Below, piece after piece: positions 1 through 64,000 of a stretch of DNA of 64,000 nt (the stretch's first letter is position 1; the number at the start of each line of letters is the position of its first letter). Source of the DNA: an uncultured bacterium (GTDB lineage: Bacteria > Acidobacteriota > Thermoanaerobaculia > Multivoradales > JAHZIX01); NCBI GenBank assembly GCA_965368975.1, contig CBDUPA010000011.1, positions 64,001-128,000 on the forward strand. The letters run 5' to 3'. The position numbers and the translations under genes are program-made. The notes beneath the pieces were generated by a model that saw only the letters and a program-made list of their open reading frames with translations, was not told the DNA's origin and made no database searches.

Positions 1-1065
1 GGCTTCACGCACCTGCAGCCAGCGCAGCCGACCAGCCTGGCGCACTACCTGGTGGGTGTGACCTGTGAGCTGGAGCGCGCGGTGGCACGGCTGGTCGACC
101 TGCTCGGCGCCATCGACCGTTCGCCGCTGGGGGCCGCCGCGGGTCTCGGCACACCCTTCGCGATCGACCGTGAGCAAGTGGCGCATCTGCTCGGTTTCAA
201 GGGCGTGATCGCCAGTTCCCTGGACGCGGTGGCGTCGCGGGACTTTGCCGTGCGCACGCTCGCCGAACTGGCGCAGATCGGCGCGACGCTCAGTCGCTGG
301 GCGCTCGACTTCCAGCTCTGGGGTAGTCGCGCCTACGGCTTCCTGGATTGGACGGACGACCTGGTGAGCACGAGCTCGATCATGCCGCAGAAGCGCAACG
401 CCTACGTGTGGGAGGACATCCGCGGTCTGGCGGTGAAGCCGGCGGGGGCGCTGGTGGACGCGCTGATGGGCGCCAAGAACACACCCTTCAGCAACAGCGT
501 CGAGGCCGGGACGGCCGCGGTCTCGACCCTGTGGCCGGCGGTGCGGGCGAGCGTCAAGGCGCTACGGCTGGCGTCGCTGTTGATCGCCAATACGAGCGTG
601 CGGCCGCGGCGCATGCGCCAGTTCGCCGTCGACGCCGAGACCACCATGACCGCTGTCGCCGACCACCTCGTGGCCGTCCATGGCATGGCCTTTCGCAGCG
701 CGCACGATCTGGTCGGCCAGGCTGTGCAGCGGGCCTTCGAGGCGCACGGCGAGGGCTCGCTCACCGACCCGAAGCTCCTGGCGGAGCTGTTGAACGCGTC
801 GCTGCCGGCGTCGTGGGAAGGAGGGCCGCTGGAAGCAGCGGGTCTGGCCGAGTTGCTGCAGCCGGAGCACAGCCTGCACGCCGCGGCCTACGGCGGTGGT
901 CCGGCGCCGGCCGTGGTGGCGCCGCAGCTGCGGGAGCTGGAGCAGCGCGTCGACGCTCACCGCGCGGCGGTGGCGCGGCGGCGCGAGGTCTGGCTCGAGG
1001 CGTGCCAAGAGCTGGACGCCGAGGTGGCACGTCTGTGTCGTGAGGTCTCAGGGGGATCGCCGTGA
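1..1065 (+). CDS. Argininosuccinate lyase-like (fumarate lyase superfamily), 5' end outside window; PacQ-like
   Basis: Frame 1 is open from base 1 (GFTHLQPAQP) and contains the SSIMPQKRN signature loop and an FRSAH motif. Confidence 0.9.
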   Translation, partial: GFTHLQPAQPTSLAHYLVGVTCELERAVARLVDLLGAIDRSPLGAAAGLGTPFAIDREQVAHLLGFKGVIASSLDAVASRDFAVRTLAELAQIGATLSRWALDFQLWGSRAYGFLDWTDDLVSTSSIMPQKRNAYVWEDIRGLAVKPAGALVDALMGAKNTPFSNSVEAGTAAVSTLWPAVRASVKALRLASLLIANTSVRPRRMRQFAVDAETTMTAVADHLVAVHGMAFRSAHDLVGQAVQRAFEAHGEGSLTDPKLLAELLNASLPASWEGGPLEAAGLAELLQPEHSLHAAAYGGGPAPAVVAPQLRELEQRVDAHRAAVARRREVWLEACQELDAEVARLCREVSGGSP

Positions 1066-3299
1066 GCGCGGGGCACGTCGTCTTCCTGGAGAGCAATACC
1101 ACGGGCACCGGCGCCCTGGCGCTTCAGCGTCTGCTCGACGACGGTCATGCCGTCACCTTCCTGGCGCGCCGGCCCGAGCTGTACCCGTTTCTCGATGAGG
1201 GGGCACAGGCGCGGCTGCGGGTCGAGACCCTGGAGACCAATGACGAAGCCCTGGTGGCGCGTCGCCTCGAGGCTCTGCACCAGCAGCAGCCGTTGGCCGT
1301 CCTGCTGACCTTCTCGGAGTACTACGTGCCGCTGGTCGCACGCCAGGCGGCACGCTTCGGACTGCCGGGCCTGGACCCGCAGGTGGCGAACGTCTGCCGG
1401 GACAAGCACCAGCTGCGCCGCGTGCTGCGAGAAGCGGGGCTGCCGACCCCGGACTTCGAGCTGGTGCGCAGCGTGGAGGAAGCACGGCAACTGGTGGCCC
1501 GGCGGACGCCGGAGCTACGCTACCCGTGCGTCGTCAAGCCGACTGGCGAGAGTTCCAGCAAGGGTGTGCTGCGGGTCGACGATGCGGATGCCCTGCTGCG
1601 CCACTTCGAGCTGATCCACGGCTGGCGCAGCAACGCGCGTGGCCAGGAGCTGGCAGGCGAGGTGCTGGTGGAGCAGCTACTGGACGGTCCGGAGTACAGC
1701 GTCGAGACGGTGACCCGGGGTCGCGGCGCTGGCGATCTGACCCAGACCCCAGTGCCCACGACTGAGATCGTCAGCGTGGTGGCCAAGCACCTGAGCGATC
1801 CGCCGCTCTTCGTCGAGCTGGGACACGACGTTCCGGCGCCGATCTCGGCGGACCTGGCCGAGGACATTGCTGCTGCCGCGGTCGCCGCGCTCGACGCGGT
1901 GGGCTACGACTTCGGCCCGGCACACACCGAGGTACGGCTGGCCGCCGAGGGTCCGACGGTGGTTGAGATCAATCCGCGCCTGGCGGGCGGCATGATCCCG
2001 GAGCTGATCCGTCACGCGCTGGGACTCGATCTGCTGCAGGCGCTGCTCGATCTGCTGCGCGGTCGGGATCTCGATCTGCGTCCCAAGCGCTCGGAACACG
2101 CGTCGATCCGCTTCCTCACCGCGCCGCGCGATGGCGAACTGGTGGCGGTGCACGGACTCGACGCGGTGCGGGCGCGTCTCGAGGTGCGAGAGGTGACAGT
2201 GAGCAAGGCCGTGGGCAGCCCGGTGCGCTGCGCCACGCAGGCGACGGACCGGCTCGGTCACGTCATTACCAGCGGTCCAGAAGCGGCGCTCGTGCGTCGC
2301 GTCGCGGGGGAAGCCCTGGCGCAGGTGCAGATCGAGGTCAATCCCGAGATCTCACCGCCGGGGCCGGCCAGAGGGCAGAGCTTCCGTCGTGGCGAGGGGG
2401 CGTGCCCCCTGGTGCTCGGTGAGTGCGTCCAGGGCCAGCTCGCGGATGGTACCCACTTTCTGATCACCCTGCCGATCGACGTCTGTTCGCACGCCGAATT
2501 CGAGGTCGACGCCAGCTGCACGCAGACCTTCGTCGAGCCGGCGAGCTGTGCCAAAGCCTTGCTGGCGAGCCAGCGCTACCTCGAGCAACAGGGCCTGCCC
2601 CAGGGCGGACATCTACGGCTGCACACGCCGGTGCGGCCCGGCCTCGGTTTCGGCACCAGCACGGCCGACATTGCCGCCGGGCTGCGCGCGACCGCTGCTG
2701 CTTGGGGCCGGCAGATCAGCCCGGACGAGATCTCGCGCCTGTGCATTGCCATCGAACCCACCGACGGCTCGATGTACGAGGGGTCGGTCGCCTACGCGCA
2801 CCGCGAGGGGCGCGTCCTGGAGCGCTTCGGTCGATTGCCCGACTTCGTAGCCTTGGTGGTGGTCGATGGCGACAGTGTCGATACTGTGGCCTTCGACGAA
2901 CGTCGGCGTCACTTCCACTATCACCCGAGCGAGCAGGAGGATCTGCACCGTGCCTGGCAGCTGGTGCGCGATGCGGCGCGGCGGCAGGATCTACGCTTGA
3001 TGGCGCAGGCGACGCAGCTGAGTGCTGGCATCAATCAGCGTCTGTTGCCCAATCCCTGGTTCGCGGAGTTGAGTGAGCTGGGTCGCGAGTTGGGGGCTTG
3101 CGGTGTCACGGTGGCGCACAGCGGTTCCCTGGCCGCTTTGCTGCTCGACCCCAGCGCGACGGACTTCGAGCACAGCCGGCAGCAGCTGCGAACACGGCTC
3201 GAACACCTGGCGCCCGGTGGCTGGATCGAGGTGCGCCGAGCCCCGGATATCACGACACCAGTTCTCACGACACCGGATCTCAAGGCGGGGGAGACATGA
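1062..3299 (+). CDS. ATP-grasp ligase fused to a C-terminal PduX-like GHMP (L-threonine) kinase
   Basis: ATP-grasp motifs CRDK, PCVVKP, EYSVE, HTEVR and VEINPRLAGG; C-terminal GLGFGTSTAD, IEPTDG and VAHSGS (GHMP/PduX); start overlaps upstream stop. Confidence 0.85.
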   Translation: MSAGHVVFLESNTTGTGALALQRLLDDGHAVTFLARRPELYPFLDEGAQARLRVETLETNDEALVARRLEALHQQQPLAVLLTFSEYYVPLVARQAARFGLPGLDPQVANVCRDKHQLRRVLREAGLPTPDFELVRSVEEARQLVARRTPELRYPCVVKPTGESSSKGVLRVDDADALLRHFELIHGWRSNARGQELAGEVLVEQLLDGPEYSVETVTRGRGAGDLTQTPVPTTEIVSVVAKHLSDPPLFVELGHDVPAPISADLAEDIAAAAVAALDAVGYDFGPAHTEVRLAAEGPTVVEINPRLAGGMIPELIRHALGLDLLQALLDLLRGRDLDLRPKRSEHASIRFLTAPRDGELVAVHGLDAVRARLEVREVTVSKAVGSPVRCATQATDRLGHVITSGPEAALVRRVAGEALAQVQIEVNPEISPPGPARGQSFRRGEGACPLVLGECVQGQLADGTHFLITLPIDVCSHAEFEVDASCTQTFVEPASCAKALLASQRYLEQQGLPQGGHLRLHTPVRPGLGFGTSTADIAAGLRATAAAWGRQISPDEISRLCIAIEPTDGSMYEGSVAYAHREGRVLERFGRLPDFVALVVVDGDSVDTVAFDERRRHFHYHPSEQEDLHRAWQLVRDAARRQDLRLMAQATQLSAGINQRLLPNPWFAELSELGRELGACGVTVAHSGSLAALLLDPSATDFEHSRQQLRTRLEHLAPGGWIEVRRAPDITTPVLTTPDLKAGET

Positions 3300-4420
3300 T
3301 GCCGACACCAACCAAGGCAACAGCAGCGAAGAAGGTCGACTCCGTGCTGGAGCTGATGCGCGACAGTCCGCTGGTGGCTCTGCGTGGACGCTCGGTGTCG
3401 ACGCCTCGGGCTGATCTGTGGGGCAAGCTGGAGCTGGCGCTACCCGGGGCGATGAAAGACCGTGTCGCGCTCCACATCGTCGAGCGCGCCGAAGCGGCCG
3501 GACAGCTGCAGCCCGGGGGCATGATCGTCGAGAGCTCGTCCGGGACGTTGGCCGAAGGTGTCGCGCGCGTCGGCGCCGTCAAGGGTTATCGGGTGATCAT
3601 CGTCACCGATCCGCGCATCGACGACATGACGCGGCTCAAGCTGTGTGCCCTGGGGGCCGAGGTCGACGTGGTGGAGACTTACCACCCCACCGGCGGCTGG
3701 CAGCAGTCGCGCCTCGAACGGCTGCGGCAGCTTCTGGCCGAGCACCCCGAGGCGTTCTGGACGCGTCAGTACGACAATCCGGACAACGCCGGTGCCTACG
3801 ACGTCCTGGCTCGAGAGCTGCGGGAGGCCCTGGGGGACTCCATTGGTGCCCTGGTCGGATCGGTTGGCAGCGGCGGTTCGCTGTGCGGTACGGCACGCGC
3901 GCTGCGGCGGAGTCTGCCCGAGCTGCGCGTGGTTGCGGTCGACGCCACCGGCTCACTGCTCTTCCACCAGCCCGCCGGCCAGCGGCTGCAGAGCGGGCAC
4001 GGCAACAACGTGGTGGCCGGCAACCTGGACTACCGTCAGATCGACGAGGTGCACTGGATCAACGACAGCGAAGCCTTTCTGGCCTGCGGTGAGCTGGCCA
4101 GGCGTGAAGGTATCTTCGGCGGGGGGTCGTCAGGAGCTGTGTACGTCGCTGCCTCGTGGCTGGCCGAGCAGCTGCCGCCCGGCCGCGACGTCGTTGCCCT
4201 GCTGCCCGATCGTGGCGACCGCTACAGCGCCAAGATCTACGCCCCGGCCTTCCTGGCCGAGCACGGTCTGCACACTGCGGCCGCGGCTGCGCCCCGGCGT
4301 ATTCGCTACGGCGTCGACGTTGCCGAGGCGTGGAGCTGGGCGCCCTTGCCGCACGATGGCTCGGTGCCCTACTGCCGGCCAGATGCCGAGCGCACGGCGG
4401 ATCTGACGTCTGGCTGGTGA
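3296..4420 (+). CDS. PLP-dependent cysteine synthase family enzyme (beta-replacement; SbnA/DabA/PacS-like)
   Basis: KLE...MKDR Schiff-base lysine, ESSSGT, QYDNPDN, GSGGS and GGSSG; ATGA overlap with upstream stop at 3296. Confidence 0.9.
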   Translation: MMPTPTKATAAKKVDSVLELMRDSPLVALRGRSVSTPRADLWGKLELALPGAMKDRVALHIVERAEAAGQLQPGGMIVESSSGTLAEGVARVGAVKGYRVIIVTDPRIDDMTRLKLCALGAEVDVVETYHPTGGWQQSRLERLRQLLAEHPEAFWTRQYDNPDNAGAYDVLARELREALGDSIGALVGSVGSGGSLCGTARALRRSLPELRVVAVDATGSLLFHQPAGQRLQSGHGNNVVAGNLDYRQIDEVHWINDSEAFLACGELARREGIFGGGSSGAVYVAASWLAEQLPPGRDVVALLPDRGDRYSAKIYAPAFLAEHGLHTAAAAAPRRIRYGVDVAEAWSWAPLPHDGSVPYCRPDAERTADLTSGW

Positions 4421-4442
4421 GGGCTGGTAGAATCAATTCATT

Positions 4443-4865
4443 ATGAGCACCATCTTCGACAAGATCCTCAGTGGCGACATTCCCAGCTACCGCGTCTACG
4501 AAGACGAGCACGTCTATGCCTTTCTCGATATCGGCCCGTTGAGTGAGGGCCACACCCTGGTCATCCCCAAGGAAGCCAAAGCCCACCTGCACGAGTTGAG
4601 CGACGAAGCTGCTGGCGCCATCGGCCGCGTGCTGCCGCGCTTGTGCCGGGCGGTGATGAAGGCGACCGGCGCCACGGCCTACAACGTACTGCAGAACAAC
4701 GGCAGCGAAGCGCACCAAGTAGTCATGCACGTGCACTTCCACATCATTCCGAAGTTCGGCAGCGAAGGTCTCGGCATCGGCTGGAACTCCAGCAGCCTGA
4801 CCGAGACGGCGGCTCAACGACTGCTCGCAGGCATGCATCAGGCTCTGGCCGCCGAAGACGGCTGA
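4443..4865 (+). CDS. HIT family nucleotide hydrolase
   Basis: TIFDKI, GHTLVIPK and HVHFHIIP histidine triad. Confidence 0.95.
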   Translation: MSTIFDKILSGDIPSYRVYEDEHVYAFLDIGPLSEGHTLVIPKEAKAHLHELSDEAAGAIGRVLPRLCRAVMKATGATAYNVLQNNGSEAHQVVMHVHFHIIPKFGSEGLGIGWNSSSLTETAAQRLLAGMHQALAAEDG

Positions 4866-4877
4866 AGCCGTCAGGCC

Positions 4878-6020
4878 ATGGTCAGGACGCAGCCCTCCGA
4901 GCCGACACCCGCGGGCGCACAGTCCCGTACGAGATCGACACGCGATCCCGGCGCCCAATTCTTGCTCACCGCGGCCAGCGTGGTGATCATTGTCGCCGGC
5001 CTCAAACTGGGTGCCGAGTTGCTGCGGCCGATGATCATGTCGCTGTTCCTGGCCGTAGTCTCGATGCCGGTGCTCAACTGGCTGCGCCGCAAGGGCTTGC
5101 CGGTGCCAGCTGCGGTACTGGTGACCCTGCTGGTGGTGCTGGTGGCGTTGTCGAGCATGATCGCGCTGGTCGGTAGCTCGGTGGCCTCTTTCACGGCCCG
5201 AGCTCCGGAGTACCAGGAGCGTCTCGTCGAACTGACGACTTCGGTCGAAGACTGGCTGGTCGTGCAGGGCATGCCGCGCGAGTCCGTGGGCCTGCGCCAA
5301 CTGATCCGGCCGCGCCAGGCCATGGAGTACCTGGTCAACAGTCTGAGCACGGTGGCCGAGGCGGTCTCGGGTGTCACGCTGATACTGCTGACCATGGTCT
5401 TTATCCTGTTCGAGGCAGTGACTTTCGAGAGCAAGCTGCGCTTGGCGTTTCGCCTGCCGCCGGACCAGCCGCACCCGTTCTCCAACATGCTGCGCGAGAT
5501 CCAGCAGTACTTGGGTATCAAGACCGTGGTCAGCCTCGGCACCGGGTTACTGATCGGTACGTGGTGTGGTTTCTGGCATCTCGAGTTCTACATCCTTTGG
5601 GGTCTGGTCGCCTTCGTGCTCAACTACATCCCGAGCATCGGCTCGATCATCGCCGCGATTCCCGCGGTGCTGCTCTCCTTGCTGCAGCAGGGGCCAACGC
5701 ACGCGGTGATTATCGCCGCCGGTTACCTCGCCGTGAATTTCGCCTTCGGCAACTTCCTGGAACCCTCCTGGTTGGGCCGCCGACTCGGGCTCTCGACGCT
5801 GGTCGTGATCCTGTCGCTGATCTTTTGGGGCTGGGCTTGGGGACCGGTCGGCATGCTACTGTCGGTGCCGCTAACGATGGTGGTCAAGATTCTGCTACAG
5901 AACACCAATGACCTCCGCTGGTTGGCCGTCTTGCTGGGCAATCTGCCGCCGAACCCCGACGAGAGGACGGTCGCGGACAAGCTCGCCGATGAGGCCGGGC
6001 CGCAAGGCCGAGTTGGCTGA
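4878..6020 (+). CDS. AI-2E family transporter (PerM/TqsA-like)
   Basis: Multi-TM protein with LNYIPSIGS, GNFLEP and WGPVGMLLSVPL motifs. Confidence 0.9.
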   Translation: MVRTQPSEPTPAGAQSRTRSTRDPGAQFLLTAASVVIIVAGLKLGAELLRPMIMSLFLAVVSMPVLNWLRRKGLPVPAAVLVTLLVVLVALSSMIALVGSSVASFTARAPEYQERLVELTTSVEDWLVVQGMPRESVGLRQLIRPRQAMEYLVNSLSTVAEAVSGVTLILLTMVFILFEAVTFESKLRLAFRLPPDQPHPFSNMLREIQQYLGIKTVVSLGTGLLIGTWCGFWHLEFYILWGLVAFVLNYIPSIGSIIAAIPAVLLSLLQQGPTHAVIIAAGYLAVNFAFGNFLEPSWLGRRLGLSTLVVILSLIFWGWAWGPVGMLLSVPLTMVVKILLQNTNDLRWLAVLLGNLPPNPDERTVADKLADEAGPQGRVG

Positions 6021-6109
6021 GTGCCGAATCCATCCCACCTCTCACTGCAGACACTCCACTCACTGAAGACACCCCACTTCTTCCGAAGACTTCCCATTCC
6101 GAGGACCTC

Positions 6110-7483
6110 ATGAAGACCATCATCGAACCTTTTCGTATCAAGGTTGTCGAACCGATCCGCATGACGACACCCGAGGAGCGCGAAGACGCGTTGCGCCAGG
6201 CTGACTACAACCTGTTCCAGATTCCAGCGGAACGCATCCTGATCGATCTGCTGACTGACAGCGGCACGGGTGCCATGAGCGCCGAGCAATGGGCTGGCAT
6301 CATGCGCGGGGACGAGAGCTACGCCGGCAGTGTCAGCTTCCATCGCTTCAAGCAGGCGGTCGATGACATCTTCGGCTTCCGGCACGTCATTCCGACCCAC
6401 CAGGGGCGCGCCAGCGAGCGCATTCTGGCGCAGACGTTGGTGCGGCCCGGCCACGTGGTGCCCAACAACACCCACTTCGACACCACGCGTGCCAACATCG
6501 AAGCCGCCGGCGCGACCGCGCTCGATCTGCCGTGTGCCGAGGCTGCCGATGTCTCCGCGTCGCACCCCTTCAAAGGCAACATCGACCTCGAGGCGCTAGA
6601 GCGCACGCTGGACGACGAAGAAGGCAATGTGCCCTTCGCCATGGTCACTGCCACCAACAATGGCGGTGGTGGGCAACCGGTGTCGATGGCGAACATCCGC
6701 GCCGCCGCCCAGATCTGCAGGCAGCGCAAGGTTCCGTTCTACATCGACGCGTGCCGCTTCGCCGAGAACGCCTACTTCGTCCAGCAGCGGGAAGAAGGCT
6801 ACGGCGACAAGACCCTGATCGAGATCGCGCGCGAGATGTTCTCGTACGCCGACGGCTGCACCATGAGCGCCAAGAAGGACGGCATGGCCAACATCGGTGG
6901 CTTCCTGTGCACCAACGACGACGAGGCCGCGCGCCACGAGGAAGAGCTGCTCATTCTCACCGAAGGATTTCCGACCTACGGTGGTCTCGCCGGCCGCGAC
7001 CTCGAAGCGATCGCGGTCGGTCTCTACGAGGCACTCGACCCCAACTACCAGCAGTACCGTCACGCCTCGACCGGCTACCTGGGCGATAAGATTTCGCAGG
7101 CTGGCGTGCCGATCGTCCAGCCGCCGGGTGGCCACGCCATTTACATCGACGCCAAGGCGATGCTGCCGCACATCCCATCGTCTCAGTATCCGGGACAGGC
7201 CCTGGCGGTGGAGCTGTATCGTGCTGGCGGTATCCGCAGTGTCGAGATCGGCTCGGTCATGTTCGGCAAGCGCGACCCGGAGACCGGCGAAGAGCTACTG
7301 GCGCCGCAAGAGCTGGTGCGCCTGGCCATCCCGCGCCGGGTCTACACCCAGAGCCACATCGACTACGTGGTCGAGACGATCATTGACGTCTTCGCGCGCC
7401 GGGAGCAACTACGCGGGTTACGCATCGTGCGCCAACCACGGGCCTTGCGCCACTTCACGGCTGGCTTCGAACCTCTGACTTGA
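6110..7483 (+). CDS. tnaA: Tryptophanase (beta-eliminating lyase)
   Basis: EPFRIKVVE, DLLTDSGT, MSAKKD and RLAIPRRVYT; LRHFTA carries His as in tryptophanase rather than the Phe of tyrosine phenol-lyase; GGAG RBS. Confidence 0.88.
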   Translation: MKTIIEPFRIKVVEPIRMTTPEEREDALRQADYNLFQIPAERILIDLLTDSGTGAMSAEQWAGIMRGDESYAGSVSFHRFKQAVDDIFGFRHVIPTHQGRASERILAQTLVRPGHVVPNNTHFDTTRANIEAAGATALDLPCAEAADVSASHPFKGNIDLEALERTLDDEEGNVPFAMVTATNNGGGGQPVSMANIRAAAQICRQRKVPFYIDACRFAENAYFVQQREEGYGDKTLIEIAREMFSYADGCTMSAKKDGMANIGGFLCTNDDEAARHEEELLILTEGFPTYGGLAGRDLEAIAVGLYEALDPNYQQYRHASTGYLGDKISQAGVPIVQPPGGHAIYIDAKAMLPHIPSSQYPGQALAVELYRAGGIRSVEIGSVMFGKRDPETGEELLAPQELVRLAIPRRVYTQSHIDYVVETIIDVFARREQLRGLRIVRQPRALRHFTAGFEPLT

Positions 7484-7566
7484 CGCGCTCCCCGGGAAAG
7501 ATATGCTAGATGAGCGATACATTGCGCGGTGGACTTCACCTGAGAGAACCTGTAGGAGGTCACGTT

Positions 7567-7875
7567 ATGGACAGTAAGAGATGGATGATGGGATGTGCCT
7601 TGGTCTTTGTTCTGGTGCTCGGTGCTTGTGGTGGCGGTGCCACTGACGAGGGAACTGACACCGGTGCTGCGACCACCGAAGAACCCGCTGTTGCTCCGGC
7701 GAGCACCGAGGCTGGCGCCGACGAAGCGACGGCTACTGAAGAAGGCGAGGCGGTCGAGGACGAAGGCGCCGAAGGTGATGCTGCGGAAGGCGACGCCGTC
7801 ACGGAAGACGACGAAGCCGATGGCGACGAAGCCGATGGCGACGAAGCCGAAGATTCTGGCGAGAACGTGCACTGA
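7567..7875 (+). CDS. Small, very acidic disordered lipoprotein
   Basis: GGAGGT RBS; signal peptide with LGAC lipobox; D/E/A/G-rich tail. Confidence 0.7.
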   Translation: MDSKRWMMGCALVFVLVLGACGGGATDEGTDTGAATTEEPAVAPASTEAGADEATATEEGEAVEDEGAEGDAAEGDAVTEDDEADGDEADGDEAEDSGENVH

Positions 7876-7889
7876 GCAGGATCGCCTGT

Positions 7890-9281
7890 GTGACACATTC
7901 GTCGATACGGATGACCCTGGCCGCCCTGTGGGTGGCCGGGGTCGTTGCGTGTAGTGCTGGGCTCGTTGCGTGTAGTGACGGTCGAGAGGGCCCGAGCGCT
8001 CCAGTAGCTGAGGCTGTCGCGGATGGGACCGTCGGGGATGAGTTCGCCATCGCGCCTGTCACCTTCGTCGCCCCGCAAGGGCTTCGGAGCCTCGACCCAC
8101 CCGCCGCGGCAGACGCCCTGGCCCCGCAGCTGACCGCCGGCCCCGGCGGTGTGGTGCTCAGCTGGCTCGACGTGTCCGACGGTCATCACGTCCTGCGCTT
8201 TGCCCGTTTCTCGGACGGCTCCACCTCGGACGGTGGTGATTTCACTGGTTGGTCCGCGGCGTACGATGTCGTCTCTGGAGCGGATTTCTTCGCCAACTGG
8301 GCGGATGTGCCTTCGGTGCTGGCCGTGACGTCCGACGAACTGCTGGCGCACTGGCTGCAGAAAAACGGCGAGTCCACGTACGCGTACGGTATTCGTCTGC
8401 GTCGCTCGACCGATGGTGGTGCGGCTTGGCAAGACCTGGGCTGGCTGCACGACGACGATACGCCGACCGAGCACGGCTTCGTCTCCCTGGTTGCCGCCCC
8501 GGACGGAGTGCGTGCATTTTGGCTAGATGGGCGCGAGATGACCGGCCACCATGGGGCCGGCGGCGACATGGCGGTGCGCACGGCGCTGGTCTCTGGAAGC
8601 GACATCGGACCCTCCGAGGTTCTCGATGCGCGCACCTGCGAGTGCTGCCAGACCGAGGCCGCGCAGACAGCGGAAGGCTTCCTGGTGGCCTATCGAGACC
8701 GCTCGGACACCGAGATCCGCGACAACGTCGTGGTGCGCTCGACGGGGAACCGCTGGCAGCCGCCCCGTACCCTCGCGGAGGAGGGCTGGCGTATTCCAGC
8801 CTGCCCGGTCAACGGACCGGCGGTCGCAGCTCGCGACCAGCGCGTGGTGCTGGCCTGGTTCACCGCGGCTGAGAACAGGCCGCGCGTCCGGCTGGCCTTG
8901 TCGCAGGATGCTGGAGCCCGCTTTGGCGCGCCTATCGAAGTCGCGCCAGCCGTTGCTGGGCAGCGTCCCTCCGGTCGCGTCGACGTGGCGCTGACGCCGG
9001 ACGGTGGCGCCGTGGTCAGCTGGTTGAGTGGAGGCGACGGGGCGGAAGAGACGGAGCGTGCCGGAGTCGCCCTGGCCTACTTCGATGCAGATGGACGCCG
9101 CGGAGCGACGGCTCTGCTCGGCGAAACCTCGAGCGCGCGCGCCAGCGGCGTGCCGCGCCTGCAGCTGGTGGGTGCACCCGGCGACGAAGCCGTGCTGGTG
9201 GTGTGGCGCGAAACCGGCGAGACTGCGCGCCTGCGGGCGGTCACCGTGCCGGTAGACAGCCTGCGCGGCGAGAGCTTGTGA
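7890..9281 (+). CDS. BNR/Asp-box (sialidase-like beta-propeller) lipoprotein
   Basis: Lipobox, STDGGAAW and SQDAGARF Asp-boxes, NWADVP, TCECCQT and ACPVNGP. Confidence 0.8.
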   Translation: MTHSSIRMTLAALWVAGVVACSAGLVACSDGREGPSAPVAEAVADGTVGDEFAIAPVTFVAPQGLRSLDPPAAADALAPQLTAGPGGVVLSWLDVSDGHHVLRFARFSDGSTSDGGDFTGWSAAYDVVSGADFFANWADVPSVLAVTSDELLAHWLQKNGESTYAYGIRLRRSTDGGAAWQDLGWLHDDDTPTEHGFVSLVAAPDGVRAFWLDGREMTGHHGAGGDMAVRTALVSGSDIGPSEVLDARTCECCQTEAAQTAEGFLVAYRDRSDTEIRDNVVVRSTGNRWQPPRTLAEEGWRIPACPVNGPAVAARDQRVVLAWFTAAENRPRVRLALSQDAGARFGAPIEVAPAVAGQRPSGRVDVALTPDGGAVVSWLSGGDGAEETERAGVALAYFDADGRRGATALLGETSSARASGVPRLQLVGAPGDEAVLVVWRETGETARLRAVTVPVDSLRGESL

Positions 9282-9364
9282 GCCGCGTCACCTGGGACGG
9301 CGAACAAAGCAGTCCGCCCGGACGGGCAACGGGTCGGTCGACCCGCCCGGGCAGAGAGTGGGAG

Positions 9365-9601
9365 CTATGCAGCTCCCGAATCAGAAAACAAGTGGCGCAG
9401 CTGCTGTTGCCGCGAGGCGCCACCCCTCCGAGGTGCGACCAGGAGGTCGAGCAGTGGGCTATCACGGCCCAATAGCAACTCGGTTGTCTCCAGGTCCTGG
9501 CGCAGGCGCTGAAGGGAGTCCTCCAGTTCTGCCAACCGCTGCTCTATGTGCAACGGTCCGCCTGAAACTATGGAAATGGATTGCAAGGTCTTCTCCTCCA
9601 T
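9365..9601 (-). CDS. Small hypothetical coiled-coil protein
   Basis: MEEK...IEQRLAELEDSLQRLRQDLE heptad pattern; only plausible ORF in the gap; start uncertain. Confidence 0.45.
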   Translation of the reverse strand: MEEKTLQSISIVSGGPLHIEQRLAELEDSLQRLRQDLETTELLLGRDSPLLDLLVAPRRGGASRQQQLRHLFSDSGAA

Positions 9602-9830
9602 CCCGACCGGGCTGGCGGGCAGCTCCCCAGCGAGACATGCCCAGATGGACACGCTCTCTTCTATTGATCGCCCCCCTTGGACCCGGCGGTGACAAGTGAA
9701 ATCAGAACAACGGTTTCACTATGTATGGTGTCCAGGTAGATCAGGACCGGGACAGAGAATTTTTGGGTTAGACTCGTAGACTGACACTCGTCCTCGACCC
9801 TCACCGCACCCTCCAAGGAGAACCCCCCCG

Positions 9831-10886
9831 TTGTCCGACCTCCTTCAGCGGCCCGACTTGTCTGATCGCCCCGACTTGCTCGAAGGGTTGCGCCAAAGTG
9901 CTCGTCAGCTCGGTGCCTCCGTCGTGCTGGCCGAGGGAGATGATCCGCGCGTCGTGCAAGCGGCGGCGGCAGCGCAGCGGTCTGGATTGTGCCGGCCGGT
10001 AGTCGTGGGGCAGCCTTCGGCGGTGGCTCGCGTGGCTGCGGAGGCCGGGGTCGCTGCCGACTTCCAGATCGCCGATCCGCACGCCGATCCGGGCTTGCCC
10101 GAACTGGTCGAGCGCCTGCGCTTGCGCCTGGAACCGCGCGGCGTCGCGATGGAAGAGATCGAGCGTCTGGTGTTGGACCCGCTCTACTACGCGGCCTTGC
10201 TGGTGGCCACCGGCCGCTGTGACGGTGCGGTCATGGGTGCTGTCGCCACCACGGCGGCCACGCTGCGCGCCGCCTTGCACACGATCGGCCCCAAGCCCGG
10301 TCTGAAGGTCGTCTCGTCGTGCTTCCTGATGGTGTTGCCGGACGTCGTCTCGCCGAATACGGCTTTACCGAATCCTGGGGGGGCAGGCCTGATCTACAGC
10401 GATTGCGCGGTGGTGCCGTCACCGTCACCGTCGCAGCTCGCCGACATCGCCGTGGCCGCGGCGGACAGCTGCCGCACCCTCCTGGGCGAGGAGCCGCGGG
10501 TCGCATTGCTGTCCTTCTCGACGCATGGCAGCGCGTCGCATCCCTCTGTCGACCGGGTGGTGGAGGCTCTGGAAGAGCTGCGCCGTCGCAAGCCCAACTT
10601 TGCCGTAGATGGCGAGTTACAAGCCGATGCGGCGCTGGTTGCCAGTGTCGCGAGCCGCAAGGCGCCGGATAGTGAAGTCGCAGGCCGGGCCAACGTGCTG
10701 GTCTTTCCCGATCTCAACTCCGGTAATATTGCCTACAAGCTGACCGAGCGGCTGGCCGGGGCACGAGCCATCGGCCCGTTGCTGCAAGGTCTCGCACGGC
10801 CGATTCACGACCTGTCCAGAGGTTGCTCGGTCGAAGATATCGAGGCTGTCATGGCTGTGACAGCGCTTCAGGGGAGATCGGTATGA
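9831..10886 (+). CDS. pta: Phosphate acetyltransferase
   Basis: [44 protein letters not shown] and DLSRGCS. Confidence 0.92.
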
Positions 10887-12166
10887 AGGTCTTGGTGATC
10901 GGCGGCGGAGGCCGCGAGCACGCTCTGTGCTGGGCGCTGCGCCGCAGCCCGTTGTTGAAGGAACTCTACTGCGCGCCGGGTAATGTCGGAATCGCCGCCG
11001 TGGCCGACATCGTTCCGATCGCCCCGGAGGAGATCCAGCAGCTGGCCGACTTCGCGGCGGATCTGAAAATCGACCTCACGGTGGTTGGTCCCGAGCTACC
11101 GCTAGCGCTGGGCATCGTCGACGAATTCCGTCGCCGTGGCTTGAAGATCTTCGGGCCTCGCCAGCAAGCGGCGGAACTCGAGAGCAGCAAGGTCTTCGCC
11201 AAAGAATTCATGCAGCGGCACAGCATCCCGACTGCCGCGTTCCACGTCGCGCACGACCTCACGGAAGCCCGGGCGGCGATCGAGGACCTGGGGCTGCCGG
11301 TGGTACTGAAGGCTGAGGGGCTGGCGGCCGGCAAGGGGGTCATCATTGCGCGCAGCAAGGAGGACGCCGAAGCAGCCCTGGGCGTGTTGTTCGAGGAGCG
11401 TCGCTTCGGCGCTGCTTCCGACCGCGTGGTCGTGGAGGAGTTCTTGGAGGGAGAAGAAGCGTCTTTCATCGCGCTCAGCGACGGCAGCAACTTGCTACCG
11501 ATGGCGGCCAGCAAGGACTACAAGCGTGTCGGCGAGGGGGACACCGGTCCCAACACGGGCGGCATGGGGGCGCACAGCCCGTCCATGGTTCTCAACTCGG
11601 ACCAGGCGGCAGAGATCGTCGAAAAGGTGATGCGGCCGACCATCGACGGTCTGGCACAGGAAGGCCGCTCCTTTGTCGGTGTGCTGTATGCCGGGCTGAT
11701 GTTGACCGCCGAGGGGCCGCGGGTCCTCGAATTCAACGCGCGCTTCGGCGATCCAGAGTGTCAGGCGTTGCTGATGCGGCTCGAAGATGACCTACTCCAG
11801 GTGCTTGCCTCCGGCGCTGCCGGTGCCTTCCGTACCTCGCGTCTCACCTTCCGCAAAGAAGCCGCGGTGTGCCTGGTGCTGGCCAGCGAAGGGTATCCTG
11901 GCAAGCCGGTCAAGGGGCAGCCGATCGAAGGTCTGGACGAAGCTGCGGACATCGAAGGCGTGCAGGTGTTCCATGCCGGCACCGGCCGGGACGAGCAGGG
12001 GCGCATCATCGCCACCGGCGGACGCGTCGTCAATGTCTGTGCCACGGGCACGCAACTGGTCGATGCCCTCAAGCGAGCCTACGCGGCGAGCCAGGTCATC
12101 CGCTGGCCAGGCAGAGTCCTGCGTCGCGACATCGGGCGACGGGTCCTGGAATCCGGTTCCCGCTGA
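10883..12166 (+). CDS. purD: Phosphoribosylamine-glycine ligase
   Basis: [39 protein letters not shown] and GGRV. Confidence 0.97.
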
Positions 12167-12501
12167 CTCTGCTACTCAAAGTGCAGGATGCCGCCGCGAC
12201 CAGGCCGGGACAAGGGTCGCACGGTGGCGAGAGTCCGACCGCGTCTCTCGAGGACTCGAGCCGCGCTGCGGCAGAGATCGAGCCGCATTGCGGCAGAAGC
12301 CCGGTTGACCTCTCACTACCGTAGTGCCATAATCCAGATACGATTCCTATGAGGACCACCCTCGAATGTACATAGATTGGGAACGCGCCGCGCCGGGTAC
12401 CCGGACGGAGCTATCTTGAGTGACGCCGGACGCTACCACCAGATTCATCGAGCCGGGAAGGCCGAAGTATGACCGGATGTGGAGGTTGCCAGTTCAAAGG
12501 C

Positions 12502-13224
12502 ATGTCCACGGCAGTGGAAGATACCTACGTCGGCGTGCGCTTTCGGGAAGAGACCAATCTCACTCTGTGCCGCACCGGAGGGGAGATCTTCGCGCGCGGT
12601 GAGCGCGTGGTGGTCGATACCGGTGAAGGCGTGGCCTACGGTCGTGTCGAGCAGAGCCCGATGCCGGTGTTCAAGCCTTGTCAGAAGTCGAGCGCACAGA
12701 AAGTCGTGCGACGTGCTGGCGATCAGGACCACGAAGCCCACGAGCGGCAGCTGAGCAACGAGTCGACCGCCAAGCTGTACTGCCAGCAACGCTCGCGCGA
12801 GCTGGGCTTGGAGATGAAGGTTTCCCGGGTCGACTTCTCGCTCAATGCCCGCAAGGCGGTCTTCTACTACACTGCCAATGGCCGCGTTGACTTCCGGCAG
12901 CTGGTGCGCGACTTGTCGAGGCGATTCTCGGCTCGGGTCCGTATGGTCCAGGTAGGGGCTCGCGACGAAGCCGGGTTGCTCGGCGGCATCGGAATCTGCG
13001 GCCGAACACTCTGCTGTTCGACTTGGTTGAAGGACTTCAGGCCGATTTCCATCCAGATGGCCAAACGTCAGAACCTGAGCCTGAACCCGTCGAAAATATC
13101 GGGTCAATGCGGCCGCCTACTGTGCTGCCTGGCCTATGAAGATGACAACTACAAGCGCTCCGGCCGCCGCTCCCGAGGGAGCCGCAAGCCTAGCCAAGCT
13201 GAGCGATCCGGCGCCGAGGCCTGA
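12502..13224 (+). CDS. PSP1-domain Fe-S regulatory protein (RicT/YaaT-like)
   Basis: RVDFRQLVRDL, GICGRTLCC and ISGQCGRLLCCL. Confidence 0.92.
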   Translation: MSTAVEDTYVGVRFREETNLTLCRTGGEIFARGERVVVDTGEGVAYGRVEQSPMPVFKPCQKSSAQKVVRRAGDQDHEAHERQLSNESTAKLYCQQRSRELGLEMKVSRVDFSLNARKAVFYYTANGRVDFRQLVRDLSRRFSARVRMVQVGARDEAGLLGGIGICGRTLCCSTWLKDFRPISIQMAKRQNLSLNPSKISGQCGRLLCCLAYEDDNYKRSGRRSRGSRKPSQAERSGAEA

Positions 13225-13251
13225 ACCGGGCTACTCGCGCCGCAAGAAGAC

Positions 13252-13578
13252 ATGAGCAATCGAAAACTGATCCGACCAGACGTCAACGACTTGAAGAAGG
13301 AATCCGGTCGAGGTGTGCGGCGCAAGCAGGCACCTCCCGAGCAGACCAACGCGGAAGAGTACTACTACCTCAAGCAGATGGCGGCGCGGACGTCCATGGT
13401 GGTCGTCCTTACCGATGGTGAAGAACTGCGCGGCTGGATCGAGTGGTACGACAAGGGGGCGATCAAGCTGAACCGCAACAACGCCCCGAACTTGCTGATT
13501 CCCAAGCACAACATCCGCTACATGTTCAAGGAAGAGGAGCTGAAGCGGAGAGGGAAGCGCGGGGTTGGCGCCGCCTGA
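13252..13578 (+). CDS. Hfq-like Sm-fold RNA chaperone with basic N-terminal extension
   Basis: [17 protein letters not shown] (Sm1-like) and LIPKHNI (Sm2-like, cf. YKHAI). Confidence 0.75.
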
Positions 13579-14680
13579 AGCTTCGTCGGTCCCCGTACTC
13601 GCCCTGACCCAAGGAGATCCGGCCGGAATCGGTCCGGAGATCCTGCTTCGGTTGCTGGTCGATACCCCTGCGCAAGCAGAGTCGGCTTCCTGGCCCTGGC
13701 AGCCTGTACTGGTGGCGGAGCGTGCGGCCCTGGAGGCCGTACGCGATTCCTTGCCGGAAGGTCGGCCGGAAACACTGTCGTCGGATGGCCTGCCGCAAGA
13801 TTTCTGGGGCCGCCTGCGTTACCTGACGTCGCTTCCGGAGGGCCCGCTGGATCCGCAGGACGACAGTGTTGAGACCGTGCTGGCCGAAGCGCGTCGACAA
13901 GGGCACATCCTGGTGCTCGATCCCGTCGCCAGCCGGCGGCAGGTGGTGCTCGGCACGTCTTCGGCCGCGGATGCCGCCGGTGCCCTGGCCGCCCTCGACG
14001 CCGCGGTCGATCTGGTGCGCCGCGGCTGGGCACAGGCCTTGGTGACGGCACCGGTGAGCAAGGAGTCGATCGCTCGGCAGCACCTGCCGGACTTTCGCGG
14101 CCACACGGAGTACCTGGCCGCTGGCTGCGGCCTGGAGCGCTATGGCCGGGACTACCTGATGGCCTTCTTGGCTCCAGGCCTGCGGGTCGCCCTGCTCAGT
14201 ACACACTTGCCGCTACGTCAGGCGTTGGACCACGTGCGGCAGGAGACGGTGGTGGAGGCGCTGACGTGCCTAGGGCGTCACGTCAGCGGTCGTATCGCGC
14301 TCGCCGGTCTCAATCCGCATGCGGGTGAGAGCGGACTCTTGGGCCGCGAGGACGACACCGAATTGGTGCCGGCGGTGGCCGCGGCGCGCGCCGCCGGGCT
14401 GAATGTCTCCGGTCCCTGGAGCGCGGATTCACTGTTCGCCCGGGCGCGCCAGGGCGACTTCGACTGGGTCCTGGCGCTTTACCACGACCAGGGCCTGATC
14501 GCGGTCAAGACGGCGGCCTTCGGCCAGGCGACCAACTGGACGCTCGGCTTGCCCTACCTGCGCACCTCGGTCGACCACGGCACTGCCTTCGAAATCGCTG
14601 GTCGCGGTCTCGCCGACGCGCGGCCGCTGCGCGCCGTTGTCGAGACTACGCTGGCTCTGCTCGGTGGTCGTCAGCCCTAG
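13565..14680 (+). CDS. pdxA: 4-hydroxythreonine-4-phosphate dehydrogenase
   Basis: [31 protein letters not shown] and RTSVDHGTA. Confidence 0.95.
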
Positions 14681-14718
14681 AAGGGCACCGACGCAAGGCG
14701 TCCATGCAGGGCACCAGC

Positions 14719-16623
14719 CTACGGGAGCGCAGCCAGCTGCCGCGCCACCTGCTCGGGGCTGAGTGCTCGCGGTGGTGTCGAGCCGAGCCAGCGACCGTCG
14801 GCGGTACGGGTCTCGACCCACCAGTAGATCGGTGCCGCGTACAGCATGTGCATCGCGCGCAAGAAGTCCGCAGGAAGCGGCGGCTCCGGCTGGCTTACCG
14901 GATCCCGCTGCGCCGGCAGGGCGCGGCAGCGCACATTACCGGCGGCAATCACCACCAACAAGCGCCGCTGAGCCTCGGCATCGGGGGCTGGCTGTCCAGG
15001 GGGCGACAGTCCAGGTAGCGGCGGGCCGACCGAGAGGGAGAGTGGCGGTAACCGCTCTAGGCCCGCCTTGGTCCAGCGCAGCACACCTAGGTCAGTGCTC
15101 CGCAGCGCTCGCGCACTGTCGAGGTCGCCGGCACACGGCGCTGCCTCCGGAGCCGGCAGCGGGTAGATGAGGTGCTCGGCGGCGACGAACGGTGGCCGCA
15201 GAGCGTCGTGCAGACCCCAGTGGAAGACCTTGGCTACCGGTGCACCTCCGGCGCTGGAGAGCCACTGGGGGTAGTTGAAGAGGAAGAGCGGTGCCTGCGG
15301 GGCGTCGCCCGTACCGTGTCCGGCCAAGCGCACCACATCACTCTGCAGCTGTCGCGCCAGCCTGCCGGCTTCGAGGTAGCGCCCCAGGTCGCGACCCAGG
15401 ATCGGTAACCAGCACACCAGGAGCAGTGCTACCGTGGTCGCCACCCACCAGCGGGCTCGCACTTGGCTGACATCCCTACGGTTTCCGCGTGTCGGCAATT
15501 GTCGCGCCACGAGGTCTGCCAGGCTGCAGACCGCCAGCGCCAGCCCCATGACGGCAACGTACCAGTAGCGGCCGTTCCCCGGTACCACGGGCACGAAGGA
15601 GAAGGGAGCCTGGGCGATGACGATCCACAGTAGCCCGAGCGTCAGTGCGGCTGCTCCTCTTCGCTGCGCTACCCCGTTCGATCTCCAAGCGACGACGATC
15701 AGGGCGAACAGCGCAAGGAGGACAGCAGCCGTGATGGCAGGGACTGTGGTAGTCGCTGTGCCGGCGGCCTGCTCATACGACGGGTAGACCAGGCGTTGGA
15801 ATGAGGTGGACAGATCGCCCAGCCAGGGCCAGGGCCAGCGCAGTCGCTCGCTCATGTGCGCGTAGCCGCCGAGAGTGACGCCAAAAATCTTTCGGCGTAG
15901 CAGAAAGTACGCTCCTAGCAAGCTGAAGGTCGCGATATGGAGGTGCACCCAGACTCGCGGGCGCAAGGAGGTCACACCGCTCCAACGCTGCAACATGTCG
16001 CGAACCAGCAGGAGTGCGGGCAATACCGCGACGCCTTCGTAGCAGCCCAGCGCCAGCCCGTACGCAACCACCGTCCACCCGGACTTGCCGCGTTCGTAGG
16101 CGAGCAGCGCGAGCAGCGCGAACGTCGCCGCAAACAGGGTCGCGAAGCTGGCGATGAAGGTCACGGTGTTGGGGTGCAGCGGGTAGAGCGCAAAGAGCAG
16201 CGCCGCACTGCCGGCGAGCTGCGTCGATGTCGAGTCCTGGTCCTGCGAGTCCCTGTCTTGCACGGGGCTCAGGGGGCCGATCCGTAGCCAGTGGAAGAAG
16301 AGCAAGGTGTTGACGACGTGCACCAGCAGGTGGACCAGGTTGTAGGGCAGAGACTGGGCGCCGAAGAGCCAGGCTTCCAGACCGAGTAGCAGCGTCGCCA
16401 CCGGGCGGTAGAACTGCACCAGCTCGATGCCCAGCCAAGGACCGCTGAACGAATCCGCGACCCATGCCGGACCGTCGGCAGACAGCAGGCGGCCGAGAAT
16501 GAGAAAGTCCTCGCCCGTGAAGTAGCGCCCCAAGGTCCAGCCGTAGGCCAGCACGATGCTGAGCGTCAGCAAGGATGGCCACAACCACGATGAGACGCGT
16601 GAACGATCGGCAGGCATCCCCAT
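14719..16623 (-). CDS. Polytopic membrane protein, GT-C/PMT-like glycosyltransferase fold
   Basis: TM1 followed by an ED motif (FTGEDF), FYRP, LFALYPLH and about 10 TM segments; start uncertain (ORF is open to 16704). Confidence 0.6.
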   Translation of the reverse strand: MGMPADRSRVSSWLWPSLLTLSIVLAYGWTLGRYFTGEDFLILGRLLSADGPAWVADSFSGPWLGIELVQFYRPVATLLLGLEAWLFGAQSLPYNLVHLLVHVVNTLLFFHWLRIGPLSPVQDRDSQDQDSTSTQLAGSAALLFALYPLHPNTVTFIASFATLFAATFALLALLAYERGKSGWTVVAYGLALGCYEGVAVLPALLLVRDMLQRWSGVTSLRPRVWVHLHIATFSLLGAYFLLRRKIFGVTLGGYAHMSERLRWPWPWLGDLSTSFQRLVYPSYEQAAGTATTTVPAITAAVLLALFALIVVAWRSNGVAQRRGAAALTLGLLWIVIAQAPFSFVPVVPGNGRYWYVAVMGLALAVCSLADLVARQLPTRGNRRDVSQVRARWWVATTVALLLVCWLPILGRDLGRYLEAGRLARQLQSDVVRLAGHGTGDAPQAPLFLFNYPQWLSSAGGAPVAKVFHWGLHDALRPPFVAAEHLIYPLPAPEAAPCAGDLDSARALRSTDLGVLRWTKAGLERLPPLSLSVGPPLPGLSPPGQPAPDAEAQRRLLVVIAAGNVRCRALPAQRDPVSQPEPPLPADFLRAMHMLYAAPIYWWVETRTADGRWLGSTPPRALSPEQVARQLAALP

Positions 16624-16803
16624 GGCGCCGAGTCTGACACAGCTGGCCGGTGTGCCGGCTAGGCTGCCGGTCAACCGCCCGTACGACTCCACGGTGGGCA
16701 CCACCCAAAGAGGTGGCAGCAGACTGTCCTCAGACGCGGCGACAGACCAGCGGCAGGTGGCTATATTCGAACCAGACCTACTGTACCGAGCTGGAGGAAA
16801 CCG

Positions 16804-17325
16804 ATGAAGCTCTCAGCCATCCTTCGTATCCGCCCCATTGTCCACGCCACGCTGTGTGCCCAGGTTCTGCTCCTGGCACTGGCGGTTTCCATGGCCGTTG
16901 CCGCGTGGGCGTCGGATGTGGCATCTGCCAGCGACGAGCCCACCCAGGGCTTGAGCGAAGTGCAAGCCCTGAGCGAGCAGGAAGAGCTGGCGTTGAGCTT
17001 GGAAGGGAAGGCTACCTACCAACGGTACTGTCGCAACTGTCATGGCGAAGAAGCTCACGGCGACGGCCCTGTTGCCGAGTACCTGCGCGTACCCCCGTCC
17101 GACCTGACGGGCCTCAGCCAGCAGAACGACGGTCAATTTCCGTTCGATGCCGTCGAGCGCGCGATCGATGGTCGCGACGCGATCCGGACGCATGGAATGC
17201 AAGAGATGCCGATCTGGGGCGATGCTCTGCGTGCCGTTGACGCAGGTCCCGAGGAAGAAGCCCGCGTGCGCCAAAAGATCCGTGAGGTCGTGTACTTCCT
17301 GAAGTCTCTGCAGCAAGAGGACTGA
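16804..17325 (+). CDS. Periplasmic monoheme c-type cytochrome
   Basis: GGAGG RBS, signal peptide, CRNCHG heme motif and MPIWG axial Met. Confidence 0.9.
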   Translation: MKLSAILRIRPIVHATLCAQVLLLALAVSMAVAAWASDVASASDEPTQGLSEVQALSEQEELALSLEGKATYQRYCRNCHGEEAHGDGPVAEYLRVPPSDLTGLSQQNDGQFPFDAVERAIDGRDAIRTHGMQEMPIWGDALRAVDAGPEEEARVRQKIREVVYFLKSLQQED

Positions 17326-17596
17326 GGCCGGCCAGCCCCGGCCTTGCGCGGCGCTTCCTTTCTGATGCCTGTCAGACAGTTGGTGAGTCCTTCAGGCATG
17401 CCTTAGTTCGCTCTTGCAGCGAAGTGAGGGTAGGCGATCAAAAAATTTCCCGCAAGTCGATTTTGCCGATTTCAGTATGAATAAGTCTGAAGTCGGTATT
17501 TCTGTGCATGCAGATGGTTTTCAATGAGATATCATTTTTGCCCCATTAGGCAACTTCTTTCCTTTGCGCAAACTGCTGAAAACAAAAGACTTAGAC

Positions 17597-17625
17597 TTGC
17601 AAAAAGCGTCGGAAGCCGTTACATT
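17597..17625 (+). promoter_or_regulatory. Sigma70-like promoter for a leaderless XRE gene
   Basis: TTGCAA-17-TACATT with ATG 7 nt downstream at 17633. Confidence 0.55.
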
Positions 17626-17632
17626 TCGCGGC

Positions 17633-18106
17633 ATGGTTCCAGTAGATTATTTGGGTAGAGCTTTGGCGTGCCTGCGCGAGAAACAGCACAAGACGCAGGA
17701 GCAAGTCGCAACCACCGCGGGTGTGACCGCTTCGATGATCTCCAACTATGAGCGGGGCAAGGAGAAGCCCTCCCTCGACTCTCTGTGGAAGATCCTCACG
17801 GCGCTCAACTGCACGCTCATCGACCTCGAAGCCGCACTGCGGTTCGTCCAGGGCGACCACTTCCCGGTTCACTGTGAGAACTGGCGCATCATCCTGGCGA
17901 GCGACGAGTACGAGACCGGTGTCACGGAGCCGCAGAGCATCGCCGATGCAGAGGCCAGCCTCGAGAAGATCCTCGGCTCGGGCCCCATCGGTGCCGACAT
18001 CGAGCGCGGCCTGGGATCGATCCTGCGGGGTATCATGCAGCTGTTTCCACTCAGTCTCGGCAAGACTCTGCCTGACTCCAAGGCCAAAGAGTCCAAAACG
18101 AAGTAG
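17633..18106 (+). CDS. XRE-family HTH transcriptional regulator (paralog 1)
   Basis: LREKQHKTQEQVA...SMISNYERGKEKPSLDSL. Confidence 0.9.
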   Translation: MVPVDYLGRALACLREKQHKTQEQVATTAGVTASMISNYERGKEKPSLDSLWKILTALNCTLIDLEAALRFVQGDHFPVHCENWRIILASDEYETGVTEPQSIADAEASLEKILGSGPIGADIERGLGSILRGIMQLFPLSLGKTLPDSKAKESKTK

Positions 18107-18234
18107 CGCTTCGTCTGCTCTGAACCTGTCGCCGCCCGCGACTGTTTGCGACGCCGTGGAAGGTGGCATGCTCGCGCTTCTTCTGCCCTGGGCACACATC
18201 CGAATCTCGTCGATCTGAGGGTTCGCTGAGTATC

Positions 18235-18699
18235 ATGACTGAACACGAGCACGGCACGGAATCGAGCACCTCGCGGCCGCCAGCCTTCGAGGGCCTCGGC
18301 AAGGCGCTACGGTGGTTGCGTGAAAAGCAACACAAGAAGCAGTACGAGATCGCCGAGTCGGCGGGCATCACCAAGGCAATGCTGAGTGCCTACGAGACCG
18401 GCAAGCAGAAGCCAACGCTCGACACGCTGGAGAAGATCCTGGCGGCCCTGGAGGTCGACCTCGGAGATCTCTTCGATACCTTGCAGGTGGTCAACGAGCG
18501 TCCAGAGCAGATGCGCTACCGTCGTGCAGTCGTCGACGAGCGGACCGACGACTACTTTGGAGACGATTTCATCGACATCGATGCGCGCCGCATCCTCGGT
18601 GAACCGGGGCTCGATCCGCGGGAAGAAGCCGCGCTCAGCGAGATGATCCGAGGCTACTATCGCTGGTTGCGCTTCCTGCGCCGCCGCATGCGAACCTGA
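18235..18699 (+). CDS. XRE-family HTH transcriptional regulator (paralog 2)
   Basis: LREKQHKKQYEIA...AMLSAYETGKQKPTLDTL. Confidence 0.9.
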   Translation: MTEHEHGTESSTSRPPAFEGLGKALRWLREKQHKKQYEIAESAGITKAMLSAYETGKQKPTLDTLEKILAALEVDLGDLFDTLQVVNERPEQMRYRRAVVDERTDDYFGDDFIDIDARRILGEPGLDPREEAALSEMIRGYYRWLRFLRRRMRT

Positions 18700-18931
18700 C
18701 GGCAGCCCTGGGCGAGCACGGACGATTCGACGGGAAGAAACATCCCGTCGTTCGTGTTTTAGGTGACCAGACGCTTCCTCGAACCAGCGTACCTGGAGAT
18801 CACCAGCTGTCGAGAGACCCAGGCTCGACCCGCCGTGGTCATCTCTGGAGCGCTCCCAAGCCGAGGTGAGGAGTAGCCTCATCACGACCGCGTGCTCAGG
18901 CTCGCCTCAACCTCCGGCGTGATGAGAACTG

Positions 18932-21193
18932 ATGGAGTTGAAGATGAAGATCCACAGGCCAATCCGTGATCTGCTGTCGTTGGCTTCGGCGGCGGTACTG
19001 TTAGCGAGTATTCTTGCAACTACCGATGTGGCCGAGGCTAGCACCAACGACGCCTACCTGCGTTGTGAGCCGGAGCCGGCCATCCAGGCACTGCTGGAAC
19101 GATCGGAGGCGCTGCAAGAGAATTGCGTGATCGGCGGCCGGGAACTGTGCTGGCGCAAGGCAGAAGAGATGCTCCGTCCAGCGCTCGAGGCTCTGCCCAG
19201 GGACTACTTCCTGCAGCGTCACTACCAGAGCCTGTTCAACCTTCCGTTCGGCATGCCGCTGGAGGCCTATGCGCGGCTGCCCGAGCTCGAGAAGCGCTAC
19301 GCTGACCTGGCCGAGCAGCGTCCGGACGATGCAGTGTTCCTCGACCTCTACGCCCACATATTGCCGTTGGAGGACCCTCACCGCGAGCAGCTCTTGCGTC
19401 GAGCCGCCGGGCTGGCACCGGGTTCGCCGTGGGCGCAGCGGGCGCTCGTGGAACTGGCGCTGCGGGTCGACGAGAGTGAAGAGCCGGACCTCGATATGGT
19501 GCGGACGGCGCTGCGGCGGTTCCTGGACCTGTGTCCGGCACGGCTGGATGTTGTGGGTCACCTCTATCGCAAGCTACCGGAGGTCGACTTCTGGAGCAGA
19601 CCGATCGAGGCGGCAAGCGGGATCTTCAGCGCCGAGCCGGCGCGTCACTGGCAGCGCCTCGACTCGCTGTGGCACTTGCAGTTCAAGGTTACCGGAGCGG
19701 CCCAGCATCCGGCGCTGCGCGAACGCATCCGCGGCGACGTTGAACAGCTCGAAGCCCTCGAACTGCAAAACGATGACCGTTGGTGGCACGTGCTACAGGT
19801 CGGATACGAACTCGCCGGAGATACCGAACGATCCGCAGACATCGAAGCCACCCTCGCCGAGCGCGAACCCTGTGGTAAGCCTCTGATGGAAGCCATTATC
19901 GGGCGAGGTCGTGAGCAGATGCTGGCTCGGCAGCAGGAAGATTTCGACGAGGACGCTCAGTTGCGCGCCGACCGCGAGTACTTCGGCGACTGGCTGGAAC
20001 GTTGTCCGAGCAGCCCGATCGTGCTCCGCGAGTACCTGGCCCCACTGAGTCAGCTGGAGGACGTAGAGCCAGTGTTGCTGGTGGAGTTGGGCGAGCGGCT
20101 GCTAGAACTGAGTGCCCACCAGTCCACTCTGGTGGAACTGACGGTTGCCGCCATGTGGCAGCGCAAAGGTGTGCAGCAAGAACGACTGCCGGCGCTTCTG
20201 CGCACGAGCGAGAGCAAGTTGCAGCGCACCGAGGAGTTGCTCGCCGAGCTCGACTTGGAGCGCATTCCCGAGTACCAGCGCGAACGCCTGCTGACACAGC
20301 AAGAGCGCATCGGCTGGCACGCGCGCAGCTCACTGGCGCGCCAGTGGGCACAGCTCGGCAACTTCGCGCGGAGCCATGAACTGCTGCAGCAGCTACAGCG
20401 TCGCCTCAAGGTCGAACAGGCGGCAGCGGCGGCGCAGACCGAGGCCGAGCCGGAGTCATCGCCCGCCCTCGATCTCACCTACTATGAGCAGATGGTCTGG
20501 ACCACCTTCGCCGATGTCGCAGAGCTCGAAGAGCGCTTCGTCGATGCTGCTGTCTACCTGCGGCGAGTCCACGCCATACGGCCACAGGCCGAAGTGGCGG
20601 AGCGGGCCCAGGAGTTGTGGATACAGGGTGGCGGCAGCGAGCCAGCGTGGACCGCACTGGACAAGCTCGGCGATCTCGCCGCACCCGAGAGCGATCCACT
20701 AGCCGAGCTGGCAGAACTGACGGAGTGGACCCCGCAGGAGAAGCCCTTGCCCGCATTCGAACTCACCGATGTGAGCGGCCACAAGTGGACCCTGAGCGAA
20801 CTGCAGGGCAAGACTATCTTCGTCAACTTCTGGGCAACCTGGTGTTTTCCCTGTGTGCAGGAGCTTCCCCTCGTCCAGGAGCTGAACGAGCAGCTGGCAG
20901 AGCGGGATGACGTGGTGCTCGTCACCCTCAATGTCGACGACAACGCGGGCTTGGTGGCACCGTTCCTGGAGAAGAACGAGTACGACTTCCCGGTGCTTCT
21001 CGGCGTTTCGTACTTCGACCAGATCGGAGGTGGCAGCATTCCGCGCAACTGGGTCATCGACGGCCAGGGGACGCTGCGCGCCGAGTCGGTGGGCTACTCC
21101 TCGAGGATCACCCAGGAACAATGGTTGGATGCCGTGCATCAACAGCTACAAGCAGCCAGTGCTGAAGACGCTGCTGGTGCTGGCGACGATTGA
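18932..21193 (+). CDS. Exported helical (TPR-like) protein with C-terminal TlpA/ResA thioredoxin domain
   Basis: Signal peptide; FELTD...GKTIFVNFWATWCFPC. Confidence 0.85.
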   Translation: MELKMKIHRPIRDLLSLASAAVLLASILATTDVAEASTNDAYLRCEPEPAIQALLERSEALQENCVIGGRELCWRKAEEMLRPALEALPRDYFLQRHYQSLFNLPFGMPLEAYARLPELEKRYADLAEQRPDDAVFLDLYAHILPLEDPHREQLLRRAAGLAPGSPWAQRALVELALRVDESEEPDLDMVRTALRRFLDLCPARLDVVGHLYRKLPEVDFWSRPIEAASGIFSAEPARHWQRLDSLWHLQFKVTGAAQHPALRERIRGDVEQLEALELQNDDRWWHVLQVGYELAGDTERSADIEATLAEREPCGKPLMEAIIGRGREQMLARQQEDFDEDAQLRADREYFGDWLERCPSSPIVLREYLAPLSQLEDVEPVLLVELGERLLELSAHQSTLVELTVAAMWQRKGVQQERLPALLRTSESKLQRTEELLAELDLERIPEYQRERLLTQQERIGWHARSSLARQWAQLGNFARSHELLQQLQRRLKVEQAAAAAQTEAEPESSPALDLTYYEQMVWTTFADVAELEERFVDAAVYLRRVHAIRPQAEVAERAQELWIQGGGSEPAWTALDKLGDLAAPESDPLAELAELTEWTPQEKPLPAFELTDVSGHKWTLSELQGKTIFVNFWATWCFPCVQELPLVQELNEQLAERDDVVLVTLNVDDNAGLVAPFLEKNEYDFPVLLGVSYFDQIGGGSIPRNWVIDGQGTLRAESVGYSSRITQEQWLDAVHQQLQAASAEDAAGAGDD

Positions 21194-21260
21194 CCTGACC
21201 GCGCGACCGAGCCCAGCGCAAGACAGAACCGCGAGCAAGCTGGGAAACGCTCGCCAGATG

Positions 21261-21303
21261 AGCCGGCCCGGTGGGAGCCCCCGCTGGGCTTGCTTGCTTT
21301 TTT
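21261..21303 (+). terminator. Probable intrinsic terminator after the TlpA-like gene
   Basis: GCCCGGTGGG/CCCGCTGGGC stem followed by a T-rich tract. Confidence 0.55.
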
Positions 21304-21320
21304 CCCTCCACGACACAATA

Positions 21321-21393
21321 GTCTCTCGGCACACCGGTCTCTCGGCACACCGGTCTCTCGGCACACCGGTCTCTCGGCACACCGGTCTCTCGG
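21321..21393. repeat. Perfect 16-bp tandem repeat (GTCTCTCGGCACACCG) x4.5
   Basis: Read directly; intergenic, with no spacers. Confidence 0.97.
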
Positions 21394-21563
21394 TATCTGC
21401 CGACGGCCGCCTTCCACCTAGCCCTCGCCGAGCCTGTGTAGCAGCTGAGTGTCGCAGCTGAAGTGTCGCCGCCTATTAGGGAACCTCTGACGCGTCGCGT
21501 GCGTACCTTGTTCGCGGGTGCGGTGCGCATCGTGTCGGCGCTTCCGTCCAGGAGTTCTACTTC

Positions 21564-22739
21564 GTGACTACCAAGTTCGTCCGTCTGCAGCAGCTCGACA
21601 AGCGCTTCGGCGACCTCACCGTGCTGCACCGCGTCCAGCTCGACGTCCGCGAGGGCGAGGTGCTGGCCTTGCTTGGCCCCAGCGGCAGTGGCAAAACGAC
21701 GTGCCTGCGTCTGCTCGCTGGTTTCGAGACGCCGGACCACGGACGCATCGAGGTCGGTGGTGAGGATGTCACCAACTTGCCGCCAGCCAAGCGGGCGTTC
21801 GGCATGGTCTTCCAGCACTACGCGCTGTTTCCGCACCTGAGCGTGGGTGAGAACGTTGCCTTTGGCCTCGAGACTCGCGGTTGGAGCCGCCAACGCATCG
21901 CCACGCGGGTCGAGGAGATGCTGGAGGTCGTCGACCTGCCCGGCTTCCAGGATCGGCGCCTGGGTCAGGTCTCGGGCGGTCAGCAGCAGCGCGTGGCCCT
22001 GGCGCGCGCGCTGGCGCCGGAGCCGCGTCTGCTGCTGCTCGATGAACCCCTGTCCAACCTCGATCCCTCCCTGCGGGAGCGCACCCGTCTGCAGCTGCGT
22101 CGTACGATCGACCGCGTCGGCATCACCACCGTCCTGGTGACGCACGAGCAAGAAGAAGCCTTCGATCTAGGCGACCGCGTTGCCGTCCTGCACGGGGGCC
22201 GCCTGCAGCAGGTCGCGACTCCCGAAGAACTCTACACCCGACCGGCGACCCGCTTCGTCGCCACCTTCATCGGGCGCTCCAACACGCTACCGGGGCAGCT
22301 GCGCGCCCGGCCGGACGGTGCCGCGGGTGGCAGGGTCGAGGTGGCCCTGGGAGATGCCACCTGGACCTGGCAGGTGCCGGCCGAAGAGCCTCGCGACGCG
22401 CCCCCCGCGGGCCTAGCGGGTCCGGAAGAGATCCCCGTCAAAGGCCCAGTCGATATCGTCGTGCGACCCGAAGCGCTCAGCTTCGCCGCTGTGGATGCCC
22501 CCAATGCACTGCCGGGTCAAGTCGTGCACCGGCGCTATGCGGGGCCGATCTCCTATTTCCACGTGCGTCTGGACCCCTGGGTGTCTTCGCCGGGAGGCTC
22601 GGCACGAGCGACGAAAGATGTCGAAGTGTTGGCGCCGGCGGTCGCGGCCCGAGCCGGTGACCGAGTCGGTGTGGTGCTGGCGGCAGAGATCGACGATGCG
22701 GTACGGCCGCGGCTGTTCACGCCGGAGGACACCGCTTGA
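21564..22739 (+). CDS. ABC transporter ATP-binding subunit (FbpC/PotA-like)
   Basis: GPSGSGKT, SGGQQQR, LLLDEP and C-terminal TOBE-like region. Confidence 0.95.
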   Translation: MTTKFVRLQQLDKRFGDLTVLHRVQLDVREGEVLALLGPSGSGKTTCLRLLAGFETPDHGRIEVGGEDVTNLPPAKRAFGMVFQHYALFPHLSVGENVAFGLETRGWSRQRIATRVEEMLEVVDLPGFQDRRLGQVSGGQQQRVALARALAPEPRLLLLDEPLSNLDPSLRERTRLQLRRTIDRVGITTVLVTHEQEEAFDLGDRVAVLHGGRLQQVATPEELYTRPATRFVATFIGRSNTLPGQLRARPDGAAGGRVEVALGDATWTWQVPAEEPRDAPPAGLAGPEEIPVKGPVDIVVRPEALSFAAVDAPNALPGQVVHRRYAGPISYFHVRLDPWVSSPGGSARATKDVEVLAPAVAARAGDRVGVVLAAEIDDAVRPRLFTPEDTA

Positions 22740-24415
22740 GCGGGCATGCCGCTAGCTGGCGCACCGCCGGCTGGGTGCGTCCGGCGGCCTGGGGGCTGAC
22801 GGCCTTCCTGGCGTGGCTCGTTGGCTACCCGCTGCTGATCACCATCGCCGAAGCCTTCGGTGGTGCCGGCTCCTGGACCACCGAGTACCTGCGCGCTTTC
22901 TTCGAGCGCAGCGACGAATGGCTGGCTCTGTGGCGCAGCCTGTGGGTGTCGGTGGCGTCGGTAGTGCTGGCTGCGCTGCTCGGCGTGCCACTGGCCTTTC
23001 TCTTCGAGCGCACGGAGTTCCCCGGTAGCCGGGTGATCGGTGCTCTGGTCGCCATGCCGGTCGCGTTGCCACCGCTGGTCGGCGTCATCGCTTTCCTCTT
23101 CCTGTACGGCGAGAGCGGCTTCCTGGCGCACGGCGTGCGCGCGCTCTTCAATCTCCAGCAGACGCCCTGGCGTCTCGGTGGTCCGGTGGCCATCCTGCTG
23201 GTGCACACGTACTCGATGTACGTCTACTTCTACCTCTTCACCCGTGCCGGCCTGGCGCGTCTGGACCGCAGCCTGCCGGAAGCTGCGGCCAGTCTCGGTG
23301 CCGGTGGCTGGCGTACCCTCTGGCGCGTCACACTTCCCATGCTGCGCCCGGCGCTGGCTGGCGCCACACTGCTCACCTTCATGACCTCGCTGGCGTCCTT
23401 CTCGGCACCCTACATCTTTGGTGGTGGGTATCGGTTGATGACGACGCAGATCGTCGCCTCGAAGCTGAACGGCGAGATCGAGATGGCGCGCGTCGAGACG
23501 GTGATGCTGGCGTTGCTGGCCCTACTGGCTCTGGCGCTGATCCGCAAGCTGGATCCGGGGGATGACCTCAGCGGCACCGTACGTGGTGTGGCACCGGTGC
23601 GCCGAAGGTTGCGCCGGCCGTGGCTGCGCTGGAGCGCCGCCGTCACGGGCTGGGGCCTGGCGTTGCTACTCCTCCTGCCGCATGCGACGCTGCTGCTGCT
23701 CTCCTTCGTCCCCGCCGGCACCTGGACCATCCAGGCGTTGCCGCCAGAGCTCGCCTGGGTCAACTACTCGGAACTCTTCTCCGATGCCGATCGCCTGCGG
23801 CCGCTGGTCAACTCGTTGTGGATGGCCGCCGCCGCGACGGTCGGGGCGCTGGCCCTGGGTCTTGCCTCGGCGCGTCTGGCGGTCACCGTACGCGGCCGCC
23901 TGGGGCGCGCGCTGGAAGCCCTGGTGGCGCTGCCGTGGGCGATCCCCGGTACCGTCTTCGCTATCGCGCTGGCCACCACCTTCAACGTCGACGCCCCGGA
24001 GGTCGGGCGCTTCCTGCTAATTGGCACGCCGTGGCTGCTGCCGCTGGCCTACTTGTTGCGCAATCTGCCGCTCACCGGCCGTAGTGCGCTCTCCGGCCTG
24101 CGTCAGCTCGACGCCACCCTCGAAGAGGCCGCGGCGTCGCTGGGTGCCGGCCGTTGGCGTATCTTGTTGCGTGTCGTGCTACCGATGGTGCGGCCGGCAT
24201 TGGCTGCCGGTGGCAGTCTTGCCTTCATTACCGCGCTCGGGGACTTCGTCACCTCGATCGTGCTCTACACGTTCTCCAATCGACCTATCTCGATGGAGAT
24301 CCTCGACAGTCTGCGGCGGCAAGATACCGGCCTCGCCGCGGCCTACGGTGTGGTGCTGATGTTCGTCAGCGCCACTGCCTTCGTACTCTGGGGCCGGGGG
24401 GAGCGCGTCGAATGA
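22736..24415 (+). CDS. Fe3+-type ABC permease (FbpB-like, duplicated TM domain)
   Basis: Two EAA loops (LPEAAASLGA and LEEAAASLGA). Confidence 0.92.
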   Translation: MSGHAASWRTAGWVRPAAWGLTAFLAWLVGYPLLITIAEAFGGAGSWTTEYLRAFFERSDEWLALWRSLWVSVASVVLAALLGVPLAFLFERTEFPGSRVIGALVAMPVALPPLVGVIAFLFLYGESGFLAHGVRALFNLQQTPWRLGGPVAILLVHTYSMYVYFYLFTRAGLARLDRSLPEAAASLGAGGWRTLWRVTLPMLRPALAGATLLTFMTSLASFSAPYIFGGGYRLMTTQIVASKLNGEIEMARVETVMLALLALLALALIRKLDPGDDLSGTVRGVAPVRRRLRRPWLRWSAAVTGWGLALLLLLPHATLLLLSFVPAGTWTIQALPPELAWVNYSELFSDADRLRPLVNSLWMAAAATVGALALGLASARLAVTVRGRLGRALEALVALPWAIPGTVFAIALATTFNVDAPEVGRFLLIGTPWLLPLAYLLRNLPLTGRSALSGLRQLDATLEEAAASLGAGRWRILLRVVLPMVRPALAAGGSLAFITALGDFVTSIVLYTFSNRPISMEILDSLRRQDTGLAAAYGVVLMFVSATAFVLWGRGERVE

Positions 24416-25719
24416 GTTCCGGCCCCAAGCCCGCCCCAGTCTCTGGTAACCAGCAGGCTGCTGCTACCCCAAAGAGCTCTGGAGGCAAGAAGCGCAACGG
24501 TGGCGCCCCCAGGCAGCTGTGGGTGCTCATGATGATCGTTTTCGTCGACATGATGGGCGCCTTGATCGTCATGCCACTGCTGCCGTACTACGCCGAGAAT
24601 TTCCAGGCGGACGGCTTCACGATCGGCCTGCTGACATCGGTATTCGCCGCCGCGCAAATGTTCAGTGCCCCGTTCTGGGGTCAGCTCTCGGACCGCTACG
24701 GCCGCCGTCCCATTCTGCTCGTTGGCCTGATCGCCTCGGCGATCGCCTATGTTTTCTTCGGCCTTGCCACCGGCCTGTGGATGCTCTTTGTCACCCGTGT
24801 CATGCAGGGCACGGGAGCCGGCACCATCGGCGTCGTACAGGCCTACGTCGCCGACTCGGTGGAAGCCTCTGAACGCTCCAAGGCTCTAGGCTGGACCACT
24901 GCCGCTGCCAGTGCCGGTGTCACCATTGGGCCGCTGATCGGTTCCGCGCTGTCGCCTCTGGGTGCTGAAGCCCCCGGCCTCTTCGCTGCCGGCCTGTGCC
25001 TGCTCAACCTCGCCTTTGCCTGGCGCCTGCTGCCGGAGTCTTCGGCCAAGGGGGGCACGAGGGAGCGCACGTCCCTGTGGCGCTCGGCTGGCCAGGTCGT
25101 GGCCCATCCGACTCATCCGGTCAGCTCGCTGATCTGGATCTACACCGTGGCCATGATGGCTTTCATGGCTTTGAGCGCCATGATGGGGCTGTACCTGATG
25201 GAACGCTTCGATATCACCGAGCAGCAGATCGGCTTCTTCTACACGCTGCTTGGCGGTATCTCGGTGGTCATGCGTGCCGTGTTGCTCGGTCCGATCGTCG
25301 ACCACCTCGGTGAACCGCGTGCGATGCGCGCCGGGGCGGTTTGTATGACCGTCGGTTTTCTACTAGCCCCCCTGGCATCCAGCGTTTCCGCTTTCCTGAT
25401 GGTGATTCCGTTGATCCCGATCGGTACGGCGATGCTCTTCCCGGTGTCGACCTCGCTGTTGTCGCAGCGTTCGGACCAGACCTTGGTCGGACAGACTCTC
25501 GGCGTGCAGCAATTCTTTCGCGGCATCGCGGGCATCCTTGGGCCGGGTGTCGCCGGTGCCGTCTACGAGGCATCGCGCGACGCCTACGTCGGCACGGACT
25601 ACGCTGGCGTCAGCCTGGGCGCCCCGTTCTTCCTCGCCGGTGCGGTGATGGTGCTGGTCGCCGTCGGCACGCTGTTCGTTCAGAAGCACGCGAGCCGGCA
25701 TGCAGACCAACGAAAGTAG
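24412..25719 (+). CDS. MFS transporter (TetA/DHA1-like)
   Basis: [11 protein letters not shown] motif A, about 12 TM segments; ATGA overlap. Confidence 0.92.
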
Positions 25720-25757
25720 GGGAAGTAGCCGAGGCAGAGGTAGCGCAGGGTACACGC

Positions 25758-25786
25758 AAAAAAGCCGCGCTGTCGAGCGCGGCCTT
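25758..25786 (-). terminator. Intrinsic terminator of tRNA-fMet
   Basis: GCCGCGC/GCGCGGC stem plus T6 on the minus strand. Confidence 0.8.
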
Positions 25787-25793
25787 CGCAGGG

Positions 25794-25877
<84 letters not shown>

Positions 25878-26116
25878 TCACCGTTTTCAAAGGGCGGCGA
25901 ATCGAGAGAACCCGTGCGCCGCCGGAAGGGAGATAATCTCACAGGATGGGGGACGCGTCAAGTCCACATCGCATCAGGTCGTGTCCTAACAGCTGTTGGC
26001 GGAGGGAGTCGTGATGGCCAAGAGTAGCGCGGGATCCGTCTCACGTCGTTTCGGTACACTCTACAGTTACACAGCTCGGTGTGGGGCCGGGACTGGGTAT
26101 CTGTGGGGGGTACAGG

Positions 26117-26908
26117 ATGGCAAGCGGTGGCAAGGTAGCATTTCGTCTGGTATCCGGTCTTCTGACGACCATTTTTCAGGCGCCTAAGAGGACTGGCACA
26201 CCCGTGCGATGGGCAATCTTGCTGGGCTTGGTAGGCGCCGGGATTTGGAGCGAGACTAGGGAGTTTCTCGTGAGTCACCCGACTGAAAGCGGCTTCGGAC
26301 TTTTCGCGATCGCCGCTGTGGCCTATGCATACGACCTCCAGGCACGCCTTGTTGGCCTTGATGGTGTCAGTTTGAAGTCTGCAACCGCACAGGCAAGGTA
26401 TGTAGAGATGTTGAAATTCAGCCCAGAAGGGGAGATTCGTAACATCCTCGCATGCACTGTTAGCTATCAACTGCTCAATACTTCTGGCGAAGTAGCCCAT
26501 TCCTTCCCGTTGGTCGAACTGGTTTCTATCTCGCCATCCAAAGCAACCAAGACCATCCAGGTGCAAGCAATCGATGCAAGCCTACGGAGCCGACCGCTAA
26601 CCAGTCGGGGTCTAGGCGACCTGCTGACGCAGGGCTACGAGATGATCTTGCATCCACGCCAGACTACCAACTTTGAGTATGGCGTCTGCTGGTCAAATGT
26701 AGATATGGAGCGACTAGCCAGGTCGGGCCGGCTCCATGTTCGGTTGACGCTTGAGATCGTCGGTCAAGAAAAAATTGTGAAGCTACTCAAACTGCCTGTT
26801 ACGCTACCGATGCTTGAGAAGTCGCCGCAGTCAGCAAATCCATCATCTTCCAAGGCCTTGCCACCACCCCCGCCTTCATTGCGGGAGTCATCCGGATCGA
26901 GCGGTTGA
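26117..26908 (+). CDS. Passenger hypothetical protein with N-terminal hydrophobic segments
   Basis: Long ORF of visibly lower GC; candidate -10 TACACT at about 26055; 3' end overlaps the transposase 3' end. Confidence 0.65.
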   Translation: MASGGKVAFRLVSGLLTTIFQAPKRTGTPVRWAILLGLVGAGIWSETREFLVSHPTESGFGLFAIAAVAYAYDLQARLVGLDGVSLKSATAQARYVEMLKFSPEGEIRNILACTVSYQLLNTSGEVAHSFPLVELVSISPSKATKTIQVQAIDASLRSRPLTSRGLGDLLTQGYEMILHPRQTTNFEYGVCWSNVDMERLARSGRLHVRLTLEIVGQEKIVKLLKLPVTLPMLEKSPQSANPSSSKALPPPPPSLRESSGSSG

Positions 26909-27803
26909 ACTTGCACAGGTTGTAGTGTGCGAAGTGCAGGCCGAACGCGGCGCGCAGGTTCTCCCACTTCTTGGAGAAAGCGCAGGTCAGGCGCGTCATC
27001 CGCTTCATGTGGGTACGCGTCGTGAGGTTAAGCCGCTCAATGTGGCTGGTGCAGATGTCGGACTTCTCAGGGGCTCCGTGTACCGGGATCCGGGTGACGC
27101 CTATTATCGACGCCGGGGAGTACCGGCGCTGGTCTTCCTTCGTAGCAGCGGCGTAGTCCTTGATGATCTGGCCGTAGTCGACGCGGGTGCCGAGGTGGTA
27201 GTTCACGGCTTCCGTGTAGGCTTCGAGGCCATCTGAGGACAGCTGGAAGCGTCCGGCCGTGGCCTTGCTCAGGCGCTCGACGAAGGCGTCCGCGTCGCGG
27301 GCAGTGCGTTGGCCGAGGTGGTGCGTCAGCACGAGCTTGCTGTCACGGTCGACGGCGGCCCAAGACCAAGAATCGCCGAGGTACGGCGTCTGAAGCTGCT
27401 TGCGCTTCTTGGTCTTCTGCTTCATGCCCACGAAGCCCCATTGCTCGTCTACCTGCACGTTGCTGACCTGCACACCCTGCACCATCCGTTCGAGCAGATC
27501 GGCGCAGCGGTCGCCGACCGTGCGAAGCAGACGGCACACGGTATCGCGGTGCGTGCCGGTGATCCGCTCGACGCTGCGGATGCTCGACCCCTCGACCAGC
27601 AGCGACAGCACAAGCATGATGCGCTCCGCCGGCAGCCGGTGACCAGGCACCAGCGGCGCGGGGCGGTCGGCGAAGGTCGAGCCGCAATCCTTGCAGCGGA
27701 ACCGCTGGTGACCACTCGAATCCTTGCCCCAACGGACAACCGTCGAGCCGCTGCACTGCGGGCAGCTTGGCCGGGCTGTCTGGGTGTGGTTCGCGGTGGT
27801 CAT
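26799..27803 (-). CDS. IS1-family transposase (single ORF: Zn ribbon, HTH, DDE)
   Basis: CPQC...QRFRCKDC zinc ribbon, SIRSVERITG HTH, VDEQWGFVG / SDG...Y / TSHIERLNLT catalytic motifs. Confidence 0.93.
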   Translation of the reverse strand: MTTANHTQTARPSCPQCSGSTVVRWGKDSSGHQRFRCKDCGSTFADRPAPLVPGHRLPAERIMLVLSLLVEGSSIRSVERITGTHRDTVCRLLRTVGDRCADLLERMVQGVQVSNVQVDEQWGFVGMKQKTKKRKQLQTPYLGDSWSWAAVDRDSKLVLTHHLGQRTARDADAFVERLSKATAGRFQLSSDGLEAYTEAVNYHLGTRVDYGQIIKDYAAATKEDQRRYSPASIIGVTRIPVHGAPEKSDICTSHIERLNLTTRTHMKRMTRLTCAFSKKWENLRAAFGLHFAHYNLCKFNRSIRMTPAMKAGVVARPWKMMDLLTAATSQASVA

Positions 27804-27827
27804 GGCTTCGTTCTCTCGACTGTCTTA

Positions 27828-27897
27828 ATTGTAGCCCCAATGGGACTACATAGTCAAGGGGTAGAGGTTGATTTTGTTGCCCCGATGGGACTACACT
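27828..27897. promoter_or_regulatory. Back-to-back promoters, each containing the same ~21-bp palindromic operator
   Basis: Minus strand TTGACT-18-TACAAT; plus strand TTGATT-18-TACACT; operators TGTAGCCCCAATGGGACTACA and TGTTGCCCCGATGGGACTACA. Confidence 0.8.
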
Positions 27898-27903
27898 CAC
27901 TGC

Positions 27904-28080
27904 ATGAGCGAGAAAGAAGAGAAACGGGCTCACTCGGCCTCCGTTCGGGTTCGACTGCTTCCAGAGCATGACGAGCTGATCCGCCAAGCGGCGGAGCACG
28001 CGGGGGTCAGTCTTTCGGATTGGATGCGGCTGGTGCTGCTCAAGGCAGCGCGGGAGGAGTTGGGGCAGGGCGGCGCGTAG
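27904..28080 (+). CDS. Ribbon-helix-helix protein (DUF1778/MobC/CopG-like), 58 aa
   Basis: SVRVRLLPEHDELIRQAAEHAGVSLSDWMR; ATG 6 nt after the -10 box (leaderless). Confidence 0.85.
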   Translation: MSEKEEKRAHSASVRVRLLPEHDELIRQAAEHAGVSLSDWMRLVLLKAAREELGQGGA

Positions 28081-28203
28081 GGGCCGGACCTCGACCGCCC
28101 ACGGCGTGGTATCAGGGAGCGCGCCAGCAGCGGGCACCAACGGCGCCACCGCTGCACACGCTCCCGTGTGCCTCCTGGTCTCATGGGACCTCCGATGTCT
28201 GTA

Positions 28204-28304
28204 TTGACGCGGGGACCCCAGGGGTCTAGGATGGGGCTGCTTCCAATAAGCGCCCTGACTCCGCGTCAGGTTTAAGGGAACCCCGGCTGCAACCGGGGTT
28301 TTCT
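28204..28304 (+). ncRNA. Putative ~65-nt small RNA with its own promoter and terminator
   Basis: TTGACG-17-TAGGAT; hairpin CCTGAC/GTCAGG; terminator AACCCCGG/CCGGGGTT-TTCT; no ORF inside. Confidence 0.55.
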
Positions 28305-28376
28305 GCTGTCTGGGGGAGAGCTTGAAGGCTCAGACGAAGCGAATCAAGAGGTCCGAGAATTTGACCTGGTGAGCAC

Positions 28377-28460
28377 TAACTTTTCCAGGCGGGCCACCAT
28401 CAAAATTAACTTTTCCAGCTCAATCCGGATCTTTTCCAGCTTTCCCCAAATCTTTTCCAG
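28377..28460. repeat. Four phased CTTTTCCAG direct repeats (iteron-like)
   Basis: Copies start at 28380, 28410, 28431 and 28452 (spacing 30, 21, 21). Confidence 0.8.
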
Positions 28461-29079
28461 TTGTTGGCATAGATGCCCAGGCCAGATCCCGCTTCGCTTC
28501 GCGAAGATCTCTGAGGAGGGCTTCTTTGCGTTTGAGCGCTTGGTGCTCCTGCATGCGCTCTTGAAGCTCTCTTTTTGCAGCCTCCTGAGTTGGCAGCTCT
28601 TTGCTGTTCAGAAGCACGGAAAGCAAGGCTTCGTCATCAGCTTCAACCCAGATCAGCCTCTCAAGCAGCCGCTTGACCGCTGCAAGATCGCTCTTGATGC
28701 GATCCGCCGATGCAGACAGATTTATGCCCAGCTCCTCAGCTGCGGGGCGAAGCTCTTCCAGCTTGGCTAGGGCCTGCTTCTCTACCTGCTTTCGGCGCTG
28801 GTAGTGAGCTTCAATGCGGCGTTCAGTGGATGGCTTGAGCGGCTTTGGCCTCTTCATGCCACCAGACGCCAAGAAGCCGGGGAAGCCCTTTCGTAACGTC
28901 CCTTCCAGGGTTGGCTTCAGCCTGTGTCTAGCAATGATGCGCTGAGCTAGCTCGGTGTTTGAGAGGCGCCTTGTTCCACCTTCCTCGCGGATGATCTCGC
29001 CCATCTCGTACCAGTAGAACGAGTAATCGCCCGGCTTTGGCCCTGGTTTCGCCACAGCACCCCCACAGTGCACCCACAC
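28420..29079 (-). CDS. Passenger hypothetical basic/coiled-coil protein
   Basis: ORF up to 219 aa with K/R/E-rich helical segments; candidate -10 TAGAAT at 29171-29176; start uncertain (29079 or 29004). Confidence 0.6.
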   Translation of the reverse strand: MWVHCGGAVAKPGPKPGDYSFYWYEMGEIIREEGGTRRLSNTELAQRIIARHRLKPTLEGTLRKGFPGFLASGGMKRPKPLKPSTERRIEAHYQRRKQVEKQALAKLEELRPAAEELGINLSASADRIKSDLAAVKRLLERLIWVEADDEALLSVLLNSKELPTQEAAKRELQERMQEHQALKRKEALLRDLREAKRDLAWASMPTTGKDLGKAGKDPD

Positions 29080-29193
29080 CGGAGGAAGTGCGGCGCGGCA
29101 GGCTGGGGTGTGGGGTTCCCAGCTTTTCGGCGGCCATTCCTAGCCGCGCCTTGAAACTGAATCTGAGGGGATTCTACAGGAAGGGAGGCGGGA

Positions 29194-29565
29194 TCAGCTC
29201 AGAGCCACTTCGAGGCTGTCGGCGATGGCTCCGACACGCGGCGCGGTCTGCCCGGCAAGCTGCGACAGGCGCACGCCATCGGCCCCAAGCTGGCTTTCGA
29301 TGTAGGACCGGCCCACGGTGGCGAAGAAGCCTTGCAGGTGCCGCAGGTCGCGAATACCGGCGCGGATCTCCGAACGGGTGACGGTGGCCTCGATCAGCTC
29401 GCGCTGTGGCAGCTCCAAGGCCATCAGGTAGAGCGAGCGTCCGACGGTGCGCCACGCTTGCCGGTACTCGGGCGCTACGTGGAGCGTGAGGAAGGTTTCC
29501 CGGAAGAACGGGAAGTCCTCCCATTGGGAAGGGTCGAAGCGGGTAGACTGCGTTTCAGCGGCCAT
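29194..29565 (-). CDS. Passenger hypothetical helical protein, 123 aa
   Basis: AGGAG RBS 8 nt upstream of ATG; protein-like composition. Confidence 0.7.
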   Translation of the reverse strand: MAAETQSTRFDPSQWEDFPFFRETFLTLHVAPEYRQAWRTVGRSLYLMALELPQRELIEATVTRSEIRAGIRDLRHLQGFFATVGRSYIESQLGADGVRLSQLAGQTAPRVGAIADSLEVALS

Positions 29566-29827
29566 AGGTCTAGCTCCTGTGGTCGTCAGGCTCGGCCGTT
29601 GTGTGTCAGCACTCGGTCGAGCCGCTTTCCTGGTTTGGGGCTCGGAAGCCCCGGCTTCAGGTGCAGTCTACGGTGGAGTTCTCCGCCCGTGTTCCGAAGG
29701 AACCCGCCAACACGCTGTTAGGACACGACCTCGCATCACATCCATCTCTTGTCGCGACCTCTTCAACGCTGGGTCGCTTCTTCAACGCCCATCGGTCTTC
29801 GGCACCCAGTCGCCATTCTGATGGTTG

Positions 29828-31279
29828 TCACTGCAAGTACCCCAAAGCCTTCAGCCGCGCCGTCGTTTCTTCCGCTGCCTGGATGCTCTGTCGTCGATCC
29901 TCGCCCTGACGGTCGAGCCACCGCATGAGTTCTCGGCGCATGGTGCGGTAGGTTTCCGGCTGGGTCTGCTGAAGCTCTCGTTGCTCGTCCGGATCGGCTT
30001 GCAAGTCGAACAGGCGTCCCTGGTTCTCGCGCAGGTTGTAGATCAGCTTGTAGCGACCCTCGCGCATCGAGCGGTAGACGTTCTGGACGCTGTGGGAGAT
30101 CTCGAAGCCCTCGACGCCCGGCTCGGTTGCCATGCCGCGTTCGATCAACGGACGCAGGCTGTTGCCCTCGAAGGGCGCAGCCTCGATCCGCACGCCGACG
30201 TAATCGAGGATCGTCGGTACGATGTCGAGGTTGCTCGTGATCGCGTCAACGCGGGAACCGGTGTCCATTGTGCGCAGCGATGCCGGGGGCTTGACGACCA
30301 AGGGGGTGCCAATGACGGCCTGGTAGAGCGAGCGACAATGCTTGATGTGTTCGTGCTCGAGGAACTCCTCGCCGTGGTCGGAGGCGACGACTACCAGAAG
30401 CTCGTCGAGCAGGCCGCGTTCGTCCAGCCGCGCGAGTAAGGCACCCAGCTGCTGGTCGAAGAAAGCGATCTCTTCGTCGTAGAGGTCGACCAGGTGCTCC
30501 AGGTCCCGCCCGCTGATCTCGACTTCCTCACCGTCGTCGTAGAGCATGCGGGCGATCGGGTTGGGGTTGCCCATGGCGACGAAGTCGTGCCCCTCGTAGG
30601 GGCGCAGGAAGCGCGGCTGGTGGATCGCTGGCGGACGGTAGGGGCCGTGTGGCTCCATGTAGTGCAGGTAGAGGAAGAAGGGGACGTCGTCTTCCTCGGC
30701 GTTCTCCGGCGTCCGCTCCGTATCTAGCAAGTGCAGCGCGCGATTGTTGACGCAGATCGCGTGATTCCACTCGCAGTGCTCGTCGAAGACATCGAAGCCC
30801 CCGCCGAACCCCCCGTCGGGATTGTGCTTGGAGGGCGTTGCCCGGACGATCGGGCTGGCCGAGACACCGAGGGTTCGGTAGCCGTGGTGCTGCAACACCT
30901 GGGGCAGTGACAGCAGGCGATCCGGAATACCCATGTAGCGCTTGCTACCGGTGAAGAAGAGCGCCGGCCCGCGCGAGGTGAGCATCGAGTTGACGGACGG
31001 GTAGGTGCAGGCGGCTTGGCTGCTGTGGTTCTCGAACAGGAAGTTGTTCGCCGCCAGGGCGTCGAGGTTGGGACTGGTATCGCGCGCATAGCCGTAGCTG
31101 CCGAGGTGATCGGCACGCAGCGTGTCGACGACGATCAGCAGTACATTGCGCGGGGTCTCACTCGGTGGTTCGCTCGCCGCACTTCCGGCCCCACCCTCCG
31201 GGGGTGCACAACCGATCGACGCCAGAACTATGAGGCCGAGGCTCCAGGCGAGAGCCGCACAAATTCGACAGCTGCCCAT
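29828..31279 (-). CDS. Sulfatase/alkaline phosphatase superfamily lipoprotein
   Basis: VVDTLRADHL, TYPS, HYMEPHGPY, YDEEI, SDHGEE and LKALGYLQ. Confidence 0.9.
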   Translation of the reverse strand: MGSCRICAALAWSLGLIVLASIGCAPPEGGAGSAASEPPSETPRNVLLIVVDTLRADHLGSYGYARDTSPNLDALAANNFLFENHSSQAACTYPSVNSMLTSRGPALFFTGSKRYMGIPDRLLSLPQVLQHHGYRTLGVSASPIVRATPSKHNPDGGFGGGFDVFDEHCEWNHAICVNNRALHLLDTERTPENAEEDDVPFFLYLHYMEPHGPYRPPAIHQPRFLRPYEGHDFVAMGNPNPIARMLYDDGEEVEISGRDLEHLVDLYDEEIAFFDQQLGALLARLDERGLLDELLVVVASDHGEEFLEHEHIKHCRSLYQAVIGTPLVVKPPASLRTMDTGSRVDAITSNLDIVPTILDYVGVRIEAAPFEGNSLRPLIERGMATEPGVEGFEISHSVQNVYRSMREGRYKLIYNLRENQGRLFDLQADPDEQRELQQTQPETYRTMRRELMRWLDRQGEDRRQSIQAAEETTARLKALGYLQ

Positions 31280-32070
31280 CAACGCTTCTGAGTCAGGCTC
31301 TCGGCCAGCGCTCGCAGGTGCTGTTGCGTCTCTTCACTGAACCAGTCTTCGAGCACGGTCTCGGTATCCCGTTCGACACCCTCGTCGATCAACTGCACCA
31401 GGTGCCGGCGCGCCAGCAGCCGGGTGCGACCCTGGGCGATCTGCGGCAGCTGGGTACGATCTTGCGCCCAGGCCAGAGCCCTGGCTTCGACGGCGCCTGC
31501 AATGCTTTCACTCCCGGCGTCTTCGTTCTCGACGTCCACGACTTCGTCCACCAGGCCGACCTGGTGGGCTTCGGCTGCCGGCAGCAACAGGCCGCCGCTC
31601 CCGAGATGCGCGGCACGATGGTGTCCCACGGTGTACTGGAGCGCTTCCAGGATCACCTGCGGCAGTGGCAAACCGACGCGGACTTCGTTGAAGCCGATGC
31701 GAAAACGGCCGCCGGCCATCACGCGGTAGTCGCAGAACAAGGACAGCACCGCGCCACCGGCGGGGCTGTGACCTCCGATCGCTGCCACTACCGGCAGGCG
31801 CGATGCGGCCAGAGTTCGCAAGATGGTGTAGAAGCAGCGCCACACCGTGGCCAGAGCGTCGCGCTCGAGCTGCAACAGCCGCGGCACGTCGAGGCCGGCG
31901 CTGAACATTCCCGGGCGTCCGGCGAGCACCAGCGCACCGATGTCACCATTGCTCTCGGCCTCGCGCAGCGCGGCCAGGAAGCTGTCGAGGAAGGCCGGGC
32001 CGAGGGCGTTGGCCGGCGGGTGATTCATGCGCAGCAGGCGTACGGCGCCGTGATCGTGGACGTCAATCAT
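31279..32070 (-). CDS. Enoyl-CoA hydratase/delta-isomerase (crotonase family)
   Basis: FSAGLD, GHSPAGG and IGFNEVRVGL. Confidence 0.92.
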   Translation of the reverse strand: MIDVHDHGAVRLLRMNHPPANALGPAFLDSFLAALREAESNGDIGALVLAGRPGMFSAGLDVPRLLQLERDALATVWRCFYTILRTLAASRLPVVAAIGGHSPAGGAVLSLFCDYRVMAGGRFRIGFNEVRVGLPLPQVILEALQYTVGHHRAAHLGSGGLLLPAAEAHQVGLVDEVVDVENEDAGSESIAGAVEARALAWAQDRTQLPQIAQGRTRLLARRHLVQLIDEGVERDTETVLEDWFSEETQQHLRALAESLTQKR

Positions 32071-32234
32071 GCTTGGGCTCCTCTCACGGGTCTGATCCTA
32101 CCAGGGCTGAGCGCTGTCGCGGTCGTCGTCGCTCGTCGCTCGTCGCAGCTTTGTGGTTGCGGTTCTTTGACTTCGTGCCGCTTTTTGGACAAGATTCACC
32201 CGGCTGATTCACCCCCAACCACGAGTGCAGGAGC

Positions 32235-34331
32235 TTGGCTCAGGACATCACCCGATTCGGTCGCTTCGAGGTCAGATCCGTGCTCGGGCGCGGTGCCATG
32301 GGTTTGGTGTATCTGGCCGAGGACCCGGTGATCGGCCGCGAGGTGGCAATCAAGGCGATCCGCAACCCGACCGGCGCGGAAGCGGCCGAGGTGCAGGAAA
32401 TGCGGGCCCGCTTCGAGGGCGAATTCCGCTCCGCTGGCACGCTGTCGCACCCCAACATCGTCACGGTTTACGACGTCGGGCAGGAGGGCGACTCGTCCTT
32501 CATCGCCATGGAGTACGTCAAGGGCGAGACGCTCGAGTCCGTGATGCGCTCCGAGCGCAATCTGTCGCCGAACGAGATCGCCGATCTGGCGTTGCAGTTG
32601 GGTAGCGCGCTGGACTACGCGCACAAGCGCGACATTGTCCACCGCGACATCAAGCCGGCCAACATCATGATCACCTGGGACGGCCGTCCCATGGTCACTG
32701 ACTTCGGCGTCGCCAAGCTGGCGTCGAGCACGGTCACGCGCACCGGCACAATCATCGGCACGCCAGCCTACATGGCGCCGGAACAGGTCACCGGCGGTAC
32801 CATCAGTGGTGCTTCGGACCAGTTCTCGCTCGGCGTCATCCTGTACCAGCTGCTCACCGGCGAGCGGCCATTCAGCGGCGAGAATCCCACCACGGTGCTG
32901 TACAAGATCGTGCACCAGGAACCCCTGCCACCGCAGGAGCTGAACCGCGAGCTACCGGACGAAGTTGGCCGGGTGCTGCTGCGTTCGCTGAAAAAGGATC
33001 CGGCAGAGCGCTACGCCTCGTGTACCGAGATGGCGCGTGCGCTGCGGCAGGCGCTGCAACTGTTACCGCCCGAGGACTTGGCGGCCAGTGAAGACGCTGA
33101 GCCGACCCTGGTGAGCAGCCCGACGGACATCATCAGTCGCCGTCAGGTACAAGTAGTCGAAGGCCGGCGCCGGCGTCGCAAGCGGCTGATGCAGGGCTTT
33201 GTGGCTCTAGTGGTGCTCGCCGTGCTGGCCGGCTTCGGCTGGTGGCTGAGCCGCGGTGGCTCGCCGCTGAATCCGCGCTTGGTGCAGGTCCAGACAGACG
33301 TACCCGGTGCCGAGATCTGGATCGACGGTCGCGACAGCGGCCAGCGTACACCGGCGCAGCTGGAGGTCTACGGCTTGCCGGGTTCCAGCCGCCAGCTGGA
33401 GCTGCGGCGTGAAGGCCAGGTGACGGCGCGCGACGAGCTGGTGCTGGCACAGGATATGCCGGACATCTGGCAACCCCAGGAGTTCTGGACCCTCGAGCGC
33501 CAAGTGCAGGTCGAGACGACGATCCCGGGCGCGGAGATCTGGGTCGACGGTGCCGACACCGGCGAACGCACACCGGCGGAAGTGCGCCTGAGTGGCAATG
33601 CAGGAGTTCCCGCTGCGCTCGAGCTGCGGCGCGAAGACCAAGTGACGGCGCAAGAGCAGCTGGTCTTGACACCGGATCTGGAGCCGCGTTGGGCGCCGCA
33701 GGAGATGCTGCGGGTGCGCGTCGACTCGCAGCCGCCGGGTGCCCAGATTCGGCTCGATGGTGACCTGTTGGACACGACGCCAGCGGCGATCGAGCTGCGG
33801 CCCGGTGGCGGGCAGCAGCTGGAGCTGAGCCTCGACGGCTACGGTGGCTGGTCGAGCGAAGTCTCGGCATTGACCCCGCAGCTGCTCGAGAACGGCCTTC
33901 AGGTGACGCTGCGGCCGCTGGTCCGTCCAGGCTTCGTGGTCGTCGCGCCCGGCTATCCCGTACGCGTCTCGGTCGCCGGCCGCAGCTACGGGCCGCGCAG
34001 CGACCACCGCATCCCCGTGTCGCCCGGTGACTACGACGTTGCGATCAGCGCCGCCGAAGTCTTTCTCGACCTGCGCCGACAGGTGCGTGTCACCACCGGC
34101 AACGACACAGAAGTCTCGCTGCCGCCCTTGGTGCCCATCACCATCACCGCCAACCCGTCGAACTGCAAGATCAGCATCGACGGCCGCGAGGTCGACTTCA
34201 CCCCCATCCGGGGCCTGCCGGTGAGCGCCGGGGCGCACACGTTGACCTTCTTCTGGCCCGCTCTAGGCAAAACCAGCGAGCAGCGCGAGACCATCTCGGC
34301 CAGCAACGCGGTCTTCTTCGCGCGCCCCTGA
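32235..34331 (+). CDS. Membrane Hanks-type Ser/Thr kinase with extracytoplasmic PEGA repeats
   Basis: GRGAMG, VAIK, HRDIKPAN, DFG and YMAPE; TM segment; repeated PGAEIWxDG. Confidence 0.95.
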   Translation: MAQDITRFGRFEVRSVLGRGAMGLVYLAEDPVIGREVAIKAIRNPTGAEAAEVQEMRARFEGEFRSAGTLSHPNIVTVYDVGQEGDSSFIAMEYVKGETLESVMRSERNLSPNEIADLALQLGSALDYAHKRDIVHRDIKPANIMITWDGRPMVTDFGVAKLASSTVTRTGTIIGTPAYMAPEQVTGGTISGASDQFSLGVILYQLLTGERPFSGENPTTVLYKIVHQEPLPPQELNRELPDEVGRVLLRSLKKDPAERYASCTEMARALRQALQLLPPEDLAASEDAEPTLVSSPTDIISRRQVQVVEGRRRRRKRLMQGFVALVVLAVLAGFGWWLSRGGSPLNPRLVQVQTDVPGAEIWIDGRDSGQRTPAQLEVYGLPGSSRQLELRREGQVTARDELVLAQDMPDIWQPQEFWTLERQVQVETTIPGAEIWVDGADTGERTPAEVRLSGNAGVPAALELRREDQVTAQEQLVLTPDLEPRWAPQEMLRVRVDSQPPGAQIRLDGDLLDTTPAAIELRPGGGQQLELSLDGYGGWSSEVSALTPQLLENGLQVTLRPLVRPGFVVVAPGYPVRVSVAGRSYGPRSDHRIPVSPGDYDVAISAAEVFLDLRRQVRVTTGNDTEVSLPPLVPITITANPSNCKISIDGREVDFTPIRGLPVSAGAHTLTFFWPALGKTSEQRETISASNAVFFARP

Positions 34332-34348
34332 AGTCGTACCGCACCGCT

Positions 34349-36010
34349 GTGTTTCTACGCAGTGAGTACGATAAGCTCGGCAGCGTGTGGCGTGAGAAAA
34401 GCAAGAATCGTGACCGAAACCTCCTAGCCCGGAGACAACTGGCCTGGCGCCAGTGGGTTCTCGCGGGCTGGATCCTTTGTAGTCTGCTGTTCGGGGCATC
34501 CTGGTGCCTGGCTCAGACGTCGGCGGCGACTCCGGAAGAGGCCCAAGCCGAACTAGCCGCGCAGCGCCTGTTGTTCGAGGCGCGGCGCTTGGCGCAGGAC
34601 GGCGACCTGGCCGCGGCCGTGCGCGAGTACGGCTTGCTGGCCCAGCGCTTCGCCGGTCGCCTCGAGGCACGGCAGGCGCTGCTGGAACGTGCGCAGCTAC
34701 AGCTGCGCCTGGGCAATCCCCAGGACGGCCGTGACACCGCGCAGCAGCTGATCGACGCCTATCCGTCGTCGTCGGAAGCCGCTGGTGCCTTCGTCATCCT
34801 CGGTCGTAGCCGCAGCGACCAGCCGTCCACCCCGGCCGACCTGGAAGAGGCGCGCTCCAACTTCCGACGCGTGCCGCTGCTCTTCGGCCGCGATGCCTTC
34901 CCGGAGCTGGACTGGCGCGGTGAAGCGCGGGTGCGTTCCGGCGACATTGGACTGCGCCTGGGTGAGACCGAGGCCGCGGCCGCCGCATTCGTGCGTGCGA
35001 TCGAAGACGAAGCGCCGTCGCGCTGGACCGCGCGCGCCCGCCTGGGCCTGGCGGAAGTCCTGCTACGCCAGGGCGAGTGGACCGCGGCCGCCGACGTGCT
35101 GCAGCGGTTGATCCGTACTTCGGAGCTGGGCCTACCGGAAGGAGACGTCGAGCTCGCCGTCATGGCGCGCCGCCAGCTGACACTGATTCACCGGCTGCGC
35201 ATCCGGCCACAAGCCGGGCAGCCGCGCTGGCAGACCGCCCGCCAAGTTGCCGTCGGTCTGGCACTGGACAAGCCGGTGGGCATCGCGGTGCATGAAGATG
35301 GCCGCCTGGCCATCGCCGACGACGGAGCCTCGACCGCATTCGTGAGCGTGGGTCCAGAGGGTGCGGGCTCGACGGGTGCCGGCTTCACGGTGGTCTCGCG
35401 TATGCCGGCCGACGACCCGGGCAAGCCCTGGTGGAGCGGTGATCAAGCCTACCTGCCCACCAAGTCACGAGTGCAGAGCTTGCTCGACCGCGCGGCGCAG
35501 AGTTTCATCGTGATGAAGGGAAGCGATCGAAAGCCGGCCGAAGAACTGACCGCCGGCAGCCGTGGCCTGTTCGGCCAGTGGTACCTGGTCGAGAGCGATG
35601 TCGAACGTTTGCTCGGCTACCCACCGGTCGGTGGCCGGCCGGGCACGTTGGCTTCGGGCGACCCGATCGATGTAGCCACGGATCGCCGCGGCCGCGTCTA
35701 CCTGCTGGACGGCGATGCCGGTACCGTAACTCGTTTCGACGTGCAGGGTACTTCTGAAGGCGTCGTGGTGCGCGGCAACTGGCGTCGCCCACAAGCGCTG
35801 GAGGTCGACTTCCTGGGCAATATCTATGTCCTCGACCGTGGCGAGTCGCAAATTCACCTCTACAGTCCAGACGGAGAGCGTCTGCAGACCCTTGGTCCTC
35901 AGCTGCCGGGGGGTATCGAGCTGCGCACTCCAATGGACTTGAGCGTCGACGGTAGCGGTCGCTTGTGGCTGGTGGATTCGCGCCTGGCGGCAGTGGTGGT
36001 CCTGGAGTGA
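34349..36010 (+). CDS. Exported TPR (BamD/YfiO-like) plus NHL beta-propeller protein
   Basis: LIDAYPSS-type TPR repeats; PxDVAxD/GRVY NHL repeats; start uncertain. Confidence 0.75.
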   Translation: MFLRSEYDKLGSVWREKSKNRDRNLLARRQLAWRQWVLAGWILCSLLFGASWCLAQTSAATPEEAQAELAAQRLLFEARRLAQDGDLAAAVREYGLLAQRFAGRLEARQALLERAQLQLRLGNPQDGRDTAQQLIDAYPSSSEAAGAFVILGRSRSDQPSTPADLEEARSNFRRVPLLFGRDAFPELDWRGEARVRSGDIGLRLGETEAAAAAFVRAIEDEAPSRWTARARLGLAEVLLRQGEWTAAADVLQRLIRTSELGLPEGDVELAVMARRQLTLIHRLRIRPQAGQPRWQTARQVAVGLALDKPVGIAVHEDGRLAIADDGASTAFVSVGPEGAGSTGAGFTVVSRMPADDPGKPWWSGDQAYLPTKSRVQSLLDRAAQSFIVMKGSDRKPAEELTAGSRGLFGQWYLVESDVERLLGYPPVGGRPGTLASGDPIDVATDRRGRVYLLDGDAGTVTRFDVQGTSEGVVVRGNWRRPQALEVDFLGNIYVLDRGESQIHLYSPDGERLQTLGPQLPGGIELRTPMDLSVDGSGRLWLVDSRLAAVVVLE

Positions 36011-36018
36011 GCGAAAGC

Positions 36019-38355
36019 ATGCGTATCCTGAGCAAGTTCTGTTTCCAGCTGGCCGCGTGGTTGTTCGCTCCGGCGTTGCTACTGCTGGCACTCGTACTGC
36101 CGGCCCTACTCCTGCCGGCTCTACCGGCGAACGCTCAGATCGAAGAAGAAGACCTGCCGCCGGACACCTTCACTCGCCTGACCTACGAGCGGCTCAGCCT
36201 CGAAGAGCTGGAGCAGCGCTTCCGTGCCGCCGAAGAAGCTTTCCGCGCCGCCGAGGATCTGGCGTCGCCCCTGCCTGCCTTCGACGACTTGATCCGCATC
36301 CTGGAGGAACGCCTGGCGGCCGGTAGCCTGCCGGCGGTGGAGCGCGTGCTCTTGGCCGACAGTCTCAGCTACCGAATTCGCATCAATTTCAACCTCGGGG
36401 CCAACGATGCTGTAGGGCAGGATCTGGAACATTTGCTAGCAGTGCAGCCCGAGCACCAGCTGGATCCCGATCTCGTGTCCCCCAAGCTGATCGATCTGCT
36501 GGAGCGCAAGCGCCGCCAACTGGTGGGACACGCGGACGTCCTGATTACGCCGGCTGATGCCGAGGTACGCATCGACGGCCGGCTCGTCGAGACCGGTGGT
36601 GAGCCGGTGTCGGTGCTCGCCGGTAGCTGGACGCTCAGCGCAGCACGCCTGGGCTATGCACCGATCGAGATGGAGGTCGAGATCCCGGCCGGCGAGCGGA
36701 CGCCGATCGAGGTGCAGCTGGAGCGCACCAGCGCTGTCCTGGTGGTGGTTACCCAACCGGCCGGTGCCCGCGTCACGATCGAGGGACAAGACATGGGCAC
36801 GACCCCGGTCGCCGAGGGCCCTGTCTCCGAGGGTGCTGCCTCCGAGCGCCCGGCCTCCGAGGGCCCAGCGTCCGGGGACCCGGCATCCACGACGGCGGAG
36901 TCCGAGCCTTTGCGGCTCGAAGGTCTACAGACCGGTGCCTATCGCCTGGAAGTCACCAAGGAGGGGTACCGTCCCTACCGTGCACGCATCCAGCTGCCCG
37001 AACTGCGCGACTACGCCACCGGAACGCTGGCGCTGGAACGCACCGAAGCTGAAGTGCTGCTGCAAGGCCTGGGCCCTCAAGCCCGCGTGCAAGTCGATGG
37101 ACGCGAGGTCCGGGTCGAACGCCTCGGTCGAGATGCCGGTCGCTTACGCTTGGCTCCGGGCGACTTCCGTCTCAACGTCACCGATGGAACCCGCGGCGTC
37201 TTCGAGGCGGGCCTGCAGCTGGCAGACCGGCAGACGCTGGAAGTTACCGTCCGGCTGCAGCCGGGCTTGGTCTTTCTGGGCGTCCAGGGCGGCGACCGCG
37301 TGGCGGCGGAGGAATTGACCCAGATAGTCCTCACCGTCGGCCGTGCGCTCGACGGCTGGGCGCTGCTGGACCGCAGTGAGGCCGGGCTGGACCTGTTGCA
37401 TCGGCTCGGCGTCGACACTGCCAACCTGCGCCGCGCCGCCGACCCGGCAGTACCGAACCGTACGGGCGCCGACTGGGGCCGGTTGCAGGCTGCGGCCGAC
37501 CAGGCAATGCCCGGTGCCGTCTACCTGATGGCGGTTCTCTCGGACGATCTCATGGCGTCGCACGCCGACCTTTGGTTCTGGCCCGCGGCCCCAGGTCCGG
37601 CGCGCCCCGACCATACTCGCGTCGCCCTGCGTGGTGCCAGCGGAAGTGACAGTGGAGATGACGGCGACGCCCTGGCGCGTGTCATCCGCGCCGCGGGTCA
37701 ACCGGTACAGCTGGTGCGCCCCTGGTTCGGCGCGCTGCTGATCGACTCGGATGCCGCCAACGGGCCGGTGATCGCCGAAGTTGTTGCCGACAGCCCGGCC
37801 GCCGCCGCGGGCGTCCGCCTGGGGGAGCGTGTCGTGGCGGTGTTCAACCGTAACGTTACCTCGGCACTCGAGGTCGAACAGCAACTGGACCTGGCACCCG
37901 GCGCCTCGGTGAGTATCACGCTGGAGAATTCGAGCGGCCGCCGGGTCGTCGACTTCCAGCTCGGCACCAGTCCGGCGGTCGTCCCGCTGGACGACCCCGA
38001 CCAGATCTACGCCACCGTCTCCGCGGCGCTGTCGCGTGCACGTCTGGAAGGGCAAGACGTCCCTGGTTGGCTGCTGGATCTGAACCAGGCCGCCGTGTTC
38101 CTGCAGGGGTCGGCCTGGGAAGAAGCCGTGCGCGTGCTGCGCGGTGTGCAGGCGCCGCGGGGTGCCGGACTCGGTCAGGCTGCGGTCGACTACTGGTTGG
38201 CGATCGCGCTGCGCGCCGCCAGTCCCGCCTACCAGGACCAAGCCCGGCAAGCCCTCGAACGGGCCGCCGCCTCCCCGGGCGGACGCCTCTTCCACAACGA
38301 CGGCCCGCTGGTCGCACCGCGGGCCCGTGCCCGCCTGCTCGAACTCGGCGAGTAG
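36019..38355 (+). CDS. Exported PEGA/PDZ/TPR-like domain protein
   Basis: Signal peptide; TPADAEVRIDG and TQPAGARVTIEG PEGA motifs; VVADSPAAAAGVRLGE PDZ motif. Confidence 0.75.
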   Translation: MRILSKFCFQLAAWLFAPALLLLALVLPALLLPALPANAQIEEEDLPPDTFTRLTYERLSLEELEQRFRAAEEAFRAAEDLASPLPAFDDLIRILEERLAAGSLPAVERVLLADSLSYRIRINFNLGANDAVGQDLEHLLAVQPEHQLDPDLVSPKLIDLLERKRRQLVGHADVLITPADAEVRIDGRLVETGGEPVSVLAGSWTLSAARLGYAPIEMEVEIPAGERTPIEVQLERTSAVLVVVTQPAGARVTIEGQDMGTTPVAEGPVSEGAASERPASEGPASGDPASTTAESEPLRLEGLQTGAYRLEVTKEGYRPYRARIQLPELRDYATGTLALERTEAEVLLQGLGPQARVQVDGREVRVERLGRDAGRLRLAPGDFRLNVTDGTRGVFEAGLQLADRQTLEVTVRLQPGLVFLGVQGGDRVAAEELTQIVLTVGRALDGWALLDRSEAGLDLLHRLGVDTANLRRAADPAVPNRTGADWGRLQAAADQAMPGAVYLMAVLSDDLMASHADLWFWPAAPGPARPDHTRVALRGASGSDSGDDGDALARVIRAAGQPVQLVRPWFGALLIDSDAANGPVIAEVVADSPAAAAGVRLGERVVAVFNRNVTSALEVEQQLDLAPGASVSITLENSSGRRVVDFQLGTSPAVVPLDDPDQIYATVSAALSRARLEGQDVPGWLLDLNQAAVFLQGSAWEEAVRVLRGVQAPRGAGLGQAAVDYWLAIALRAASPAYQDQARQALERAAASPGGRLFHNDGPLVAPRARARLLELGE

Positions 38356-38437
38356 TCACGGCTGAGCCGACGGGCGACCTGCCTCCATGCGGCTGGCGAG
38401 ATCCGGCCCACCTACAGCAACCAGGAACACTTCCGAC

Positions 38438-40252
38438 ATGACGACCACGCTAGAGACTGCCAAGGCGCAGATCGCAGACCTACTGCAGCCAGTGTGCGGC
38501 GACCAGCTCGAGATCAAGCATGCGCCGCCAAACGTCGATGCCCAGCTGGCGGTGCCCTTGTTCCGTGCCGCCAAAGAACAGCGCACTAATCCCAAACAGC
38601 TGGCCCAGGACGTTGCCGACAGCCTAGCACCCAAGCTCGCGGACACACTCTTCGCCGACGTCTCGGTGGCCGGTGGCTTCCTCAATTTCCGCTTCGACGC
38701 CGCGCGCTATCGCCGCAGTGTCGTCGATGACTTCCGCCGCCTGGGTGACGGTTACGGCGGCTCGGACATCGGTCACGGCAAGACGGTGGTCATCGACTAT
38801 TCGTCGCCCAACATCGCCAAGCCGTTCTCCGTCGGCCATCTGCGCTCGACGGTCATCGGCCAGTCGATCAAGAACATCCTCACCTGCCTCGGCTACACCG
38901 TCATCGGTGACAACCACATCGGCGATTGGGGCACCCAATTCGGCAAGTTGCTGCGTGCCTTCGAGCTGTGGGGCGATCGCGGCGAGGTCGAGAAGGACCC
39001 GATCCGCCAGCTGCTGGCGCTGTATGTGCGTTTCCACGACGAGGCTGAGCAGAACCCCGTGCTCGAGGAAGAGGCGCGCACGTGGTTCCGTCGTCTCGAA
39101 GACGGTGACGCGGAAGCAGTCGCGCTGTGGAAGTGGGTGGCGGAGGTCAGCTGGCAGGATTTCCAGCGTATTTACAGCCTGCTCGGTGTCGAATTCGAAG
39201 AAGTGCTGGGCGAGAGCTTCTACAACGACCGCCTGCAGCCAATCGTCGACGAACTGTTCGAGCGCGGGCTGGCCGAATGGAGTGTGCCACCCCAGAAGGA
39301 CAACGCCGAGAAGGGCCACGCTCAGGGCGAGATCGAGACGAAAGAAGACCCCGCTGCTGCGGACAAGGTGGCGCTGGTGCACCTCGAGGAGCACGGTATC
39401 GACACGCCGTTGCTGATCCAGAAGAGCGACGGTACGTCTCTCTATGCCACCCGCGACCTGGCGACGATTCGCTACCGCTGCGAGCGGTGGCAGCCGGTCG
39501 AGGTGCTCTACGTTGTCGGTGCTGAGCAGAAGCTCTACTTCCAGCAACTCTTCCTGGTCGCCGGCATGCTCGGTTGTGATACCCAGTGCGTGCACGTGCC
39601 GTTCGGTCTGATCCGTCTCGCCGAGGGCAAGATGTCCACCCGCAAGGGGCGGGTGATCTTCCTCGAAGACGTGCTGGCGGAAGCCGTGCGCCGGGCCGAG
39701 GAGGTGATCGAGGACCGCGACCTGAGCGCCGAAGAGAAACGCGATATCGCGCGCAAGGTGGGCCTCGGCGCCGTCAAATTCGCGGACCTTTCGCAGACCC
39801 GCACCAAAGACGTGCTCTTCGACTGGGACAAGATGCTCAGCTTGCAGGGCGATACCTCGCCCTACCTGCAATACGCGCACGCACGCATCCGTTCGATGCT
39901 GCGCAGCGCCGCCGAGCAGGGTCGCGAAGAGCAGGGTCACGCCGAGGAGATCTCGGCGGCTCAGATCGACGCCGATCTGCTCACCACGCCGGAAGAGACC
40001 GCCTTGCTCGAAGCGCTGGCCCGCTTTCCGGAGGCGATCCAGCAGGCCGCAGTCGGCTACCTGCCGCACCTGATCGCCAACTACTTGTTGGCCCTGGCCA
40101 AAGACTTCAGCGCTTTCTACCGCGAGGTGCCCGTGCTGCGAGCTGAAGGGGAGGCCTTGCGTCTCAGCCGGCTCGGCCTGTGTGCCGTCACTGCGCAGGT
40201 GCTGCAGCGTGGCCTGGGACTGTTGGGCATCGAATGTCCGGAGAAGATGTAG
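38438..40252 (+). CDS. argS: Arginyl-tRNA synthetase
   Basis: DYSSPNIAKPFSVGHLRST, GDWGTQFG, KMSTRKG and YLQYAHAR. Confidence 0.97.
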   Translation: MTTTLETAKAQIADLLQPVCGDQLEIKHAPPNVDAQLAVPLFRAAKEQRTNPKQLAQDVADSLAPKLADTLFADVSVAGGFLNFRFDAARYRRSVVDDFRRLGDGYGGSDIGHGKTVVIDYSSPNIAKPFSVGHLRSTVIGQSIKNILTCLGYTVIGDNHIGDWGTQFGKLLRAFELWGDRGEVEKDPIRQLLALYVRFHDEAEQNPVLEEEARTWFRRLEDGDAEAVALWKWVAEVSWQDFQRIYSLLGVEFEEVLGESFYNDRLQPIVDELFERGLAEWSVPPQKDNAEKGHAQGEIETKEDPAAADKVALVHLEEHGIDTPLLIQKSDGTSLYATRDLATIRYRCERWQPVEVLYVVGAEQKLYFQQLFLVAGMLGCDTQCVHVPFGLIRLAEGKMSTRKGRVIFLEDVLAEAVRRAEEVIEDRDLSAEEKRDIARKVGLGAVKFADLSQTRTKDVLFDWDKMLSLQGDTSPYLQYAHARIRSMLRSAAEQGREEQGHAEEISAAQIDADLLTTPEETALLEALARFPEAIQQAAVGYLPHLIANYLLALAKDFSAFYREVPVLRAEGEALRLSRLGLCAVTAQVLQRGLGLLGIECPEKM

Positions 40253-40371
40253 AAACCGAGCGAGGCCAACGCTCAGCTCGGCGTCCCGTAGCGCCCGCGC
40301 ACTGTTGTCGTGTCGCTCGACCCGACCGTTCCGCTCACCGATTCGTCCCCCTGGACCCAAGGAGGCTTCCG

Positions 40372-43041
40372 ATGCACCGATCTCTATGCCGGCACGCCCC
40401 GCTGTGGCCGCGTGTCGTCCTGGCTCTCGCCCTGGTTGTCGGCAGTGCTGGATTTGCGCCCCGGCTCGCCGCCCAGTCTGTACCCACCTTCGCCGAGGTT
40501 TCGGGCCACGCGTTCGGTGAGCGCATCACTGTGCACGCCGAGATGGTGCGCTATCTGGAGCGGCTGGCCGAGGTATCGGACCGCGTACAAATGATCGACC
40601 AGGGTGCCTCCTGGGAAGGTCGCGCCTTGCTGGTGGCCGTGGTGACGTCGCGGGAGAACCATGCCCGACTGGACGAGATCCGCGCCAACGCACAAGCCCT
40701 GGCAGATCCTCGCGCCTTGGATGCCGAGAGTGCGGCGCAGATCATCGAGAGCCAGCCGGCCATCGTCTGGCTGGGCGGTTCGATCCACGGCTTCGAGCTG
40801 AGCGGCAGTGAGGGGCTGCTCAAGTTGCTCGAACGCCTGAGCACGGCTGACGACGAGGCGACCCTGAAGGCGCTCGACCAAACCGTGGTGCTGATCGATC
40901 CGATGCTCAACCCTGACGGCCGCGATGCCTTCGCCCATTTCAACCACGCGCGTCTCGGCGGCGATCCAAATCCGCATCCGAACGATTGGTCCAATGACTT
41001 CACCTCCTGGGAAGCGCTGGGGTTCCGCACCGGTCACTACTTCTTCGATACCAACCGTGACTGGTTCGCTCAGACGCAGCTGGAGACTCGGCGGCGGGCT
41101 CCGACGTGGTTGCAATGGCGCCCGCAAGTCATCGTTGACGCACACGAGATGGGTGCCGACATGGAGTTCTTCTTCGATCCGCCCACCGAGCCGGTGAGCC
41201 CTCTCTACCCGGCTTTCTCCAGCCGCTGGCACGAGATCTTCGGCGCCGCCTATGCCGAAGCGTTCGACACCGCCGGCTTCGAATACACCACGCGCGATCT
41301 GTTCAACTACTTCTATCCCGGCTACAGCACCGCCTGGGGTAGTTACCAGGGAGCCGTCGGTCTGCTATTCGAGCAAGGCTCCAGCCGCGGCCTGGCGCTG
41401 ACCCGTGGTGACGGCACCACGCGCACGCTGCTGAATGCTACCGAGCAGCAGTACGAGGCGTCCTGGACCACCGTCCGCACGGCCGCCGAGCGTCGCCAGG
41501 AGCTGCTACAGGAGTACTACCAGAGCCATCGTGAAGCCCTTGCAGATGGCGCCCAGGGCGTACGTCGCTATCTGCTGAGCGGGGACTCCGACCCCTACTT
41601 GCTGGCCGAGGCGGTCGGCTTGTTGAAGCGCAATGGCATCGAGGTCCATCGCCTGACCGAGGACGTGCGCCTGAGCGGCGTGCGCGACCGCATCGGTGGT
41701 GAGACGGGGGAGCACACCTTCGCCGCCGGTACCTTCGTGATCGAGGCCGCGCAGCCACGCAGCCGCCTAGTCCGCAACCTGCTCGAACCGTCCGTCGAGA
41801 CACCGGCCGAGTTTCTGGCCGCCGCCCGCGAGCGGATCGACCGCGGTGAAGGCGCCCGCTTCTACGACATGACTGCCTGGTCGCTGCCGCTGCTGTTCAA
41901 TCTCGACGGCTACAGCTCCACCGACGGTCGCACCCTGCCGGCCGAGCACGTCGACACCGGCTCGCGCGTCGTCCAGGACATGCCGACGCCGCGCTACGCG
42001 TACGTGCTGCCCGGCGATCAGACCGCGTCGATCGCCGCCGCCTGGCATCTGCGCCGTCAGGGCTACCGCGTCATGGTCACGGGTCCCACCGCGACCCGCG
42101 TTGCCGGCCAAGATATCCCTGGAGGCAGCGTCGTGGTCCGTGTGCGTCAGGAGGCCGAACCGCAAACCGCTGCCCTGCCGGCCGCCATTCGAGATCTCAG
42201 CCGCCGCTATCGCCTGCGCGTCCTCGGCCTCGACACCGGGCGTCCGGACGGCCCAAGTCATCTGGCGCTCGGCTCGCGCGAAACGGTGCGCCTGCGGCCC
42301 GGCCAGGTCGGCCTCCTGGCGGAAGAGCCGTTCAGCGGCTATTCCTTTGGCTGGGCCTGGTACACCCTGGAGCGTCAGTACGGCATCCCCACCCTGGTTC
42401 TACGCTCCCGCTCGCTGGCGGAGCGTTCACTGGAAGACATCGAAGTCCTGGTGATCCCGGACACCTTCGGGTCACCGGCACGTGTCCTGGGTGAGGGGGG
42501 CATGGACCGCCTACGCCGCTGGGTGCGCGACGGTGGAACCTTGATTGCTCTCGGCGGTGCCGTCGAATTCGTGCGCAATGATCTCGAGCTGATCCAGCTG
42601 CGCTCCTGGTACCCGGACCCTTCGGGAGACTCCGGGCCTGATGGCGAGGACGCTGAACAGCCCCGGCGCTTCACGGTTCCGGGCGCCTTCCTCAACGGCC
42701 AGCTCGACACCTCCTCCTGGCTCACCGCCGGCTATCAGGACGAGCAGCTACCGTTCCTGGTGTTTTCCAGCCGTATCTACCAGGCGCCCAGCGGTCCGCC
42801 GAATGGGGGTCGTCGCGCCGTGGTCACCTTCCCCCAGGCGGACGAGGGCGAGCTGGTGCTCGCCGGCCACACCTGGGACGAGAGTGACGAACGTCTACCG
42901 GGCGCCGTCGGTGTCTACGTCGAGTCCGTCGGTGCCGGTCGCGTCGTGGCCTTCGCAGAGGACCCAAACTTCCGAGGTTACTGGCGCGGTGCCGACCGCC
43001 TGTTCCTGAATGCAGTGGTGCTGGGGCCGAGTGGTCCCTGA
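40372..43041 (+). CDS. Exported M14 zinc carboxypeptidase
   Basis: GGAGG RBS; SIHGFE, NPDGR, DTNRDW and DAHEM; C-terminal WVRDGG GATase-like domain. Confidence 0.88.
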   Translation: MHRSLCRHAPLWPRVVLALALVVGSAGFAPRLAAQSVPTFAEVSGHAFGERITVHAEMVRYLERLAEVSDRVQMIDQGASWEGRALLVAVVTSRENHARLDEIRANAQALADPRALDAESAAQIIESQPAIVWLGGSIHGFELSGSEGLLKLLERLSTADDEATLKALDQTVVLIDPMLNPDGRDAFAHFNHARLGGDPNPHPNDWSNDFTSWEALGFRTGHYFFDTNRDWFAQTQLETRRRAPTWLQWRPQVIVDAHEMGADMEFFFDPPTEPVSPLYPAFSSRWHEIFGAAYAEAFDTAGFEYTTRDLFNYFYPGYSTAWGSYQGAVGLLFEQGSSRGLALTRGDGTTRTLLNATEQQYEASWTTVRTAAERRQELLQEYYQSHREALADGAQGVRRYLLSGDSDPYLLAEAVGLLKRNGIEVHRLTEDVRLSGVRDRIGGETGEHTFAAGTFVIEAAQPRSRLVRNLLEPSVETPAEFLAAARERIDRGEGARFYDMTAWSLPLLFNLDGYSSTDGRTLPAEHVDTGSRVVQDMPTPRYAYVLPGDQTASIAAAWHLRRQGYRVMVTGPTATRVAGQDIPGGSVVVRVRQEAEPQTAALPAAIRDLSRRYRLRVLGLDTGRPDGPSHLALGSRETVRLRPGQVGLLAEEPFSGYSFGWAWYTLERQYGIPTLVLRSRSLAERSLEDIEVLVIPDTFGSPARVLGEGGMDRLRRWVRDGGTLIALGGAVEFVRNDLELIQLRSWYPDPSGDSGPDGEDAEQPRRFTVPGAFLNGQLDTSSWLTAGYQDEQLPFLVFSSRIYQAPSGPPNGGRRAVVTFPQADEGELVLAGHTWDESDERLPGAVGVYVESVGAGRVVAFAEDPNFRGYWRGADRLFLNAVVLGPSGP

Positions 43042-43044
43042 GCG

Positions 43045-43734
43045 TCAACCGGGTGCGGCTCCGGTCACGATGCGGCGCACGATCATGTAGACGATGCCAC
43101 CGATCAGGCCGCCGACGTTGAACGCCACGTGCACCACGACGGCTGGCAGCAAACTACCACTGACTTCCCGGAAGTACGCCGCGGCGAAGCCGAGCGCCGT
43201 CGTGGCGACGACCAGGATCACGCAGGTCCAGACATCGGCGCCGATGAAGAAGAGCGACAGGTGCATGGCACCGAAGACCAGAGCACTGGTCGGAACAGCT
43301 GTCCCCAGGCGGCTTCCATCGCTCGCGGACCGAACCCAGCTCTGGATCAGGCCGCGGGTGAAGATCTCTTCGGTAAAGCTGGACCAGAGCCAGACCCACA
43401 AGACCAGTTGGGGTAGCGTGAAGCCCTGCAGCATGGGATGACCTTGGGCGGGTGTGGCCAGGATCGCGACGGTGGTCAAGGCTCCCAGCAGCAGGCCGAT
43501 CCCGGTGATCTTGCGCCAGGCCGTGCCCGGGGCGGCGCGAAAGCCGAACTCGGCAAAGCTGCGCTTGTCGACCGCCATCAGCAGCAGACTGACGACCAGC
43601 ATTGCGGCCTTGAGCAGAGCGTGCTGATCGATGGTATCGAGGTCGCGGCCGAGCGAGCCGAGTCCCCAGCTGAGCCCACCGAAGAGCATGAGAGCCAGTA
43701 CGAAAGCGGTGACCGGATGCAGCGAAGGTCTCAT
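43045..43734 (-). CDS. CPBP (CAAX/Abi) intramembrane metalloprotease
   Basis: EEIFTRG, FGAMH and HVAFN. Confidence 0.9.
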   Translation of the reverse strand: MRPSLHPVTAFVLALMLFGGLSWGLGSLGRDLDTIDQHALLKAAMLVVSLLLMAVDKRSFAEFGFRAAPGTAWRKITGIGLLLGALTTVAILATPAQGHPMLQGFTLPQLVLWVWLWSSFTEEIFTRGLIQSWVRSASDGSRLGTAVPTSALVFGAMHLSLFFIGADVWTCVILVVATTALGFAAAYFREVSGSLLPAVVVHVAFNVGGLIGGIVYMIVRRIVTGAAPG

Positions 43735-44594
43735 GACCGGGTCCTTTCTGGAGCCATGCCCAGGCGTCGGAAAAGCTGTCGTTGGCCGGGTAGCTCGGTG
43801 TTGTGAAAGAAGCGCTGCCGTTCGAGCAACTCAGCGAACGGCGGAGGCAAGGGGTGCTGATCGTGCAACTCGGCGATGGCGTGGTACGTCTGCTCCATGC
43901 CCAGGCCGGCATGGAGCAAGCAGGCGAGATACAGGCTGTCCGTCCAGAGAGCTTGATGGACCTCGCTCAGGTCCTCGTGCAACAGGGCTAGCAAAGCCTC
44001 TCTGGCATCCACCGCGACGTTGAGCTGTTGACTTCGCCAGAAGCTGCGCACGCGCTCGTGCTGCCAGGTCAGTGTCACCTGACAGCCAGCAAGATCGACG
44101 GGATCGTAGGCCTGTACGTAGACTTCGACCCCACGTGCCGCGGTTTCCTGGAGCTGTTGACGAAGACCCTCAAGGGTCTCGGGGAACGCATCGACGACCG
44201 CCATCTTGCTCGCCCGCTGGAGCATCGCACTGGCCCGCTCCAGCACCGCCGGCACGGTCCGTAGTTGGTAGATGCGTTCCTGTGCGGCAGCTGGTTGGAG
44301 GTCCCGGAGCTCCTCGGCCGCCCGCTGCTTCTGCTCTCGGAACTGACGCTCCAGCTGACCGAGGAACTCGTCCACCGGCGCGGCGCGGCAGCGACGTGGT
44401 TCGCCCTGTTCGAGGGTGACCGCACCTTTGAGCGCCAGAGCTTCGATCGCCTTGTAGACGTTGGCCGTCGCCTTCCCGAGCGCCTTGCCGACGCGGTAGG
44501 CCGTCTCGGGTTCCGCCTGGGATAGAAGGTGCGTGTAGACCTCGGCTTCCAACTGATTGAGGCCGAGTTCACGGAGTGTCTCGAGGGTAGCCAT
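43731..44594 (-). CDS. TrmB-family transcriptional regulator
   Basis: LRELGLNQLEAEVY...VYKAIEAL wHTH plus PLD-like effector domain. Confidence 0.9.
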   Translation of the reverse strand: MATLETLRELGLNQLEAEVYTHLLSQAEPETAYRVGKALGKATANVYKAIEALALKGAVTLEQGEPRRCRAAPVDEFLGQLERQFREQKQRAAEELRDLQPAAAQERIYQLRTVPAVLERASAMLQRASKMAVVDAFPETLEGLRQQLQETAARGVEVYVQAYDPVDLAGCQVTLTWQHERVRSFWRSQQLNVAVDAREALLALLHEDLSEVHQALWTDSLYLACLLHAGLGMEQTYHAIAELHDQHPLPPPFAELLERQRFFHNTELPGQRQLFRRLGMAPERTRS

Positions 44595-44598
44595 GTCA

Positions 44599-44629
44599 GT
44601 AGCATAAATTTATGCTACCCTGATGTCAA
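44599..44629 (-). promoter_or_regulatory. Leaderless promoter overlapped by a perfect 20-bp palindrome
   Basis: TTGACA-17-TATGCT; palindrome GTAGCATAAATTTATGCTAC at 44599-44618; ATG 6 nt after -10. Confidence 0.85.
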
Positions 44630-44716
44630 GGAAGGGAATCTACCAAGACAAGGAGACTTCCAACTCGTGGGGAGGGCACAGTCCCGCGGTTCTCGAGGGA
44701 TGTCTTCTGTGCCGGG

Positions 44717-45979
44717 TCAGCTCGTCAGTACGATCCGGCCTGCCTTGACCACCGTTCGCACAGGGTTGACACCGAAGTGATACCCGAGATGGTCGAGGTT
44801 GGGGGCGTCGAGCAGCACGAGATCGGCACGCTTACCGGCCTCGATCGTGCCGATCTCTGCACCCTTGCCAAGCACACAGGCTGGGTTCAGCGTCACGGCC
44901 ACCAGGGCTTCCTCGATCGACAGTTTCAGTTTGAAGACGCCTAGCCAGAGAATGAACAGCAGGGACTCGGTGTGGGAGGAACCCGGGTTGCAGTCGGTCG
45001 CCAGAGTCAACGGGACGCCGGCCTCGATCAAGCGGCGGGCGGGAGCGTAGTCGTCTTTCATCAAGAAGAAGCTGACGCCCGGCAGCATCCCCGCGGCGAC
45101 GCCAGCTTCGGCCATGGCGGCGATGCCGGCATCCGAGACGGCGACGAGGTGATCCGCGGTGGCGGCGCCGAGTTCGGCGGCCAGGGTCGCGGCGCCCGAA
45201 TCGACGAACTCGTCGGCGTGCAGGCGAGGCACCATGCCATGGCGGCGGCCGGCTTCGAGCACGCGCCGGCTCTGCTCGACGGTATAGACGCCCTGTTCGC
45301 AGAAGACATCGCAGAAGTGGGCCAGGCCCTGTTCGGCGGCGGCGGGGGTGATCTCCTCACACACGATGTCCACGTAGCGGTCGCGGTCGTCGCGGTACTC
45401 GGGAGGGAACTCGTGCGCCGCCAGCAACGTGGGTATGACGTCGATGACGTGCTCGGCAGCGGCGCTGCGGGTCGCGCGAAGCTGTTTGAGTTCGTCGTCC
45501 AGGCTCAAGCCATAGCCGCTCTTGACCTCGGCGGTCGTCGTGCCCCCGCGCAACATGTGGTCGAGGCGGGTGCGGGTCAGGGCGGCGAGTTCGGGCTCTG
45601 AGGCCTCGCGCGTCGAGCGCACGGTCGACAGGATGCCGCCGCCAGCCGCGGCGATCTCCAAGTAGGTCTTGCCGGCGAGTCGTTGCCCGAACTCCGTCTC
45701 GCGGCTGCCGCCCCAAGGCAGGTGTGTATGGCTGTCGACAAGACCGGGCACCAGTGTACCGCCCTGACCATCCAGTCGTGCCGTGCCGTCGAGGTCACCG
45801 AACTGCTGCCCGCGCTCGTCGGGAGTTCCGACGAAGATGATGCGGTCCTCCCTGCACAGCACCTCGACACCTTGGCGGCGCCGCACGCGTGCCTGGTCAG
45901 CACCGCTCAGCAAGCTCGTTCCTTCGGCACTCGCCACCTCACCCAGGTTCTCGATCAACAGCTGCCGTGTGGTGTCCAT
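44717..45979 (-). CDS. hutI: Imidazolonepropionase
   Basis: PGLVDSHTH, EVKSGYGL, DVFCE, LHADE, ADHL and ATDCNPGS. Confidence 0.95.
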   Translation of the reverse strand: MDTTRQLLIENLGEVASAEGTSLLSGADQARVRRRQGVEVLCREDRIIFVGTPDERGQQFGDLDGTARLDGQGGTLVPGLVDSHTHLPWGGSRETEFGQRLAGKTYLEIAAAGGGILSTVRSTREASEPELAALTRTRLDHMLRGGTTTAEVKSGYGLSLDDELKQLRATRSAAAEHVIDVIPTLLAAHEFPPEYRDDRDRYVDIVCEEITPAAAEQGLAHFCDVFCEQGVYTVEQSRRVLEAGRRHGMVPRLHADEFVDSGAATLAAELGAATADHLVAVSDAGIAAMAEAGVAAGMLPGVSFFLMKDDYAPARRLIEAGVPLTLATDCNPGSSHTESLLFILWLGVFKLKLSIEEALVAVTLNPACVLGKGAEIGTIEAGKRADLVLLDAPNLDHLGYHFGVNPVRTVVKAGRIVLTS

Positions 45980-45983
45980 TCGC

Positions 45984-46727
45984 TTAATCCTCCGCTGTAT
46001 CGAGGCCGACCTTCTGCCGGCCCAGGTCGTGAATCTGCGTGTCGAGCCAGCTCTCGACCTGCGTCCAGCTCAAGGTGCCCACTTCGGCCACCCGTGCAGC
46101 GGACAGCCGAGGCATGGGCTCGCCGCCGATCAGCGAGCGGTCCGCCAGCCCCTTGAGCGCTTGTAGCGGGAAGTCGCGTACGTGCCCGAACTTGTCTTCG
46201 GAGCGCTGCAGAAGTTCGGCCAGCGGTAGCAAGTGGCACAGAAGGTAGAGGTCGACGAAATCGCGCCGTGTGCCGCGGCTGATGATGGCGCCCAGCTTCA
46301 TCAGGCCGAGGTCGACCAGCGAGGCGACCTGCAGGCCATCGAAGAACTCCTCCGGGTCGACCAGCGGGTACGGATAGTAGAAGAAGCGTAGCGCGATGCC
46401 GGCGCCGGTGCGCACGTAGAGGAAGCCGTCGCGCGCGGTCTCGACCCTGAGGTCGGGGTCGAGCTCCAGCAGGTCAAAGAGCAGATCGCGTCGGTCTGGA
46501 CTTGCCAGGCGATTGAACTGCGACATCAGGTCGAGGCTGTGAGCTTCGCGGTGCCCGATGTGCAGTGTCAGCGCGCTGGAACCGGCGAGGTAGAAATCCT
46601 CTGCCCAGGGACGCGTGGCGAGGCGCTCTATCCAGGCGCGCAGGTCGGTGGGGATCTGCTGTTCATGCTGCAAGGGGTCGGCTCCAGGCGGTTCTTCAGG
46701 AGGTAGCGACAAGGGGGGCAGAGTCAC
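45984..46727 (-). CDS. AbiEii/AbiGii-family nucleotidyltransferase (putative toxin)
   Basis: FYLAGSSAL..GHR..SLD and MKLGAIISRGTRRDFVDLY. Confidence 0.85.
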   Translation of the reverse strand: MTLPPLSLPPEEPPGADPLQHEQQIPTDLRAWIERLATRPWAEDFYLAGSSALTLHIGHREAHSLDLMSQFNRLASPDRRDLLFDLLELDPDLRVETARDGFLYVRTGAGIALRFFYYPYPLVDPEEFFDGLQVASLVDLGLMKLGAIISRGTRRDFVDLYLLCHLLPLAELLQRSEDKFGHVRDFPLQALKGLADRSLIGGEPMPRLSAARVAEVGTLSWTQVESWLDTQIHDLGRQKVGLDTAED

Positions 46728-47053
46728 AGGGGCCAGAGAGCGTCACGGGTCGAAGCGTCGTGGTCCGAAGCCGTCGGGTTGGAAGCTGTCGAGTCCGAGA
46801 ACGACGGTGGCAGGTCGAGCAAGCGTTGCCAGAAGAGGTAACTGCGCCGGGACAGTTGTCGCTTGCCGCGTTGCTCCAGCCACTCTCCGAGCCGGGCTTC
46901 GGAGACGCGCTGCGTCAGCCAGCGTAGATCGGCCTCTTCACCCTCTTCTAGTACGCGGCCGATGACGAAGTCGGAGACGGGTTCCGCGGGCCCTGGCAGT
47001 ACGCCTACGCTGTGCAGGGGGAAGAGGCGGGGCGTCTGTGCGGGGTAGGGCAC
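46724..47053 (-). CDS. Small AbiEii partner (DUF6922-like putative antitoxin)
   Basis: FVIGRVLEEG...LRWL and LSRRSYLFW; stop overlaps AbiEii start. Confidence 0.7.
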   Translation of the reverse strand: MPYPAQTPRLFPLHSVGVLPGPAEPVSDFVIGRVLEEGEEADLRWLTQRVSEARLGEWLEQRGKRQLSRRSYLFWQRLLDLPPSFSDSTASNPTASDHDASTRDALWPL

Positions 47054-47069
47054 TGTCCAGCCGCCAGGG

Positions 47070-47810
47070 TCAAGCCATCGGGGGCCGGCGCCGTCCGAAA
47101 ATGGCCGTGCCGACGCGTACGTGTGTTGCGCCCTCTTCGATGGCGACCTCGAAGTCGTTGCTCATGCCCATCGAGAGAAGTCCCGGAAAACCGCGCCATG
47201 CCGGATGCGCCGCGAGGTCATCGCGCAGCTGGCGCAGCTGCACGAACCAGGGACGGCTCGCCTCGGGGTTGTCGCTGAACGGCGGGATCGCCATCAGGCC
47301 GACGAAGTCGAGGTGTTCGAGGTCTGTCAGTGGTGCGACGCGGTCGAGCAACCCGTGCGCGGGGAAGCCGTGCTTGCTATCCTCGCCCCCGAGGTTGACC
47401 TCGAGGAAACAGCGGAGCCGGCGGTTCTGTGCCGCCGCCTCGCGGTCGAGAAGCCGGGCGATCTTGACTCGGTCGACGGCGTGGATGGTGTCAAAGAGCG
47501 CGGCAGCACGCCTGGCCTTGTTGCTCTGCAACGGCCCGATCAAGTGCCACTCGACATCTACCGGCATGGCCGGCACCTTGTCCTCGGCCTCCTGGACCCG
47601 ATTCTCGCCGAACACGCGCAGCCCAGAGGTATACGCGTGCTGGAGTTTCTCCAGCGGCTGTGCCTTGCTGACGCCGACCAGCGTCACCTGCGATATGTCG
47701 CGGCCCGCGCGCTCGCAAGCCTCACCGATCCGCCCCTGGATTGCTGCCAGCCGCTCGGCCAGGCCGCCATCCGCCGTCGTGAAGCCGGGCGTGGAAGCGT
47801 CCGAGGTCAC
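47070..47810 (-). CDS. yggS: PLP homeostasis protein
   Basis: GVSK, FGENRVQE, WHLIGPLQSNK, LSMGMS and VRVGTAIFG. Confidence 0.95.
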   Translation of the reverse strand: MTSDASTPGFTTADGGLAERLAAIQGRIGEACERAGRDISQVTLVGVSKAQPLEKLQHAYTSGLRVFGENRVQEAEDKVPAMPVDVEWHLIGPLQSNKARRAAALFDTIHAVDRVKIARLLDREAAAQNRRLRCFLEVNLGGEDSKHGFPAHGLLDRVAPLTDLEHLDFVGLMAIPPFSDNPEASRPWFVQLRQLRDDLAAHPAWRGFPGLLSMGMSNDFEVAIEEGATHVRVGTAIFGRRRPPMA

Positions 47811-48571
47811 GCGTCGACGTCCCCTTCGTTGTCTTCCGCAGGCACGAAGAGAATCCGCTTGCAGCTCTCACACAGGTTGATGCCGCCAGCACCGTTGATC
47901 TCGACCACCGTCTGCGGCCGTACGCGGTAGTTGCAGGCGCCGCAGTGGTAGATGTCGGGACCCTTGCCGCCGGTGCGCTGCAAGCGCAGGACAGCCGCAG
48001 TGGCCTGACCGTTCTGGCGCTCCAGGATACGCTCGAACTGGCGCAGCGTGCCACGTGGTAGCTCGCCCCGCAGGGATTTGACCAGCTTGTGCAGCTTGTT
48101 CGCTTCCTTGGTGACCTTGGGTTTCTCGGCTTCCCATTTGGCGTACTCGGTCTGGTAGCGGTTCTCCAGCTCTACGAAGGTCTCGCGCTTCTCCTCCAGG
48201 GCCGACTCCGCTGTCTCTTTGCGCTCCAGGGAGTCCTTGCTGGTCTCTCTGAGGGCATCGAGACTCGTCTTGGTGGTGTCGATCTCCTGCAGCAGGGCAC
48301 CGTACTCGCGCTGCGTCGAGACGTCGTTCATCTGCTGCTGATAGTGCTTCAACCGCTCATCCAGCTCCTGCATCTGCAGCTCAGCCTGACGCCGCTCGCT
48401 GGCAGCCTCTTCGGCGGCTTGCTCCAACTGGTCAATCTCAGCCTTCTGCTCGCTGTACTCTTCGTGCAGCTCGAGCATCCAGTCCGGCACGTTTTCGAGG
48501 CGGCGCTCGGTATCGCGGAGCAGATCGAGGGATTTTTGAAGTTCGACGACTAGCGGAAGAAGCTGACTCAT
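47807..48571 (-). CDS. Coiled-coil plus C4 zinc-ribbon protein (CT398/DUF164-like)
   Basis: Long coiled coil; CGAC...CESCKRIL. Confidence 0.9.
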   Translation of the reverse strand: MSQLLPLVVELQKSLDLLRDTERRLENVPDWMLELHEEYSEQKAEIDQLEQAAEEAASERRQAELQMQELDERLKHYQQQMNDVSTQREYGALLQEIDTTKTSLDALRETSKDSLERKETAESALEEKRETFVELENRYQTEYAKWEAEKPKVTKEANKLHKLVKSLRGELPRGTLRQFERILERQNGQATAAVLRLQRTGGKGPDIYHCGACNYRVRPQTVVEINGAGGINLCESCKRILFVPAEDNEGDVDA

Positions 48572-48614
48572 CTTGCAGGCTCCGAGAGACAGAGAAGGGC
48601 TGTGGAGAACGGCA

Positions 48615-48689
48615 CTCTGGGCTTCGAGATCGGCGGTTTCGAGGCTCTGGGTTTCGAGATTGAGAGATTCGAGACGCTGGGGCTCGGTG
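48615..48689. repeat. Degenerate 15-bp tandem repeat x5 (intergenic)
   Basis: ctctgggcttcgaga/tcggcggtttcgagg/ctctgggtttcgaga/ttgagagattcgaga/cgctggggctcggtg. Confidence 0.75.
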
Positions 48690-48816
48690 TAGTAGGGATC
48701 GGGAGGTTCGGATGGGGGCCCAGGACTCGCGTCGAGGTCCGAGCGAAAGGCGAGCAGGTGCTGGTTGCAGAAGACAACTGGCTGAATCCCAAGATCTGTA
48801 GAGTTCCCGCTATCAG

Positions 48817-48892
48817 TGGTGGGTCCACCAGGATTTGAACCTGGGACCAGCCGGTTATGAGCCGGATGCTCTGACCGCTGAGCTATGGACCC
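48817..48892 (-). tRNA. tRNA-Ile2 (CAT, lysidine-modified) most likely
   Basis: GGGTCCATAGCTCAG...CCGGCTCATAACCGG...GTTCAAATC...ACCA; body resembles Ile2 rather than Met. Confidence 0.85.
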
Positions 48893-48982
48893 AAGATGTC
48901 GGGGTGGGAGAGCGTAGCCTCCCTGATGTCCGGACTTTCCAGTATACCATCGCGACCGGCGGATCTGGGGACCCAGTGGCGA

Positions 48983-50470
48983 TTAGCGCCAGTGGGCGGC
49001 CTCGTGCGCGGGCGTACGCTCCCGGTCGAGGAAGGCGTGCCATCCGGAGGAGAGTTGAGCGTCGAGTTGCTGTAGCTTGTTGGCGTCGGTGACCGGCGTC
49101 GCAGGCCGGGAGCGGTCGCGGGACCAGCGTAGCAACTCTAGCCGCACGGGATCGCCGTTGCCCGTGAACGGTGGCGTCCGTTGAAAAGCCCGATCCAGCC
49201 GCCGGGTGGTCCGGCGTGCCTCTCTCAGTTGTGCGGAGTTTCTGCGACTTCGCTGCCCGTCCAAGCGTATCCGTATCCGGGCCGCATGGTAGTTGGGTTC
49301 CGGGGAGCTGAAGGGCACGCGGCGAAGCAGCTGAAAGCCATCGGCGTCGACCCAGGAGAAGAGGTTGAAGCCATTGGTCAGATACAACTCGGACAGGGCC
49401 CCGCCGGGTGCTTGTGTGAACAGGCTGGGCGCAACCGACGGAGGTACGCTGCCACCGGCACTCTCCACCAGAGTGGCCCACAGGCGGATCAGCGACACGG
49501 GCTCTTCGGTCGGCACGACCACTTCGTGAGCCACCTGGTCCTGCGGCAGCTGGATCAGCAAGGGCACCTGGATCGAGTCGCGATCAAGGTTGTGGCCATG
49601 GCCGAACTGCGCTCCTGCCAGCTGGGTTTCGCCGTGCTGGGGGTCCTCGTGCTGGGCCGCTCTGCCGAGGGCTTCCCCGTGCAGCGAAGTGACGACAATG
49701 ATGAAGCGATCGAGTTGCCCGCTGTCACCCAGCGCGTCGAGGAAGCGACCGATGCGGTGGTCCGTCCAGCTCACCGCCTGCCGGTAGAAGGCCTTCAACT
49801 CGGCAGCACGCACATCGGACATCGTCGCGGCCGGGTCCCAGTATGGCACCAGTTGGGCCTCGTTCAACTGCTTGGGAAGATCTCGAAGTTGCTCTAGCGT
49901 CGTGCCGGCTGCGAAGGCCGGTCGCTTGACGAAAGGAGGTTGCGGCTGGTCCAGGTGAAGCCAAAGAAACGTGGGGTCATCGCCGACTTCGGCCAGGTGC
50001 TGCAAGAGTCGCTGGTCGCGGTGCAGCCGATTGTAGTCGTCGAAGCCCTGGTGCGCACCGCGCCGCAGCTGCATCCAATAGCCCTCGACCCAGGCTTCGG
50101 TGTGGTAGCCCTCGGCCCCCAGGGCTTCCGCCAGGGTGACCAACCGTGGATCCAGGCGGGTACTGCCGCCAAACAGCACTTGATGCTGCCACGGCGATAG
50201 GCCGGTGAGCAGGGACACCAGAGACGGCACCGTAGCGCTCGAGGCGGCGACCGCAGTGCCCGACCATGCCGGGCTGTTGGCGAGTGCATCGAGCCGCGGG
50301 GTCAGACGCGGGCCGAGGGCGTCCGCGCGCAAGCCCGTCGTCGAGATCAGCAGAATATGCGGTGGCCTTGCAGCTGCCGGTGGCGACGAAGTGCAGCTAC
50401 TCAGGCTGGCAGCCAGGCAGCACAGCCAGCCAGCCAGCCATGCAGCCCGTCGGCGCCTCAGTCCCGGCAA
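48983..50470 (-). CDS. Sulfatase-like lipoprotein with degenerate metal ligands
   Basis: ISTTGLRAD, TVPSLVSLLTG, TSLHGE and QVPLLI. Confidence 0.75.
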   Translation of the reverse strand: MPGLRRRRAAWLAGWLCCLAASLSSCTSSPPAAARPPHILLISTTGLRADALGPRLTPRLDALANSPAWSGTAVAASSATVPSLVSLLTGLSPWQHQVLFGGSTRLDPRLVTLAEALGAEGYHTEAWVEGYWMQLRRGAHQGFDDYNRLHRDQRLLQHLAEVGDDPTFLWLHLDQPQPPFVKRPAFAAGTTLEQLRDLPKQLNEAQLVPYWDPAATMSDVRAAELKAFYRQAVSWTDHRIGRFLDALGDSGQLDRFIIVVTSLHGEALGRAAQHEDPQHGETQLAGAQFGHGHNLDRDSIQVPLLIQLPQDQVAHEVVVPTEEPVSLIRLWATLVESAGGSVPPSVAPSLFTQAPGGALSELYLTNGFNLFSWVDADGFQLLRRVPFSSPEPNYHAARIRIRLDGQRSRRNSAQLREARRTTRRLDRAFQRTPPFTGNGDPVRLELLRWSRDRSRPATPVTDANKLQQLDAQLSSGWHAFLDRERTPAHEAAHWR

Positions 50471-50490
50471 GGCATTCCTCGGCGAGGCGT

Positions 50491-52389
50491 TCAGATGCCC
50501 AGTACGGCAGCGTCACCGCCAGCGAGCATCCGGACCAGTTCCTCGTGGAAGAAGTCGGTGCTGTCGCGGATCTGCTCATCGACGCGCTCTACGTACATCT
50601 GCCGCGACCGGTCGATGTCTTCCTTCAGGGCGGCGTAGATATTGCCCTGGCTCCGCCCGGCTTCTACCTGCTCCTCGTTGTAGAGCTTGATCTCGCTCAC
50701 CAGGAGTCGAGCCAGACGGCGTGCGCGCTCTTTCTTCGCTTCCAACTCGCTGTCCTCCACGGAGCCAGCGGCAAAGGCGCGGCCCGGACCGTCGATGTCC
50801 TCCGGAGGTGCGACCAGGGCCCGAGCTCCGTCTCCACTCGCGGAACTCTCGGCCGCTGCAGGGACTGGCTTTTCAGGTGCGAGTTCTGGAGGGGCAGGAA
50901 CTTCGGCGGCGGCATCTACTCCGGCGGCTTCAACTGCGGCGGCTTCTGCGGCAGCGGTGGAGCCGGGGTGGGTCTCGTCGCCTTCATCGGTACTGGGAGG
51001 TGCCGGAGGCTGGGTGACGGTGCTGGTCTCCAGAGCGGCTGGCTCCGTAGCGGCTGGTTCCGTGATGGCGGGTTCTGCCACCGCGGGCTCTTCGGTTCCT
51101 CCGCCTGCAAGCTTGTCACGCTCTGCTTTCAGCTGCTCCTGCAGCTGAGCCTGATCCCAGCGCATCGTTGCCAGCGAGTCGTCCGGAGGCGGTGCAACGC
51201 TGCTCTCCTGCTGCGGCGGCGCGGGCGCGGTTGGAGCCGCGTCGGCCGAGGGCTCCAGCACTACCGGAGAGCTACCCTCGCCGCCTTCCGTCGGAACGAC
51301 TGCCTGTGCCGCAACTTCTGGTACCTCCGCGGTCGGTAGCGACGAGGCTTCCAGTTCGGTCGTCGGCTGGTCTTCCGGGCTCAGCAGTCCAGTCGGTTCC
51401 TCGGAGACGACATCAGCCGGTGTCGCAGCGGGTGGTTCCTCGACGATCGCTTCCGCCGTCACGACCTCCGCGGCGGCCGGCTTCTTGGCGCCGGCATCGT
51501 CGCGCTCGGAGACGGCCACGGTCGGCGCCTGCAGCGTGCAAGTCTGCTCGCGCTTGCGTAGCGGCAGTGATTCGATCGCCAGTGCCGAGATGTGCACCAG
51601 CAGTTGCAGCGCGGCGACGTCGAGAACTCCACCTTCGGCACGGTCGGCGTACACGACGCCGGCGACCTTGTCGCGCAGCACAAGCGGAATCAAGACACCG
51701 GCGACACCGGCGTCGACGTCCAGCAGAGTGGCGAAGCGGCCGCAACCCTCTCCGGTCAGACCAACGCAGGCGTCCCCTCTCAGGATTTCGCCGAGCGCCG
51801 GGTCACTGCCGGCAGCGATCGAGTGGTTGCGCAGCTTGGCGCCGTCGTCACTGAAGCCGCGGCTGTTCCAGCCCATGAAGCCATCGCCGCGCGCCAGGAA
51901 AACGGCAGCGCGACCCGAGAAATGGGCGCTCTCGTGGATCAGGGCGTCGAGGATCTGCTGCTGCCGCTTCTTGGCTTCCGTGGGCGCCCTGTCGATGGCG
52001 GCTACGGCGGCCAACAGTCGTGCCGAGGCTCGACCCTCGTCTGCATCACCACTGGCGCTACCGGCCCGGGCACTGTCTGCAAGCGCAGCCAGCTCTTCGC
52101 TGCCCTCTAGGTTCTCGGGAACCGTGGCCGAGGTCTGTGCCAGGTGTTCACGCAGTGCGTCGATGCCCTGCCGCAGGTGCTTGCCGACGTTCTGGCGCAG
52201 ATCTTCCACACTGTGCCGCAGGTGCTCGTCGACGGCTTGGTGGATCTCGTCCGTGCTGTGTTCCAGCTGATCGTTGAGCCGGCTCTGGAGGTCGCCGACA
52301 AGGCGACGCACCAGCCCGGCGATGCGCTGGTCCAGATCGTGAGATTGCTGCTCTTCGAGTTCCATCCTACCGCCTTGGTCCAGTGACAT
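50491..52389 (-). CDS. Hypothetical protein: coiled coil, GAF-like domain, acidic P/E/A linker, conserved-looking C-terminal helical domain
   Basis: LIPLVLRDKVAGVVYAD (GAF-like); ARRLARLLVSEIKLYNE C-terminus. Confidence 0.75.
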   Translation of the reverse strand: MSLDQGGRMELEEQQSHDLDQRIAGLVRRLVGDLQSRLNDQLEHSTDEIHQAVDEHLRHSVEDLRQNVGKHLRQGIDALREHLAQTSATVPENLEGSEELAALADSARAGSASGDADEGRASARLLAAVAAIDRAPTEAKKRQQQILDALIHESAHFSGRAAVFLARGDGFMGWNSRGFSDDGAKLRNHSIAAGSDPALGEILRGDACVGLTGEGCGRFATLLDVDAGVAGVLIPLVLRDKVAGVVYADRAEGGVLDVAALQLLVHISALAIESLPLRKREQTCTLQAPTVAVSERDDAGAKKPAAAEVVTAEAIVEEPPAATPADVVSEEPTGLLSPEDQPTTELEASSLPTAEVPEVAAQAVVPTEGGEGSSPVVLEPSADAAPTAPAPPQQESSVAPPPDDSLATMRWDQAQLQEQLKAERDKLAGGGTEEPAVAEPAITEPAATEPAALETSTVTQPPAPPSTDEGDETHPGSTAAAEAAAVEAAGVDAAAEVPAPPELAPEKPVPAAAESSASGDGARALVAPPEDIDGPGRAFAAGSVEDSELEAKKERARRLARLLVSEIKLYNEEQVEAGRSQGNIYAALKEDIDRSRQMYVERVDEQIRDSTDFFHEELVRMLAGGDAAVLGI

Positions 52390-52611
52390 TCAGTCTCCCT
52401 CGCAAAGAATGCGCGAAGACAAAGGATTATTTTGGAGCGGACGCCTCATGTCAAGGAGCCTACCACCCGGCCGACCTTGCCAAGTCTATGTGATTTCGTC
52501 TCTTGCGCACCACTCGTGCGGTGTCCCGGCGAAGGGTCGGCCACGCCTTGTCGCGTTCCCTGCGCCTATGGTACCTTGACAGCCTTGATTAGCGACAGGA
52601 GGCGAATCGAT

Positions 52612-53415
52612 ATGTACCGCGTTTTGAGCCGAATGAACGTCCTAGCCCCGGCCTCTCTCTGCCTGGTCCTGGCTTCTGTGTTGGCCTGCGGCCCCAGCGG
52701 GCCGACCGAGGAAGAGATTGCCGCCGCCCGCGACGCGGACGTGGTGGAAGCAGAACAGGCCAAGAAGGCCCTGGAGGACCTGCGTGCAGAGCAGGCCGAG
52801 CTGCGCACCAAGCTGGAAGGCGAAGTCGAAGAAGGTGCCGAAGAGGTCGAAGAGCTGACCGACGAGGCCCGCCAGGGATTGCAAGCGCAGATTGACGCTC
52901 TGGATCTCAAGATCGATGAAGCGGCCGAGCAGCTAGGGGCGCTGATCGCGGAGAAGGTCAACGCCAATCCGCCGATTCAGGGTGAGCCACTCGACCCGTA
53001 CCAGCAGCGTCTGATCGACATCAAGGTCGACGAGGATCTGATGACGGCGCAGGAGTGGATCGACAAGGGCGGTGACTACGCCAAGGCGATCAACATCTAC
53101 CAGTCCCTGCTGCCTCTCGATCCTGACAACGAGCGGGTCAATGCCGCGCTCGAGGCTGCCGAGGCGGACCGCTTCATGACGGAAGAGCGGTTCTCGCAGC
53201 TGAAGAAGGGGATGTCGGAAGACGAGGTCCGGGAAATCCTTGGACCGGTCAACCTGCGCAACATCCGTCCGTATACGGATCGCGGCGTCACCCTGTGGCT
53301 GTACCTACGCGAGGATGGGAATGCTGCCGGCGTCTACTTCCGCGAGAGGCGCGGCAAGCAGGCTGTCTATAGTTTCGACTTCGACGCCGTTGTGAAGGAC
53401 GAAGAGTCCGAGTAA
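52612..53415 (+). CDS. Lipoprotein with TPR-like helix and BamE/SmpA-like domain
   Basis: GGAGG RBS; VLAC lipobox; FSQLKKGMSEDEVREILG. Confidence 0.75.
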   Translation: MYRVLSRMNVLAPASLCLVLASVLACGPSGPTEEEIAAARDADVVEAEQAKKALEDLRAEQAELRTKLEGEVEEGAEEVEELTDEARQGLQAQIDALDLKIDEAAEQLGALIAEKVNANPPIQGEPLDPYQQRLIDIKVDEDLMTAQEWIDKGGDYAKAINIYQSLLPLDPDNERVNAALEAAEADRFMTEERFSQLKKGMSEDEVREILGPVNLRNIRPYTDRGVTLWLYLREDGNAAGVYFRERRGKQAVYSFDFDAVVKDEESE

Positions 53416-53441
53416 CGGCTACGGCGGTGGGGCCGGCGTCC

Positions 53442-53469
53442 TTGACTCCGAGTCGGTGCCGGCTATAAT
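53442..53469 (+). promoter_or_regulatory. Sigma70 promoter of rpsU
   Basis: TTGACT-16-TATAAT. Confidence 0.75.
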
Positions 53470-53586
53470 CGTCAGTCCTGCTCTCCACGTCTCCATGCGG
53501 AGGTCGTGAAGAGCGGCAAAGATCGAGCAGATTCAGCGAGAGCAGAGGCTGCGACGAAATCCAGCACAAAGAGAGGTGAATAGCCA

Positions 53587-53796
53587 GTGCCCGTAGTGCA
53601 AGTGCGCGATGAGGAAAGCTTCGAGAACGCTCTGCGCCGCTTCAAGCGCAAGGTCGAGAAGGCCGGTGTGCTGACCGAGCTTCGCAAGCGTCAACACTTC
53701 GAGAAGCCGTCCGTGAAGCGCAAGCGTAAGACCATGCAGGCGCGCAAGAAGATGTTGCGCAAACTCATGGAAGAACGAAGGGCGGGTCTAGCCTGA
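53587..53796 (+). CDS. rpsU: 30S ribosomal protein S21
   Basis: [12 protein letters not shown]...FEKPSVKRK; GAGGTG RBS. Confidence 0.97.
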
Positions 53797-53899
53797 GCTA
53801 TGTAGGCCCCTGAGGCCTACACGTACGAGCCGGGCGGAACCCGTCTTCAATGACGGTTCGCACCGGTACCGGTCGACGCAAGCGCGTCGCCGGGTCTGG

Positions 53900-53933
53900 G
53901 GGAGCCGGAAATTTCGGCTCCCTTTTCCTTTTT
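53900..53933 (+). terminator. Intrinsic terminator between rpsU and mutS2
   Basis: GGGAGCCG/CGGCTCCC stem followed by TTTTCCTTTTT. Confidence 0.8.
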
Positions 53934-53952
53934 CGCCCACAAGGTACCGCCC

Positions 53953-56433
53953 ATGCGCCCCGCCTCACCCAGCCCGATCTCCCCGAGCACCGAGACCGCG
54001 ACTCCGTCCTCGCCGGCCACACTCTCACCGGCAACACTGAACTCACTCGAGTTGCCCTCGTTGCTGGCGGTGCTGTCCACTTATGCTGCCACGGACCTCG
54101 GCCGCGAGCGCACCACGGGCCTGCTGCCAGCGGTCGACGAAGACGACCTGCACCGTCGGCGGCAGCGCTATGCCGAGGTGCAGCGCTTGCAGGCTGTGGA
54201 CGGCCGCCTGGTACCCTCCTCCGAGGACGTCTACCGCGACATCCTGGATGGTCTCGATGCTGGCCGTGGTCAGATCCTGGGTCTTCATCTCGTGCGTCTG
54301 GGCAACCTGCTGCAGACTACTCAGCGCGCCTGTCAGCGTATCCTGGACGCCGACCCCGCGTGCGAGGCGCTGGCGCAGTGGGCGCAGCCGTTGCCCGACC
54401 TCAGCGACCTGAGCCGGCGTCTGAACCGATCGCTGGATCGTCGTGGTGAGGTGCGTGACGATGCCAGTCCAGAGTTGGTGCGGCTGCGCGGCCAGATCCG
54501 CAAGGTGCGCGACGGTCTCTACCAGCAGCTGACGAGCTACGTCAGCGAGCACCGGGACCTGCTGAGCGAAGACACCATCCCGATGCGCGGCGGTCGCCTG
54601 GTGCTGACCCTGCAAGCCGGTTCCCGCGGTCGTCAGCCCGGGTTGACGCACGGTCGCTCTGGTACCGGCAAGAGCTTCTACTTCGAGCCGCTCTCCGTGG
54701 TCGAGCCCAACAATCAGCTGCAGCAAGCGGTGGAGGACGAAGCGGCCGAGCGCCAGCGCATCCTGGCGCAGTTGCTGCAGGACGTGCGGGCGGTCTTGCC
54801 GGACCTGCATCAGCATGCCGATTTCCTCGCTGAGCTCGATTTGCAGCAAGCCGCCGGCCGCTTCGCCGAGTTGTGCGATGGTCGCCAGGCAGATCTGGCC
54901 GGTCGCCACGAACTGTGCTTGCGCTCGGCGCGCCACCCCTTGCTCGATCCGGTCTTTGCCGCGGCGCGCGAGCAGGTTCTGGGAACCAGTGGACACACCG
55001 GTGCCGTGGTGCCGCTCGACTTCGAGATGACGCCGCGCTGTACGTCCCTGGTGGTCACCGGTCCCAATGCCGGCGGCAAGACGGTCGCGCTCAAGACCGT
55101 CGGTCTGCTGGCCGCCGCGACCTTGTGTGGTCTGCCGATTCCGGCCGCGACCGGCACTCGTGTTCCCTTTCTGCGCGCGCTGGTCGCGACCGTCGGTGAT
55201 GATCAAGACTTGCTGGCGGACCGCTCCACCTTCAGCGGACGCTTGCTGCGCCTGAAGGAGGCCTGGTCCGCGGCCGGCCCTGATGCCCTCCTGCTGCTCG
55301 ACGAACTGGGCTCCGGCACCGATCCTGCGGAAGGTGCGGCGCTCGGAACGTCGCTGCTCGAGGGTCTGCTCGAGCGCCAGGCGCTGACCCTCATCACCAC
55401 CCACCTGACACCGGTTGCCGCGGCAGCGATGGAACTCGACGGCGCCGGCTGTGCTGCCATGGAGATGAGTGCCGAGGGCGACCCGACCTTCCATCTCGTG
55501 CCTGGTCCCCCTGGCGGCAGCGAGGCGATCTCGCTGGCACGTCGCTTGGGATTGCCCACCGCCTGGCTCGATCGCGCGGAGGCCCGGCTGGGTGAAGAGC
55601 ACCGTGACCTGAGACGTTTGCTGGCCGAGCTCGAGGACCTGCGTCACCAGGTTGCCGAAGAGCGCGACCAACTACGCCAGGAACGCGAGGATGCAGACAA
55701 GTTACGTCGGCGCCTCGCCGAGCAAGAGTCCGAGTTGCGACGCGAGCGCAAGCGGGTCGGTCAACGTTTGCAGAGCGAGCTGGAAGATTTTCGTCAGCAC
55801 GTGCGCCAGCGCCTGGGCGACGAGGTCGAACAGCTGCGCGGCGAGCTGGAAGCCGGCCGCCGACGCGGGCTCGAGGCCAAAGCCGTCGAGCGACTGTTCG
55901 AGGAAGCACCCCAGCTGCACGAGCCGGAGCCGGAACCCGAAGGGCCGCTGGTTGTCGGTAGCCAAGTCCGGCATCGCCGCCTCGGCTGGCGCGGTCGCCT
56001 GGAGAGCGTGGATGGGGATCGCGCCGAAGTTGGCGTCCTGGGCAAGCGGCTCCGCTGCTCGGCTGGAGACCTGGTCCCGGTTGCTGCCAACGTGGAGAGC
56101 GCCAAAACGAAGGTCAGCGGTCGACCGAGCCAGAAGGTGAAGAAATCCAACTCTCGCCCCGGCCGCGACCTCGAGGCGATGGCCTCCGGGCCACCCGAAC
56201 TCAACCTGATCGGACAGCGTGTCGAGTCGGCACTGGAGCAACTGGATCGCTATCTCGACCAAGCCCTGCTCGGTGCCGCCGAGGAAATTCGCATCGTCCA
56301 TGGCCACGGCTCCGGCCGTCTACGCCGGGCGGTGCGCGAACACCTGCGCGGTCATCCAGCGGTTGCCACGTCGCGGCCGGGCAAGGGCAACGAAGGCGGC
56401 GATGGAGCCACCGTCGTGTCTCTGCGTGGCTGA
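53953..56433 (+). CDS. mutS2: MutS2 (ATPase plus Smr)
   Basis: ARHPLL, GPNAGGKT, STFS, DELGSGTDP and IVHGHGSG Smr. Confidence 0.93.
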   Translation: MRPASPSPISPSTETATPSSPATLSPATLNSLELPSLLAVLSTYAATDLGRERTTGLLPAVDEDDLHRRRQRYAEVQRLQAVDGRLVPSSEDVYRDILDGLDAGRGQILGLHLVRLGNLLQTTQRACQRILDADPACEALAQWAQPLPDLSDLSRRLNRSLDRRGEVRDDASPELVRLRGQIRKVRDGLYQQLTSYVSEHRDLLSEDTIPMRGGRLVLTLQAGSRGRQPGLTHGRSGTGKSFYFEPLSVVEPNNQLQQAVEDEAAERQRILAQLLQDVRAVLPDLHQHADFLAELDLQQAAGRFAELCDGRQADLAGRHELCLRSARHPLLDPVFAAAREQVLGTSGHTGAVVPLDFEMTPRCTSLVVTGPNAGGKTVALKTVGLLAAATLCGLPIPAATGTRVPFLRALVATVGDDQDLLADRSTFSGRLLRLKEAWSAAGPDALLLLDELGSGTDPAEGAALGTSLLEGLLERQALTLITTHLTPVAAAAMELDGAGCAAMEMSAEGDPTFHLVPGPPGGSEAISLARRLGLPTAWLDRAEARLGEEHRDLRRLLAELEDLRHQVAEERDQLRQEREDADKLRRRLAEQESELRRERKRVGQRLQSELEDFRQHVRQRLGDEVEQLRGELEAGRRRGLEAKAVERLFEEAPQLHEPEPEPEGPLVVGSQVRHRRLGWRGRLESVDGDRAEVGVLGKRLRCSAGDLVPVAANVESAKTKVSGRPSQKVKKSNSRPGRDLEAMASGPPELNLIGQRVESALEQLDRYLDQALLGAAEEIRIVHGHGSGRLRRAVREHLRGHPAVATSRPGKGNEGGDGATVVSLRG

Positions 56434-56445
56434 GGGGACGAGATC

Positions 56446-58233
56446 GTGTCGCTGAGCAACGTCCACTTGACGCCGCAGCTGATCCAGGCGGTGCGCGACG
56501 TGGTCAGCATCGTGGACATTGCCGGTGACCACACCAAGCTCCGCAAAGCAGGGCGGCAGTATGAGGGCCTGTGCCCAATGCACAAGGAAAAGACGCCGTC
56601 CTTCAGCATCGATCCGGACAAGGGCGTCTACTACTGCTTCGGCTGCGGCAGCGGTGGGGACGCCATCGGCTTGCACATGCAAGTCACCGGCGACGACTTC
56701 CCGACCGCCATCGAGACGCTGGCTCGTCGCTACGGCATCCCACTGCCCAAGGCTCCGGCGCGGCGCCCGGGTGGTGCTCCTGAGGCTCCGGACCTGACCA
56801 CCGCGCTGGAGGCGGCCTGCGACTTCTACCGCGAGCAGTTGCAGCGTCAAGAGCTGCCACGTCGCTACCTGGCCGAGCGTCGCGTGCCAGCGGAACTGGT
56901 CGAGCAGTTCGCCCTCGGCTACGCACCGGACGGTTGGCGCAACCTGCTCCAAGCGCTGACGCCGCAGATCCCGGCCAAGCAGCTTCTGGCGGCTGGACTG
57001 GTGGCGACCTCCGAGCGCAGCCGCGATCCCTACGATCGCTTCCGCCACCGTCTGATCTTCCCCATCCGTGCCGCCTCGGGCCGCCTGGTCGGCTTCGGGG
57101 GGCGCACCCTGGGCGACGACAAGGCCAAGTACATCAACACCGCCGAAACCGACCAGTTCCACAAGAGTCGACTGCTCTACGGGCTTCACGAAGCGCGCAA
57201 GGAGCTGCGCGAGAGCCAGTGCGCGGTGCTGGTCGAGGGCTATTTTGACGTCATCAGCTGCGCTGCCGTCGGGCTGCCTGCCGTCGCCAGCATGGGCACG
57301 TCCCTGACAGAAGAGCAGACCCGCCTGCTCAGCCGCTACGTCGACGTCGTCGTGGTCGGCTATGATGGCGATCGCGCCGGCGAGACCGCACACCAGCGTG
57401 CACTGCCCCTGCTGTTGGGCGCGGGCTTCGAAGTTCGGCGCGCCCAGTTCGGGGATGGACACGATCCCGACTCGCTACGCCTGGAGGCCGGCGAGGCGGC
57501 GGTGGTCGATGCGATCGAGCAGGCGCGCGATTCCGTTGACTTGGAGGTGCGGCGTCTGGCGTCGGGGCAGGTGCGGCACGACCCGAACCAGCAAGCGCGC
57601 GCCGCCAACGAAGTCGTCGACCTGCTGCGCTCCATCCCCGATTCCATCAAGCGCAGCGGCTACGGCCGGCGTGCCGCTCATGAGCTGGACATTCCGGAAG
57701 CGCTTCTGACGCGCCGGCTGGGGACGACCGGCGGCCGAGACGAAGGTCCGCCTCCGCCATCTGCAAGATCTTCCGCCGGACCGCCGCGTCGCGAAACGCG
57801 TAGCCTGGAAGCGCAGATTCTCAGTCGACTGTTGAATGGTGATGCCGTCCCGGACCTGGAACGGTTGCCGCCGGCCGAAGCTTTCTTCGAACTCGCGAGC
57901 CGTGACCTCTACCGCGCCTTTCTGCAGTCCTACGCCACCACTGGCAAGCCGCCGACAGCACAGCAGCTACCCGCGCAGCTGCCGCCGGGTGGTACCGAGA
58001 TGCAGCATCTCTCGCGTATCCTGGTAGAGGGTCGAGAAACCGATGCATCCGGCGGGCTGACGCGCACGCTCGGAGAGCTACTGGAGACTCTACGTTCCCG
58101 TTGGGGGCGTCAGAGGCAGCGCGAGCTGGCGCGCGAAATTGAAAATGCCGACCAACGTGGTGACCGCGAAGCCCTGCAGCGGTTGATCGATGAAAAGCGT
58201 CAATTAACGCGAAAGCTACATTCACACGGGTGA
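56446..58233 (+). CDS. dnaG: DNA primase
   Basis: CPMHKEKTPSF...CFGC, FGGR, KYINT, VEGYFD and YDGD. Confidence 0.97.
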   Translation: MSLSNVHLTPQLIQAVRDVVSIVDIAGDHTKLRKAGRQYEGLCPMHKEKTPSFSIDPDKGVYYCFGCGSGGDAIGLHMQVTGDDFPTAIETLARRYGIPLPKAPARRPGGAPEAPDLTTALEAACDFYREQLQRQELPRRYLAERRVPAELVEQFALGYAPDGWRNLLQALTPQIPAKQLLAAGLVATSERSRDPYDRFRHRLIFPIRAASGRLVGFGGRTLGDDKAKYINTAETDQFHKSRLLYGLHEARKELRESQCAVLVEGYFDVISCAAVGLPAVASMGTSLTEEQTRLLSRYVDVVVVGYDGDRAGETAHQRALPLLLGAGFEVRRAQFGDGHDPDSLRLEAGEAAVVDAIEQARDSVDLEVRRLASGQVRHDPNQQARAANEVVDLLRSIPDSIKRSGYGRRAAHELDIPEALLTRRLGTTGGRDEGPPPPSARSSAGPPRRETRSLEAQILSRLLNGDAVPDLERLPPAEAFFELASRDLYRAFLQSYATTGKPPTAQQLPAQLPPGGTEMQHLSRILVEGRETDASGGLTRTLGELLETLRSRWGRQRQRELAREIENADQRGDREALQRLIDEKRQLTRKLHSHG

Positions 58234-58821
58234 TTCCACTGGCGGCAAGAGCTAGACGCTCGCGGATGGGACCAATTGCCGCCTCCCACGCATTTTTACC
58301 AGACAGGGAGGAGAAACCCTATCCACTATTCTGGCGATATCTGCAGCTTCGTTCTTGATCCAGAGGGCAGATCTATGTTAAGAAAGTCTTCTGGTTCGGG
58401 CGCAGTGTCTCCAATCCCCAAACAGGAACCTCGACGACATTGCGTACAGGACCAAATCTCATTCCATCGCGAGGCCCTGTCTTGATCCCAACAGAGGGCT
58501 TTGCCCCGAGTGAATACAGCGCGAGTTGACGGCCGAAACTGGAAACGCTGAATCGACGAAAGCCAGAGCTGAAAAACCAGCGAGTGCCGAGGCTACGGCC
58601 TGCCTCGGATTCGCAATGAACAGGCAGCTCCGAGCGCCAAGCTCCGTTCGACTGCGATCTGGGATTCTCAACGAACACGGCATCGAATGCCGAAACCGAT
58701 CAACCTTCCTTCGTGGAGGTTGCGGACCCCACACCCGAGAATCCTCGACACCGCTTCCCCTGAACGAGAGCCGCACCGGATACGGAGCGGAAGCCACTAG
58801 GCGAAACGTGGGGGAACCAAC

Positions 58822-60534
<1,713 letters not shown>

Positions 60535-60583
60535 GCCTATCGAAGCGTCTGCCCTAGAGCCGAGCCACAAAGGCACTTCGGCG

Positions 60584-60612
60584 TTGACAACCAGGGCGGG
60601 GATACGTACAAT
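60584..60612 (+). promoter_or_regulatory. Sigma70 promoter of tRNA-Asn
   Basis: TTGACA-17-TACAAT. Confidence 0.85.
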
Positions 60613-60631
60613 CTCCGCCCTGGATCTGTGA

Positions 60632-60706
60632 TCCCCGGTAGCTCAATGGTAGAGCATTCGGCTGTTAACCGACAGGTTGGGGGTTCAAGTCCCTCCCGGG
60701 GAGCCA
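60632..60706 (+). tRNA. tRNA-Asn (GTT)
   Basis: TCCCCGGTAGCTCAATGG...CTGTTAA...GTTCAAGTC...GCCA. Confidence 0.97.
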
Positions 60707-60899
60707 TCTTCCGCAACGATCCGCCCGAGCCGGTACCCTAGTACGACACGGCACACGGCGATGACATACTCGAACACCGAGGTTCACCCTTGGGGTTCAG
60801 GCAAACAAGGCCCTGAGGTTCCGCCTCGGGGCTTTCGTGTATCTGGCTCTCCTGGGTCGTTGCCGAGGAGCGCGCTTCACATGCAGAGGAGGATCGGTC

Positions 60900-62159
60900 A
60901 TGCCGCTTTCCGCCGTTCGTCGAGTCACTGCTATTGCCTGGGCAAGCTGCTTCGGAATGCTGCTCAGCCTTGCTCCTGCCCTTGCGGCGCCACCGGCTCC
61001 CGCCAAGGCGGTCGTCTGGACCTCGCAGGGCGCGCCGGCAGCCCTGCCCGGCGTTCTTGGTCTGCAAGTACAGCGTTGGCAGAGCGAGCGTCCCACCCAG
61101 GGTGCAACCGACCGCGTCCAGCTCAACCGTTACTGCCCCGCATCCCCCGACTGGCCCGGCGGCCCTGCGCTGCTCTACCTACCCGGCACCTTCATGAACG
61201 GCCAGGTCGCGCTGACCGACGAGGACTACAACCTCTGGCTGTTCCTAGCTCGCCGCGGCGTCGACGTCTACACCCTCGACTACCGCACCCACTTCCTGCC
61301 GCGCGGCGAAGCCCTCGACGATCCCAGCCAGCTGCGCGCGTGGACCTCCGAAGCCTTCGTCGCCGATGTCACCGCCGCCGCCGACCAGGTGCGCACGATC
61401 AGTGGTCAGAGCCAGATCTTCGTCGCCGGCTTCAGCCGCGGAGTTTTCTACGCCTACGCCTACGCGTCCAGCCACCCGGACCGCGTCGCCGGCGTCGTCG
61501 CGCTCGATGGCTTCTTCAAAGCCCATAAACAACCGCCCAGCCCGGAAGCCGCCGGCTTCCAGCGCGACGCGGTGCTAGCGCAGCTCGAAGCCAGTGGCAA
61601 CTATGCTCAGGATGTCGGTGGCTCGCGCGGCTGGGAAGTGCGCCAGAAGATTTTTCTGCGTGCCGCGGAGGATCCCTCCTTCGAGGCGGTCGAGGACGGC
61701 CGCGACACCGGCCAGGCCGAGAACGTCGGCGAGCAGGTCAAGCTGATGCTGTACCAGACCATGGGCGGTGGTGGTGCCCTCGCCAACGCGCTCGAAGGGT
61801 ACTCGTCGGTGCGCACTCTCTCCCGACTCCTGGCCGATTATGATCGCTACTTTCCGGCCATCCAGGATGTCGAGACCATGTCGCTCGTCCTGCAAGCTGA
61901 CGACCCCCTCACCACCCTGGACGATCACTGGGCGGGCTGCGACGTCCCCGTGCTCTTCGTCGGTTCCGGCAACTTCGGCGCGGATTTCCTGCTCAACGGT
62001 ATCCACTCCGCCGTCCACTGCGGCGGCAACGAGACCGAGATCCGCCTGCTCGAAGAGCAAGGCCACCTGGATGTGCTGGTCGGAGCGCGGGCTGTCGAGG
62101 AAGTCTATATCCCTGTCCTGGAGTGGTTGCGGGGACAAGCGGCGACCACCTCGGAGTAG
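60900..62159 (+). CDS. Exported alpha/beta hydrolase
   Basis: GGAGG-like RBS, signal peptide, YLPG, GFSRG nucleophile elbow and GHLD. Confidence 0.85.
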   Translation: MPLSAVRRVTAIAWASCFGMLLSLAPALAAPPAPAKAVVWTSQGAPAALPGVLGLQVQRWQSERPTQGATDRVQLNRYCPASPDWPGGPALLYLPGTFMNGQVALTDEDYNLWLFLARRGVDVYTLDYRTHFLPRGEALDDPSQLRAWTSEAFVADVTAAADQVRTISGQSQIFVAGFSRGVFYAYAYASSHPDRVAGVVALDGFFKAHKQPPSPEAAGFQRDAVLAQLEASGNYAQDVGGSRGWEVRQKIFLRAAEDPSFEAVEDGRDTGQAENVGEQVKLMLYQTMGGGGALANALEGYSSVRTLSRLLADYDRYFPAIQDVETMSLVLQADDPLTTLDDHWAGCDVPVLFVGSGNFGADFLLNGIHSAVHCGGNETEIRLLEEQGHLDVLVGARAVEEVYIPVLEWLRGQAATTSE

Positions 62160-62235
62160 CGTCTCCAGGGGACATCAACCGAGGTGACCTCGGAGGGTTG
62201 TTTGCAGCTGAAAAGGGGGGGTGTGAGAGGGGGAG

Positions 62236-62312
62236 TGGTGCAGCCAGGAGGAGTCGAACCCCCAACCTTCTGATCCGTAGTCAGATGCTCTATCCAGTTG
62301 AGCTATGGCTGC
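62236..62312 (-). tRNA. tRNA-Arg (ACG)
   Basis: GCAGCCATAGCTCAACTGGATAGAGC...CTACGGA...GTTCGACTC...ACCA. Confidence 0.97.
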
Positions 62313-62427
62313 ATTCTCTGTCAAAGCGCCCGAAGGGATCGGGCTGTGGACGGTGTGAGCCGTCCGAGGAACGGAGATTGTAGACGAAGGCGGGGATCGG
62401 GTGCAACCCCTGAGTTTGGAAAAGAAG

Positions 62428-63249
62428 CTACTCGATCAGCCCGCTGAGCGGCGAAGACGCCGACGCGTAGAGCTTCATCGGGATGCGGCCGGCGTGCGCG
62501 GCGAGCCAGCCGGCTTCGACGGCGAGCTTCATCGAATAGGCCATGCGTACCGGATTGTTGGCCAGCGCGATGGCGGTGTTCATCAAGACGCCGTCGGCTC
62601 CCAGTTCCATGGCGATGACAGCGTCGCTCGCGGTGCCGACGCCGGCGTCGACGATCACGGGCACGTTCGCCTGCTCGACAATGATGCGCATGTTGGCGCG
62701 ATTGCGGATACCCATGCCGGAGCCGATCGGGGCACCCAGGGGCATGACGGCGGCGGCGCCGGCTTCTTCCAGGCGCTTGCAGGTGATCGGGTCGTCGCTG
62801 GTGTAGGGCAGCACGACGAAGCCCTCCTTGACCAGGATCTCGGTCGCCTTGAGCAGTTCGAAGTTGTCCGGGAAGAGCGTCTTCTGGTCGCCGATCACTT
62901 CCAACTTGACCCAGTTCCAGCCGCCCAGCTCCCGGGCCAGGCGAGCGGTGCGTACCGCTTCGTCAGCGGTGTAGCAGCCGGCGGTGTTGGGCAGAAGTAG
63001 GTAACGGTCCGGGTCGATGGCCTCGATCATCGAACTCTTGCCACTGTCGTCGAAGCTGACCCGGCGCAACGCGACGGTGATCATCTCCGTGCCGGAGATG
63101 GCGTGCGCCGCTTGCATGACGTCGAGATCCGGGAACTTGCCAGTGCCCAGGATCAGGCGTGAGTGGAAGGTGCGGTCGCCGATGGTCAGTGGTTCGACCT
63201 GGTGTGCGAGTGCGGTTTCGGGGGGCAGCTGGGTATCGGCGGCGGTCAT
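62428..63249 (-). CDS. thiG: Thiazole synthase
   Basis: [28 protein letters not shown] and VDAGVG. Confidence 0.97.
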
Positions 63250-63343
63250 GAGTCTTCCTAAGGGGTACTTGGTAGGTGGATGCGGACAGGGTGCGGCATA
63301 TCACCGGGGTGCTTCATCGAAGGGCTGGCCACGGAAGCACGTA

Positions 63344-63982
63344 TCAGCGAACCACATAGTACTGCGTGCCCTTGATCGGCCGAGACAGCTGTTGCAGCAG
63401 CTGCTCGAAGTCTTCCTCGCGGTCCGGGAAGTTGAGGCTGCGCGTGTCGACCACCAGGAGCGGCGATTGCTCGTAGTAATGGTAGTAGTGGTTGTAGGCG
63501 TCGATCAGCTCGCGCAGGTAGTCCTTGGACATGGCGCGCTCGGCGTCGCGGGCGCGGCGACGAATACGGTCCATACAGGTTTCGAGGTCGGCGACCAGGT
63601 AGAGCACCAAGTCGGGTACTGGTATCTGCGGCTGTAGCAGGTTGTACAGCTTGTCGAACAGCATCAGCTCGTCGTCGGTGAGATTCAGGTAGGCGAAGAT
63701 GCGGTTCTTCTGGAACGTGTAGTCGGTGACCATCAGGCGGTCGAACAGACTCATCTGCGCTGCAGCCTGCTGCTGCTTGTAGCGCGACAGCAGGAAGTAG
63801 AGTTCGGTCTGGAAGGCGGCGCCGGGGCGGTCCTTGTAGAAGCGCTCGAGAAAAGGATTGTCGACATCCTCGAGCACCTTTACGCCTTCATAGCGACGGG
63901 TCAGCATTTCTACCAGGGTCGTCTTGCCGACACCGATCGGTCCGTCGACCGCGATGTGCCGGTACGGCAGCGATGCGGACAT
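63344..63982 (-). CDS. Deoxynucleoside kinase
   Basis: GPIGVGKTT, NPFLERFY and RIRRR. Confidence 0.93.
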   Translation of the reverse strand: MSASLPYRHIAVDGPIGVGKTTLVEMLTRRYEGVKVLEDVDNPFLERFYKDRPGAAFQTELYFLLSRYKQQQAAAQMSLFDRLMVTDYTFQKNRIFAYLNLTDDELMLFDKLYNLLQPQIPVPDLVLYLVADLETCMDRIRRRARDAERAMSKDYLRELIDAYNHYYHYYEQSPLLVVDTRSLNFPDREEDFEQLLQQLSRPIKGTQYYVVR

Positions 63983-64000
63983 TGTGCTCTCGGATGCAGG

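Follow-up and report, generated by a model that had tools for sequence, protein, structure and literature searches.

The 64-kb window, the whole stretch of DNA analysed here, contains an apparently intact IS1-family element of 3754 bp. It is bounded by 17-bp perfect inverted repeats (GGTCGTGTCCTAACAGC) and an 8-bp direct repeat (TCGCATCA). Its genes and other features, in order along the forward strand, are as follows.

25969..25976, no strand: left copy of the 8-bp target-site duplication, TCGCATCA, identical in sequence to 29731–29738
25977..26002, plus: left terminal inverted repeat, 17 perfect bases (25977–25993) and an imperfect TGTTGGCGG extension
26000..26835, plus: cargo slot 1 (ORF275), defined by contig joints and by the lack of homologs
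26081 or 26117..26908, plus: ORF275, an open reading frame
26799..27803, minus: single-ORF IS1-family transposase, 334 aa, from profiles and alignment
27828..27857, minus: predicted transposase promoter TTGACT-18-TACAAT, from a promoter scan (10 of 12 consensus matches)
27829–27850 and 27874–27895, no strand: two 22-bp imperfect palindromes from a repeat search, presumed operators of the ribbon-helix-helix (RHH) protein
27904..28080, plus: RHH protein, 58 aa, from Pfam, divergent from the transposase gene
28081..28187, no strand: conserved block 3′ of the RHH gene with the hairpin GCACACG-CTCC-CGTGTGC, from comparison of related elements
28204..28304, plus: small-RNA-like cassette, from the promoter scan and RNA folding
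28314..29055, minus: cargo slot 2 (ORF219 and repeat array), defined by contig joints and by the lack of homologs
28377..28460, no strand: phased array of four TTTTCCAG-containing 12-mers at spacings of 30, 21 and 21 nt, from a repeat search
28420..29079, minus: ORF219, an open reading frame with its stop codon at 28420–28422
29037..29162, minus: int-alpA-type 5′ leader, from Rfam RF02996 and a custom model
29194..29565, minus: ORF123, helical protein, 123 aa, from homology and AlphaFold2
about 29589..29623, minus: hairpin leader just 5′ of the ORF123 ribosome-binding site, from comparison with paralog loci
29705..29730, minus: right terminal inverted repeat (perfect portion 29714–29730)
29731..29738, no strand: right copy of the 8-bp target-site duplication, from the sequence

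The boundaries are well defined. The left inverted repeat opens with GGTCGTG, and both ends have the form GGnnnTG; past the perfect 17 bp, the repeats continue imperfectly to ∼26 bp with one 1-nt indel (...(G)TGTTGGCGG). Within 25700–30000, perfect inverted repeats whose arms are separated by 500 nt or more reach at most 18 nt, as compared with 10–14 nt in 200 mononucleotide shuffles of the same region. The element's ends are also the single inverted 17-mer pair at 500–8000 nt separation in the entire window. The repeats, duplication and length given in the first-pass annotation are thus confirmed. Its description of the element as recently mobile is plausible in view of the perfect inverted repeats and target-site duplication, but a genome search found a single copy, and neither an empty site in related metagenome contigs nor a transposition event was seen. 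A tRNA-Met gene lies ∼100 bp from the left end of the element, with its 5′ side towards it.

The transposase contains an N-terminal zinc ribbon, a helix-turn-helix region and a DDE domain. It scores 113.2 bits against the NCBIfam IS1 model NF033558 (cut-off 100), and matches the Pfam families DDE_Tnp_IS1 (PF03400; 41.6 bits, cut-off 24.1) and Zn_ribbon_InsA (PF03811; 40.2 bits, cut-off 26.1). By tblastn it shares 26–27% identity with IS1A across 90% of its length, and it aligns end to end with eight relatives. The GGnnnTG end motif and the 8-bp duplication are traits of the IS1 family. Both the IS1 assignment made at first pass and the placement of the gene, with 0.82 kb of the element to its left and 1.93 kb to its right, hold. 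The anatomy of the element and its relatives indicate that this single-ORF DDE transposase acts on the ∼26-bp GGnnnTG repeats and generates 8-bp duplications. The element shares its transposase profile, InsA-type zinc ribbon, ends and duplication length with IS1A and the single-ORF members of the family. It differs from classical IS1 in having one long ORF rather than frameshift-joined insA and insB′, in its length (3754 bp versus ∼0.8 kb), and in its separate RHH regulator, small-RNA gene, two leaders and two cargo slots. ISfinder lists members of the ISMhu11 subgroup of up to ∼4.6 kb; a literature search on the name ISMhu11 returned no match.

Sister genomes contain nine other complete elements with the same end consensus, GGTCGTGTCCTAAnnnnnTGTTGG, eight of which are flanked by a perfect 8-bp duplication of their own. 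Across 12 related loci the transposase is present in all 12 and the RHH gene, beside it, in 10, while ORF219 and ORF275 are found in none. The non-coding modules described below are likewise conserved in these closer relatives, and because of this conservation they are not random filler.

The RHH gene and the transposase gene diverge from a shared control region. The RHH protein matches the NikA-like family PF21983 at 29.9 bits (cut-off 27), with weaker matches to TacA, HicB, RelB, MobA and TraJ. The promoter scan of the region returned three promoter-like sites, versus a mean of 0.9 in shuffled sequence. One palindrome (27829–27850) overlaps the spacer and −10 element of the scan-found transposase promoter; the other (27874–27895) overlaps TTGATT-17-TACACT, a putative RHH promoter that was read by eye and is absent from the promoter-scan output. 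The same palindrome occurs in three elements (L017, L022 and L023) whose RHH proteins are ∼82–88% identical to the one in the window over the aligned part, and diverged RHH proteins (L018, L020, L021 and L026) go with different repeats. This pattern suggests that the RHH protein may bind both palindromes and repress the transposase and itself.

Two further segments separate the RHH gene from slot 2. The conserved block at 28081..28187, known in only four distinct copies, includes on its minus strand the beginning of a candidate small Arg/Trp-rich ORF (28184 down to 27930), together with an ATG and a sequence resembling a ribosome-binding site. Beyond it, the cassette begins with a predicted promoter (TTGACG-17-TAGGAT, 28204–28232, promoter scan) followed by a predicted small RNA of ∼65–70 nt with two hairpins, and then a G+C hairpin and TTTTCT. 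Its layout is kept in nine of ten complete elements; no Rfam family matches it at E ≤ 1, and a target search for the predicted RNA found no consistent target. We infer that the cassette is a small-RNA gene running from promoter to terminator, whose strong hairpin terminator would separate the transposase control region from slot 2. Because the transposase shares the minus strand with ORF123 and slot 2, the small RNA and its terminator, together with convergent transcription of the RHH gene, may insulate it from read-through of the cargo operon.

The leader upstream of ORF219 consists of stems P1 and P3, a pyrimidine tract, G-box 1, G-box 2 (the ribosome-binding site) and the ORF219 start codon. 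Rfam RF02996, the int-alpA RNA motif, matches at 29078–29150 with 42.7 bits (gathering threshold 35.8), covering the full model, and a purpose-built model (R1) scores the leader at 113.6 bits. It resembles RF02996 in its conserved CUAG...CGAAAAGC...CCUG core and in the covariation of both stems. It differs in lying within an IS1-type transposon, 5′ of variable genes rather than of an integrase or alpA gene, and in its 3′ continuation into the pyrimidine tract, two G-boxes and start codon. The word 'alpA' does not occur in the main text of PMC5737381. The leader is present in nine of ten complete elements, and an IS1-type transposase lies within ∼2.5 kb of it at 16 of 20 further leader loci. 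In an alignment of 37 leaders, 99.1% of cells are paired, 6 of 12 pairs show double changes, and none of 500 shuffles scores as high; these shuffle counts are not probabilities, because the alignment is model-fitted and the sequences are related. Among 33 distinct leaders, complementarity between the loop and downstream sequence averages 6.12 nt, a value reached by none of 2000 permutations of partners (mean 4.72, maximum 5.30), and loop-to-box complementarity varies along with loop type. These features point to a putative translational switch, in which the leader would supply the ribosome-binding site and start codon of whichever gene fills slot 2. The loop of the second stem may pair either with the ribosome-binding site or with the G-box that immediately precedes it, and the pyrimidine tract could also mask the ribosome-binding site.

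ORF123 would be the promoter-proximal gene of the backbone, preceded by its own hairpin leader. Homologs occur in eight of ten complete elements, and the protein belongs to a large, unnamed family with 868 library representatives at E ≤ 0.001. An AlphaFold2 model (pLDDT 77) has five helices and gave no diagnostic fold match in a structure search. The same genome encodes 12 ORF123 paralogs, 10 of which are followed by a 328–329-aa ORF, and the hairpin leader is common to all 12 paralog loci; its outer stem is GGCCCG/CGGGCC in the paralogs versus GGCUCG/CGAGCC in the element. The paralogs mostly head integrase operons: in the one operon scanned with Pfam, a RadC-like gene and a tyrosine integrase gene follow. 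These operons (ORF123-like, RadC-like JAB and P4-type tyrosine integrase) share the ORF123 family and upstream hairpin leader with the element; they differ in ending in an integrase, as seen in the operon scanned, and in lacking both an IS1 transposase and an int-alpA-type leader.

The two cargo slots were located by comparison with contigs from four metagenome runs (at least 90% alike) that span the transposase, RHH gene, leader, ORF123 and right repeat. Contig joints run from 25999 to 26835 or 26844 at slot 1, and from 28166, 28187 or 28313 to 29056 or 29058 at slot 2; the joints are compatible with either replacement or deletion of the sequence between. By this comparison and that of the related loci, the variable cargo is only ORF275 (slot 1) and ORF219 with the repeat array (slot 2). 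The first-pass annotation had also counted as cargo the RHH gene, small RNA, ORF123 and both leaders, which instead form the backbone of related elements. Third-position G+C is 0.58 and 0.61 in the cargo genes, compared with 0.81–0.83 in the backbone genes. The slots house genes that vary among otherwise similar elements, and here they hold two orphans. Recombination between the conserved sequences on either side is the probable route by which cargo is exchanged. ORF123 had been called a third orphan, a description that its large family contradicts.

ORF275 overlaps the transposase gene by 110 antisense nucleotides at its 3′ end, and the hydrophobic stretches near the N-terminus of its product resemble membrane spans when read by eye. 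It has no homolog in the 12 related loci, retrieved only itself among 5.8 billion proteins searched, and matches no Pfam, NCBIfam, PHROG or PADLOC family. Its Atlas feature matches, at 0.92, point to unnamed acidobacterial clusters but offer no more than a lead. ORF219 most likely starts at GTG 29055, directly after G-box 2 of the leader, where the gene caller's 211-aa product also begins. It likewise retrieved only itself in the homolog search (none of the 12 related loci; Atlas scores below 0.9), and profile searches returned no family. In a single-sequence AlphaFold2 model (pLDDT 72) the protein is entirely helical, with long helices after three short ones at the N-terminus, and Foldseek found no match at E ≤ 0.001. 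The phased array, with the repeated word (C)TTTTCCAG, was correctly noted at first pass, although it overlaps the 3′ end of ORF219. Arrays of other sequence occupy the same relative position in L007, L020 and L025.

Taken together, these observations argue with good likelihood for an intact IS1-family transporter IS with RHH repression, a leader switch, insulation and two exchangeable slots. The first-pass annotation had suggested an addiction or defence role for this copy, which is not borne out; PADLOC gave no meaningful match. It is quite improbable that the conserved accessory genes are a selfish payload such as an addiction module. The RHH protein could be the antitoxin to the small Arg/Trp-rich opposite-strand ORF or to the slot-2 protein, and indeed weakly matches the TacA, RelB and HicB antitoxin families; alternatively, the small RNA, whose sequence is fully complementary to every minus-strand transcript leading into the small ORF, could form a type I-like pair with such a transcript. 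Relatives do carry SocA/Panacea, PIN, MazF, HicB, Fic and RelA_SpoT passengers. Yet the RHH gene has no same-strand gene after it, its palindromes lie on the transposase promoter and at the by-eye RHH promoter, the slot-2 protein varies among elements while the RHH protein is constant, and the small ORF is non-hydrophobic and has only four distinct copies. An anti-phage defence or exclusion function for ORF219 with the array, for ORF275, or for both would fit the lower third-position G+C of the cargo genes and the GmrSD, 910-aa methylase-specificity fusion, STAND NTPase, DUF4143 with AAA_14, and NYN passengers of the wider family. We consider it unlikely, as PADLOC returned nothing for ORF275 and, for ORF219, no more than an SspC match of 14.8 bits, neither has homologs on which co-occurrence could be based, and only 36 of 199 passenger ORFs scanned have a Pfam family.

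Two further readings were considered. The NikA-like RHH protein and its palindromes would, in a mobilisable element, be an origin-of-transfer accessory module for a conjugative relaxase; the above-threshold Pfam match, the weak TraJ and MobA matches and a NikA-like match of the RHH protein in one related element are in keeping with this. Cross-matching is common among RHH families, however, profile searches of the element detected neither a relaxase nor a coupling protein, and one palindrome covers the transposase −10 and spacer, as expected of operators, which makes this reading very improbable. We give hardly any credence to a tRNA-linked integrative island or prophage remnant hit by IS1, with fortuitous outer repeats. 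The nearby tRNA-Met, an int-alpA motif (by its Rfam family name) and an ORF123 family otherwise linked to integrases recall such islands, but the 5′ side of the tRNA faces the element, profile searches found no integrase inside it, a perfect inverted repeat of 18 nt greatly exceeds what chance would give, and the same outer ends surround eight other elements at unrelated sites with differing 8-bp duplications.

A transporter IS, as preferred here, is of a known kind: passenger-carrying insertion sequences, to which this element belongs. According to PMC9330008, transporter IS (tIS) are IS-like elements with passenger genes. The element shares with them its IS-type ends, one transposase and passengers within the repeats; it differs in being IS1 by profile and in the conserved non-coding frame around its cargo, which is not part of that definition of tIS. 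In some Tn3-family transposons, toxin-antitoxin passengers adjoin a regulated control region (PMC9330008). These are likewise unit transposons with passengers beside the control region of transposition, but the element described here has another transposase family, lacks a resolvase and res site, and includes RNA-based parts in its frame.

In the wider transposase family, 51 of 80 loci are bounded by inverted repeats and target-site duplications (1742–6497 bp; 49 duplications match at 8/8 positions and two at 7/8), and many of these elements carry toxin-antitoxin or restriction-like passengers. The first-pass annotation had held that unrelated cargo without conserved non-coding modules would count against a system: distant relatives do carry unrelated cargo, and closer ones share the non-coding modules. 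The leader occurs at 2 of the 80 loci, and the ORF123 and RHH profiles match 1 and 8 of the 51 elements, respectively. Mapped onto the transposase tree, presence or absence of the leader requires six changes, at least four of them forced by well-supported branches; judged from these sequences, the modules are mosaic and not co-inherited. Because the leader and ORF123 are absent from most of the wider family, the regulatory frame is a trait of one host order and not of the transposase family.

The element is bounded by perfect 17-bp inverted repeats and an 8-bp direct repeat that abuts both of them directly, which sets its length at 3754 bp. The main features within it and on its left flank are as follows.

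Features of the element and its left flank, in window coordinates
25801–25877, minus strand: tRNA-Met
within 25933–25976, minus strand: promoter-like site TTGACG-17-GATTAT with TG, facing tRNA-Met
25969–25976 and 29731–29738: 8-bp direct repeat TCGCATCA, immediately outside both ends
25977–25993: left inverted repeat GGTCGTGTCCTAACAGC, with its perfect reverse complement at 29714–29730
26799–27803, minus strand: transposase, a single ORF of 334 aa
27829–27850 and 27874–27895: two 22-bp palindromes
27857–27828, minus strand: transposase promoter TTGACT-18-TACAAT, from the promoter scan
ahead of the nearly leaderless RHH gene, plus strand: putative RHH promoter TTGATT-17-TACACT, read by eye and not reported by the promoter scan
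27930–28184, minus strand: candidate small ORF with start MRPGGTRERVQRWRRW and a ribosome-binding-like site
28204–28232, plus strand: small-RNA promoter TTGACG-17-TAGGAT, then two hairpins and a G+C hairpin with TTTTCT
28377–28460: TTTTCCAG array, four copies with spacings of 30, 21 and 21

Beyond their perfect part, the inverted repeats run on imperfectly to ∼26 bp, closing with (G)TGTTGGCGG. Among perfect inverted repeats between 25700 and 30000 whose arms are separated by 500 nt or more, the longest is 18 nt, compared with 10–14 nt in 200 mononucleotide shuffles. No other pair of inverted 17-mers spaced 500–8000 nt apart occurs in the 64-kb window. The sequence reading and the shuffles bear out the bounds proposed in the first-pass annotation (17-bp inverted repeats, 8-bp target-site duplication, 3754 bp), and the ORFs, the four-copy TTTTCCAG array and the promoter-like site all lie at the positions it had assigned to them. 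Its genome (7.1 Mb, 59 contigs) holds a single copy of the element, with one DNA match and one protein match, and an end-pattern search of the 59 contigs returned no further good end match. An inverted repeat-like site with two mismatches on another contig was taken as chance, because it lacks the TGTTGG extension and a reversed-pattern control gave three hits. The insertion point is 8 bp upstream of the −35 of the promoter-like site; as this site faces tRNA-Met, the element abuts a probable tRNA promoter.

By profile, ends and target duplication the element belongs to the IS1 family, and only the classical two-ORF subgroup is excluded. The transposase matches NCBIfam NF033558 (‘IS1 family transposase’; 113.2 bits, cut-off 100) and Pfam DDE_Tnp_IS1 (PF03400; 41.6 bits, cut-off 24.1), and its N-terminus matches Zn_ribbon_InsA (PF03811; 40.2 bits, cut-off 26.1) and NF050000 (49.7 bits, cut-off 28). 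The IS1595 DDE family is not among its profile matches. In tblastn searches it shares 26–27% identity over 90% of its length with IS1A copies on enterobacterial plasmids, and 38–43% identity with alphaproteobacterial plasmid genes annotated by PGAP as ‘IS1 family transposase’; two of the latter were inspected and have hypothetical and XRE-type genes as neighbours. The ISfinder tables give IS1 family members ends of the form GGnnnTG and target duplications of 8–9 bp; here, and likewise in the relatives, GGTCGTG stands at both ends with an 8-bp duplication. IS1 is the textbook minimal insertion sequence, and its classical members carry two ORFs (insA and insB′) joined by a −1 frameshift within ∼0.7–1.2 kb. 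In contrast, the element has one 334-aa ORF in 3754 bp and shares neither the two-ORF layout nor the short length. ISfinder also holds an IS1 subgroup, ISMhu11, that reaches about 4.6 kb; our literature search found no paper with that name. Transporter ISs (tIS) are described in the available text of PMC9330008 as elements with IS-type ends and a transposase that carry passenger genes inside the repeats, and this element likewise has variable passengers, ORF275 and ORF219, between IS-type ends. The tIS class is confined to the IS1595 and IS66 families in the available part of the TnCentral preprint.

Comparison with related elements resolves a conserved frame and two cargo slots, slot 1 (26000–26835, with ORF275 on the plus strand) and slot 2 (28314–29055, with ORF219 on the minus strand). 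Among 12 related loci, tblastn recovered the transposase in all 12, the ribbon-helix-helix (RHH) gene (27904–28080, plus strand) in 10 and ORF123 (29194–29565, minus strand) in four, a figure that ORF clustering raised to eight of the 10 complete elements; ORF219 and ORF275 were recovered in none of the 12. An int-alpA-like region and the small-RNA cassette are each present in nine of the 10 complete elements. Contigs of four metagenome runs (≥90% alike) cover the transposase, the RHH gene, the block following it, the int-alpA-type leader (29037–29162, minus strand, ahead of ORF219), ORF123 and the right repeat, and leave 26000–26835 and 28314–29055 without cover. Their joints run from 25999 to 26835 or 26844 and from 28166, 28187 or 28313 to 29056 or 29058, and are compatible with either replacement or deletion of the cargo. 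The four runs give no cover of the right flank, and no empty site was seen in them. The borders are sharp: slot 1 runs from the inner edge of the left repeat to the last conserved transposase codons, and slot 2 from where the small-RNA terminator ends to the ORF219 start codon. Third-position G+C is lower in the cargo genes (ORF275, 0.58; ORF219, 0.61) than in the transposase (0.83) and ORF123 (0.81). Module presence, contig joints and third-position composition therefore indicate two cargo slots in a conserved frame. This redraws the cargo as first annotated: ORF275, ORF219 and the repeat array are indeed variable, whereas the RHH gene, small RNA, leader and ORF123 belong to the shared frame. 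Integron cassettes have an integrase and attC-type recombination sites at their borders; the element has no integrase, and its slots are bordered by the left repeat and the 3′ end of the transposase gene, and by the small-RNA terminator and the start codon of the leader. The repeat array is part of slot 2. Three loci from other genomes carry arrays of other sequence at the corresponding position (L007, with four copies in 21-nt phase; L020; L025), and it is plausible that each array is bound by its own slot-2 protein.

ORF219 and ORF275 have no homologs or family matches in protein and profile searches. The ORF219 model (pLDDT 72) is helical throughout, three short helices at the N-terminus being followed by long ones; Foldseek returned nothing for this fold at E ≤ 0.001, and Atlas scores of 0.81–0.82 are below the useful range. 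PADLOC placed SspC on the helical part of ORF219 at E 0.0011 with only 14.8 bits and gave no match for the other four proteins. ORF275 has N-terminal hydrophobic stretches with a membrane-spanning look by eye, and its Atlas score of 0.92 to unnamed acidobacterial clusters is a lead only; a BLASTP comparison of the left-slot proteins from 10 elements showed none of them to be related. In relatives, slot 2 includes a PIN-domain protein and two proteins with Trans_reg_dom (PF20109) and RovC_DNA-bd (PF10074) domains (L019, 6952–7641; L022, 2624–3283), a pairing known from proteins that activate the excision of integrative conjugative elements. In L017, slot 1 is occupied by a SocA/Panacea antitoxin with a 159-aa ORF next to it.

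The leader matches Rfam family RF02996 at 29078–29150 on the minus strand (42.7 bits, gathering cut-off 35.8, model positions 1–71), with no second match in the window’s genome. While the name int-alpA implies integrase or alpA neighbours, the RNA sits inside IS1-type elements, ahead of ORF219 here and ahead of unrelated genes in relatives. Conservation extends past the Rfam model: the closing stem is followed by a pyrimidine tract, by G-box 1 (typically GUGGGG) and by G-box 2 (GUGGGGG or GGAGG), which lies 5–6 nt before an NUG-GCG start. The gene caller’s start for the 211-aa ORF219 is exactly the GTG after G-box 2. Our leader model, R1, gave 48 matches in 30 of 121 genomes of the order, and found the leader in two of the best 80 wider-family loci (of at least 569).

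Across 37 aligned leaders, 99.1% of the cells in the two stems are paired and six of 12 pairs are changed on both sides, values as high as these arising in 0 of 500 shuffles; since these are related sequences in an alignment fitted to the model, the shuffle counts are support and not a probability. The second-stem loop is complementary to the G-boxes and varies with them (CCCCAC with GUGGGG, CCCGUAG with CUACGGG, CCGCA(G) with (C)UGCGG, and CCCGC with GCGGG). The longest complement between loop and downstream sequence averages 6.12 nt over 33 distinct leaders; permuted partners average 4.72 (maximum 5.30), and 0 of 2000 permutations reach 6.12. Both boxes track loop type in many leaders, and RNAalifold pairs the pyrimidine tract with the G-boxes. 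This covariation supports a putative pseudoknot in the leader. The leader may act as a translational switch, in which the loop would pair with either a decoy box or the ribosome-binding site, and the pyrimidine tract could be a further mask of that site. Because ORF123 ends ∼30 nt before the leader, coupling to ORF123 translation is possible.

Linkage was sampled in 20 further leader loci across the order, which include at least one repeat (L176 is L032). An IS1-type transposase lies within ∼2.5 kb in 16 of the 20 (13 downstream on the same strand, three on the opposite strand); ORF123 is upstream in 10, and an RHH gene is present in six. Direct driving of the transposase by the leader, suggested by two loci where the two abut (L173 and L184), was rejected: their transposase fragments lack the N-terminal half, which marks them as deletion derivatives. 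At ∼4930–5010 on the reverse strand of L173, a short Cys-rich ORF with a Lys-rich N-terminus lies upstream of a degenerate leader, on the opposite strand. A related element, L023, has two int-alpA-type leaders (836–957, plus strand; 4287–4414, minus strand), one near each end and both reading inward, with an ORF123 homolog at the left end and not at the right. We also built a quick maximum-likelihood tree from 98 transposases. It places 15 of its 21 leader-bearing rows in a supported group with 22 rows and the other six in a distant supported group with 10, and the leader label requires six changes (at least four forced), in a sample that is biased since its leader loci came from a leader search in one order. 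The modules look mosaic, and the frame appears to follow host order more than transposase lineage.

ORF123, initially described as an orphan, proved to have many relatives: run against 1.84 billion proteins, a 10-member profile picks up 868 representatives at E ≤ 0.001, with 442 at E ≤ 1e-10. No Pfam family was found in the members scanned. An alignment-based model has five helices (pLDDT 77), for which Foldseek against the PDB returned nothing at E ≤ 0.001; a wide VIA search gave generic helical-hairpin matches only, the best Z of 8.6 being in the tool’s uninformative range for helical proteins. The window’s genome contains 13 ORF123 matches, of which 12 are diverged paralogs (contigs C15, C28 at three places, C42, C45, C48, C49, C51, C55 and C56; for example, L131, 5436–7995). 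Ten of these 12 stand directly ahead of a 328–329-aa ORF, followed in seven of the 10 by an ORF of 359–400 aa; in the one operon scanned, these code for a RadC-like JAB protein and for a tyrosine integrase of the P4 type that carries an Arm DNA-binding domain. Since several paralog operons are at contig ends, they look like a multi-copy family of integrative elements. All 12 paralogs share a conserved TTGAC-type promoter, along with a structured 5′ region of ∼200 nt. Aragorn placed a tRNA-Thr ∼300 bp upstream of one paralog locus, yet reported none at C28_52617, where the aligned upstream sequence is nearly identical. A hairpin just before the ribosome-binding site is common to all 13 copies, with a compensated outer-stem change in the window copy, and the int-alpA-type leader is absent from the integrase-operon loci. 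The element therefore appears to join an IS1 core to a promoter-proximal module that otherwise heads integrase operons.

Nine elements retain the promoter of the small-RNA cassette, its short second hairpin with compensated stem changes, and its terminator. Rfam has no family for this putative RNA at E ≤ 1. RNAalifold returned no consensus pairs on the alignment, so our model R2 scores sequence only; it found the nine training copies and three weak candidates among 32 sources. Duplex scans of the nine small RNAs against their own elements gave a trivial antisense site only and no shared second site. The minus strand carries ORF123, ORF219 and the transposase, with the cassette between ORF219 and the transposase. 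From this arrangement, we infer that the cassette and the convergent RHH transcript could limit how far transcription of the cargo operon runs on into the transposase gene.

The RHH gene is divergent from the transposase gene, and the palindromes between them bear on its role. The one at 27829–27850 overlies the −10 and spacer of the transposase promoter, and the one at 27874–27895 the equivalent parts of the by-eye RHH site. The same palindrome is retained where RHH is ∼82–88% identical (aligned part), and diverged RHH genes (38–55%) have different repeats at the corresponding place. Palindrome position and co-variation fit RHH as a putative autoregulated repressor of the transposase. A role of RHH in mobilisation, which its score above the Pfam NikA-like cut-off (29.9 bits against 27) would allow, is improbable; the element carries no relaxase, and the palindromes coincide with promoters. 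As for a type II toxin–antitoxin layout, no ORF follows RHH on the plus strand ahead of the small-RNA promoter. We discarded stop-codon read-through of RHH into the conserved block that follows it, as L022 shows a different frame relation. The candidate small ORF is antisense to the 3′ part of RHH. Its first ∼25 codons are conserved in four distinct elements, with many third-position changes and lengths of 37–84 aa, a pattern compatible with coding or with RNA structure.

When 41 genomes from the order, the window’s own among them, were searched at the DNA level, 16 gave matches. Nine further complete elements among the loci fetched have the end consensus GGTCGTGTCCTAAnnnnnTGTTGG on both sides and span 3481–4665 bp; eight have their own perfect 8-bp duplication, every one different, and L020 has none. 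A wider scan of one genome per species, in which a single-protein query of genome contigs gave no relatives and an alignment query recovered them, yielded at least 569 confirmed relatives among the 600 pattern matches listed. Named records among these matches are mostly from Acidobacteriota and also from Verrucomicrobiota, Planctomycetota, Pseudomonadota, Bacteroidota and others. We examined the best 80 of the at least 569 relatives, 51 of which have GGTAGTGTCCTAA-like repeats at both ends (14 or more of 18 positions matching) and a flanking duplication (8/8 matching in 49, 7/8 in two). These 51 measure 1742–6497 bp, a range that stems partly from secondary insertions, since three contain nested insertion sequences with DDE_Tnp_1_4 and DDE_3 transposases (L100, 1111–2448; L096, 6659–7987; L059, 6871–7941).

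These 51 elements (from the best 80 of at least 569) contain 199 non-transposase ORFs with a length of 75 aa or more; all were scanned, and 36 have a Pfam family at E ≤ 1e-4. The passengers in this set include GmrSD, a 910-aa methylase-specificity fusion, a STAND NTPase, NYN, HNH and ClpP-like proteins, DUF4143 with AAA_14, and the three nested transposases of other families. Toxin–antitoxin passengers of the same 51 elements comprise MazF/PemK, HicB, Gp49 with HTH_3, PIN, Fic, SocA/Panacea and RelA_SpoT. The bounded relatives and the Pfam survey therefore indicate that passenger-carrying IS1-type elements are common and their cargo diverse. Our literature search found no paper tying an IS1 family transposase to defense-system cargo.

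As far as our searches reach, three things are new within the literature searched: the conserved riboregulatory frame, the placement of int-alpA with its 3′ extension, and the link to the ORF123 family. It is tempting to speculate, though we regard the full scheme as unlikely, that IS1-type transposons have become a riboregulated cargo platform in one acidobacterial order. The int-alpA-type pseudoknot leader would give the slot-2 gene its ribosome-binding site and start context, toggling between decoy box and ribosome-binding site; ORF123 and the cis-encoded small RNA would set the switch and insulate the transposase; and cassettes would be swapped between elements and transposase lineages by recombination at the four fixed borders. 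If true, the platform would be an integron-like gene-shuffling device without an integrase, and would provide the first defined role for int-alpA RNA and for the ORF123 family, which heads integrase operons too.

The orphan Rfam motif int-alpA is now in a testable setting, as a 5′ leader in which the ribosome-binding site of a swappable gene is embedded. The element ties int-alpA, the widespread unnamed ORF123 family and integrase operons together in one genome, which opens a way to study how several kinds of mobile element are regulated. More broadly, our results point to a large IS1-type family, 1.7–6.5 kb in size (among the best 80 of at least 569 relatives), across five named phyla. IS1-type elements with restriction enzymes, toxin–antitoxin genes and NTPases would be a neglected vehicle for accessory genes in soil bacteria.
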